Shown here one piece after another: positions 1-42,138 of a DNA stretch of 42,138 nucleotides. The notes beneath the pieces were generated by a model, which had not been told where the DNA came from, made no database searches, and saw only the letters and a list, made by a program, of their open reading frames with translations. A program made the position numbers and the translations under genes. This DNA is from a virus (Duplodnaviria > Heunggongvirae > Uroviricota > Caudoviricetes), in the IMG/VR virus record IMGVR_UViG_2526164691_000033, positions 1 through 42,138 of that record, one strand, 5' to 3'. Within the stretch, counting starts at the first letter, position 1; the number at the start of each line of letters is the position of its first letter.

Positions 1-7957: not shown

Positions 7958-8284
7958 ATGACAAAACTTGGATTCGTGATGAGAGGTCCGGTAAGAAGCG
8001 GAACTCATGCAAAGCGTAGCAAGAGTCGTATTTTTACTGGTAAGGTTGTAGCACGTAAATCAGCTATTGGCTCGTTCAATAGTGAAAATGCGGCATTGCG
8101 CCATATTTTTATCAGCACAAAGCCAAGAGCATCCGCTGATGTGCATACAATGTCTATTCCTATCACAAAGAATATAAAGCGGATAAAAAAGCTCTCATCT
8201 GCAGAATCAAAAGAGATATCTTTCCGCCAGCTTAACTCATTAGAAACGCATATGAAGGAAGAGGAATTCGATGTTTTTGAGTGA
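7958..8284 (+). CDS. hypothetical very basic protein (cargo island)
   Basis: GGAG 12 nt upstream; 108 aa, K/R-rich; AT-rich by eye; no recognisable domain. Confidence 0.4.
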   Translation: MTKLGFVMRGPVRSGTHAKRSKSRIFTGKVVARKSAIGSFNSENAALRHIFISTKPRASADVHTMSIPITKNIKRIKKLSSAESKEISFRQLNSLETHMKEEEFDVFE

Positions 8285-8783
8285 GTATAGCGGGAAGGTT
8301 ATACCTACTGGTGAGTTTAAAACTGATGACTTTCTGATTTCGCTAAAAGATGCTTTTAAACAACACTGGCGTCATGGTCATCATCCTGATCTGGGAAAAG
8401 ATACTCTTTTTGAAAGACCAGACGAAGTATTAGGCTTCCATCTCAGAAAGGTTCATGTCAATATTGGTGAATATGCATCATATTCATACTCATGTACTGA
8501 ACAGTGTTGGGATGAGTGGTCATATGGATTGATTGATGAACAAGGAAATTACAGGCCAAAACCAACCAGTAACGCATATCTCATATATGCAGTCAATGAA
8601 ATAAGAGATGCAGCCTTACTAGCTTATTGGGACCCGCCCGCACACACCAAAGCTAACGCAAAAGTTTGGATGGATTCCGTATTGAATTTCACAAAATTAT
8701 TTCATGAACGAACGAATACAGCCCCACTTAGTAGAAATGTTTATCCGTGGGATTATTCGTACAAATCCAAAAAGCCTGCATAG
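8271..8783 (+). CDS. hypothetical protein, 170 aa, His/aromatic-rich (cargo island)
   Basis: GGAAGAGGA before ATG; overlaps upstream ORF by 14 nt (translational coupling); no recognisable domain. Confidence 0.5.
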   Translation: MFLSEYSGKVIPTGEFKTDDFLISLKDAFKQHWRHGHHPDLGKDTLFERPDEVLGFHLRKVHVNIGEYASYSYSCTEQCWDEWSYGLIDEQGNYRPKPTSNAYLIYAVNEIRDAALLAYWDPPAHTKANAKVWMDSVLNFTKLFHERTNTAPLSRNVYPWDYSYKSKKPA

Positions 8784-8864
8784 TAGTTTTTTATGGACGA
8801 AACAAAAGTCAGTGCTACACTCATTGACGCCACATTGAGGTGGCTTATAGATGGAAATGTCACA

Positions 8865-9026
8865 ATGAAAAAAGCATTTGCTGCACTGTTCGTTTTGTTG
8901 TCTCTGGTAGCTTCAACTCAGGCCTTTGCCGGTCGTTGTCAGCACGACAGCGATACTGCCGCTGACGGCTCCCGCTGCGGTGGGCGTTCTGCGGATTCCC
9001 GCCCGGGCGGCGGTGGCATTCGTTAA
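8865..9026 (+). CDS. small secreted peptide (about 31-aa mature, two Cys), hypothetical
   Basis: MKKAFAALFVLLSLVASTQAFA then GRCQHDSDTAADGSRCGG...; start chosen so the signal peptide is N-terminal; the GC-rich 3' part could instead be RNA structure. Confidence 0.35.
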   Translation: MKKAFAALFVLLSLVASTQAFAGRCQHDSDTAADGSRCGGRSADSRPGGGGIR

Positions 9027-9031
9027 AAACA

Positions 9032-9049
9032 AGGCCGCGAAAGCGGCCT
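9032..9049. terminator. GC hairpin AGGCCGC-GAAA-GCGGCCT between convergent genes
   Basis: 7-bp GC-rich stem with GAAA tetraloop; A-run upstream. Confidence 0.45.
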
Positions 9050-9062
9050 GTGACATGTCACG

Positions 9063-9512
9063 CTACTTGCGAAATCTTTCTTTACCCTTCCAGCCAGTAG
9101 ATGTTAGTTCAGGATGAATGGTTCCCAATATAAAGCCAACCATAGCGGAGCGAGGATCTTCTATTTTATCCGTTAATTCTTCGGCATAACTCACAGGCAA
9201 CCAAGCAACAAGATCACCAATCCTCAGCTTTGGTCCTTTGCTGTAAGATGAATCGGCAATAACAAAAAATCCACCATCAGCTGAGCACACCTTCAGCATT
9301 GCCCTTTGTCTTCCAGAATCTAGCAAAACTGGCTGTTCCCCACTTGGACCAGGTATGATGATGGCTGGCATTGGTTTATTGGCTGAAAGGCTTGTGTCAA
9401 GATACTTACACGCATACTCAAAAGCTGAAAAGTTATCCTTAAAGATAAGAGGTTGAATTTTATTGCTAACCTCCTTACCACCGATTAATCTGTTGATCAT
9501 CTTCTTGAACAT
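9063..9512 (-). CDS. hypothetical cytoplasmic protein (cargo island)
   Basis: 149 aa from ATG with AGGTGA 6 nt upstream; no recognisable domain. Confidence 0.45.
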   Translation of the reverse strand: MFKKMINRLIGGKEVSNKIQPLIFKDNFSAFEYACKYLDTSLSANKPMPAIIIPGPSGEQPVLLDSGRQRAMLKVCSADGGFFVIADSSYSKGPKLRIGDLVAWLPVSYAEELTDKIEDPRSAMVGFILGTIHPELTSTGWKGKERFRK

Positions 9513-9524
9513 AAAGGTCACCTA

Positions 9525-9965
9525 ATGATTAAGCCGATGCACGCTATTACAGCTACCGTTTTGTTTATCCTACCAATTTTTTCGTTTGCAAACGACATAT
9601 GTTTTAAGAATTTAATAAATGAGGATATGTGTGCACATGCAAACAAAATTGCATCAGAAGCAGGAAAGTCACTTCCCATAAAATTGAATGATAATATGTC
9701 TATTGTTTCAATAAATGCAATACTAAACAAACTTTTAGTTGTAGCGCATCTTAATTACAACAACAGCTATTTATCAAAAGTTTATAATGGTGATGTAACC
9801 TTAGAAAATAAATTAAAGAGTGTAATGCGAAATTATTCAAAATCGAGCATTTGCTCCAACAGGCAAATGAAAGCATTTATTCACCTTGGCGGAGAGATTG
9901 AGTATAGGTATGTATTTAGTGATGGCAATATATTTGATACATACGCCATCACTAATTGTGAATAG
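9525..9965 (+). CDS. hypothetical secreted protein, AT-rich gene (cargo island)
   Basis: 146-codon ORF in markedly AT-rich DNA; N-terminal signal peptide (ITATVLFILPIFSFA); several Cys; stop codon abuts that of the convergent 1129-aa gene. Confidence 0.45.
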   Translation: MIKPMHAITATVLFILPIFSFANDICFKNLINEDMCAHANKIASEAGKSLPIKLNDNMSIVSINAILNKLLVVAHLNYNNSYLSKVYNGDVTLENKLKSVMRNYSKSSICSNRQMKAFIHLGGEIEYRYVFSDGNIFDTYAITNCE

Positions 9966-12900
9966 CTATTTCATCTGCTCTTCAACTTTATTTAGTAACG
10001 GTGATATCGCCCACAGGTTCTGAAAAGGTAGCATTTTACGGACCGCGTGGGTTTGCTGGCTGTCAAATTCTCCGTTAAGTACACCATTCGCAACCGTCGC
10101 GGCATCACCGCCAAGATCAAAGGTAGGACCAAGTAAAGCACCAATAGCATTACGACTCTGAAACCTTGATACCGGAGGCGCACCAAACATCGCGCCAAGA
10201 CCAAACCTACCGCCGCTTATGTTCTCAACGGTATTCAGCGGCTCAGAGAGCCAGCCAAGCATTCCGCCCCGGTCGATCCCCTCTTTCACAAGGTTATTCC
10301 AGCTGTAGTCGATATCGCGACCGCTTAACTTCTGTTTCATCATATAGACCATTGAGCCAAGCGCAATCGTGCCAAGCGCACCAAGATAGAATGCAGCATC
10401 GCCCTGCTGGATACCAGATACTAGCACCCTGTTATGCTGTGCGAAGATAAACGTTTTGAACTGCGTGATCATCTTCCAGCCTTCTTTACTAAAAAACAGC
10501 GGTGTATCACCTACGCCAGGCGTTACAATCACTGAGTCTACATCTTTCAGCACTGCAGACTGGAAAATCTCTCTAGCGAAACGGTCATCCCACAGATGAC
10601 TATGCCCGGTTAACAGCCCGTCCATATCCTCTCCGTGCTTCCCGAATTGCTCCCCGATTCGGCGCAGAACATCTTCATTGATGCCGACCTGTGCCATCTT
10701 CCGCATTTCACTTTTGGAGAGCGTGCCACCAGCAGAAACTTGGCGAGCCGCGTCAAGTATCCTCGACTGCACTATCATCCCGGACCATGATTTAAGTGCG
10801 CTGTTCCACTGATTCATCAGCGTCCAGTTACCGAATTTCTGCGTCATCCAGTTCAGACCTCGCTCAGCGGCGCTTCTCCGGCTATAGGGGTCAGTAAGAT
10901 CCGCTATAGCCTTTGTACGCGTAGACAGGACATAATCAAGCCCAACGGCCATTTCTCGCAAATCCCTGGTTGCAATTTTCACTGAGTCCATATTTTTAAG
11001 CATGCTTACCATTGGTCCGAGAGATTTTCTCAGGCCATGCTGCATCATCGGTCGCATCAGATCAGTTGCAGCGGAGACAGTCATTCCACCAAGCAAACGG
11101 AGGAAGTTAATATTCCTAGCAACTCGCCCGGCACGAACAAAGAAACTGCGTGGATCTTGAGGTGCACCGTAAGTACCAAGCAGTCGATCACGCATAGCCG
11201 TAATATCCCTAATATCAGCCTCCCGTTGCTTCTCAAGAACTGCACGTCGTTTAGGTGTTTTAGCCTCTTTTATTAGCCGGGTATATTCCTCACTAACCTG
11301 ACGGATTTGCTCCCCCATATCTTTACGGCCAAACTGCGCAGTCAGCTCAATTTCTGGTGCCACCTGCCGGAGATAACTTTCCATGATGTAGTTAACATCT
11401 GATTCAAGAAAATCTTCTATACGCTCATCAGGAATAAGCAGCGTTCTGCTTTTAGTGAAACCAGCCCGACCAACGAGTCTCTCTGGGATAATATCGGCTG
11501 GTACAAGCCCGGAAGGTGCGCCTATTATTTTATTCACGATCTCGTCAGCAGCGTCCTCTGCTTCCTCTCGGGATAGAGGCTCCATCTGCTTCAGTGCTCG
11601 TTCGCGGCTTGCATTCAGCCTTGTGGTTGAATTTGCCCGTTTTTGCAGTCGGCGAAGCTCAGAACGATATTTCCGTGGATTATCCAGCAACTCCATATGG
11701 CGCTGATAGACAGGAAGCTCACTCTTTGCCTGCGCTATATCATCAAGGCGTGTTTTAAGGTCAGAGCTTTCTTTCATCATTCTTGCCTGAAGTTTTTCTG
11801 ATGAAGTCTCGGCCAACTCTTTTTCTATTCTTGTAAGACGCGCCTGTGTGTCAGTCTCCTGAGATATAAGCTTATTTCGTTTATCCAGTTCTTCCATGAG
11901 TAGAATTTTTTTACCAGACCATTTCTCCGCTTCAGCGATTTCACTAGCGAGAGCATCAGCGCGCGGTGCCGATTCCTCTGCAGTTTTTAGCAATGAATTT
12001 ATCCTTTCAATTCGCTGACCTGCTTTGTCAGCACCTTTGGCACTAATCCCTTGTATCCAGTTGGCAATTCGCCCTCTGAATTCAGTGCGGTCGGAAAGTA
12101 TCTTATCGAACTTATAAATGCGGGGAAGATAACTTTTCGCCGTCACGACATCGATATCCTCAGGAAGGATCCCCAGTTCCTGCATACGGGCTTTTGTGGT
12201 CTCGAAAATGGGGCGGATTCTGGCAGCTGCTTGTGAAACCTCAGGAATATCACTCTGATCACCACGGCGCATAGCCATGCCAACAGCTTCATTGAAATCA
12301 ATAAAGTTCATCCTCTTCACGCCGCGGGCGCTAACAGATTTGCTGTACTGCTGGTAAGCATCACGAGTGGCTTCCATCTGCTTATAAAGCATGGCGTCGT
12401 ATTGCTTAATCTTAGTCTCGACTGCCGTAAACGTAGCCAACCCCTCATCATTTTTGGCGAAGAAATAGTTATTTTCGGCAAGCTGCTGGTTAATCTGACG
12501 GGAGACAAGAGATGGTGATTGAGCCAAGCGGCCAGCAGGAGTGACACTCAACGTTTTGTTAGCAAGTCCAAGTCCAGCGAGCTGTTCCTGATCGAGTGTG
12601 GTATTGAAAACCTGAGCTGCACCAATGCTTTGAGGAGAATCCATACCTCGCAAATGATTACCTACTGAGTTAACCACTGCCTCGCGCGCGCTAGGTCCAG
12701 CAAGTAGCTGTGCACCAGCACCAAGGATCCCACCAACGAGAGCATCAACAACAACGTTCGATACGCTCTCCATCGGTGAGCGAGCTTCCTGAGTGGCCTG
12801 TAATGCGGCTTCTGATACTCCCCCACCAGCAGCATTCGCCAGGGCAAAACGCCCTGCCGTCTCAGCAATACTTCCTCCACGCGCTACCGCCCCTACAGGG

Positions 12901-13355
12901 ATGAACATTGCAGCCACATTAACCGGGTCTATCATTCCCATTGCTAAGCTTGAAATAGTACCAGCACCACCCATTTCAGATAGATATTCTCTATCTGTTC
13001 TTTGCTTATCGATTCGATGTTTAATTGCCATTGTTTCTTCATGCGAACCGGAGTTGATAAACGAATCTGCAAAATCTTCATAGCCTTTAATATCTGCTGC
13101 ATCGTTATCAAATGGGTTATATCCTTCAACCCTGTCAAACTGACTGAAAGGAGCACTGGCAATAAAGCTACCCAGCGTGTTATCTATACGAAATGCTGCT
13201 TGTCTAGACCTTTGAACGCGTTGATCACTGGTAAATGGGTTCACAGCAGAAAGCAAAGAAGGTGTTTCCATATAGAAATTACTGTCATCAGGTGCTGCTA
13301 TTTGCTGAATATCCTCGCCAAGCAACTCTTTAGGATCCTGTTCATATATCGGCAT
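9966..13355 (-). CDS. large internal virion / ejection protein (1129 aa)
   Basis: Very large ORF in the virion operon, same position as T7 gp16-like or P22 ejection proteins; no catalytic motif recognised. Confidence 0.55.
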   Translation of the reverse strand: MPIYEQDPKELLGEDIQQIAAPDDSNFYMETPSLLSAVNPFTSDQRVQRSRQAAFRIDNTLGSFIASAPFSQFDRVEGYNPFDNDAADIKGYEDFADSFINSGSHEETMAIKHRIDKQRTDREYLSEMGGAGTISSLAMGMIDPVNVAAMFIPVGAVARGGSIAETAGRFALANAAGGGVSEAALQATQEARSPMESVSNVVVDALVGGILGAGAQLLAGPSAREAVVNSVGNHLRGMDSPQSIGAAQVFNTTLDQEQLAGLGLANKTLSVTPAGRLAQSPSLVSRQINQQLAENNYFFAKNDEGLATFTAVETKIKQYDAMLYKQMEATRDAYQQYSKSVSARGVKRMNFIDFNEAVGMAMRRGDQSDIPEVSQAAARIRPIFETTKARMQELGILPEDIDVVTAKSYLPRIYKFDKILSDRTEFRGRIANWIQGISAKGADKAGQRIERINSLLKTAEESAPRADALASEIAEAEKWSGKKILLMEELDKRNKLISQETDTQARLTRIEKELAETSSEKLQARMMKESSDLKTRLDDIAQAKSELPVYQRHMELLDNPRKYRSELRRLQKRANSTTRLNASRERALKQMEPLSREEAEDAADEIVNKIIGAPSGLVPADIIPERLVGRAGFTKSRTLLIPDERIEDFLESDVNYIMESYLRQVAPEIELTAQFGRKDMGEQIRQVSEEYTRLIKEAKTPKRRAVLEKQREADIRDITAMRDRLLGTYGAPQDPRSFFVRAGRVARNINFLRLLGGMTVSAATDLMRPMMQHGLRKSLGPMVSMLKNMDSVKIATRDLREMAVGLDYVLSTRTKAIADLTDPYSRRSAAERGLNWMTQKFGNWTLMNQWNSALKSWSGMIVQSRILDAARQVSAGGTLSKSEMRKMAQVGINEDVLRRIGEQFGKHGEDMDGLLTGHSHLWDDRFAREIFQSAVLKDVDSVIVTPGVGDTPLFFSKEGWKMITQFKTFIFAQHNRVLVSGIQQGDAAFYLGALGTIALGSMVYMMKQKLSGRDIDYSWNNLVKEGIDRGGMLGWLSEPLNTVENISGGRFGLGAMFGAPPVSRFQSRNAIGALLGPTFDLGGDAATVANGVLNGEFDSQQTHAVRKMLPFQNLWAISPLLNKVEEQMK

Positions 13356-16102
13356 TATTTGCCCCCTGCGTATATATTGCTCGGAAGGTAATTGGCTGAA
13401 CCATAACCGAATGGTTTGGTCAGATCTGGAGGAGTATATCCATCTTTATTGCTGAACTGCGGCAGCGGATTGCCTTCTCTCCGCACTCTAGCCTCATCAA
13501 CACGCTGTTGCTGGAACTGAATGGTTTGCCTGTACATTGGAGATGTCAGCTGATCCGGCTTGAAACGAACAGGGAGACCATTTTCTCCAATATAATTTCT
13601 CGGTTCTATCGCTCCGTTTGCGTCAGGCTGTAAAACCATAACAGCATAACTCCTATCCCTTGCCGTAAGGCCATCAGAAACAAGTATTAAGTCCGTATCA
13701 CTGCGAGGACCGCCAAAGGATTTTGATTTAAGCTCGCGTTTTTCCTGCTCCCACTGCCCCTGTATCCAGTTACCAGCACCATTATTTACTCCGTACAATG
13801 CCTCAGGTGCATACTTCATAACCTCTGCTTTGCCATTAACCGTAGAAACTCCCCAGGTGGTTCTGATCATGGCATTGGTCATTTTCTCAGCCTGTTCTGC
13901 ATCGCCACCTGTCTGTACAAAGTTAGCATCGTAAATTGTCTGGTAATCTCGCTGATAGGCCGCATTTGATTTTCCTGGATCGGTAATATCCGGAGACCAC
14001 GAACCAAAGGAAGTCAGACTGCTGGCGTTATTTTGTGCAGCAGTTGCCCTCGCCGCGACATATTTTTTGTCTCGCATGGCAGTGGAAAGCATCTGTTTCA
14101 TTCGGTCATCCTGTTGGAACACCTGGCTGTAAGCCATATCAACAGCCTTATCCTCCGGCACGCCAGCGCGGGAATAATCGTAAACCTTGCCGTAAAATGC
14201 CATCGTACTTTTATCAAGTGTTGCCGCTGCCGCCGGATTATTATCGAATAACTGACCGTAGAATTTTGCCATCGGGACAACCAGCTCAGGATCTCTTGAT
14301 GTTGCTCCACTGTTAAGCATTGTTTTAACCTGAGTTGGTATCATGCCGCTTTTAGTTGTGACGGTGACCAGTGTATTGATGCTCTGCGGATCAGATATGG
14401 AAAACGAAGGCGCGATATCCTGCGCGAAATAACGGTCTACCGCTGCCTGATTGTTTTTGTCGTTCGGGTCCAGCGGGAAGTTATTTTGCATTGAAGACAC
14501 GAACCTGTTTCTTCCCTGCTGAATCTCCCACTCCCTATCCATCTCTTTAAATTTGGCCTGCATTTTCTCCCAGCGTTGCTGGTTAGCTGCAAATCCAGGA
14601 GCGTTTGGATCCTGTGGACGTAAACGTTCAAGAATGTCTTGTCGTCCTTCTGGAGTGAGGTCTTTAGCGGCACCAATGACACCTCCATATTGTATCTGCG
14701 CCTGCATATCCTTCCACTTCATAGCGCCAATGCGCGGACCATTGGCCCGGATAAAATCGTCCTCAGAAGGTAACTTCTCAGGTTTCAATCCTTCATCAAG
14801 GGCTGAATATGCATCTTTAACTACGGTGCTAAGCTGGTCCGCATACTGCTGGCGGTACTGATTTCTCAGCTCATTAGCCTGCCTCAATGCCTGTATTTGC
14901 ATTTGAGGGCTCATAGCATCAAATGCCGCATTGCCCGTATAACGCTTAGGTGAATCAAGGTTAGTTAGACCAAGGGCTGCCGAGATACCAGTTTCAAGCT
15001 GTTCGGTGCTATAAGGCATACTGCCATTTTCGTGTTTAATAATCCCAGCACATAAAGCAGCTAGTGTCTTTGGGTTAGAGATATCAAGCTGATCATTCTC
15101 CCCAACACCAAGCTCACCACACAATGCCCTAATATAAGCATCAGTATTATTACCATCACTAGCCGGAGCATAGCGATTAACAATCTCGCTAACGGTGTCA
15201 TAGCCTTGACGCTGGTAAGACAACATATTTTTACCCAACGCGCGGATTCCATGCTCAGGGGTAGCAAACGTTGCAAAACGTCCATCGCTACCGATCTGAC
15301 CTTCCCACGGGTTAGATTTGCTCGCTTCAATATTACCAGGATTATTATTACGTAAACCACGAGCATCCAATGAATTACCATGTGATATTGCACGACTCAC
15401 ACCATCAAGATCACCTGGCTCTCCATTAACCTGAAGAAACTCGTTGTATTTTTGAGCGATATTTCCTATCCATGCTTGCTGCCCCATTTGTTCCTTGAGC
15501 TGAGTTTTCTGCTGAACACGCCACTCATCAGGAAGCCCATGCGCATCAGCGTATTGATCAATAGATTCAAATCGCTGCTTGGCTAAATCGACAAATGCTT
15601 GGTTATCGCTATATAGCCCCGCAGACTGAGTGACAGCCAATGCATTTCCTGACAAATACGTTTGATCTTGGAATTGCTGAAACTGCCCAACTTCATATCG
15701 ACGTGCCTGATTGTAATAAGACTGCATAGACTGCTGGAGTTGAAAGGATAATTTATTCCTTTCCTCACTTTCAGGAATTGAGCCTAATAATGCCTGAGCC
15801 CTTTCCTGCATATTTTTCATAACAGCGTCACTCTGACCAAGAGCGTTTTTACCCTGTTTAGAAATCAGCCCACTTTCAGGGTTGTTAATCTGGTCATCTG
15901 CAAATTGGTTAAATTGCAGTAACGCCTCCTGGGCCATAGCAACATTCGCTTTCTGCCTGGCTTCACCATATGCCACCGCATACTGATCTGCGACATTCGC
16001 CAGCACCTGACCTGCTTGAGGAACATCGAAGGTCTGAAAACCACCGGTTTGCACACCACGACTTTGCACCTGGCGTCCGGATGTAGTAGGAACAACTGGC
16101 AT
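13355..16102 (-). CDS. large internal virion / ejection protein (915 aa)
   Basis: Large ORF coupled head-to-tail to neighbours; central conserved-looking block LRNNNPGNIEASKSNPWEGQIGSDGRFATF may be an enzymatic domain (unverified). Confidence 0.55.
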   Translation of the reverse strand: MPVVPTTSGRQVQSRGVQTGGFQTFDVPQAGQVLANVADQYAVAYGEARQKANVAMAQEALLQFNQFADDQINNPESGLISKQGKNALGQSDAVMKNMQERAQALLGSIPESEERNKLSFQLQQSMQSYYNQARRYEVGQFQQFQDQTYLSGNALAVTQSAGLYSDNQAFVDLAKQRFESIDQYADAHGLPDEWRVQQKTQLKEQMGQQAWIGNIAQKYNEFLQVNGEPGDLDGVSRAISHGNSLDARGLRNNNPGNIEASKSNPWEGQIGSDGRFATFATPEHGIRALGKNMLSYQRQGYDTVSEIVNRYAPASDGNNTDAYIRALCGELGVGENDQLDISNPKTLAALCAGIIKHENGSMPYSTEQLETGISAALGLTNLDSPKRYTGNAAFDAMSPQMQIQALRQANELRNQYRQQYADQLSTVVKDAYSALDEGLKPEKLPSEDDFIRANGPRIGAMKWKDMQAQIQYGGVIGAAKDLTPEGRQDILERLRPQDPNAPGFAANQQRWEKMQAKFKEMDREWEIQQGRNRFVSSMQNNFPLDPNDKNNQAAVDRYFAQDIAPSFSISDPQSINTLVTVTTKSGMIPTQVKTMLNSGATSRDPELVVPMAKFYGQLFDNNPAAAATLDKSTMAFYGKVYDYSRAGVPEDKAVDMAYSQVFQQDDRMKQMLSTAMRDKKYVAARATAAQNNASSLTSFGSWSPDITDPGKSNAAYQRDYQTIYDANFVQTGGDAEQAEKMTNAMIRTTWGVSTVNGKAEVMKYAPEALYGVNNGAGNWIQGQWEQEKRELKSKSFGGPRSDTDLILVSDGLTARDRSYAVMVLQPDANGAIEPRNYIGENGLPVRFKPDQLTSPMYRQTIQFQQQRVDEARVRREGNPLPQFSNKDGYTPPDLTKPFGYGSANYLPSNIYAGGK

Positions 16103-16677
16103 CAGTAACCTCCTATTTTGAATCGGGAGTCAGAATTCATAAAACCTGAGTTAGATAACATTGGCGTCCCACCACTAGATGTACTTCCTTTAGAGAACGG
16201 ACTCCACGTCCCACCAAACATCTGGTACGCACCGTATGCCTTCAGAGGCGCAGTGAGCAATGTTGTTGCTGCTCCCAAATTCCCCTGTTTACGGGCTGAA
16301 CTGGCTTCTGCTTTATAGTTGGCAGCCTGAACCTGATAACCGTAAGCCTCGCGTTGCGCGTTATTCACCGTCGTCAGCGAATCAAGAGCGCCAAACTGGG
16401 CAGTGTCGCCAAATATATCCAGCGCGTTACCGGTAGATAAATCGGCGCCGGTCGCCCCCATTGTCGCCGCCTGTGTACCAAGCCGCTGTCGGGTCTCTCT
16501 GCGCCGTTGCTCAGCTTCAGCGTTACCTCTGTTTATTGCATCATTTGCCTGAGCTGTGGCTATATCTGCGTTCGCTTCTGCAACCTTCGAGGCATACTTT
16601 CCCTGTTGGTACTGGGTGTATGCCTGAATGCCACTCATGGCGAGCATTGCGCCACCAGCAATAACCGGATCGCACAT
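16102..16677 (-). CDS. internal virion protein (191 aa)
   Basis: Position and size comparable to T7 gp14-like core proteins; Ala/Gly/Gln-rich. Confidence 0.4.
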   Translation of the reverse strand: MCDPVIAGGAMLAMSGIQAYTQYQQGKYASKVAEANADIATAQANDAINRGNAEAEQRRRETRQRLGTQAATMGATGADLSTGNALDIFGDTAQFGALDSLTTVNNAQREAYGYQVQAANYKAEASSARKQGNLGAATTLLTAPLKAYGAYQMFGGTWSPFSKGSTSSGGTPMLSNSGFMNSDSRFKIGGY

Positions 16678-17141
16678 TATTTTCTCTCCATGTGAAATCT
16701 GTGGAAATTAAGACCAAGAGCACCATAAGGCGCGGCTTCTTCAAGCCTGAATCCAAGCCAGTGCAGCCATGCTTTGGCAACATGGTTTCGCTCGTCGACG
16801 TAGTTTTCCAGGCGCTGATAAACTGCCAGCATCTGCTGCAATACAGGGCGGCAGTGGCGCAGAAATGTCTTCTGATATTTTTCAATACGGCTGGTTCCTA
16901 CCAGCCAGGGCGTACCATTGCCACCGATCATTGACGCCGGAGATACACCAAACATGGTTACCAGTTCTCCGTTCGCGAACCCTGACCAGGCCATAGTCGC
17001 AGTGCGCAGACCAACACGCAGCGCATCTTCGGTAGTCATCAGCGATACCGCATACAGTTCGTCAATATCAGCCTGACGAACATCCGGCAAAATCATCTGA
17101 AGATGCTCTTCGGTTGCGGGAATAATTTGAACATCGATCAT
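16677..17141 (-). CDS. virion protein (154 aa)
   Basis: Coupled ORF in virion operon; position comparable to T7 gp13-like protein. Confidence 0.4.
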   Translation of the reverse strand: MIDVQIIPATEEHLQMILPDVRQADIDELYAVSLMTTEDALRVGLRTATMAWSGFANGELVTMFGVSPASMIGGNGTPWLVGTSRIEKYQKTFLRHCRPVLQQMLAVYQRLENYVDERNHVAKAWLHWLGFRLEEAAPYGALGLNFHRFHMERK

Positions 17142-19606
17142 CAGAATCCCCCAACAGTAAGGCGAGGAATAACGGCAAGAACAGACAGCGGCAACGGATC
17201 AAGCTGACGGATTTTTACACGTCCGTTTTTGCCCCAGTTACTGTCCAGTTTCACTTCTACTTTTCCGGTAGCATCATCAACAGGATCATCGTAGAACTCG
17301 AATTCACGCTGTGGATATTCGTACCATTTACCGCCAGGCGTAGTCGCCCAGATGCCGCGACTGGCATTCACAACCAGAGTAACGGAGGGGATCACCTGTT
17401 TTTTGTCCAGCAGCGTTTCCTGTCCGTTAATGTTGATATCCAGTGTTTCGAATTCAGCAGTTATTGGCAGGCCGATGTGCACTACAGCCCCCGGAGATTC
17501 CAGCGTGACGGCACCTCCGGAAACCACTTTCTGTGGTTCCACGTTCGCATCAGAGAGAATGTTTACGGTCTGGCCTTCAAGATGAGACAGGCCTCCAAAT
17601 GTCCGGCGCGCCATCTGCCAGTTCGTGGTGGACACATTCCTGAGGGATGGCGGGACGTTCCTGTTAGCACGAACCACTACTGCGGTATTACTGGTTACAG
17701 AAATAATGTCGCAACGTAATTCTTTTGACACTTCATCGCCAGTATCAGTTCCGGCATAAGGGAACTGTAGTTGCGCGCCGACATCACTACTGGTGAAGTA
17801 CGCACCACCAGAAACACTGATTGTATATTCCGCGCGATAATCCCATTCGCCAGAGCCACCAGTGATGGTCATCGTTCTGTCAGACGTATTTCTTCCATCA
17901 TAGCTAAGGCCAGAATCAACAAAGAAAGCATCTTCATCGCTGGTAAATAAACGGCTGGACAGCCGCTCGATGTATCTCACTGTTTGCCCGTTAACGGTTC
18001 GGTTAACGACGAAATACACCGCATCTTCATTGCCTTCGCTGATACTGCATGTGCTTTCATATTTTCCGGTACTGGATTGTGGTGTCCATGCAAAAACCTG
18101 CTGATCACGCAAATAGGTCATCACCAGTAATTTACCGTCATCACGAATGCAGAAGGCGCTGGAGTAAGGGACAATAGAGAAGCACCAGTCAACAATGCTG
18201 TGCTTCTGAAAAAGATGATTGGCAAGGATGGTCAGGTCGTTCCCCTGATAGCCGTCAACATCGAATGAGTAGGCCAGATCACGGACAACACTGCCTTTCT
18301 CCTGGACGAACAGAGCAATATTCGCTACGGCAATTGGTGGGACGTTGCTTGAGCCATTTGATCCCTGAGAGCTGAATGCAAATGATGATGGGGTTAACAC
18401 TTTGTTCTGGTCGCCGGTGATGACGTACTCACCTCCGGAAGTCAGCGCCACCAGAGAACCAACATCAATCAGGTGGCGGATCTCATTAACCTGACGCCCG
18501 GCATAGGTGTAGATAATTCTGTCGTCATCCTGCGTAGGATTGCTTTTGCCAAAATCCTTATAATCCCCGGTACGGCTGGCCCAGATAGTCTGAGGGAACG
18601 CAGTCGATGCGGCGAAGTAAAGACGTTGTTGATAATAAACAACAGTGCCAGGATAACCATTAACACTGTTCCAGGCATATTTAGCCCATTTATAGCTGGC
18701 ATTATCCTCGCCAACTACCTGCGAAGGGATATAGGAAATCACCTCGGCAGTTGCAGTAGTTCCATTTGCAGCAGTGATACGGGCAATGCCAAAACCACTG
18801 TGCAGATATTCCCACTCAATGCCAGTATCATCATCACCGGATCCGCCCCAGCCATCCCATGATGTGCCTTCTGTATGCGAAGGGCGCAAAGTACCTGTTT
18901 TGCCTGCTGTAACGGCGCGATAGTAGTTACTGTCTGCACGGCGAATATCGCCAATCGACGTACTCTTACTGGTTTCCCATACCGGTACTGAATCCACTGC
19001 TGGCTGTTCCAGATAGAACAATTTGCCTACCTGCTCCGCGCCAAAAATAGAGGCGCTTGCCGTTAACGTAATTGTCCCGGTGCTGGCGCTGGCATAAACC
19101 GTCACTGACTCGTCAATATTGATATCTTCAAATGGTCCGTTCTTCGTTACCACATCAACCAGTTGCCAGTTGTCATGCGCATAGCGACGCAACTCTTTCG
19201 GCGGGTATGCCGGATGAACAAGCGTAAGCACGTCTGCGCTTTGCGTGAATTTAATTCGGAACAGATCGGCTTCAGTATATGGCGTGGCAATTTCATAAAT
19301 AACATTGCTGCTGTTCAGCACCAACGCACCATCTTTGATAACGCGCATGTACTGGTGTCCGAACTCCAGAGCATAGGTCTGAACCGTCGAGAACTGGAAC
19401 GGGATCAGGCGGCATTTCCGATTTGGGTATTTGGCGGCACCGACAAAACGCGTACCAGGTCGATTCTCAACGCCGCCATACTGCCGCACGATAAAGTTAT
19501 CGCACTTGCGCAATGCCACCTGGTACTTCGCCATGTCGATACGACCGTACAACGACGGTCCAATCTCACCACCAGCAAAGCTGGGCTGGATCCAACTGAT
19601 AGCCAT
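17141..19606 (-). CDS. tail tubular protein B-like (821 aa)
   Basis: Size and position right after a roughly 200-aa gene match the podovirus tubular A/B pair; identity not verified. Confidence 0.5.
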   Translation of the reverse strand: MAISWIQPSFAGGEIGPSLYGRIDMAKYQVALRKCDNFIVRQYGGVENRPGTRFVGAAKYPNRKCRLIPFQFSTVQTYALEFGHQYMRVIKDGALVLNSSNVIYEIATPYTEADLFRIKFTQSADVLTLVHPAYPPKELRRYAHDNWQLVDVVTKNGPFEDINIDESVTVYASASTGTITLTASASIFGAEQVGKLFYLEQPAVDSVPVWETSKSTSIGDIRRADSNYYRAVTAGKTGTLRPSHTEGTSWDGWGGSGDDDTGIEWEYLHSGFGIARITAANGTTATAEVISYIPSQVVGEDNASYKWAKYAWNSVNGYPGTVVYYQQRLYFAASTAFPQTIWASRTGDYKDFGKSNPTQDDDRIIYTYAGRQVNEIRHLIDVGSLVALTSGGEYVITGDQNKVLTPSSFAFSSQGSNGSSNVPPIAVANIALFVQEKGSVVRDLAYSFDVDGYQGNDLTILANHLFQKHSIVDWCFSIVPYSSAFCIRDDGKLLVMTYLRDQQVFAWTPQSSTGKYESTCSISEGNEDAVYFVVNRTVNGQTVRYIERLSSRLFTSDEDAFFVDSGLSYDGRNTSDRTMTITGGSGEWDYRAEYTISVSGGAYFTSSDVGAQLQFPYAGTDTGDEVSKELRCDIISVTSNTAVVVRANRNVPPSLRNVSTTNWQMARRTFGGLSHLEGQTVNILSDANVEPQKVVSGGAVTLESPGAVVHIGLPITAEFETLDININGQETLLDKKQVIPSVTLVVNASRGIWATTPGGKWYEYPQREFEFYDDPVDDATGKVEVKLDSNWGKNGRVKIRQLDPLPLSVLAVIPRLTVGGF

Positions 19607-20214
19607 CAGGACAACCTCGCAATGGTAAACTCGTCAACCGGTGGCTGTGGTTCCTGTGATTCATTCTGGCTATGCGAACCAGCACTAAGAATCACGCGAT
19701 TGTACATATTGAGAGCAAATGTACCGAGATCCGCATTCCCAGTCAGCGCCATGTTAATGGCTGCCGCAAGACGCCAGGCCAGCGCCTCCATAAAAATGGC
19801 ATCAAACATGTTCACATCTGAAACGCGAGAGACATACTTGAGCCATGCCTGCGGCTGGTCTGTATAGATCAATTTTCCTGTTCCGTTGGTGTCTGCACCA
19901 ACTTCGTACTGAACGCGCATTGCTGCTGTTGGATTGCGTACACCAGGAAGCATAATTTCAGTAATGCGCAGACAATCGGACGGGTACTGGTACGCATATT
20001 CCCAGTCAGGCGGTGGATTGCTCGTATCTGCAAGCGCCACGCGTTTGGTAGCAAAGTTCCAGTCAAAATCAGAAAGCACAGCATCACGGCAGGCCTCAAA
20101 GTGCAGCGAACATTCCCCCGCTTCCTTGCTGGCTTCCGTCAGGCTGTTAATGCTGCGGCTATTGCCAATATTGGACAGCGCACGATTACAGATCTCTACT
20201 ACAGAGGCCATCAC
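19606..20214 (-). CDS. tail tubular protein A-like (202 aa)
   Basis: Size and synteny with the downstream 821-aa gene. Confidence 0.45.
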   Translation of the reverse strand: MMASVVEICNRALSNIGNSRSINSLTEASKEAGECSLHFEACRDAVLSDFDWNFATKRVALADTSNPPPDWEYAYQYPSDCLRITEIMLPGVRNPTAAMRVQYEVGADTNGTGKLIYTDQPQAWLKYVSRVSDVNMFDAIFMEALAWRLAAAINMALTGNADLGTFALNMYNRVILSAGSHSQNESQEPQPPVDEFTIARLS

Positions 20215-20540
20215 TCACCTCCGTTACCGTACAGAGTTTCAGCCGCTGATTTTTCTACATCCCCGGAAACAGGAGCGATCGCCATATCAGTGATCTGCAG
20301 ATCGGCGCTGCGATTAACACCATCGTCAGTTTCTCTGGCAGACAGGCCTCGAATAACAGCCTTTGCAGTTATCATCACTTCTGTTCCGACGCCCTGAGGT
20401 TGCGCCTTCAGCTTATTCAATGTGTCGTTATTAAGAGTGATGCACAGCCCCCACGGGTATTCATCGCGAGTTCTGGTTTCTCCGCTCTCATCCTGGTAGC
20501 TGTCAGTGCCGGTTTTGAGGTTTACGAGTTCCATATACAC
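20211..20540 (-). CDS. virion-associated hypothetical protein
   Basis: Coupled small ORF between capsid and tail genes. Confidence 0.4.
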   Translation of the reverse strand: MYMELVNLKTGTDSYQDESGETRTRDEYPWGLCITLNNDTLNKLKAQPQGVGTEVMITAKAVIRGLSARETDDGVNRSADLQITDMAIAPVSGDVEKSAAETLYGNGGE

Positions 20541-20584
20541 TCCTGCAATAAAGGGGCCGAAGCCCCTTGTCTGATTCGCGAGGC

Positions 20585-20929
20585 TTACACGCCCAGTTCT
20601 TTACGCTTATCTGCGATCTTCTCGCGGAGCGTTTCTGCTTTGGCGTTATGGTGTGGCTTCTCGTTAAAGAGCAATTCGTACTCTTCACGGAGCTTATCCA
20701 GTTCACCATCATCTGACGCATCGTTGATGATTTTGGTGCTGGTTGCTGCCATTGACACCTTTCCTGCAACTTTTGCTTTTGCCTGTCTGGCTGCATCGTT
20801 AACAGGTTCCAGTGCGCTACCAGGCTCACCTTCGTATTCGATTTCTGCTCCCTCCGGCCACAGTGTGTTATGGATATGAGAGAGGCGCAGAACGCGGTAT
20901 CTTGGTTTCTCACCAGACATCGATATCAC
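20585..20929 (-). CDS. virion-associated hypothetical protein
   Basis: Coupled small ORF between capsid and tail genes. Confidence 0.4.
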   Translation of the reverse strand: MISMSGEKPRYRVLRLSHIHNTLWPEGAEIEYEGEPGSALEPVNDAARQAKAKVAGKVSMAATSTKIINDASDDGELDKLREEYELLFNEKPHHNAKAETLREKIADKRKELGV

Positions 20930-20930
20930 C

Positions 20931-21368
20931 TTAACCAGTTATTTTTGAGCGGATCGGGTACGGTGTATTGGCATCAACATCCAGACTGATACCCGCAGTG
21001 AATTTGCCGGCCGTTAGTGGGCCAGTTGCGACGGAGTAGTTAACACGCAAATATCGCTGAACACCGGCAGGCACCTTTGCAGAAACAACTCGTTTACCTG
21101 CTGTCAGGGTGGCCTTTGCCAGTGCGCCACTATCATAAATAGTGGTCCAAGAGCTGTTATTCTCACTCGTCTGCAACTGGATGTTTACAGTTGCCTCACC
21201 ACTTGCCGTGGCGGCTTCGTTAACCAGCGCCCAAAACTCAAGCGGGTAACCCACGCCGATATCGCGACGGTTTCCATCAATTGGGCCGAGATCGATTACG
21301 TCAGTAGAAGCCGCGGTATCAGTTACCGCCTGTGCTTCGGAGAACATCAACAGTTTGTCGGTGATCAT
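20931..21368 (-). CDS. putative capsid decoration / head-associated protein
   Basis: Immediately downstream of major capsid gene; Thr/Ala/Gly-rich beta-like sequence. Confidence 0.4.
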   Translation of the reverse strand: MITDKLLMFSEAQAVTDTAASTDVIDLGPIDGNRRDIGVGYPLEFWALVNEAATASGEATVNIQLQTSENNSSWTTIYDSGALAKATLTAGKRVVSAKVPAGVQRYLRVNYSVATGPLTAGKFTAGISLDVDANTPYPIRSKITG

Positions 21369-21419
21369 CTTCTTTCTCCATTAGTGGGTCTGTTACGACC
21401 CACAGGTTAATAACAGGCG

Positions 21420-22412
21420 TTACACCACGCGGGCTTCTGTTTCCAGAAGCGCATCAGTTTCACGGATTGGTACACCACGGAATGAAGTCCACCACTCGCC
21501 TTCTGTCTCTTTTACGCTGATCGCCAGAGATGTTTTCTCCAGAGATTGCAGATCAAGAGCCTGGCCTACAGTGCGGTTCATGTAGAACACCGGGCGGCCC
21601 ATGCCACGGTTTGGAATGCGATGCAGTGCTTTAACCATCAACTTCGCAATATTTGCGGCAGAGGAAGGTTCTGAAAGATTGCTGACATCGATGTTTGCAA
21701 TGCGAACAACATAACGCCAGTCACGCAGAGCAAGTCCGTTGTCCCATTTGTAATGGGTGCGATAGCCTTCGTACTTGCCGCCATTAGCATCTTCCAGTGT
21801 CACCTGGCCTTTATCTTCCATCTGAATGCCAGCCTTCTGCCCTTTCGGGAAGATGCCATGCACGGTGTTTTCGCCCCACACCACTAACCAGATTGAGGTG
21901 TTATCTGTACCCGTGCCACCAGCATCAATGATGTTCTGAGCATTACCCGCAGACATGCTGGAATAGCGGGAGGACAGTCCCATAAACTGCTGAGGGTTAA
22001 CGCTGGAATCACCATAAAACAGCGTCTGCGCCATCTGCTGATTCATCGCTTCAATAAATGCGCGGTCTTCAGACAGGCGGAATTCGGCGGTATTACCGTT
22101 CAGATCAGCCAGTGACTTATCGACTTCAGCATAGGTTTCCAGCATGCCAACGGAGTCGGTGACCTGCACTGTGGTTGATTTGCTTGGCTGTACGCCATAG
22201 TTCAGCAAACGCCAGGTAGCTGAAGGTAAACCAGAACGAATGGTGGTTCGGTGTCCGGTAGGAAGGTTCCCTTCGACAAAAGGCATATCCTGAAGGATCG
22301 GGTTAGTTTGACCGAGAAGCTCGATAATCTTATCGACTTTCCCGTTTGGATCGACGCGCTTACCCCAGTCAGCCAGCGTTAGCGCAGTTAAGCCTTTAAC
22401 AGCCATTGTCAT
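21420..22412 (-). CDS. major capsid protein
   Basis: 330 aa, follows scaffold-like gene and portal; size as recalled for epsilon15-type capsid proteins. Confidence 0.65.
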   Translation of the reverse strand: MTMAVKGLTALTLADWGKRVDPNGKVDKIIELLGQTNPILQDMPFVEGNLPTGHRTTIRSGLPSATWRLLNYGVQPSKSTTVQVTDSVGMLETYAEVDKSLADLNGNTAEFRLSEDRAFIEAMNQQMAQTLFYGDSSVNPQQFMGLSSRYSSMSAGNAQNIIDAGGTGTDNTSIWLVVWGENTVHGIFPKGQKAGIQMEDKGQVTLEDANGGKYEGYRTHYKWDNGLALRDWRYVVRIANIDVSNLSEPSSAANIAKLMVKALHRIPNRGMGRPVFYMNRTVGQALDLQSLEKTSLAISVKETEGEWWTSFRGVPIRETDALLETEARVV

Positions 22413-22420
22413 TTCCTCTT

Positions 22421-23122
22421 TTATTTGCCATAGAGCACTTCGGCCGCACTACGCTGGCCTTCATTACCACCGGTGACCATGCCATCTTCAGACATCGCCT
22501 TTCCGATTTTCACGAACGTTTTGACCAGATCAGGGTGATTACCCAGCCCGGTGGTGTTCAGATATTCTTTGAGTTCAGGTGTCCCGAACTGGTCAAGCGC
22601 ACGCTGTGCGGCGCTAAGGTTAGAAATCAACTTGTCGCCACCGATTTCTTTGTCAGCTTTTACATCCGCAGCCCACTGCTCGGTTGTTTTCTGCCAGGCT
22701 TCTGCCTGGCGCTGCTGAACACCTGCCAGAATCTTCGGATAAGCATCAACCAGCTTTTGCGCTTGCTCGTTGGTCAGGTTTAGTTCTCGCGCCACCGGCT
22801 CGAATTCCTTCAACGCTTCTGTATCCAGCTCTACGCCTTCGGCAGCCTGAAACTCGTACTTCTCAGGCGCACCCTCTGGTTTATCGCCGTCCTTTTTTTC
22901 ATCCTGCTTATCGTTTTCAGGCTTTTTGTCAGCAGCAGGTTTATCGCCATCAGCAACAGGTTGTGGCTTATCACCTTCCTGTTGTGATGGATCACCAACT
23001 GGAGCTGGGTTATCACCTGCAGGCGCTGACGGTTCTGAAGCAGCCGGAGCTGCTCCACCATCGACTGGTTGCTCATTGCAAAGACGGCTATACAGCAAAC
23101 GCTCAAATAAATTCATGATCAC
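22421..23122 (-). CDS. scaffolding-like protein
   Basis: Acidic, Pro/Ala/Glu/Lys-rich low-complexity N-terminal half; lies between portal and capsid genes. Confidence 0.5.
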   Translation of the reverse strand: MIMNLFERLLYSRLCNEQPVDGGAAPAASEPSAPAGDNPAPVGDPSQQEGDKPQPVADGDKPAADKKPENDKQDEKKDGDKPEGAPEKYEFQAAEGVELDTEALKEFEPVARELNLTNEQAQKLVDAYPKILAGVQQRQAEAWQKTTEQWAADVKADKEIGGDKLISNLSAAQRALDQFGTPELKEYLNTTGLGNHPDLVKTFVKIGKAMSEDGMVTGGNEGQRSAAEVLYGK

Positions 23123-23415
23123 TCCTGTTCACTGGCCTCTTTGGCCATCTTCAAATACTGTTCAGGGCAATGCGCCATAACGCGCTGAAACAGTTCCAGC
23201 GCCAGATTGCGTTGCCCCTCATTAAATGCCATTGCCATAGCGTCCATCGGTGAGATAGCGGAAAACACACGGCCTTTCTCCAGCACAGACCAGACAACGC
23301 GACGCCCCTGTTCACTGCTCATGACAAAGCGAATGTCATCAATTTCACGCTGTGCCATGTCACGTTGCTTACGGGCGTTTTCTTCTTTCAGTTGATCGTC
23401 TTCGTAATCTGTCAT
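23119..23415 (-). CDS. hypothetical small protein (head module)
   Basis: Overlaps portal stop and scaffold start. Confidence 0.4.
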   Translation of the reverse strand: MTDYEDDQLKEENARKQRDMAQREIDDIRFVMSSEQGRRVVWSVLEKGRVFSAISPMDAMAMAFNEGQRNLALELFQRVMAHCPEQYLKMAKEASEQE

Positions 23416-25091
23416 TGTGATTGCCCACCCTGACCACTAACTGCATTCGCCATAGCTGACAAAACACTCGGATCCGAAGTTTTAGCTTCGCTTAGCGTCT
23501 TGGCACCCTGTGCCGCCGCCATCCCCATCGCCATCATTTGTTGCTGCTGTTGCTGCTGTGCCCGTTGCTGGCGAGCCTGATCAACCTGTTCCTGCGGAAC
23601 AATGACGGTTGGAGACACTCCGGACATATCAGCGAATGCATCGATCGCCTGATCAACGTTGAGTTTGTCGAGAGCTTCTGGTTTCGCTTGCGCAAGTTGA
23701 CCAATGAAGTTAACCGTGGACGCCAGACTGGACAGGCCGATAGACTTCTGCGCCTGAGCCATGACGGAAATGTATTCGACCTTCAGGGGCATGCCTTCCA
23801 TCGCGTCAGGCGGTGGCGGCAGCATGTTTTTACGCACCATCATCGAGAAAGCGCGGTCAATGAGAGGATTAAGACATTCGTCGTTCAGACGCTCCAGAAC
23901 CGGCCCCAACATCAGAAGTTTTTCTTCTTTCATTTCGATCACCGCTTCAACAGGCATCGAGCGGGTATTGATGTTCTGCAACATCATGAACAGATCGACA
24001 AAGTAGGCGCTGTTAATGATTTGACGAGTGTCCTGAATGTCTGCTACCAGATCTGCTGTACTGGGGTTAACCAGATAAGCAGGCCTGAAACCATCCTGAC
24101 CAGTAATCTGATCGATATACGTGATGTCGCCAGGAAGAAGGGAGGCGCGCTGATTCTTGAGGGAAGTCGGAGCAACCATCGGCGGATTGGTGGCTTTATC
24201 AATCAACTGCGACTTGCGCTTCTGAAGAAGCTGCAATGCCTTAACAGGTCCAAGCGCCAGCATACCCGGGCATGATGATCCATAAACATCTTCGCCGTTA
24301 ACTTCCCAGCGCGGAGCCATAATTGGAAACTCATCGAATCCGGACTCACGCAACAACTTGTCGTTATCGCCGCCAACCTCGTAATAAACCGATTTGAATG
24401 GCTTGTTCTTGCTATCCAGCTTCGATGTATCGCGGTCAATGTTCGGGTAAACCGAATGCATCACCTCAATCCACTTCTCGTAGGTGCCAATTTCCCACAT
24501 GCTTTTTACGGATTCGCTGACGTTATTTAGCCCGAACTCCTGAACAAGCTGACGAACAGTCATAGAGAACTTGCGAAAACAGGTGTCCACACTGCCACGA
24601 GGTGAGTTAGCCAGGTAGTAACTACCTATCGGGAATGGCATTGTGCGAATGATGTCCTCGTCATCCTCCAGCACCGCCATTGCACCAGTGCTGTATGTGC
24701 CGAGGCTTCCGTATAACTGCGGAAGAGACTGGTAGAGATTCGACTTATTGAACATATCATTCATGCGGTTCTGCACCGCCTCAAGCCACAACTTAACAGG
24801 GCCATAATCCATCATTTCAGGATCTGGCGTAGCCAGGCGAAACCACGGACGCGCGGGGCTTGTGATGCCTGACATCATGCCGCTGGCGAGAGTGCGCGCC
24901 GCCATAGTCCCGGTCGAATCAATAATGCGTGTATTGCGTCGATCGTTACGGTTGACCTCAGAAGTCAGAAAGCGGGAACCACGCGGGTTGATGTAATCAC
25001 TCAACTCGCGCCAGTGCGGCTCGAACGACTGACGCTCGCTTTCAAGTTGTGCGAACTGTTTGTTCAATCGCTCTTTAGTTGTTTCCGCCAT
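23412..25091 (-). CDS. portal / head-to-tail connector protein (T7 gp8-type)
   Basis: 559 aa; Gln/Ala/Met-rich C-terminal tail (QQRAQQQQQQQMMAMGMAAAQGA) resembles the T7 connector C-terminus as recalled; precedes scaffold and capsid. Confidence 0.7.
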   Translation of the reverse strand: MAETTKERLNKQFAQLESERQSFEPHWRELSDYINPRGSRFLTSEVNRNDRRNTRIIDSTGTMAARTLASGMMSGITSPARPWFRLATPDPEMMDYGPVKLWLEAVQNRMNDMFNKSNLYQSLPQLYGSLGTYSTGAMAVLEDDEDIIRTMPFPIGSYYLANSPRGSVDTCFRKFSMTVRQLVQEFGLNNVSESVKSMWEIGTYEKWIEVMHSVYPNIDRDTSKLDSKNKPFKSVYYEVGGDNDKLLRESGFDEFPIMAPRWEVNGEDVYGSSCPGMLALGPVKALQLLQKRKSQLIDKATNPPMVAPTSLKNQRASLLPGDITYIDQITGQDGFRPAYLVNPSTADLVADIQDTRQIINSAYFVDLFMMLQNINTRSMPVEAVIEMKEEKLLMLGPVLERLNDECLNPLIDRAFSMMVRKNMLPPPPDAMEGMPLKVEYISVMAQAQKSIGLSSLASTVNFIGQLAQAKPEALDKLNVDQAIDAFADMSGVSPTVIVPQEQVDQARQQRAQQQQQQQMMAMGMAAAQGAKTLSEAKTSDPSVLSAMANAVSGQGGQSQ

Positions 25092-25105
25092 TTCAATGAC
25101 TCCGG

Positions 25106-25312
25106 TTACTGACCAAGCAGCGTTTTACCGCTGGTATTAGCGGTTGATGTGTCGCCCTGAGAACCGGTAAGCAGCGTAGAACTACGACCAGCAGCAGCGC
25201 GACGGCGACGTGTTTCTTCGTCGCGGGCATCAACAACGGCGGCATCCTGCTCCTGTGGTGCTGCCTGAACTTCTGGTGTTGCAGGCACTGATGGTGAGCT
25301 ACCCATGCACAT
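25106..25312 (-). CDS. hypothetical small acidic protein
   Basis: 68-aa ORF ending 14 nt before the portal start; the alternative overlapping frame looks less protein-like. Confidence 0.3.
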   Translation of the reverse strand: MCMGSSPSVPATPEVQAAPQEQDAAVVDARDEETRRRRAAAGRSSTLLTGSQGDTSTANTSGKTLLGQ

Positions 25313-25402
25313 ATCAATGACTCCGTACGCAATTAAATTATTACCAATTTAACCACATGTGATTTATTTATCGTAGATAGTTGACATTTAACGCACAAAT
25401 TA

Positions 25403-25417
25403 TTACCTTTCAGGTAA
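25403..25417. promoter_or_regulatory. operator motif TTACCTTTCAGGTAA with TTGACA 17 nt upstream
   Basis: Perfect palindrome; TTGACA at 25381-25386; heads the plus-strand tRNA unit. Confidence 0.5.
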
Positions 25418-25739
25418 TCAAAGGGTTCATTCCGGTTATTAACCTGACTGGCTTGTCGTTAAATTGAACAGGTGGAGTGAGCTTTTATTTTGAGCAGTAC
25501 GGCGTATGGCACATGCGCCGATAGCGGTCTGGATACGTTTAAGGGGCACCCTCCCTTGCTCGGGCAAACGAACCAGGTAGCCGGAATGTGCAAGTCGAGC
25601 GGTTTTATTCCGCGCACGGGGATTCACCATCCCGGCGATTCGGTGTGACGCCTCGGAAGAGACGAGGGTACAACGATGAGAGCATTTATGGAGCCGCGAC
25701 AAAGTGTGGCGCCTTAACAGGCTAAGTGCTCTCAGCGTT

Positions 25740-25816
25740 GTGGCATTAGCTCAGTTGGACAGAGCAACCGCCTTCTAAGCGGTTGGTCGCAGGTTCGAAT
25801 CCTGCATGCCACGCCA
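25740..25816 (+). tRNA. tRNA-Arg (anticodon UCU)
   Basis: 77 nt; 7-bp acceptor stem GTGGCAT/ATGCCAC; D-loop AGCTCAGTTGGACAGAGC; anticodon stem ACCGC/GCGGT with loop CTTCTAA (anticodon TCT); T-arm GGTTCGAATCC; discriminator G and CCA encoded. Confidence 0.85.
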
Positions 25817-26014
25817 GAATCACGCCTAAGGACCGTGATGCCAGAAGTTCCAGGTGCTTGGCGGTGATAGTTTCCCTTGAAGGACTATCACCGCCCTTTT
25901 TACAGCAGGACGCCATTGCGATGACTTCATGCTGTAAACCCGTACAGCCACGGAAGGCATAACTCATTGCTTCCAGTTCGCCCGGTTCGCCGGGCATTTT
26001 TTTAAGGTGAGATT

Positions 26015-26386
26015 ATGAACGACCAGCAAATCGAAAAAGAAATCGTTGAGAAAGGCAAAACGGCACCGCGCGTTACGCCAGACCATATCGAAGGCATTAT
26101 TGCTCAGGAGGCATATTTCACAGCAGAAGATGGTGCCTTTGGCAAAGCCATAAAAGCGAAACATACTGGCGGAGAGGTAAACTACCAGCCGCACGAATCA
26201 CTTTCTCTGCTGACGTTCTGCGTCCTGGTGCTGCGCAACGGCTTCACCGTCACCGGAGAGAGTTCCTGTGCAAGTCCGGAAAATTTTGATGCAGAAATTG
26301 GTCGGAAGATTGCCCGGCAGAATGCTGTAAACAAAATCTGGATGCTCGAAGGTTACTTGCTGAAGCAGAAGTTAAGCGAGCAATAA
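26015..26386 (+). CDS. hypothetical phage protein (possibly Gp49-like family)
   Basis: 123-aa ORF on the strand opposite to the flanking virion genes, downstream of the tRNA and followed by a terminator; family assignment is from memory only. Confidence 0.45.
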   Translation: MNDQQIEKEIVEKGKTAPRVTPDHIEGIIAQEAYFTAEDGAFGKAIKAKHTGGEVNYQPHESLSLLTFCVLVLRNGFTVTGESSCASPENFDAEIGRKIARQNAVNKIWMLEGYLLKQKLSEQ

Positions 26387-26406
26387 CACCGTGGCATGTC
26401 ACAAAC

Positions 26407-26435
26407 AGCCAGCCTATGAGCTGGCTTTGTTTTAT
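26407..26435 (+). terminator. rho-independent terminator
   Basis: AGCCAGC/GCTGGCT stem followed by TTTGTTTT. Confidence 0.55.
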
Positions 26436-26476
26436 CCTCACCAGAGGATATCAACGACATTATCCCCACCAGCGGA

Positions 26477-27952
26477 TTAAGCATAAGGGTCATAATCCGT
26501 TATGGCCCTTCCCTGCTGGCTTTGCTGTCCTGGTATATTTATGCGTTTCGAGACCGGGAAAGCAAACGTCAGCAGTAGCGCATCGCCTTTACCAGGAGAA
26601 CGCCCAAGACGCTCTTTGATATCTTCCTTCGGTTCGATAACGATTTTACCGTCCACACGAACTTTGTACTCTGCCGCCGACAGGTCGTCTGCAGTTTCCT
26701 GGTCATCCAGCATGCCGCCCAGCCTCAGCCATGTCTTACATGAGTTGAACATCTCCCCACGCTTGTTAAGCATCTGCGGGTCAGTGGACGCACCGCCGAA
26801 CGGAACAAGTTGCCATGTACGTCCCCAGCCATCACCGATTGACTTCAAACCGGTTCCATAACCGAAGTCGATGAACACCGCGTCAGCCTGATACTGGTCT
26901 TCAAAGTCAGCGATACGCTTCGCCATAATCAGATCGTCGGTGGTCTTGTTACCAGTCCATAGCACCTTACTGTGCAGCCCCTGCCGCAGGTATATCACAG
27001 CGTCATCAACGCCGGAGTATGCCGGGTCAACGCCGATTATCACCGGAGCATGTGCAACCTGCGCAGCGGTTACCACCCGTTTCATTGCCTCGTCAGTAAG
27101 GCCGGTAGGGATAAACTGCAATTCAGATGCATCCGGGAATATGCCGCGCACACGGATTTTAACGAAGTCGCTGTCTTCCCCGTAGTCATCAACCCATTTC
27201 TGCAACTGCTGTTTGTTAGTGCCTTCCACCGTCCGGCTGTCAATCTGCGCAGTTTTCCAGCGGTGTTTATATTTGCGGAAACATTCGCGGAAACGCCCGG
27301 TGTTACGTGTAGGGTTTCCGAATGCCACCCAGATAATCTCAGTGTCTTCGTCCGTCAGCGCACCCTCTGCTACCTCCCACACCAGATCGGCAATGTTGGA
27401 TGCTTCGTCGAATACCACGATGATGCGTTTGCGCTCGTTGTGTAGTCCGGCGAATGCCTCAGTGTTGTGCTCAGACCAGGGGATTGCGTCAGCTCGCCAC
27501 CGCTTGTCGTGCCCAGGGTCATTGCTGTACATCGCGGTAGCGGTACAGGTAAACCAGTCTTTCGTGATAGCAAGGTTCGACCACTTGATAATTTCCGGCC
27601 AAGTCTTCGTTCGTAGCTGGTTGTCGGTGTTGGCGGTCACCACGACCTTACAATCCTCGCAAGTGGACATGCCCCAGTTGATCAGCATTGAGATGAATGC
27701 GGATTTACCAATACCGTGACCAGAAGCACGTGCCAGCATAAGCGGCTGATATCGCGTCTCTGGATTCTGCAGGTGATCACGTATCTCTCGGAACGCATCG
27801 GCCTGCCACTGACGTGGACCGGTGGCATGTGCCAGTTCAGTACCCTCTTCCCCCCACGGGAACGCATAGAGGGCATAGCCAAGCGGATCGTGAGTGAACC
27901 CTGCAATATCCTCGATTAACTGCTCTTCAGGAGATAACGCTGTATCTGTCAC
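26477..27952 (-). CDS. terminase large subunit
   Basis: 491 aa; Walker A-like ARASGHGIGKSAF; acidic nuclease-type motifs in C-terminal half; 4-bp overlap with the small-subunit gene. Confidence 0.8.
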   Translation of the reverse strand: MTDTALSPEEQLIEDIAGFTHDPLGYALYAFPWGEEGTELAHATGPRQWQADAFREIRDHLQNPETRYQPLMLARASGHGIGKSAFISMLINWGMSTCEDCKVVVTANTDNQLRTKTWPEIIKWSNLAITKDWFTCTATAMYSNDPGHDKRWRADAIPWSEHNTEAFAGLHNERKRIIVVFDEASNIADLVWEVAEGALTDEDTEIIWVAFGNPTRNTGRFRECFRKYKHRWKTAQIDSRTVEGTNKQQLQKWVDDYGEDSDFVKIRVRGIFPDASELQFIPTGLTDEAMKRVVTAAQVAHAPVIIGVDPAYSGVDDAVIYLRQGLHSKVLWTGNKTTDDLIMAKRIADFEDQYQADAVFIDFGYGTGLKSIGDGWGRTWQLVPFGGASTDPQMLNKRGEMFNSCKTWLRLGGMLDDQETADDLSAAEYKVRVDGKIVIEPKEDIKERLGRSPGKGDALLLTFAFPVSKRINIPGQQSQQGRAITDYDPYA

Positions 27953-28545
27953 TGATTGCCATCCTGACGTTCTTTCAGTCTCTTCCTGGCTGCCGCTATG
28001 CGATCAGCAATTGTCACATTCACATTAACATCCAGGCGTTCTTTGAATGCGTTGACGTCGACGTGCTTACCAATCAGTTCGAGGTTCTTCACCTTGTCAG
28101 GCCATTTAATTTTTTTGAGGATTGTCTCTATCGAATCCTCGTTCATGTTCATGATGGTCGATGACAGATCAAAGCCACTAAGCGTAGTGCGCCAGATTTT
28201 CGGCCACTCACGGATTGGTTTAAGGCTCCCATCGTCGTTGAGGATATCGATCACGTCCATCTGGTCGATCTCCACCAGGCGCATGAGAACGTAATCAGCA
28301 CTGACGCGCATTCGTTTGTTGCGCTCCTCCATCAACTCGGCAATCCGTTTTTGAATGCGTTCATCGCGCATCATGACACTGGCTTTAACTGCCGCTGTAT
28401 TTGGGGAGAATCCTGCGTTAATCGCTGCCTGAGTCTGGTTTTCAGGCGTTTTGATGTATGACTGGCAATAAGCCTCCTGCATTGCTGTTAGTGGCTTAAA
28501 TTGCGTTGATTTGCGTTTATAGGTTTTAGGTTCAGCAGGCATCAT
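27949..28545 (-). CDS. terminase small subunit
   Basis: Immediately upstream of and overlapping the large subunit; internal ATG chosen because the longer ORF would contain the upstream terminator hairpin. Confidence 0.55.
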   Translation of the reverse strand: MMPAEPKTYKRKSTQFKPLTAMQEAYCQSYIKTPENQTQAAINAGFSPNTAAVKASVMMRDERIQKRIAELMEERNKRMRVSADYVLMRLVEIDQMDVIDILNDDGSLKPIREWPKIWRTTLSGFDLSSTIMNMNEDSIETILKKIKWPDKVKNLELIGKHVDVNAFKERLDVNVNVTIADRIAAARKRLKERQDGNQ

Positions 28546-28584
28546 AACCACCGTGGTAATAGTTACCGTTGTGGTAATAGTACC

Positions 28585-28614
28585 ATGCAAAATAAAGCCG
28601 CCATAGTTGGCGGC
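28585..28614 (-). terminator. hairpin GCCGCCA-TAGT-TGGCGGC followed by U-tract, upstream of terminase
   Basis: Perfect 7-bp inverted repeat; on the minus strand it is followed by TTTATTTTG. Confidence 0.4.
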
Positions 28615-28663
28615 AGTATTCAAAACACATCAAATTCATCATGCATAATCCACTCGTGACATG

Positions 28664-29005
28664 TCACACTATTAATTTCGTTTCATGCCAGCCTTTAGTC
28701 ACCCAGCATTGCGAGTCACCATTGCACGGGCATGAATTAACTGGAACTCTCTCGCCGCACTTACCGCAACGTTTTCTGCTGATCGATTTTATACGCCCGC
28801 GCACGCGTGCATCATCCTGGCGGATCAGTAACGCTATATACTCACCAAATTCGTAAGGCGCACGCCCGGGGCGACGCGTGGCACAGTTACGCTCCAGCAT
28901 TTCAATTTCCTGAGCATCAAGCACAATTTCCAGCTTACGCACACCAGATGCAGCTTGTCTGGCTCTCTGAGCGGCTTTGCGCTCTGCTGCTGATTTAGCC
29001 ATCAA
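28664..29005 (-). CDS. zinc-ribbon protein, possible late-gene regulator
   Basis: Basic N-terminal region and C-terminal CGKCGERVPVNSCPCNG cysteine cluster; last early-region gene before terminase. Confidence 0.4.
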   Translation of the reverse strand: MMAKSAAERKAAQRARQAASGVRKLEIVLDAQEIEMLERNCATRRPGRAPYEFGEYIALLIRQDDARVRGRIKSISRKRCGKCGERVPVNSCPCNGDSQCWVTKGWHETKLIV

Positions 29006-29276
29006 TATTTACCTTTATCGCGAACACCTTTACCGGTTTATCACCGAAGTGGGGATGTGTGATTGTCTTGATTTCATATCCGTCATACGGGACGTTAATT
29101 CTGCGGCTGGAATCGTCGCGCTTCGGATATCCCTTTGTGATAATCAGGCGGTCATACTCCCGGAACATAATTCGCTTATTCCAGTAGTCATTACACAGGC
29201 GATATTCTTCTGTTTTCTCTCCGCGAATCATGGCATCGAAGTATTCACCTTTAACGGCAAGTTGCAGGTTAGCCAC
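28995..29276 (-). CDS. ASCH/PUA-like small protein (DUF3850-like)
   Basis: 93 aa; family assignment from memory of similar small phage proteins. Confidence 0.35.
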   Translation of the reverse strand: MANLQLAVKGEYFDAMIRGEKTEEYRLCNDYWNKRIMFREYDRLIITKGYPKRDDSSRRINVPYDGYEIKTITHPHFGDKPVKVFAIKVNIDG

Positions 29277-29553
29277 GACCTTCCTCCTTTGGCTTGTGAA
29301 TTTGTATCGTCATGCCGCTTTGAATGGTGACTACAATGACAGAACCAGGCTGAAGGCTGTTAAGATTGAATGCTTCGTAAAACGAATCCAATGCCAGTGC
29401 TTTTTTATTCTTTCGGTTCCACCAACGCCATCCCTTGCTACAGGCTACACTGACAATCCACTGTCCACTCCTGTAAGCCATATAAAACCAGATGAGCAAA
29501 ACCTGAAGGGATGCCATCCAGTCAATAATCGTATATTTCGCGAAGGAGTCCAT
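29269..29553 (-). CDS. hypothetical small membrane-associated protein
   Basis: Internal start MDSFAKY with stop/start overlap to upstream gene; one hydrophobic segment. Confidence 0.3.
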   Translation of the reverse strand: MDSFAKYTIIDWMASLQVLLIWFYMAYRSGQWIVSVACSKGWRWWNRKNKKALALDSFYEAFNLNSLQPGSVIVVTIQSGMTIQIHKPKEEGRG

Positions 29554-29765
29554 CACTTCATCTCCTGCGCCGTTTTGATGATTGCTGCCAGACAATTCTT
29601 GCAAGGAACAAGCAGCGTTCCCTGCTCAATGCTCAATAGCGCATGCTGAGCATCCTGAAAAAGCCATTCGAATGACCCTGGCCGATGACCGCACCATGTC
29701 TCAATCTCGTGCTTAGGGAGTTTAACTCCCTCTCGATAGTCATATTTGATGATGTGCTTTCTCAC
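29553..29765 (-). CDS. hypothetical small protein
   Basis: 70-aa ORF with stop/start coupling in the nin-like array. Confidence 0.3.
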   Translation of the reverse strand: MRKHIIKYDYREGVKLPKHEIETWCGHRPGSFEWLFQDAQHALLSIEQGTLLVPCKNCLAAIIKTAQEMK

Positions 29766-29947
29766 GACTTCACCTCCTGTTGAGCAGAAACCTGATTTTT
29801 GAGTGATTCAGAAATATTCCTGCAATACCTAGCGGATTCATCATCGAAAATGCTTTCGAAATACTCAGCAATCCAGCCGAACACAACAACCTGCTCATTG
29901 CTTGGATTTGCACTTTGATTGAAGGCGGTTATTAGTGATGCACTCAT
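29762..29947 (-). CDS. hypothetical small protein
   Basis: 61-aa ORF with stop/start coupling in the nin-like array. Confidence 0.3.
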   Translation of the reverse strand: MSASLITAFNQSANPSNEQVVVFGWIAEYFESIFDDESARYCRNISESLKNQVSAQQEVKS

Positions 29948-30540
29948 ACTAACTTAACCTCCTGTTTTGGGGCTGCTGGAAGTGGCATCCAGTGGGTTAT
30001 GATTACTTCGCGAGGATTGCAGTCGTCCTCTACTGGCTGCCACTCCGTCCATACATTGGTTTTATGGACAAAGAAATAAGCAGGAATGTAGCCTGGTTCA
30101 TCTCCTTCAAAATATGTTCCCCAGCAAAGATACAAGCAATTGCTATCAGGCATTCGCTCACTACAGCTTATCCAACCATCCGGAGTAACCGGATAGTTGC
30201 GCATTGCGACCTTAAATGCCTCATAGAAGCAACCTTTCAGATTATTGAACTGACGCCCGTTCAGAGGGCCGTGTTCAGTCAGCATGTTGTGTAATTTCCA
30301 TGCCGCGTCGTTTACTTCGTTGGAAGACAGGGGAGGCAACTTGTAAGCCTGGCTTACAGGCTCGTCACCATTAAGCATGGCAGCGCGGAGTTTCTGTATC
30401 TCCCGTGCCATTATTGCGTCCTGACGAGGAGTGAACATATCACCTGCAATAATTCTGTTTAGTTCCTCGTTAGTGAACTCATAATCATCAGGAACATTGT
30501 TAACCTCAGCATAAAGAGGCTTTTTGGTAGAAATGGTCAT
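29944..30540 (-). CDS. DUF551-domain phage protein
   Basis: C-terminus VIITHWMPLPAAP is characteristic of DUF551 phage proteins. Confidence 0.55.
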   Translation of the reverse strand: MTISTKKPLYAEVNNVPDDYEFTNEELNRIIAGDMFTPRQDAIMAREIQKLRAAMLNGDEPVSQAYKLPPLSSNEVNDAAWKLHNMLTEHGPLNGRQFNNLKGCFYEAFKVAMRNYPVTPDGWISCSERMPDSNCLYLCWGTYFEGDEPGYIPAYFFVHKTNVWTEWQPVEDDCNPREVIITHWMPLPAAPKQEVKLV

Positions 30541-31241
30541 CGTAAAACACCCTCCACACTTACCAGTCCGTTCCGCAAAAGATAATCCATCGCCCTTTCT
30601 GGTAATTTGCAATCAGGTTTTGCTTTTTTCAGTTGGCTGACCAATTGTTTAACCAGCATTGTTAATTCGATAACCTGGTAGCGCGGCAATGGTGAATTAT
30701 CGGATTTGCCCTGACTGTCTGCGCTGCATGAATGCCCTTCCAGCCAGGCCAATGCTTGCTGCATGTAATGCGCAATATGTTTGCCGTGATAATCGTCTTC
30801 ATCGATGTGAAAAGCGATACTGCGGATGTATTCAATTGCGTATTCAATGGCCTCCGGCGCTATCGGCGCTGACATATATTGATTTTGGAGTGCCACGACG
30901 AGGCAGGCATCCTCAACGCCTTTAACTGCATCTGAGCAGTAGTTATAGCGATTGCATTCCACTAACTTCTGCTTGAGATTTTCAATTGCTTGCGCGACAT
31001 CAGCCTGTATTTCCAGAACTGGTGGAACGGCATATAGCGGCACCCACTTTGGTGCTTTATCCCCGACCGAACGCTGATACCAGTCACCCGGCTTGAATTC
31101 ATAAAACTCACCAACTGGCTCTGCTTCCAACGATGCAAGTGCGATTTCATAAGCTCGGCGCTCAATATTGTCTCGAACGTCCAGGCTACCGATTCGCTCT
31201 TTGATTTCTTTAATCAGTTCTTTGTCGGTAAACGTGATCAT
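30537..31241 (-). CDS. hypothetical phage early protein
   Basis: Coupled ORF; start chosen at MITFTDKEL. Confidence 0.4.
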   Translation of the reverse strand: MITFTDKELIKEIKERIGSLDVRDNIERRAYEIALASLEAEPVGEFYEFKPGDWYQRSVGDKAPKWVPLYAVPPVLEIQADVAQAIENLKQKLVECNRYNYCSDAVKGVEDACLVVALQNQYMSAPIAPEAIEYAIEYIRSIAFHIDEDDYHGKHIAHYMQQALAWLEGHSCSADSQGKSDNSPLPRYQVIELTMLVKQLVSQLKKAKPDCKLPERAMDYLLRNGLVSVEGVLR

Positions 31242-31849
31242 TATGCTCCAGCCTCCGGTGCTTTCGGCATTACTGCCCAATGAGTGATATTGACGTTTTC
31301 AAGATCCCCGACCTGAAATGTCCACTGCCATTCTCCGGTTTCTTTTTGTCCCCAGGTGTACCAGAGAGAACGCCAGCCAATCAGCCAGCCTTCTCCGTTA
31401 GCATCGAATAACAAAACACTTTCATTTGCAGGTGGCAGTTCAGCTGACACTGGTGTTACTTTGTTTCCCTGTTCTACAATTCGCTTTCTTGCAGCTTCCA
31501 GCTCAACGCGCAGCTTCCCAACCGTAAGAGCAATTTCCTCGTTCTCCTGGTCGCGGGATTTGATGTACTGCTGGTTTCTTTCCAGCTCATCCAGCAGCGC
31601 CAGCACAGTAGCCGGATTGGCTGCGGCGATGAATTCAGCATTGGCCTGCTGTTCCATTTGGAAATCTTCATCGAAACCGCTTTCAGGATGCGCTCCTTCA
31701 ATTCTGCAAATAGGAATATATCCAGCAACTTCACGATGAATTAGCGCATCATCAGCATCAAATCTCTCCTCTCCATATTCGAGCGACCACACACCACTCG
31801 TTGCTTTCTCTGCCTTTTCACGCAGTACCTGATAGTCAATCTTGCTCAC
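31241..31849 (-). CDS. Ea22-like protein with DUF551-type C-terminus
   Basis: Starts (GTG) MSKIDYQVLREKAEKAT; coiled-coil middle; C-terminus NITHWAVMPKAPE. Confidence 0.55.
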   Translation of the reverse strand: MSKIDYQVLREKAEKATSGVWSLEYGEERFDADDALIHREVAGYIPICRIEGAHPESGFDEDFQMEQQANAEFIAAANPATVLALLDELERNQQYIKSRDQENEEIALTVGKLRVELEAARKRIVEQGNKVTPVSAELPPANESVLLFDANGEGWLIGWRSLWYTWGQKETGEWQWTFQVGDLENVNITHWAVMPKAPEAGA

Positions 31850-32250
31850 TGGTTGCCTCCTTTGCGAAGCTGGGCAGCAAAGTCAACTAACCACTCAGTC
31901 ATTTCAACCTTCCCTACCAGGTCTGAACCAGGGTACATACAGCAATCACTCTGCGCCGCTTTGAAATCCTTATACTCATATTCTTGGGCCACCAGATTTT
32001 TTGCAGCTTCTATAGCAGCATCCACCCCCTGCGCCCGGACTTCAGCCAGGAAAGCATCAGTGGTTGGCGTTTCAGGTATCTGTCTCCTCATCCGTTCTAT
32101 TGCATGATTGAACCCGAAGTCTTCCGCGAGAGATACGTCATCCATATTGTCATTGTCATCCTCAATATCCCGTAATTCTGGAATTGCAGACTTTATTCCC
32201 GCATTCTCCGCTGCCAGCGCCGCGCACTTGGCTTCAAGAGCGGCAACCAC
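31846..32250 (-). CDS. hypothetical protein, LRKGGNQ-ending family
   Basis: Shares TDAFLAEVRA block and C-terminal LRKGGNQ with the 32523-33095 ORF. Confidence 0.45.
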   Translation of the reverse strand: MVAALEAKCAALAAENAGIKSAIPELRDIEDDNDNMDDVSLAEDFGFNHAIERMRRQIPETPTTDAFLAEVRAQGVDAAIEAAKNLVAQEYEYKDFKAAQSDCCMYPGSDLVGKVEMTEWLVDFAAQLRKGGNQ

Positions 32251-32328
32251 TTCCTGATGGTCTTTGTACTTAACGTATGAGCCGGAGATGTCATCACCTT
32301 CGGTGTTTTAGCCATGCGTCATTGCAAT

Positions 32329-32526
32329 TCACTGCGTAGGTTCTGATGCTGATGCTCTCCGCCCCTGACAGACGCCAGGCCAGTCAATAAAGTATCCGCA
32401 ATGCCTACCCTCAGACGTGCGCGCAGGATAAATGCCGTTATGACCCGGCAAAATATATGCTACCCATTCATCTTGCGTTGCCTGTTCCGCCGCCTCGCGC
32501 AGTTCTTGATAGTCAATCTTGCTCAC
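32329..32526 (-). pseudogene. truncated Ea22-like N-terminal fragment
   Basis: Begins MSKIDYQELREAAEQAT like the intact gene at 31241-31849, then diverges and stops after 65 codons. Confidence 0.5.
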
Positions 32527-33095
32527 TGGTTGCCTCCTTTGCGGAGCCGGGAGGCGCGATTATTGGCCTGCTGGAGAACCATCTTCCAGCCAACAACCTC
32601 ATGCATATCAGATGAGCACTGCTGATTGGAGAACTTGACCAACATTGTTTCAGCCAAGCCAGCCAAGCTATCAAGTTCGCTGGCCCGTACTTCAGCAAGG
32701 AATGCGTCGGTGGCCGGGGTTTTGTTGTCGCACATCAACTCAAGCGCGTCGTTCCCATCAAGATTACAAAACTCCCATGCTGACGAATAGAACTCGATGC
32801 CAGGCCAGACCAAGAGTCTATTCATTTTGTCATTTAGTGTCGCATTCTCCGCAGCCAGCGCTGAAAACTTCTCGTGTGCCAACTTAACAGCTGCATCAGC
32901 CTGCTTAATTGACTCAATCGCTTTCTGTTGGTCTTCGGCCAGCGCATTAGCACGCACCAGTTGCACTTCCAGTTGCGTTGCCAAATCGCTGATCAGCTTT
33001 GCCACACTACGCATATCAACGGCACCACATTCTGCTTTCAGTTCCGAAGCCATCTCATGCCCGGCGGCAACTAACCCTTTGATATTACTTTCCAT
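32523..33095 (-). CDS. hypothetical protein, LRKGGNQ-ending family (paralogue)
   Basis: Coiled-coil N-terminal half; C-terminal half paralogous to 31846-32250. Confidence 0.45.
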   Translation of the reverse strand: MESNIKGLVAAGHEMASELKAECGAVDMRSVAKLISDLATQLEVQLVRANALAEDQQKAIESIKQADAAVKLAHEKFSALAAENATLNDKMNRLLVWPGIEFYSSAWEFCNLDGNDALELMCDNKTPATDAFLAEVRASELDSLAGLAETMLVKFSNQQCSSDMHEVVGWKMVLQQANNRASRLRKGGNQ

Positions 33096-33156
33096 CTTTA
33101 CCCTCGCTTATCCACATAACTTATTGATTACATTGATAACTAAAAAGATCGTCGAT

Positions 33157-33501
33157 TCAGAACTCTTCGATGTTCCAGCCACCACCTGCTTTCTTTGGTT
33201 TAACCGTTACCCCGATGATTCGGAACGGATACTGATCTGCGGCGACTTTGGTTTTCACTCTGGCGTCGTCGGTCCAGAAACCTTTCACTTCGTGCAGTTC
33301 CATCTCGCCGGTGGCGAGCATCACAGCAAAATCTGGCGTATAGAACGTGTTGTCAGCTAACCGCAACTTGATACCCTCAAATCGATACCAGACGATTTCT
33401 CCTGCACGTTTACGCAGCTCAAGGTGCTGGCAATACGCAGATTCTGTTTTGTTCATCTGGCCTGTTTTGGGTCGACCAAGAGCCTGTATCTGTTTTCTCA
33501 T
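33157..33501 (-). CDS. small PD-(D/E)XK-type nuclease-like protein (DUF1064-like)
   Basis: Motif YTPDF...ELHEVKG fits the PD-(D/E)XK pattern; size and context as in lambdoid nin regions. Confidence 0.45.
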   Translation of the reverse strand: MRKQIQALGRPKTGQMNKTESAYCQHLELRKRAGEIVWYRFEGIKLRLADNTFYTPDFAVMLATGEMELHEVKGFWTDDARVKTKVAADQYPFRIIGVTVKPKKAGGGWNIEEF

Positions 33502-33504
33502 GAT

Positions 33505-33519
33505 TTACCTCTAAGGTAA
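33505..33519. promoter_or_regulatory. operator motif TTACCTCTAAGGTAA
   Basis: Perfect palindrome 4 nt upstream of the 33501 start codon. Confidence 0.45.
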
Positions 33520-33566
33520 TTAAAAACCACATAAGACACGAAATCAATAGAGTTTAGAATGTTTTG

Positions 33567-33581
33567 TTACCTGATGGGTAA
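33567..33581. promoter_or_regulatory. operator motif TTACCTGATGGGTAA
   Basis: Perfect palindrome in the intergenic gap between the P-like gene and the nin-like array. Confidence 0.45.
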
Positions 33582-33618
33582 TTATTGAGACGTAAAAAAA
33601 TGCGCTATCGCGCTGGTA

Positions 33619-34419
33619 TTACTTGATAAATCCTGCCGCCTTTCCCCGCCTGTATTCCTCCATCAGCCACTGCGCCGGTGTTATTCCCCCAAGGGTGGCG
33701 GCGTTAGGCATGCACCCGAAACTTCGCCCTGGCGGGTGGTAAACGTCTCTCCCTGTGTCCGGAGGTGTACTCATGGGTTCTGGCTTTGCCTGTATGCTGA
33801 TCACCGGATCGGGTATCTGCTGTCCGGAAGCCACCTTTTTCGCCCAATCATCGAGCAGCCTGCGCGCGTGTTTCTCAACCTCAATCTCGCTAAGCTGGCG
33901 CTGATACATTGCACGGCGGGTATCACATACGACCCAGTACATAACCGGATGTCGCCACGGGAATCTTTCGGGACCGCCAGGATATAAACTTTTTTCCTTG
34001 CTGTACCGGTGAAACTCCGCCATCACATCGTCAATGGTGACGCCAAGAACCATCTTGCTGTCTTTGCACCACTTGATGAATTGCCCTGGCGACGGCCAGA
34101 ACGGAGATTCACTGGCGCGGGCGTGGCGCATACCAGCAGAAACCTGTTCACGGGTTCGGATCCCCCCTTCAGCAAACGCAGCAATCCACTGCTGTTTTGC
34201 AGCAACTTCCTGCTCTGGCGTCTTCAGGTTGGTTACCACTGCCGCCGGAAACAGTTGTTTCAACTGTTTGAAAAGGGCATCAACAAGCCTCTCTGCTGAC
34301 ATGTTCACTACGTTGTCATTGTTGGTGTACTGATGCTCATAACCTGACATGCGAGAAAGGGCTTCTCCGTCACGGTTTTGTATCGCGGTAAAAACGTTGT
34401 TCACAAGAAATCCTCCCAT
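33619..34419 (-). CDS. replication protein P-like (helicase loader)
   Basis: Block GGIRTREQVSAGMRHARASESPFWPSPGQFIKWC parallels lambda P (NGITTMEQVNAGMRVARRQNRPFLPSPGQFVAWC, from memory); true start may be internal. Confidence 0.7.
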   Translation of the reverse strand: MGGFLVNNVFTAIQNRDGEALSRMSGYEHQYTNNDNVVNMSAERLVDALFKQLKQLFPAAVVTNLKTPEQEVAAKQQWIAAFAEGGIRTREQVSAGMRHARASESPFWPSPGQFIKWCKDSKMVLGVTIDDVMAEFHRYSKEKSLYPGGPERFPWRHPVMYWVVCDTRRAMYQRQLSEIEVEKHARRLLDDWAKKVASGQQIPDPVISIQAKPEPMSTPPDTGRDVYHPPGRSFGCMPNAATLGGITPAQWLMEEYRRGKAAGFIK

Positions 34420-35234
34420 GCTTCAGGGCTGTTCCAGTGCGGAACGTTGTTATCAGGTAATGTTGATTGCTTCTGTCTGCTAATCTGCAGCCGCCTTGCC
34501 AGCTTCTGCTCCCACTGTGCCTGATGGTATGCCTTACCCTCAGCCATCCAGTAAATTCTGAACTCTGCAAGTTCCTGTGCCGTTGGCAGACTGTCCAGGT
34601 AGATCCCCTGCAATGAGCTTTTCCGAAGAAAGTCATCTGATGGTTGCCATTGTTCATGCATGACAAATTTGCCTAATTGCCCTGGCCCACCAGGAGGAAC
34701 AAAGTTATTCATCACGGCGTTGTTTGCGCCGGGGTCATGAGGCACAGAATTCCCGGTTTTTGTCCTGCTCTCCCTCTCTTGGTTAAATGACTGGTTATAT
34801 GACTGGTTCTGGATCCCGTTTTTGGGATCATTCAACATCCCGTTTTTGGGATCATTCAACATCCCGTTTTTGGGTATATTCCCGTTTTCGGGAACATTAC
34901 CGTTTTCGGGAACATTACCGTTTTCGGGTTCATTACACCCATCTAGGTTGCCTTTAATGTTCCCTTTTTTGGTTATATTAAGAGAGAAAACCCGCACTCT
35001 TTTTGTCGCTCCCTTTCTCTCTCCGGTATCTGAAATAAGCCCCATTTTCATGAGCGATATAAGCCCGGCCTGCACGGTTTTTTTATTCAGGCAAGTGTCT
35101 TTAACGAGGCGTTCTATGCTGGGGTGGCAGAGGTTATATTCATTGGCTCTGTCAGCCATCGAGAGCAGTATGAGCTTTAATGATGAGCTACCTGGATCTG
35201 TCCCCCAGGCCCAATCTGTTGCATGTCTGCTCAT
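34401..35234 (-). CDS. replication initiator O-like protein with in-gene origin iterons
   Basis: N-terminal HTH-like domain; central repeated peptides PENGNV x3 and MLNDPKNG x2 encoded by DNA iterons; directly upstream of the P-like gene. Confidence 0.65.
   Translation of the reverse strand: MSRHATDWAWGTDPGSSSLKLILLSMADRANEYNLCHPSIERLVKDTCLNKKTVQAGLISLMKMGLISDTGERKGATKRVRVFSLNITKKGNIKGNLDGCNEPENGNVPENGNVPENGNIPKNGMLNDPKNGMLNDPKNGIQNQSYNQSFNQERESRTKTGNSVPHDPGANNAVMNNFVPPGGPGQLGKFVMHEQWQPSDDFLRKSSLQGIYLDSLPTAQELAEFRIYWMAEGKAYHQAQWEQKLARRLQISRQKQSTLPDNNVPHWNSPEAWEDFL
34814..34936. repeat. origin iterons (6 direct repeats, 18-24 bp period) inside the O-like gene
   Basis: Repeats of tcattcaaca-tcccgtttttggg and cattac-cgttttcggga; followed by a moderately AT-rich stretch. 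Confidence 0.6.
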
Positions 35235-35249
35235 GATTAATCTCCGCTA

Positions 35250-35450
35250 TCAGCTTGAATGTTGTGGGGAGGAATTAATCATGATCTGCTTAATCTCTGC
35301 CCTGATACGACGGTTTGATTCCATGGTGCACTCAACACAGTGTCCGTTGTAAACCCAGCGTTCACTGTCATGTCCGTGCTTACATGTTTTTCCGGTGTAG
35401 TAGCGTTTAAGTCCGCGCTTTGCGGCATCAATACGTGTAATGATTTCCAT
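35250..35450 (-). CDS. zinc-finger small protein at the cII-equivalent position
   Basis: CKHGHDSERWVYNGHCVEC cysteine/histidine cluster; between cro-like and O-like genes. Confidence 0.4.
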   Translation of the reverse strand: MEIITRIDAAKRGLKRYYTGKTCKHGHDSERWVYNGHCVECTMESNRRIRAEIKQIMINSSPQHSS

Positions 35451-35529
35451 GGTAAGCCCTGTTATTAGTATTGGGATTACGGTTATTTTGTGCTGACACA
35501 AAAAAAGATCAACCATATTTGGTTTTTTA

Positions 35530-35544
35530 TTACCTTTGAGGTAC
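35530..35544. promoter_or_regulatory. imperfect operator motif TTACCTTTGAGGTAC
   Basis: One mismatch; adjacent to the tR1-like terminator. Confidence 0.3.
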
Positions 35545-35552
35545 GAATAGAT

Positions 35553-35578
35553 ATGAAAAGACCGCCGGGTGGCGGTCT
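35553..35578 (-). terminator. rho-independent terminator between cro-like and cII-like genes (tR1-like position)
   Basis: Perfect 8-bp stem AGACCGCC/GGCGGTCT; on the minus strand followed by CTTTTCATAT. Confidence 0.5.
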
Positions 35579-35599
35579 ACAGAGGGTTGTGGCTGGATA

Positions 35600-35830
35600 T
35601 CATGAGTAGAAGAAGTATGCCAGTTCTGCTTTTGAGCGCAGCCATTGTCTTGTTTTACAGGCTTTAAAAAGCCCATTCATCAATACCTTACCTGGCATTT
35701 TGCGCTTACCTGTTAAGTGAGTCTGGATATAGTGACTCGTCGTTCCGGCTTCCTGTGCGAAGGCTTCACGCTCATCCGGAGTAAGTGCAAGCCAGTGCTT
35801 TTTGAAATCGAAATGTCCGTTATCGCTCAT
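35600..35830 (-). CDS. Cro/CII-like HTH regulator
   Basis: 76 aa, divergent from the repressor gene; HTH-like segment EAFAQEAGTTSHYIQTHLTG. Confidence 0.5.
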   Translation of the reverse strand: MSDNGHFDFKKHWLALTPDEREAFAQEAGTTSHYIQTHLTGKRKMPGKVLMNGLFKACKTRQWLRSKAELAYFFYS

Positions 35831-35897
35831 AGCTATTGCCTGATATTTATTTCAGATAATAAATATTCACCCATAAGGTAACAAAAATCAAGGATAG

Positions 35898-35929
35898 TTA
35901 CCTATGGGGTGCATTTACCTGTTGGGTAA
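35898..35929. promoter_or_regulatory. OR-like operator pair
   Basis: TTACCTATGGGGTGC (imperfect) and TTACCTGTTGGGTAA (perfect), 3 bp apart, between the divergent cro-like and repressor genes. Confidence 0.55.
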
Positions 35930-35984
35930 TATTGCTTTAAATTGAATCATCTACTGATTCATATATGAGGCGATTTTCCAGAAA

Positions 35985-36569
35985 ATGAAAAGTATCCAGG
36001 ACGTCCGCAGGCAAAATCTCAACGACTTGATCGACCGTGAATTCAATGGTGTTCAGACGCGGATGGCAGAAAAACTTGGAACTCAGGCAAATCTGGTAAA
36101 CCGCTGGGCTCTTGGCAAGAAGGTTATCGGCGACCAGGTTGCGCGAAAAATTGAAGCTGCCGCCAATAAACCCCGTAACTGGCTTGATATCGATCGCTCG
36201 CTTTCTCAGGAAGGTTTTCAGCCTGTCGGCCCAAGCGACATTGGTCAGCTAGCGGCTCACAACCTGGAACGCTGGATGAGCGAAAGCCGCGACCTTTCAA
36301 CACAGGGAAAACTTCACCGCGCATCCGGCGTAGCCCAGGTGACAATCAGCCGCCTGTTAAACAATGAGGTCAGCGTTTCCATTTCCACCCTGGAGAATGT
36401 TGCATCCGCATTCGGGCGTCATGGCTATGAATTACTGATTCACCCGCATGACCCTGCGACCATCAACTATGACCGCTCGCGCTACGCATTGTTACCCGAA
36501 ACCGAGAAAGCAAAGATCGAAAGTTACATTGAATTTGTCATCAACCAGAACGAAAAAAACAAACAATAA
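35985..36569 (+). CDS. prophage repressor with two XRE-type HTH domains and no S24 peptidase domain
   Basis: HTH 1 about residues 20-60 (QTRMAEKLGTQANLVNRWALGKKVIGDQVARKIEAA); HTH 2 about residues 110-150 (ASGVAQVTISRLLNNEVSVSISTLENVASAFG); no Ala-Gly / Ser-Lys autocleavage signature seen. Confidence 0.65.
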   Translation: MKSIQDVRRQNLNDLIDREFNGVQTRMAEKLGTQANLVNRWALGKKVIGDQVARKIEAAANKPRNWLDIDRSLSQEGFQPVGPSDIGQLAAHNLERWMSESRDLSTQGKLHRASGVAQVTISRLLNNEVSVSISTLENVASAFGRHGYELLIHPHDPATINYDRSRYALLPETEKAKIESYIEFVINQNEKNKQ

Positions 36570-36590
36570 AATCATATTTTTCAGTAAGTA

Positions 36591-36615
36591 AGCCGCCTTC
36601 TGGCGGCTTTTTTTA
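36591..36615 (+). terminator. rho-independent terminator after repressor gene
   Basis: AGCCGCC-TTCT-GGCGGCT followed by TTTTTTT. Confidence 0.6.
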
Positions 36616-36627
36616 TTGCCTATACGA

Positions 36628-36703
36628 TTACCTGACGGGTAATTTTTTAACTCATATCTATTGACATCAAACCAAATACGCATAATCATTACCTCAAAGG
36701 TAA
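36628..36703. promoter_or_regulatory. OL-like operator pair with promoter
   Basis: TTACCTGACGGGTAA (36628-36642) and TTACCTCAAAGGTAA (36689-36703); TTGACA at 36661-36666 between them. Confidence 0.55.
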
Positions 36704-36722
36704 CAGACCGAGGTAACAAATT

Positions 36723-36875
36723 ATGCAGTGGAAAATCATCAACGGTTGGTACTGCGTTACTGCATGCGGATTCATGAGCTGGAAGTTCCGCACCTTACAG
36801 GAAGGCATTAAGTGGGCTTTCGTCAGCAAAGAAGCTCGCGATGTGGCCAACGATAACGAGATATGGGAGGGCTGA
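36723..36875 (+). CDS. hypothetical 50-aa protein, first gene of rightward early operon
   Basis: GAGGT 8 nt upstream; Trp/Cys-rich; below the size cut-off of the supplied ORF track. Confidence 0.3.
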   Translation: MQWKIINGWYCVTACGFMSWKFRTLQEGIKWAFVSKEARDVANDNEIWEG

Positions 36876-36877
36876 TA

Positions 36878-37177
36878 ATGAACGTTAATCAGCAGAAAAA
36901 TCTTCAAAAAATCATGCTGGCATTCGACAAGGACTACCGCCTGTCAGAACAGCTATATGACCGACAAGTTGAACTGATTGAGAGTATCCGGCTTCATCAA
37001 CTGGCATCAACTTTCGACGTTGTAACAGTTAAAGGCGTTCGCCAGGAAGTACTGGAGGCCGCTAAAGACAGCCCTGAGTTCGAAGAACTAATGGATGCCT
37101 ACCGGCGCGAGGCAATGGCAATTATCGCCCGCTGGGATCTGGCTGATCAGATTGATGGGCAGAGGGACGCGGCATGA
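36878..37177 (+). CDS. hypothetical early protein
   Basis: GGGAGGG RBS; 99 aa; overlaps the exonuclease gene start. Confidence 0.45.
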   Translation: MNVNQQKNLQKIMLAFDKDYRLSEQLYDRQVELIESIRLHQLASTFDVVTVKGVRQEVLEAAKDSPEFEELMDAYRREAMAIIARWDLADQIDGQRDAA

Positions 37178-37995
37178 ATCAGGGAATTTATTTCGATATC
37201 AGCAACGAGGACTACCACGCCGGTGACGGCGTGAGTAAGTCGCAGCTAGATATGGTGGCTAAGAACCCTGCCCTTCTGAAATGGGTGAAGGCTGCTCCGG
37301 AAGACGAAGAGAAGAAGTCTGCACTGGACATTGGTACTGCTCTGCACTGTCTGCTTCTGGAACATGGAGAGTTTGACAAACGCTTCATCGTTTCACCGAA
37401 ATTCGATCGTCGGACAAAACAAGGTAAAGCTGACGAAGAGGCATTTCTTCGTGATGTGGCGGATATGGGGATTTCGGTACTTGATGCAGAGCAGTGGCGG
37501 AAACTGGAGCTGATGCGTGATAGCGCAATGGCTCACCCGGCGGCACGCTGGATGTTGGAAGCACCTGGTTACTGCGAAGCATCAATGTACTGGAACGATG
37601 AAGAGACGGGTGAGTTGTGCCGAATTCGTCCAGACAAATGGCTGAACGAGCACAACGTGATCGTCGACGTGAAAAAGGTTGCAGATATGGACCGTTTTGC
37701 ACGCCACATCGAGGAATTCCGCTACCACGTGCAGGACGCAATGTACCGCGAAGGCGCAATGAGGGTTACTGGTCAGCCGCATGGTTTTTTCTTTCTTGCC
37801 GTGAGCGAAAGCATTGATTGTGGTCGGTATCCGGTACGCGTGTTCGAGCTGGATGCGCCGGATGTCGATGCCGGGCACGCTCTGTTCCGCCGGGATCTGA
37901 ATACCTATCACGAATGCCGCATCAACGATGAATGGGGCGGAGTGGAAATTATTAAACGCCCTGACTGGGCACGTAAACAGGATATGTACATATGA
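37174..37995 (+). CDS. RecE-like PD-(D/E)XK exonuclease
   Basis: Motif IRPDKW...VIVDVKKV consistent with PD-(D/E)XK; directly upstream of and coupled to the RecT-like gene. Confidence 0.65.
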   Translation: MNQGIYFDISNEDYHAGDGVSKSQLDMVAKNPALLKWVKAAPEDEEKKSALDIGTALHCLLLEHGEFDKRFIVSPKFDRRTKQGKADEEAFLRDVADMGISVLDAEQWRKLELMRDSAMAHPAARWMLEAPGYCEASMYWNDEETGELCRIRPDKWLNEHNVIVDVKKVADMDRFARHIEEFRYHVQDAMYREGAMRVTGQPHGFFFLAVSESIDCGRYPVRVFELDAPDVDAGHALFRRDLNTYHECRINDEWGGVEIIKRPDWARKQDMYI

Positions 37996-38873
37996 GCAAT
38001 GATATCGCAATCACATCACAACCAGGCGCAACTGTAGGCACTGCTGCGGCAATCTTCAGCCCCGAGGGCATGAATCAACTGGTGCGTTTCGCGGAGTTGA
38101 TGTCACAAAGCAAAGCGACTGTACCGAAACATCTTGAAGGCAAACCTGCCGATTGCCTGGCGGTGACCATGCAGGCGGCACAGTGGGGAATGAACCCTTT
38201 CGCCGTGGCGCAGAAAACGCATGTGGTAAACGGAACGTTAGGCTACGAAGCACAGTTGGTAAACGCGGTCGTATCCTCTTCCAGCCTGCTGGCGACACGC
38301 CTGAATTATCGCTGGAGCGGCGACTGGTCGAATGTTAACGGCAAAACAGATAAATCACCGAATCTGACGGTAACTGTGTCAGCAGTTCTTAAAGGAGAAG
38401 CAGAACCCCGTGAGCTTACCATCAGTATGGCGCAAGCCGGAGTGCGTAACTCTCCATTGTGGGAACAGGATCCGCGCCAGCAACTTGCCTATCTTTGCAC
38501 GAAACGATGGGCTCGCCTGCACGCTCCTGATGTACTTCTCGGTGTTTACACCCCAGACGAATTACAGGAAACGGCACCGCGCGTTGAGAGAGACATTACT
38601 CCGCAAACGACCACTGCTGCGGGAATGAACAGTCTGATCAACGCTAAACCAGCGAAAAAGCCTGATGAGCAAACGCGTAAAGCGGATAGCCGTGATCCAG
38701 AAGAAATGCTGATGGCCTTTACCAGCGCAGCGATGAATTACAGCACTGTCTCCGAACTGGATAAGGCTTACAAATACATTGCACAAAAACTTTCAGATGA
38801 TGACGAACTGCTGGCAAAAGCCACCGACGTTTACAGCGTTCGTCGGGAAGAATTAAACGAAACATCTATGTAA
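37992..38873 (+). CDS. RecT-like single-strand annealing recombinase
   Basis: 293 aa; position after exonuclease; sequence character (...AQWGMNPFAVAQKTHVVNGTLGYEAQL...) typical of RecT/Redbeta family. Confidence 0.6.
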   Translation: MSNDIAITSQPGATVGTAAAIFSPEGMNQLVRFAELMSQSKATVPKHLEGKPADCLAVTMQAAQWGMNPFAVAQKTHVVNGTLGYEAQLVNAVVSSSSLLATRLNYRWSGDWSNVNGKTDKSPNLTVTVSAVLKGEAEPRELTISMAQAGVRNSPLWEQDPRQQLAYLCTKRWARLHAPDVLLGVYTPDELQETAPRVERDITPQTTTAAGMNSLINAKPAKKPDEQTRKADSRDPEEMLMAFTSAAMNYSTVSELDKAYKYIAQKLSDDDELLAKATDVYSVRREELNETSM

Positions 38874-38922
38874 CCACCACCGCGGCGCCACGCGCGCCGC
38901 ACTGCAACCAAGAGAGGTATTT

Positions 38923-39171
38923 ATGAAAGGTGCATTAGGTAAGAAGGAACTCCTGGCGGTGGTGCCACTGTCATGGAGCACTATCGACCGTATGGAGCGC
39001 GCAGGGGAATTTCCTAAACGCTGGTATATCACCGATAAACGCTGCGCATGGAACCGTGATGAAGTTGAGCGTTGGCTTGATGAACGTCAGGCAGCAAGCC
39101 CGGCAGAGTTCCAGGGTAAAAAACCTCCTGTTCAGCAACGTGTATATCGTCCTGTGAGCAACGCTGCATGA
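38923..39171 (+). CDS. AlpA-family HTH regulator / putative excisionase
   Basis: KKELLAVVPLSWSTIDRMERAGEFPKRWYITDKRCAWNRDEVERWL fits the AlpA/phage-Xis HTH pattern. Confidence 0.6.
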   Translation: MKGALGKKELLAVVPLSWSTIDRMERAGEFPKRWYITDKRCAWNRDEVERWLDERQAASPAEFQGKKPPVQQRVYRPVSNAA

Positions 39172-39280
39172 GTGCGCTGCTAAGGCACTGGAGCAAATGG
39201 TCAGGATGGTACTTATTCCTGGCCTCTGTTTCAGCATGGCTTTATCTGCTGGCATTAATTTTCAGAGAGGGTTGGATTAA

Positions 39281-39580
39281 GTGAGAAAGTTAAGCCGACT
39301 TGAAAAATATCACATGAACAAGGTTTCAATGCGCAGCCATTCAAAGGTTGTTGCCGTTACTCCTGCGGCGATAGAGATCGAAAAACGCGCGATTGAAAGA
39401 GAGAAAAAAGGGCAGTTCCGCATTGCCGCCCACCTTTGGCTTCAGTGTATGGATGTTGCTTCTGGTGATGTTGAGCGTGCAAGGATCGCGGTTCGCAGGG
39501 ACCAATGTATCACAAAAGTTAACGGCCTTCGCCGTGGCGACTATAGCGGCATAGGATGTTGTGGGGTGGTTTATGACTAA
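39281..39580 (+). CDS. PerC-like small transcriptional regulator (tentative)
   Basis: Pattern AAHLWLQCM...ERARIAVRRDQC resembles PerC/Pch-family prophage regulators from memory; start may be the internal ATG (MNKVSM). Confidence 0.3.
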   Translation: MRKLSRLEKYHMNKVSMRSHSKVVAVTPAAIEIEKRAIEREKKGQFRIAAHLWLQCMDVASGDVERARIAVRRDQCITKVNGLRRGDYSGIGCCGVVYD

Positions 39581-40223
39581 GAAATACACACTAATCTATG
39601 CAGATCCACCCTGGGTATACCGGGACAAAGCCGCAGATGGTAATCGCGGTGCCGGTTTTAAATATCCGGTTATGAGTGTGCTGGATATCTGCCGCCTTCC
39701 TGTGTGGGATTTGGCCGATGAAAACTGTCTGTTGGCCATGTGGTGGGTGCCAACACAACCACTCCAAGCACTAAAAGTTGTTGAAGCCTGGGGATTCCGT
39801 CTGATGACCATGAAGGGCTTCACGTGGATAAAATGTGGTAGTCGACAACCAGATAAACTGGTTATGGGTATGGGACACATGACTCGCGCCAATAGTGAAG
39901 ATTGCCTGTTTGCGGTAAAGGGAAAACTACCTACGCGCATTAATGCAGGGATCGTTCAGTCATTTACCGCACCGCGGCTTGAGCATTCAAGAAAACCAGA
40001 TATCGTTCGTGAAAAACTTGTGCAATTGTTAGGCGATGTTTCTCGCATTGAACTGTTCGCCCGCCAGTCGTCTCATGGCTTCGATGTTTGGGGTAATCAG
40101 TGCGAAGACCCGGCAGTGCAACTACACCCTGGATACGCGTTGGATATTGCCAGATTAACAAATGCATTCAGCAATGCTCCGCTGTCACCAACAGACAACC
40201 AGGGGCGGGAGCGTGCAGCATGA
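39573..40223 (+). CDS. MT-A70-family DNA N6-adenine methyltransferase
   Basis: Catalytic DPPW motif ([10 protein letters not shown]); start at ATG preceded by GGGGTGG. Confidence 0.7.
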
Positions 40224-40879
40224 ACCTATATCAACGCATCAATGGCGCTGACTGGTGCAATATCTTCGTCGTCGGCGATCTGCATGGGTGCTACACGCTG
40301 CTGATGAACGAACTCGACAAAGTTTCATTCGACCCGGCGCGCGATTTGCTTATTTCCGTTGGTGACCTTGTTGACCGCGGCGCTGAAAACGTCGAATGCC
40401 TGGATTTGATTACTATGCCGTGGTTCCGAGCTGTTCGTGGCAACCATGAGCAGATGATGCTGGATGCACTGGTCAACGGCGGAAGTTTCGGACATTGGAT
40501 GTCAAACGGCGGTGGATGGTGGCACCAACTTGATTCTGAGCAGGATGTGCAACTCAAATACCTTCTGCCAAAGGTTACCAACCTCCCGATGATTATCGAA
40601 CTGGTTACCGGCAATAAGAAGGTCGTCATCTGCCACGCAGACTACCCGCACAACGAATACGCATTCGATAAGCCAGTACCGGAAGAAATGGTGATATGGA
40701 ATCGTGAGCGGGTTAGCGACGCGCAGGACGGTATTGTCTCGGAGATAACCGGTGCCGATTTGTTCATCTTCGGTCATACGCCAGCACATCACCCACTAGT
40801 GTATGCAAACCAGATGTACATCGACACCGGAGCAGTGTTCTGCGGAAATCTGACGCTTACCAAAGTCCAGGAAGGATAG
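40220..40879 (+). CDS. Ser/Thr protein phosphatase (lambda PPase / metallophosphoesterase family)
   Basis: Motifs VVGDLHG, GDLVDRG, GNHE and trailing His residues typical of calcineurin-like phosphoesterases; ATG overlaps the methyltransferase stop. Confidence 0.75.
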
Positions 40880-40881
40880 AA

Positions 40882-42138
40882 TTATTTATTACTGTCTTCC
40901 ATCCACCTCTCAAACTTCGACGGGGAGAACGGAATCAGATCCGTATGCTCCCCATTAATCCAGGAATCAATCATATCGGCCCACTGCTGCAACATGTAGG
41001 CGCGCTGTCTGGCGTATTCCGCTTTGTTATATACGGCGCGCACACCTTTCTGCTCATGTGCCAGAGCCTTTTCAATCCAGTCTGAAGGATAACCAGCCTC
41101 ATGCAACAACGTACTGGCTGTACGGCGCATATCATGTACAGTGAAGTCCTGAATATGCTCACCATCTTCATTTATTATTTTCACCGTTCTGTCGATCAGA
41201 GAGTTCAGCGCGGCATTAGATAATGGCTTCCGGAAGTTGTAACGACCAGGAACCAGATATTCACTTCCACCAGCGCACATCTGCAACCCGACCAATATAT
41301 CCTGTGCCTGTTTAGGCAGGTAAATAACATGCGCCCGGCTTCCCTTCATGCGGTCTGAAGGAATTGTCCATGTCCATTTTTTAAAATCTATTTCGTCCCA
41401 CGTTGCATTGGTGAATTCGCCTTTACGAACCATAGTGATAAGCACCAGCTTTAAAGCCATTTTCATAGTGCCCATAGCACCAATGGCATCCAGCGTGCGG
41501 AAGAACAGGCCAATTTCTTCTGGCGTCAGTGTTCGCTCTCGTGGTTTAAATATGGCGATAGACGAAGGTTTAATGTCAGCCGCAGGATTAAACAAACCAT
41601 GACCACGGTCATTGGCGTGACGGTATACGCTGCTGATGATCTCCCTGGCCTGCACTGCTGTTGCCCGACCACCGCGTTCGACAATCCGGTCACACAAATC
41701 ACGAACCATCGATGTGGTAATTTCAGTCATCATTTTGTTGCCAAGAACCGGAAGTATGTCACGGTCGATCACCGCCTGCTTCATTGCGCGGGTACTGTCA
41801 GCCAGGATGACATGTTTCATATAACTGTCGGTATGTACCGCAAACGTCTCGGCACCACGAATCTTTTTGATGCCGTCACGTTTAGCCGCAGCCGGTGACT
41901 GGCCTGCTTTAAGCAGCTTCTTTGCAGCAATCAGTTCTTCTCGCGCTTCTGCCAGGCTGATACCGTCACGCCCATACTGCCCGATTACCAGTGTTTCGCG
42001 GCGACCGTTGATACGGTAGTCATAGCGAAACGAGACCGTGCCTGACGTAAGCACAGCTACATACAGCCCGTCACGATCGGAGACCTTGTACAGTTTGTCC
42101 TGTGGCTTGAGGTTCTTTAATTTTGTATCGGTAAGCAC
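40882..42138 (-). CDS. int: tyrosine integrase, P4-type (N-terminal DUF4102-like arm-binding domain); possibly 5'-truncated by window edge
   Basis: N-terminus LTDTKLKNLKPQDKLYKVSDRDGLYVAVLTSGTVSFRY typical of P4-family integrases; C-terminal region with HxxR and catalytic Tyr context (AHVIYLPK...HDMRRT...ALAHE); ORF begins at the last codon of the window. Confidence 0.8.
   Translation of the reverse strand: MLTDTKLKNLKPQDKLYKVSDRDGLYVAVLTSGTVSFRYDYRINGRRETLVIGQYGRDGISLAEAREELIAAKKLLKAGQSPAAAKRDGIKKIRGAETFAVHTDSYMKHVILADSTRAMKQAVIDRDILPVLGNKMMTEITTSMVRDLCDRIVERGGRATAVQAREIISSVYRHANDRGHGLFNPAADIKPSSIAIFKPRERTLTPEEIGLFFRTLDAIGAMGTMKMALKLVLITMVRKGEFTNATWDEIDFKKWTWTIPSDRMKGSRAHVIYLPKQAQDILVGLQMCAGGSEYLVPGRYNFRKPLSNAALNSLIDRTVKIINEDGEHIQDFTVHDMRRTASTLLHEAGYPSDWIEKALAHEQKGVRAVYNKAEYARQRAYMLQQWADMIDSWINGEHTDLIPFSPSKFERWMEDSNK

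Follow-up and report, generated by a model that had tools for sequence, protein, structure and literature searches.

A stretch of 42,138 nucleotides from a phage of the phiV10/epsilon15 type (the window) carries, at 25496-25742, a conserved RNA module and not a passive leader. The module belongs to a real RNA family with a conserved fold, consisting of a core of about 170 nt with five hairpins, four of them supported by covariation, and invariant junctions. By its distribution among sequenced genomes the module is widespread and mobile, and with no catalogued match it is most likely a previously undescribed RNA family. The interpretation favored here, at a probability of roughly 45%, is that RNase P or RNase III would excise the module from its transcript, giving a stable early RNA.

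A repressor-controlled operon within the late gene block

The module is located in an island on the strand opposite to the flanking gp3/portal and large terminase genes. In order, the island comprises a promoter with an overlapping operator, the structured RNA and tRNA-Arg(UCU), together with three intrinsic terminators and a PF13876 gene. The promoter, RNA, tRNA and strong terminator make up a complete RNA gene unit in the window.

25106-25312, minus strand: gp3 gene, 68 aa, between the island and the portal gene
25381-25386, plus strand: -35 hexamer TTGACA, read directly from the sequence
25402-25418, unstranded: repressor operator, perfect palindrome ATTACC-N5-GGTAAT (ATTACCtttcaGGTAAT), overlapping the -10 and conserved in relatives
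25404-25409, plus strand: probable weak -10 hexamer TACCTT, after a 17-bp spacer from the -35; putative promoter function
25740-25816, plus strand: tRNA-Arg(UCU) with encoded CCA (ARAGORN; Rfam RF00005)
25860-25901, plus strand: intrinsic terminator 1, a 14-bp stem (25860-25895) followed by CTTTTT (terminator scan)
25980-26003, plus strand: intrinsic terminator 2, stem 25980-25995, its T-run extending into the ribosome-binding site of the ORF
26015-26386, plus strand: 123-aa gene, PF13876 Phage_gp49_66 (N4 gp49 / Sf6 gp66 family), by profile HMM
26407-26434, plus strand: intrinsic terminator 3, stem 26407-26426 and T-run, which the phiV10 record also annotates

A sequence-only reading of this DNA had listed the parts of the island, all of which are present at or near their proposed positions, including the 123-aa gene. 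It had placed the island between the terminase and portal genes; the island does lie between them on the opposite strand, but the gp3 gene separates it from the portal gene. The plus-strand transcription unit under an operator is supported by TTGACA and by the palindrome, which is perfect as claimed but lies at 25402-25418 and not at 25381-25417. Membership of the late operon does not hold, as the operator puts the unit in the repressor-controlled class, and on that ground it is read as early. The island would thus be a repressor-controlled non-coding operon, antisense within the late gene block and probably expressed early.

The TTGACA hexamer is kept in five other Uetakevirus sequences, including Tyrion, SPN1S, epsilon15 and a Klebsiella phage. 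Measured against sigma-70 promoters, the -35 is perfect, the spacer is 17 bp and the -10 matches at three of six positions, an arrangement conserved across the genus. The TACCTT hexamer retains A2 and T6 of TATAAT, and a consensus promoter scan reports no promoter here because of the three mismatches. The weakness of this -10 counts against a released RNA. The operator motif occurs at 15 sites in the window at two or fewer mismatches, against 1.1 expected, a number reached by none of 100 shuffles. The homologous epsilon15 site is annotated as a repressor site in its GenBank record, and the island operator is likewise a 17-bp palindrome repeated at regulatory regions, where repressor binding is predicted.

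Downstream, the proposal of an intact tRNA reading AGA is confirmed by ARAGORN, which calls tRNA-Arg(tct) at 25740-25816, and by an Rfam score of 73.3 bits (gathering score 29). The proposal that this complete, internal tRNA is not the integration site is a reasonable one. The suggestion that this tRNA supplies AGA decoding to late genes fares less well: supplementation is plausible, but AGA amounts to 5.8 per 1000 codons in late genes versus 8.6 in non-late genes (7.3 overall). The product of the 123-aa ORF matches PF13876 over residues 20-120 with 117.2 bits (cut-off 27; E=4.6e-34). Of the terminators, the third had been noticed; the two further strong ones, at 25860-25895 and 25980-25995, had been missed. 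The arrangement in which terminator 2 runs into the ribosome-binding site is shared by Tyrion, SPN1S and epsilon15.

Conserved fold of the RNA core

25420-25486, plus strand: 5' terminal helix S0/S'0, formed by AAAGGGUUCAUUCC and GGAGUGAGCUUUU around small hairpins (minimum-free-energy fold)
25500-25520, plus strand: hairpin P1, CGGCGUAU-GGCAC-AUGCGCCG, 96% of cells paired
25523-25529, plus strand: junction AGCGGUC, invariant in 33 non-redundant sequences
25528-25577, plus strand: P2, conserved base pairs (100% paired; two covary, CG/UA and GC/AU) below a variable upper stem and loop
25576-25594, plus strand: invariant 19-mer GGUAGCCGGAAUGUGCAAG, unchanged in all aligned members
25595-25617, plus strand: P3, variable hairpin, 12-23 nt long, sequence unconserved, the weakest helix
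25619-25633, plus strand: hairpin P4, loop UUCACCA, 97% paired, three of four pairs covarying
25634-25649, plus strand: near-invariant junction GGCGAUUCGGUGUGAC (alignment of 33 non-redundant sequences)
25651-25667, plus strand: hairpin P5, CCUCG-GAAGAGA-CGAGG, 96% paired, four of five pairs covarying

The leader folds at -120.1 kcal/mol, more stably than its shuffles (z=-2.86), and compensatory changes in the four hairpins amount to 73 double-change cells versus 22 in shuffles, with none of 500 shuffles reaching 73. Overall, 81% of cells are paired versus 34-42% when the partners are slid. The G-U pairs fit the plus strand only. At pair 9-21 of hairpin P1, 18 sequences have GC and 15 have AU, and the P2 stem forms in every individually folded sequence. 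A covariance model of the family finds a single match in the window (145 bits, E=5e-42). The earlier description of the leader as structured is therefore upheld by both stability and covariation, and the leader is probably processed. Copies that are just about 70% identical overall still keep the 19 consecutive invariant bases and the compensatory pairs, which implies purifying selection on a fold.

The S0/S'0 helix, whose 3' strand (S'0) resembles strand S' described below, occurs in Uetakevirus copies only; compensatory differences between the window and Tyrion are visible in an alignment read by eye. RNAalifold further proposes a pseudoknot in which AUGUGC, within the 19-mer, would pair with the loop of hairpin P1 (GCACAU); both partners are invariant and could show no covariation.

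A closing helix around a variable insert

25669-25687, plus strand: S, 5' strand of the long helix, predicted to form 19 bp with S'
25688-25723, plus strand: apical insert of 36 nt, a hypervariable cassette position (family comparison)
25724-25742, plus strand: S', 3' strand (AAGUGCUCUCAGCGUUGUG), overlapping nucleotides 1-3 of the tRNA

On the 3' side of the core, S and S' form a closing helix of 17-21 predicted bp in all 22 distinct variants examined. Its covariation was assessed by comparing cognate with non-cognate duplexes, a fixed-register pair count being blurred by 1-nt indels; the cognate duplexes average -28.1 kcal/mol and the non-cognate ones -20.7, and none of 10,000 permutations is as good. 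The helix provides about two turns of near-perfect double-stranded RNA, at which RNase III-type cleavage is predicted. The sequence conservation of S' exceeds the needs of pairing, and the strand reads UGCUCU(C/U)..., which is boxA-like.

The insert ranges from a few nucleotides to more than 380 nt across the family, and its content differs between otherwise similar copies. Inserts and the sequences after them contain T-arm-like pieces, tRNA-like genes and a 29-mer resembling helix 11 of 16S. One insert (L063) holds a near-canonical hammerhead with all core nucleotides (28.7 bits), the sole case in a regex search of the inserts. A true tRNA-Arg follows the module in 29 loci, and elsewhere the same GUUG/UGG junction joins it to other tRNA-like genes. 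Sequences of the rrn-type boxA occur next to or within the module, alongside a conserved hairpin with a GGCUGA loop. Core-only variants are followed by a hairpin and an rrn-type boxA, which is perfect in L090 (TGCTCTTTAACAA), where the region is identical to the E. coli rrn spacer at 21 of 22 positions.

Distribution and searches for known families

The module is found in 1840 of 5426 complete E. coli genomes (about a third), in at least 120 IMG/VR contigs retrieved by the invariant 19-mer pattern, and by BLAST in 103 phage records, including P1, P7, D6, cdtI, mEp460 and Stx2c phages. Among reference genomes it occurs in species of six Enterobacteriaceae genera; that scan used a 15-mer, with 8 of 120 matches real and 112 random, and the range (Enterobacteriaceae only) is poorly sampled because a 15-mer is too short. 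No annotation of the module was found among the E. coli matches listed or in any other record examined.

Three unrelated phage backbones carry it, namely Uetakeviruses, P1/P7 and lambdoid phages, always in the sense orientation in repressor-controlled operons. In P1/P7 the copy lies between tRNA-Ile and ban, and in P1 the core stands directly 3' of tRNA-Ile without the closing helix. The core is followed by a tRNA in some backbones and by a hairpin, a terminator or ban in others. Many P1/P7 and lambdoid copies adjoin neither the tRNA nor the 123-aa gene, so the module is not simply the leader of one or the other.

For 25420-25739, Rfam 15 gives no match at gathering thresholds, and a permissive scan gives chance-level matches at the promoter edge (E>=4.6); nor does the core match an Rfam family in 19 related loci. 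Full-text literature searches by sequence strings and topic returned no description of the element, which a 2026 genome-language-model preprint on non-coding elements might include. A preprint on the Pas sRNA is unrelated to the module.

A stable early RNA as the favored reading

When the repressor leaves the operator, host RNA polymerase would start near 25416, and most transcripts would probably stop at the strong terminator at 25860-25901. Such a transcript would carry the structured RNA fused directly to tRNA-Arg(UCU), with the helix of about 19 bp closing a swappable apical cassette 3' of the five-hairpin core. A cut by RNase P at 25739/25740 would free the tRNA and simultaneously create the 3' end of the structured RNA, while RNase III would probably cut within the long closing helix. 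Once freed, the structured RNA of about 170-250 nt may act as a stable early phage RNA on a highly conserved host component. The tRNA would supplement AGA decoding, and read-through of the two terminators would allow some expression of the PF13876 gene. Start site, early timing, processing, release and action in trans are all deduced from the DNA sequence; preference for release over tethering is suggested by the several unrelated cleavage devices that sit just 3' of the core.

Pairing of the conserved loops with rRNA was considered and rejected, the match to the E. coli rrnH transcript being no better than that of shuffled versions. This absence of complementarity to the rRNA operon above the shuffled level counts against a released RNA. 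So does the finding in P1 that CRISPRi knock-down of trnI and ban causes no plating defect (PMC10695390); any function is therefore taken to be accessory under laboratory conditions.

Alternative explanations

The main rival holds that the module acts in cis as a processive antitermination leader resembling HK022 put, lambda nut or the rrn leader. It would render polymerase terminator-resistant, possibly with Nus factors on the boxA-like stretch, and transcription would extend into the PF13876 gene here and, in lambdoid phages, into the early-left genes. The put element is about 70 nt long, has two stem-loops and occurs twice per phage, and nut requires the N protein. The module comes first behind the CI-type repressor gene and its operator/promoter region in 69 lambdoid loci, right after the leftward early promoter, and no N homologue was recognized among the downstream ORFs scanned against Pfam; in several of these loci, antisense inserted genes separate it from the rest of the operon. 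The two intrinsic terminators between tRNA and ORF, with the terminator/ribosome-binding-site fusion of Tyrion, SPN1S and epsilon15, agree with this rival, as do the boxA-like S' and the boxA behind core-only variants. The position of lambdoid copies exactly where nutL or putL lies, with boxA nearby, favors a cis role over release.

Several features nevertheless make antitermination rather doubtful. Only one copy is present per phage locus searched, the rightward-promoter side being empty where covered, unlike putL/putR, and the module is a five-hairpin element of about 170-250 nt. Its promoter-proximal position upstream of terminators is true of lambdoid and Uetakevirus copies but not of P1, where the copy lies 2.4 kb from its own promoter and right before ban with no terminator between. 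Unlike put and nut, the module has cleavage devices immediately 3' of it, and a downstream tRNA, hammerhead or double-stranded site would sever a put-type tether. The boxA-like stretch is itself sequestered in a helix that covaries. Despite the boxA-like strings and the GGCUGA-loop hairpin, the downstream ORF clusters scanned against Pfam lack the N-like protein that nut needs. Epsilon15 has lost the core and keeps promoter, terminator and ORF. HK022 is absent from the BLAST matches, a genome-level comparison and not a direct one with put.

It is unlikely that the module lacks a function of its own and is a tRNA precursor leader with decayed tRNA- and rRNA-like remnants, recently spread by recombination among temperate phages. 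The tRNA-like pieces and the 16S-like 29-mer in and after the inserts fit such an origin, and the module is dispensable, given the coreless epsilon15 and the tolerated knock-down of the P1 ban operon. Against it stand the invariant 19-mer and compensatory pairs at about 70% identity, the retention of the core in about 100 loci without an adjoining tRNA, and the core profile itself, for which neither the rrn operon (E=0.31) nor the tRNA models give a significant match.

A riboswitch-like leader, in which a small molecule or host factor bound at the conserved multi-helix junction would determine how much of the early transcript continues, is judged very unlikely. Aptamers typically combine invariant junctions with variable hairpins at the periphery, as seen here, and the module is always 5' of genes and in sense; the downstream genes, however, have nothing in common, no shared expression platform follows the core, and no Rfam riboswitch matches.

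A protein-coding gene on either strand can practically be dismissed: CDSs annotated in several GenBank records overlap the module (mEp460 gp37, Tyrion gp54 and 'hypothetical protein' entries elsewhere), as do ORFs of 45-87 aa in the window, but covariation follows RNA pairing, indel lengths do not keep to multiples of three, each reading frame is open in 9 of 33 module sequences at most, and the lack of 3-base periodicity agrees with the possible non-coding leader first suggested. The accompanying claim that no leader ORF exceeds 20 codons is right for ATG starts only, since TTG/GTG ORFs reach 52 and 45 aa on the plus strand and 87 aa on the minus strand, none of them conserved.

Relation to known RNAs and significance

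If the module is released as a stable early RNA, its nearest relatives in kind would be GOLLD, ROOL and the T4 stable RNAs C and D (species 1 and 2), structured phage or prophage RNAs of unknown function near tRNA genes. The T4 RNAs are encoded in the T4 tRNA cluster, and GOLLD sometimes has a tRNA embedded in its variable region. Similarly, the module core is fused to tRNA-Arg here, stands 3' of tRNA-Ile in P1 and can carry tRNA-like units in its inserts. In contrast to these RNAs, it is much smaller (about 170 nt), has Enterobacteriaceae hosts and is under direct repressor control in early operons; unlike GOLLD and ROOL, whose models Rfam 15 presumably includes, it has no match there.

In the eukaryotic MALAT1/mascRNA pair, RNase P cuts at a tRNA-like structure and thereby fixes where the non-coding RNA upstream ends. 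In many members the module likewise has a tRNA or tRNA-like gene abutting its 3' end at a fixed junction, whereas many others have no complete tRNA there, and cleavage in the module is a prediction. The rRNA operon has a boxA leader, a spacer tRNA and a structured RNA enclosed by a long leader-trailer helix for RNase III. The module resembles it in its long covarying helix around a structured insert with a tRNA directly after, in its boxA-like sequence (rrn-identical in L090) and in the 16S-like fragments of some relatives, but its core lacks rRNA similarity and its boxA-like stretch belongs to a helix, as part of the 3' strand, and not to a free leader.

A bolder and improbable extension is a new mobile class of phage RNA, in which the constant, tightly conserved core would bind a central host machine and the helix would serve as a socket for swappable cargo (tRNA-like decoys, tRNAs, a hammerhead). 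Phages might exchange such a module against tRNA- or translation-targeting defences or to reprogramme host expression within the first minutes of infection or induction.

In conclusion, the family offers a compact, covariation-rich RNA for structural study, and its recognition corrects several GenBank records that place 'hypothetical proteins' over the module. If functional, the module would be an overlooked component of temperate phages that rank among the best studied: P1/P7, Stx-converting and other lambdoid phages, and the epsilon15 group. Its position under the lysogeny repressor would mean expression from the outset of lytic development, with a possible bearing on early gene control, phage tRNA production and counter-defence.

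A conserved RNA module in the island leader

The leader of the plus-strand island between terL and gp3 was taken in the sequence-only reading for a long structured stretch that could be an ncRNA. It does contain a conserved structured RNA module (25496-25742), but the module also occurs in otherwise unrelated phages, beyond this island. With 25420-25739 as the query of a sensitive BLAST search, the matching stretch begins at about 25499 and recurs in about 100 otherwise unrelated phage records. Identity is about 82% to lambdoid copies (cdtI, mEp460, 2H10, Ayreon, Stx2c- and some Stx2a-converting phages), about 80% to those of P1, P7, D6, SJ46 and RCS47, and 70-73% to copies in Klebsiella, Enterobacter and Salmonella phages. 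The module is present in 1840 of 5426 complete E. coli genomes, at 1920 chromosomal and 554 plasmid places, and is annotated in none of the E. coli genome matches listed. At least 120 IMG/VR contigs carry its invariant 19-mer GGTAGCCGGAATGTGCAAG (25576-25594), and real matches in one-per-species reference genomes fall in Kluyvera, Phytobacter, Kosakonia, Citrobacter, Escherichia whittamii and Superficieibacter. One contig (L028) has two tandem cores, at 6652-6813 and 7457-7617, the second degenerate in the 19-mer. The covariance search proposed earlier for the leader yields no Rfam 15 family matching the module, in the window or related loci, at any threshold, and a text search of the literature by sequence and topic found no description of it.

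Fold of the core

The core comprises five hairpins and their junctions (about 170 nt), of which four are strongly supported in an alignment of 33 non-redundant copies:

25500-25520, plus strand, hairpin P1
25528-31 with 25574-77, plus strand, base of P2
25619-33, plus strand, hairpin P4, loop UUCACCA
25651-67, plus strand, hairpin P5, loop GAAGAGA

Paired cells amount to 81%, compared with 72% in shuffles and 34-42% with the partners slid, and double-substitution cells number 73 versus 22 in shuffles, a value attained by 0 of 500 shuffles. Long single-stranded stretches that do not vary (AGCGGUC, the 19-mer and GGCGAU..GGUGUGAC) separate the helices; upper P2 and P3 differ between copies in both length and sequence. 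The RNA is assigned to the plus strand because of its G-U pairs. The covariance model derived from these aligned copies matches the window once, at 25496-25677 (145 bits, E=5e-42). The P2 loop (25545-25556 in the window, and in relatives) carries a recurrent YUCCUUG motif, anti-Shine-Dalgarno-like, which pairs with an AAGGGG stretch in the long-P2 group.

A protein-coding leader is ruled out: length differences among the variable segments are not multiples of three, any one frame is open in at most 9 of 33 sequences, and 3-base periodicity, the signal that would have spoken against the original non-coding reading, is absent. "Hypothetical protein" CDSs overlap the module in mEp460 (gp37; L004, 2443-2811), Tyrion (gp54; L006, 2711-2872) and several further records of phages; these CDSs probably reflect mistaken annotation.

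The closing helix, its insert and the 3' junction

After P5, strand S (25669-25687) forms about 19 bp with strand S' (25724-25742), interrupted by a single conserved mismatch. The helix measures 17-21 bp across 22 distinct variants, and the cognate duplex energy is -28.1 versus -20.7 kcal/mol for non-cognate strands, with 0 of 10,000 permutations as good. The enclosed insert, 36 nt in the window and from a few to more than 380 nt in other copies, is exchanged between otherwise similar copies and may hold T-arm-like pieces, extra P5-like hairpins or tandem S-insert-S' units. In one IMG/VR contig (L063, 384-430) it contains a near-canonical type I hammerhead with all core nucleotides present, whose 28.7 bits fall just below the Rfam gathering score of 34; no hammerhead was found in the other inserts.

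S' terminates in GUUGUGG, the final three paired bases being nucleotides 1-3 of the tRNA. At this GUUG/UGG junction a Phytobacter ursingii locus (L168, 2210-2288) is fused to a tRNA-like gene with the unnatural anticodon AAU, and L099 (1077-1203) to a 127-nt Rfam tRNA match that ARAGORN rejects. Other members have a conserved hairpin there, its GGCUGA loop kept and its stem covarying.

Junction types by number of loci
tRNA-Arg: 29
UGAAU hairpin: about 37
UAAU hairpin: 24
P1-type, core only: 12

A similar helix, with an S'-like 3' strand, opens the Uetakevirus transcript (its first 70 nt, 25420-25486) and shows compensatory differences, judged by eye, between the window and Tyrion. In L101 (1953-1999) and L105 (3971-4017), and by eye in L074, a segment resembling 16S rRNA helix 11 lies just past the module. 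The Rfam small-subunit rRNA matches in L101 and L105 have E about 1e-7, and the L101 segment is identical to E. coli 16S positions 254-282 at 26 of 29 positions.

Control and gene content of the island

By sequence search, Escherichia phages phiV10 and TL-2011b and O157 typing phages 9 and 10, all of the genus Uetakevirus (epsilon15 group), match the region at 96-99% identity. In those records the island has the large terminase on one side and the small gp3 gene, then the portal, on the other, with all flanking genes on the opposite strand. In the window the flanks are:

23412-25091, minus strand, portal
25106-25312, minus strand, gp3
26477-27952, minus strand, terL

The promoter first proposed has a real TTGACA (25381-25386), but 17 bp on there is only a poor -10, TACCTT, which retains the two most important positions; a consensus scan consequently calls no promoter at 25381. 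The perfect palindrome of the proposed operator is present and overlaps the candidate -10, at 25402-25418 rather than 25381-25417. This palindrome (ATTACCtttcaGGTAAT) and both hexamers are kept in Enterobacter phage Tyrion, Salmonella phages SPN1S and epsilon15, and a Klebsiella phage. Its motif, ATTACC-N5-GGTAAT, has 15 window sites at up to 2 mismatches versus 1.1 expected, concentrated in regulatory regions at about 6.4-7.9, 28.5, 33.5 and 35.5-36.7 kb.

Operator motif sites in the window (motif search)
Sites: 3190, 6459, 6839, 7900, 25402, 28544, 28562, 33504, 33566, 35529, 35914, 36627, 36688
Weaker sites: 2654, 13376

Since the palindrome is a genuine repeated motif and the homologous one is annotated in the epsilon15 record as the binding site of the lysogeny repressor, the island unit is predicted to be under repressor control; we infer that the lysogen keeps it silent and that it is turned on early. 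The sites suggest that many window operons are, as in phage P1, directly repressor-controlled. Two tandem sites lie just within the 5' end of the small-terminase ORF. At 6891-7075 (plus strand), an Rfam isrK match (67 bits) is immediately followed by C4 antisense RNA (66 bits), which constitutes a P1/P7 immI-type antisense control module, with operator sites at 6459, 6839 and 7900 nearby and an ORF (7109-7834) following. An exact direct repeat, AAATTATTACC, occurs at 25335-25345 and 25397-25407 (spacing 62 bp); its first copy lies in a block upstream of gp3 (25325-25372) that is almost invariant genus-wide and may be part of a regulatory site or divergent promoter serving the gp3 and portal genes.

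A terminator scan finds three plus-strand intrinsic terminators, the one already recognised (26407-26426) and two more (25860-25895 and 25980-25995). The 123-aa gene is present as ORF 26015-26386, encoding a PF13876 protein of the N4 gp49/Sf6 gp66 family. Across Uetakeviruses, an intrinsic terminator whose T-run continues directly into the next ORF's ribosome-binding site is kept (window 25980-26014; L006 3252-3287; L009 2033-2052; L007 1647-1670), the ORF being the PF13876 gene in the window and gp49-like genes in Tyrion and epsilon15.

ARAGORN places the expected tRNA-Arg(tct) at 25740-25816 on the plus strand (Rfam 73.3 bits), as the sole tRNA in the whole window. The window ORFs use AGA at 7.3 and AGG at 5.4 per 1000 codons, and AGA usage in E. 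coli is roughly 2 per 1000, which makes AGA supplementation plausible. Any benefit would not be confined to the late genes first suggested, since AGA is commoner outside the late block (8.6 versus 5.8 per 1000 within).

Genomic contexts of the module

The module lies in three contexts, always in sense orientation in a repressor-controlled operon. About 36 Uetakevirus loci share the window-like arrangement. In P1-like phages it sits in the C1-controlled ban operon, 18 nt past tRNA-Ile(CAU) and about 100 nt ahead of ban; in some relatives a longer tRNA array ends with it. The lambdoid context comprises 69 loci: here a CI-type repressor gene (S24 peptidase) lies on the same strand, and the module begins 100-160 nt past its stop codon. 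Between cI and the module, mEp460 has a terminator, a pair of operator-like repeats and a sequence resembling a promoter, so that the module would be first in the early-left transcript. Downstream genes include DUF2303 and ParB-like genes, and the clusters scanned against Pfam contained no recognisable N homologue.

Possible function of the RNA

Two models fit, release and cis antitermination. In the former, tentatively given a probability of about 0.45, the module RNA would be excised from the transcript and persist as a stable early RNA. It is favoured because, close to its 3' end, the core is repeatedly accompanied by unrelated candidate cleavage devices, namely RNase P substrates in the form of tRNAs and tRNA-like genes, the hammerhead, and a helix whose length would suffice for RNase III. 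In phage P1 a tRNA lies shortly before the core, on the 5' side. In the window, promoter, RNA, tRNA and strong terminator would together make up a complete RNA gene. That the single-stranded junctions are so extremely conserved suggests that the core binds a conserved host component; pairing of the conserved loops with rRNA-operon RNAs does not exceed the chance level.

Cis antitermination by the module RNA is the less probable of the two models (about 0.25). The lambdoid module occupies the nutL/putL position, but one copy was found per phage locus searched, and that of phage P1 is 2.4 kb away from the promoter. S' is boxA-like, although this stretch is tied up in the covarying helix. Core-only lambdoid variants (L090, L034, L047) continue with a hairpin and an rrn-type boxA. 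In L090, at about +129 relative to the 19-mer, the boxA is perfect (TGCTCTTTAACAA, exactly as in E. coli), and 21/22 positions match the 16S-23S spacer of rrnH. Terminators separate the tRNA from the ORF in the window, and one terminator that runs into a ribosome-binding site is conserved in relatives, yet epsilon15 retains promoter, terminator and ORF without the core, and the candidate cleavage devices downstream would sever the tether. Riboswitch-like sensing, functionless remnants and protein coding are less likely still.

By context, the nearest kin in kind are the tRNA-linked phage RNAs GOLLD, ROOL and T4 RNAs C and D, and the early-leader antitermination RNAs put and nut; with those catalogued in Rfam the module has no common sequence or fold. 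In phage P1, the genes around the module are dispensable in the laboratory by CRISPRi (PMC10695390), which fits an accessory role. In conclusion, the island overall is ordinary, an accessory unit under operator control that comprises a tRNA and a small gene, and the RNA module that it carries stands outside every catalogued family and in practice amounts to a new RNA family.

Follow-up and report, generated by a model that had tools for sequence, protein, structure and literature searches.

The rep gene (positions 35985 to 36569, plus strand) lies in the window, which is the whole 42,138-nucleotide stretch of viral DNA analysed here, and codes for a 194-aa lysogeny repressor that we call Rep. 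The open reading frame begins with an ATG codon (ORF list), and its assignment draws on tblastn searches and on a match to PDB entry 5D50_A. The first four residues of the protein, MKSI, are invariant across 40 homologues. Rep is 100% identical (tblastn) to p40 of phage phiV10, to ORF21 of phage vB_EcoP_ZX5 (ZX5 below) and to proteins in 11 further phage records, and the DNA around rep shares 96-98% identity with phiV10, ZX5, PAS61, TL-2011b and others. The window is a phiV10-like prophage (genus Uetakevirus, an epsilon15-like podophage) inserted at guaA, and nearly all phiV10 proteins are collinear on it. The attachment core ATTGAGTGGGAATGATT, which corresponds to the 3' end of guaA (PMC9782041), is present at 1164-1180, and the integrase gene is cut by the opposite end of the window.

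The GenBank note for phiV10 p40 reads 'two helix-turn-helix motifs (Pfam PF01381); similar to putative repressor epsilon15p38'. Because this annotation names both motifs, the observation that the protein carries two helix-turn-helix (HTH) units has been on record since the phiV10 genome was annotated. At an identity of at least 95%, rep is present in 537 of 5,426 complete E. coli genomes (~10%), where it is labelled only as a 'helix-turn-helix domain-containing protein'. No curated family name was obtained for Rep from NCBIfam, all of whose matches were below threshold (RstR with 19.7 bits vs a cut-off of 80, HigA, and TreR).

A consensus scan located no rep promoter on the plus strand within 35885-35984, and no Shine-Dalgarno sequence is visible 5' of the rep ATG. 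Immediately 3' of the gene, a sequence scan identified a hairpin with the features of an intrinsic terminator (36590-36609, plus strand), and a terminator is annotated in phiV10. A divergent cro-like gene of 76 codons lies on the minus strand (35600-35830). Its product is 100% identical to phiV10 p41 and matches phrog_35, 'transcriptional repressor', with an E value of 5.6e-13.

A pattern search of the window for the palindrome TTACC-N5-GGTAA returned nine perfect sites vs 0 expected, and 39 sites vs 11.8 expected when up to two mismatches were allowed. On the cro side of rep, the operator TCACCCATAAGGTAA (35867-35881) is positioned between the -35 and -10 elements of a predicted leftward promoter for the cro-like gene (TTGTTA-17-TATTAT, 35884 to 35856, minus strand; consensus scan). 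This operator was found by the pattern search and occupies the same position in five phages. The adjacent operator TTACCTATGGGGTGC (35898-35912) carries two mismatches to the palindrome, and its position is kept in Tyrion, BUCT711, epsilon15 and SPC32H. A third site from the pattern search, TTACCTGTTGGGTAA (35915-35929), has perfect palindrome arms and is located 17 bp, centre to centre, from TTACCTATGGGGTGC.

Two further operators from the pattern search lie on the other side of the gene. The first of these, TTACCTGACGGGTAA (36628-36642), is found 3' of the rep terminator, and the homologous sites in epsilon15 are annotated as 'protein_bind: repressor'. The second, TTACCTCAAAGGTAA (36689-36703), abuts the -10 element of a predicted rightward early promoter (TTGACA-17-AATCAT, 36661-36689, plus strand), which was located by consensus scan and serves an early operon that continues into exo/recT. 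The two sites thereby flank or abut this promoter. An additional Rep-type operator, TTACCTTTCAGGTGA (6460-6474), is present 5' of the ant promoter region described below and is conserved in phiV10 and SPC32H. When the rep genes of the window, Tyrion, BUCT711, epsilon15 and SPC32H were set to a common coordinate, operators were shared at about -118, -87 and -70 bp and at about +643 and +704 bp from the rep start. The Rep proteins of these five phages are 42-78% identical, and the half-site is the same in all of them.

The ant gene (6551-6808, plus strand) codes for an 85-aa antirepressor that is a homologue of SPC32H Ant, as judged by tblastn and by its match to a PDB entry. The product of the SPC32H ant gene (19676-19936) matches window positions 6554-6802 with 87% identity (tblastn), and the window Ant matches PDB 5D50_E, 'Anti-repressor protein', with an E value of 1.4e-46. 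The protein is also 98.8% identical to phiV10 p24. GenBank records list it as 'hypothetical', and PHROGs gives it as 'unknown function'. A LexA box, CTGTATATTTATACAG (6514-6529), has its 3' end 22 nt before the ant ATG and is conserved in phiV10 and SPC32H. When taken with its flanks (TACTGTATATTTATACAGTT), the box agrees with the E. coli consensus at 18 of 20 positions. The core pattern CTGT-N8-ACAG occurs three times in the window vs 0.59 expected, a count that is not clearly above chance. The matches at 21390, inside a coding region, and at 25932, within the annotated p04 ORF, have G+C-rich centres and were treated as chance occurrences.

Another gene (7124-7834, plus strand) codes for a protein with a Bro-N domain (Pfam, E 9.6e-20) and with a second Ant domain in its C-terminal ~80 residues, where residues 155-231 match 5D50_E with an E value of 2.2e-13. 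Over its last 118 residues it shares ~99% identity with ZX5 ORF4, whose over-expression lowered lysogeny (PMC9782041). Judging from its sequence, the Bro-N protein is a candidate second antirepressor that might act on Rep. Within 6809-7123, no LexA box with one mismatch or fewer is present near the Bro-N gene.

A preliminary description of the locus proposed that Rep is composed of two HTH units, at about residues 20-60 and 110-150, and that it has no S24 peptidase domain. Pfam and an AlphaFold2 model, which was built from a 40-sequence alignment and has a mean pLDDT of 75, bear out the presence of both units in one 194-aa chain, and the Pfam matches and predicted helices agree with the proposed ranges. 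The two-domain layout itself holds only in part, because a third module at the C-terminus (residues ~153-194) was missed. Across the whole of Rep, the Pfam model HTH_3 (XRE family, PF01381; gathering threshold of 23 bits) scores 38.5 bits (E 1.2e-9) over two matched stretches, the best of which spans residues 106-147. The Cro-like HTH model YdaS_toxin matches residues 21-61, and the N-terminal HTH_3/YdaS region extends over residues 21-67. When scanned alone, residues 1-82 score 15.9 bits with HTH_3 (E 0.014) and 20.4 bits with YdaS_toxin. Residues 83-194 alone score 25.7 bits with HTH_3, 24.9 bits with HTH_26 and 25.6 bits with LacI. The HTH_3 threshold is passed by whole Rep and by the second domain alone, whereas the first domain alone falls below it. 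Peptidase_S24 (PF00717) gave no match to whole Rep at E<=1 or to either half at E<=10, in keeping with the claim that the domain is absent. The same search readily detects S24 in other proteins that have the N-terminal domain of Rep.

The N-terminal XRE/Cro-type HTH (residues 1-73; 35985-36203, plus strand) is predicted by AlphaFold2 to form a bundle of five helices at residues 4-19, 24-31, 35-43, 50-59 and 66-73. This domain would read the operator, given its Pfam matches, its five helices, its charge, the conservation of its helix 3 and its fusion to S24 domains in other proteins. It is followed by a flexible linker (residues 74-84; 36204-36236, plus strand) whose length and sequence vary among homologues. 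Model confidence is low between the bundles, where pLDDT is less than 50 at residues 65-82.

The second region (residues 85-152; 36237-36440, plus strand) indeed adopts an XRE-type HTH fold in the model, in addition to scoring above the HTH_3 cut-off. Its five helices cover residues 85-100, 107-114, 118-125, 133-142 and 147-151, with pLDDT values of 81-87. The C-terminal module (residues 153-194; 36441-36566, plus strand) consists of an extended segment followed by a long helix (residues 172-193), and alignment of its homologues revealed the invariant residues I160, Y162, D163, L170, K175, K177, I178, I182, F184 and Q188. A recent tandem duplication as the origin of the two HTH folds was considered and rejected, since BLASTP gave no alignment between them at E<=100.

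This architecture has a crystallised counterpart. Rep matches PDB 5D50_A ('Repressor', 199 aa) with an E value of 4e-42, where residues 1-190 align to residues 2-197 (phmmer), and along its entire chain it has 42% identity with Rep of the Salmonella phage SPC32H (tblastn). Entries 5D50 and 5D4Z represent SPC32H Rep alone and complexed with its antirepressor, and 5D4Z, which covers residues 92-198 of that protein, is matched with an E value of 4e-20. Foldseek superimposes the C-terminal half of the Rep model on 5d4z_H with a target-normalised TM score of 0.80 and an rmsd of 2.6 A. The next Foldseek matches are ordinary XRE regulators, namely NHTF (3VK0), SinR, ClgR and DdrO. The identity to SPC32H Rep is 51% in the N-terminal domain, 32% in the middle domain and 49% in the C-terminal domain (CAD). 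Kim & Ryu are said to have found in 2013 that the SPC32H repressor is not cleaved and that a LexA-controlled antirepressor inactivates it, and reportedly they described the SPC32H-type Ant as structurally distinct.

According to PMC9986798, SPC32H Rep has an N-terminal DNA-binding domain, dimerises through a middle domain, the MDD, and uses its C-terminal CAD to make tetramers and to bind Ant. The same roles are given in bioRxiv 10.1101/2025.11.27.690993. By alignment to SPC32H Rep, including entries 5D4Z and 5D50, residues 85-152 of the window Rep correspond to the MDD and residues 153-194 to the CAD, and the latter would have the tetramerisation and Ant-binding roles that PMC9986798 ascribes to this module. 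PMC9638917 reports that SPC32H Rep on DNA is a tetramer and that the dimer binds weakly, that the pair of DNA-binding domains on each palindrome is drawn from different dimers, and that two Rep dimers are bound by an Ant tetramer, which breaks the Rep tetramer. PMC7380047 cites Kim & Ryu 2013 among cases where LexA cleavage leads to production of an antirepressor, which then inhibits the repressor by protein-protein contact.

Because Rep has two HTH folds, we considered which of them reads the operator. The half-sites are exact inverted repeats, and thus call for two identical reading heads. In all five phages, which share TTACC half-sites, helix 3 of the N-terminal HTH has the sequence xNLVNRW, whereas the canonical specificity positions in the corresponding helix of the second HTH vary among these phages (QV..S, QN..S, QA..N and PA..N). 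The N-terminal domain has a net charge of +5 and a pI of 10.3, and the second domain has a net charge of -1 and a pI of 6.2. Relatives of the N-terminal domain and of the C-terminal half were sought among 1.84 billion representatives. The N-terminal domain is fused directly to Peptidase_S24 in proteins of 220-252 aa (P0131, P0159, P0163 and P0176), which identifies it as the part of classical CI-type repressors that binds DNA. By these sequence relationships, an HTH-fold-plus-CAD unit has taken the place of the S24 oligomerisation/cleavage domain in Rep. Symmetry, co-variation, charge and modularity all point to the first HTH as the one that reads the operator. If so, an HTH signature that scores above threshold need not mark the domain that reads DNA, and in Rep it would be the weaker-scoring HTH that binds.

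The second HTH fold might keep a DNA-binding activity of its own besides its predicted role in dimerisation, either as a second specificity or as a non-specific clamp, which would give eight heads per tetramer. Its HTH_3 score is above threshold and is higher than that of the true DNA-binding domain, and the canonical HTH_3 residues Q107, Q118, T120 and R123 show little or no variation within the family. Furthermore, many proteins of 93-165 aa consist of a homologue of Rep residues 85-190 alone, without any other HTH, often with a disordered tail that ends in a basic patch. The contigs that carry these free-standing HTH-plus-CAD homologues are 0.8-2.9 kb in length or are absent. Since the second-type HTH is the sole HTH of these relatives, the HTH-plus-CAD unit of Rep probably descends from an autonomous regulator. 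However, the basic tails of many free-standing relatives offer a possible alternative source of DNA affinity, the net charge of the second domain in Rep is negative, and published structural work assigns this domain to dimerisation (PMC9986798). We therefore regard a DNA-binding role for the second HTH as unlikely. The fuller proposal that it began as an autonomous XRE DNA-binding domain, was captured and still contacts DNA is likewise improbable. If this were true, the Rep tetramer would present eight DNA-contacting heads with two specificities, and the published model for SPC32H would have to be revised.

A different use of the two folds had been suggested in the preliminary description, wherein the two half-sites of one 15-bp palindrome are each occupied by an HTH unit of a single Rep monomer. 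One chain does have two HTH-type folds, and the flexible linker of ~15-20 residues could span one helical turn. However, a tandem of dissimilar heads would not select for the symmetry of the nine perfect sites, and no similarity is detectable between the two folds, which also differ in their helix-3 sequences. The second fold is near-neutral, and its specificity positions vary although the half-site is constant. Moreover, published work on SPC32H Rep indicates that this homologue binds as a tetramer via its N-terminal domains and that the second fold dimerises. The sequence evidence, together with the published homologue structure, makes the one-monomer geometry very unlikely, and we favour operator recognition by the first HTH.

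Experimental findings for close relatives are informative with regard to the function and induction of Rep. Over-expression of ZX5 ORF21, which is identical to Rep, reduced free phage to zero and lowered endolysin and holin transcripts by 99.97-99.99% (PMC9782041). Treatment of a ZX5 lysogen with mitomycin C raised the titre from 10^7 to 10^9 PFU/mL (PMC9782041), and a DNA-damaging microcin gave 21-fold induction of a prophage of the phiV10 species. The preliminary description anticipated that inactivation occurs by antirepression rather than by cleavage, and this view is supported by the lack of S24, by the homology to SPC32H Rep and by the location of the window ant behind a LexA box. Its further proposal of one circuit that links the LexA-box gene with the repressor and the operators also fits what we find, as ant, the LexA box and operators that flank rep are all present.

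A rival view, in which Rep is inactivated at a cryptic site by proteolysis, RecA-stimulated or otherwise, and Ant is an accessory, can scarcely be credited. DNA damage does induce phages that carry the identical repressor or belong to the same species, but such induction fits both mechanisms. Rep lacks an S24 fold and a Ser/Lys dyad domain, its whole chain is covered by the three modules seen in 5D50/5D4Z, the linker has no Ala-Gly or Cys-Gly site, and the SPC32H homologue is reportedly not cleaved (Kim & Ryu 2013; PMC7380047).

We conclude, with a probability of roughly 85%, that Rep is a three-module, antirepressor-controlled lysogeny repressor of the SPC32H/epsilon15 type. We infer its oligomeric state, the domain that touches DNA, the mechanism of Ant and the lack of cleavage from this homologue and from the literature. 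In this model, residues 1-73 of two chains would pair symmetrically to read TTACC-N5-GGTAA, and residues 85-152 would act in dimerisation and not in operator reading. The role of residues 153-194 would be to join two dimers into a tetramer and to offer the antirepressor a place to dock. With its two pairs of N-terminal domains, such a tetramer could hold two operators at once. Sets of operators are present on both sides of rep: three lie over the cro-side promoter or beside it, and two lie at the rightward early promoter. Upon DNA damage, LexA would leave the box at 6514-6529 and the 85-aa Ant would be made. Ant is then expected to bind the C-terminal module of Rep and break the tetramer, such that the N-terminal domains leave the DNA and no cleavage is involved.

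The two-HTH content of Rep, its role as a repressor, the structure of the family and the antirepressor mechanism are already known. The structure and the mechanism were reportedly published between 2013 and 2016, by Kim & Ryu in 2013 and by Kim et al. in 2016. The Lambda CI, P22 C2 and LexA-type systems resemble the window in having a lysogeny repressor with an N-terminal XRE-type HTH, a divergent cro-like gene and operators on two sides. However, those repressors have Peptidase_S24, whereas Rep has no S24 and would be inactivated by an antirepressor rather than by autocleavage. Unlike CI, C2 and LexA-type proteins, Rep would oligomerise through an HTH-fold domain and a strand-helix tetramerisation module.

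Coliphage 186 CI/Tum and the Gifsy/Fels-2 pairs employ a LexA-controlled small antirepressor against a non-cleavable repressor through protein-protein contact (PMC7380047), and in this respect they match the arrangement in the window. The proteins themselves are unrelated to Rep and Ant. The Rco protein of plasmid pLS20 has an N-terminal HTH DNA-binding domain and a C-terminal strand-helix (p53-like) tetramerisation domain, and is countered by Rap (PMC9986798). In contrast to Rep, it does not have a middle HTH-fold dimerisation domain.

At the protein level, phiV10 p40 and ZX5 ORF21 do not differ from the window Rep. The paper on ZX5 (PMC9782041) notes only the C-terminal HTH, does not mention SPC32H or LexA, and leaves the small Ant as a 'hypothetical protein'. 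SPC32H Rep/Ant and epsilon15 gp38 share with the window the three-module Rep, operators at the same positions and the same position in the Uetakevirus genome. SPC32H Ant is likewise small, preceded by a LexA box and 87% identical to its window counterpart. The differences are that the host of SPC32H is Salmonella whereas that of the window phage is E. coli, that the central five bases of the window operators are less A/T-rich, and that the window phage carries an intact protein with Bro-N and Ant domains, whereas the SPC32H record lists no Bro-N gene. Transfer of the SPC32H annotation would mark these E. coli prophages as SOS-inducible via a LexA-Ant-Rep relay.

The lysogeny repressor Rep (35985-36569) has relatives that carry only part of its architecture. 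A family of free-standing proteins of 93-165 amino acids matches Rep residues 85-190 only, a segment comprising the XRE-type HTH and the strand-helix C-terminal domain (CAD). Members recovered in the protein search include P0102, P0105, P0109, P0110, P0113, P0119 and P0120, among others, and loci L006-L008. Most of these proteins have a disordered C-terminal tail with a terminal basic patch; in some, a basic extension at the N-terminus takes the place of this tail. The N-terminal domain of Rep, in turn, is found joined to Peptidase_S24 in other proteins. Given both the free-standing HTH-CAD proteins and the Peptidase_S24 fusions, we read Rep as a fusion, one that looks like a CI-type DNA-binding head placed on a complete small XRE regulator.

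Rep-type 15-bp palindromes with no more than one mismatch begin at positions 3191, 6460, 6840, 7901, 25403, 28545, 28563, 33505, 33567 and 35530. They also occur outside the immunity region and are located at most transcription-unit boundaries: ahead of the lysis cassette and of the head genes, at terS, beyond the cro-like terminator, and in the intervals that separate the tail fibre gene from ant and the replication from the DUF1064 genes. Rep-type sites are scattered likewise in Salmonella phage SPC32H. This distribution suggests genome-wide direct repression or looping mediated by Rep tetramers. The antirepressor Ant (6551-6808) is 87% identical to its SPC32H counterpart, whereas Rep is only 42% identical and the Ant-binding CAD 49%. 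Judged from these identities, constraint on the antirepressor is much tighter than on the repressor, which may allow cross-induction among related prophages.

The prophage-host junction lies within positions 1-1180. The core ATTGAGTGGGAATGATT is present at 1164-1180 on the minus strand and is the att core reported for ZX5, which inserts into guaA at its 3' end (PMC9782041). Bases 1-1163 are presumably host DNA, and the integrase gene (40900-42138) is cut by the other end of the window. A tRNA-Arg with anticodon TCT (25740-25816, plus strand) is phage-borne, as it is in SPC32H and ZX5. In the replication initiator (34401-35234, minus strand; DnaT/HTH_36 domains, phrog_1032), two peptides recur in tandem (NGNVPE three times and NGMLNDPK twice); the underlying DNA probably consists of iteron-like repeats of the origin, located inside the gene.

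Several regions depart from phiV10. The module at 7958-16102 lacks counterparts of phiV10 p19, p20, p21 and the oac O-acetyltransferase, and its counterpart of p18 is only 45% identical. In place of the phiV10 genes are an ORF of 1129 amino acids (9966-13355, minus strand) and four small ORFs from PHROG families of unknown function; the small ORF at 8271-8783 has a weak, below-threshold match to YafO-like toxins (19.7 bits). The tail fibre (3734-6355) matches phiV10 in its N-terminal half only (50%), which implies that O-antigen specificity would differ. Exonuclease and RecT are encoded here by two distinct ORFs that overlap (37174-37995 and 37992-38873, respectively), whereas phiV10 is annotated with one RecE-RecT fusion of 586 amino acids. 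Identity to phiV10 is only 74% in the RecT part, so the region at 37174-38873 is mosaic.

The SPC32H-type Ant domain occurs a second time, at residues 155-231 (PDB 5D50_E, E 2.2e-13; phrog_450) of a 236-amino-acid protein encoded at 7124-7834 (plus strand), which has a Bro-N domain at its N-terminus (E 9.6e-20). This protein could be a second antirepressor that docks on the same C-terminal domain of Rep as Ant. The gene is intact here and in HEMP4 and ZX5 (ORF4), whereas its phiV10 counterpart is split into p23 (194 amino acids) and p22 (29 amino acids). The C-terminal 118 residues of ZX5 ORF4 are ~99% identical to the window protein, and over-expression of ORF4 reduced prophage numbers about 1000-fold (PMC9782041). 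No LexA box with at most one mismatch was found upstream of the gene (6809-7123).

Between ant and this gene are gathering-level Rfam matches on the plus strand to the IsrK Hfq-binding sRNA (6891-6967, 67 bits) and C4 antisense RNA (6992-7075, 66 bits). The same stretch includes a promoter-like site (6812-6840) adjoined by a perfect TTACC-N5-GGTAA palindrome at 6840-6854, and a terminator-like hairpin (6945-6961). Taken with the Rep-type site, the RNA matches raise the possibility that the second antirepressor is both RNA-gated and controlled by Rep, as does the similarity of this layout to the immI (c4-icd-ant) module of P1 and the isrK-antirepressor module of Gifsy-1.
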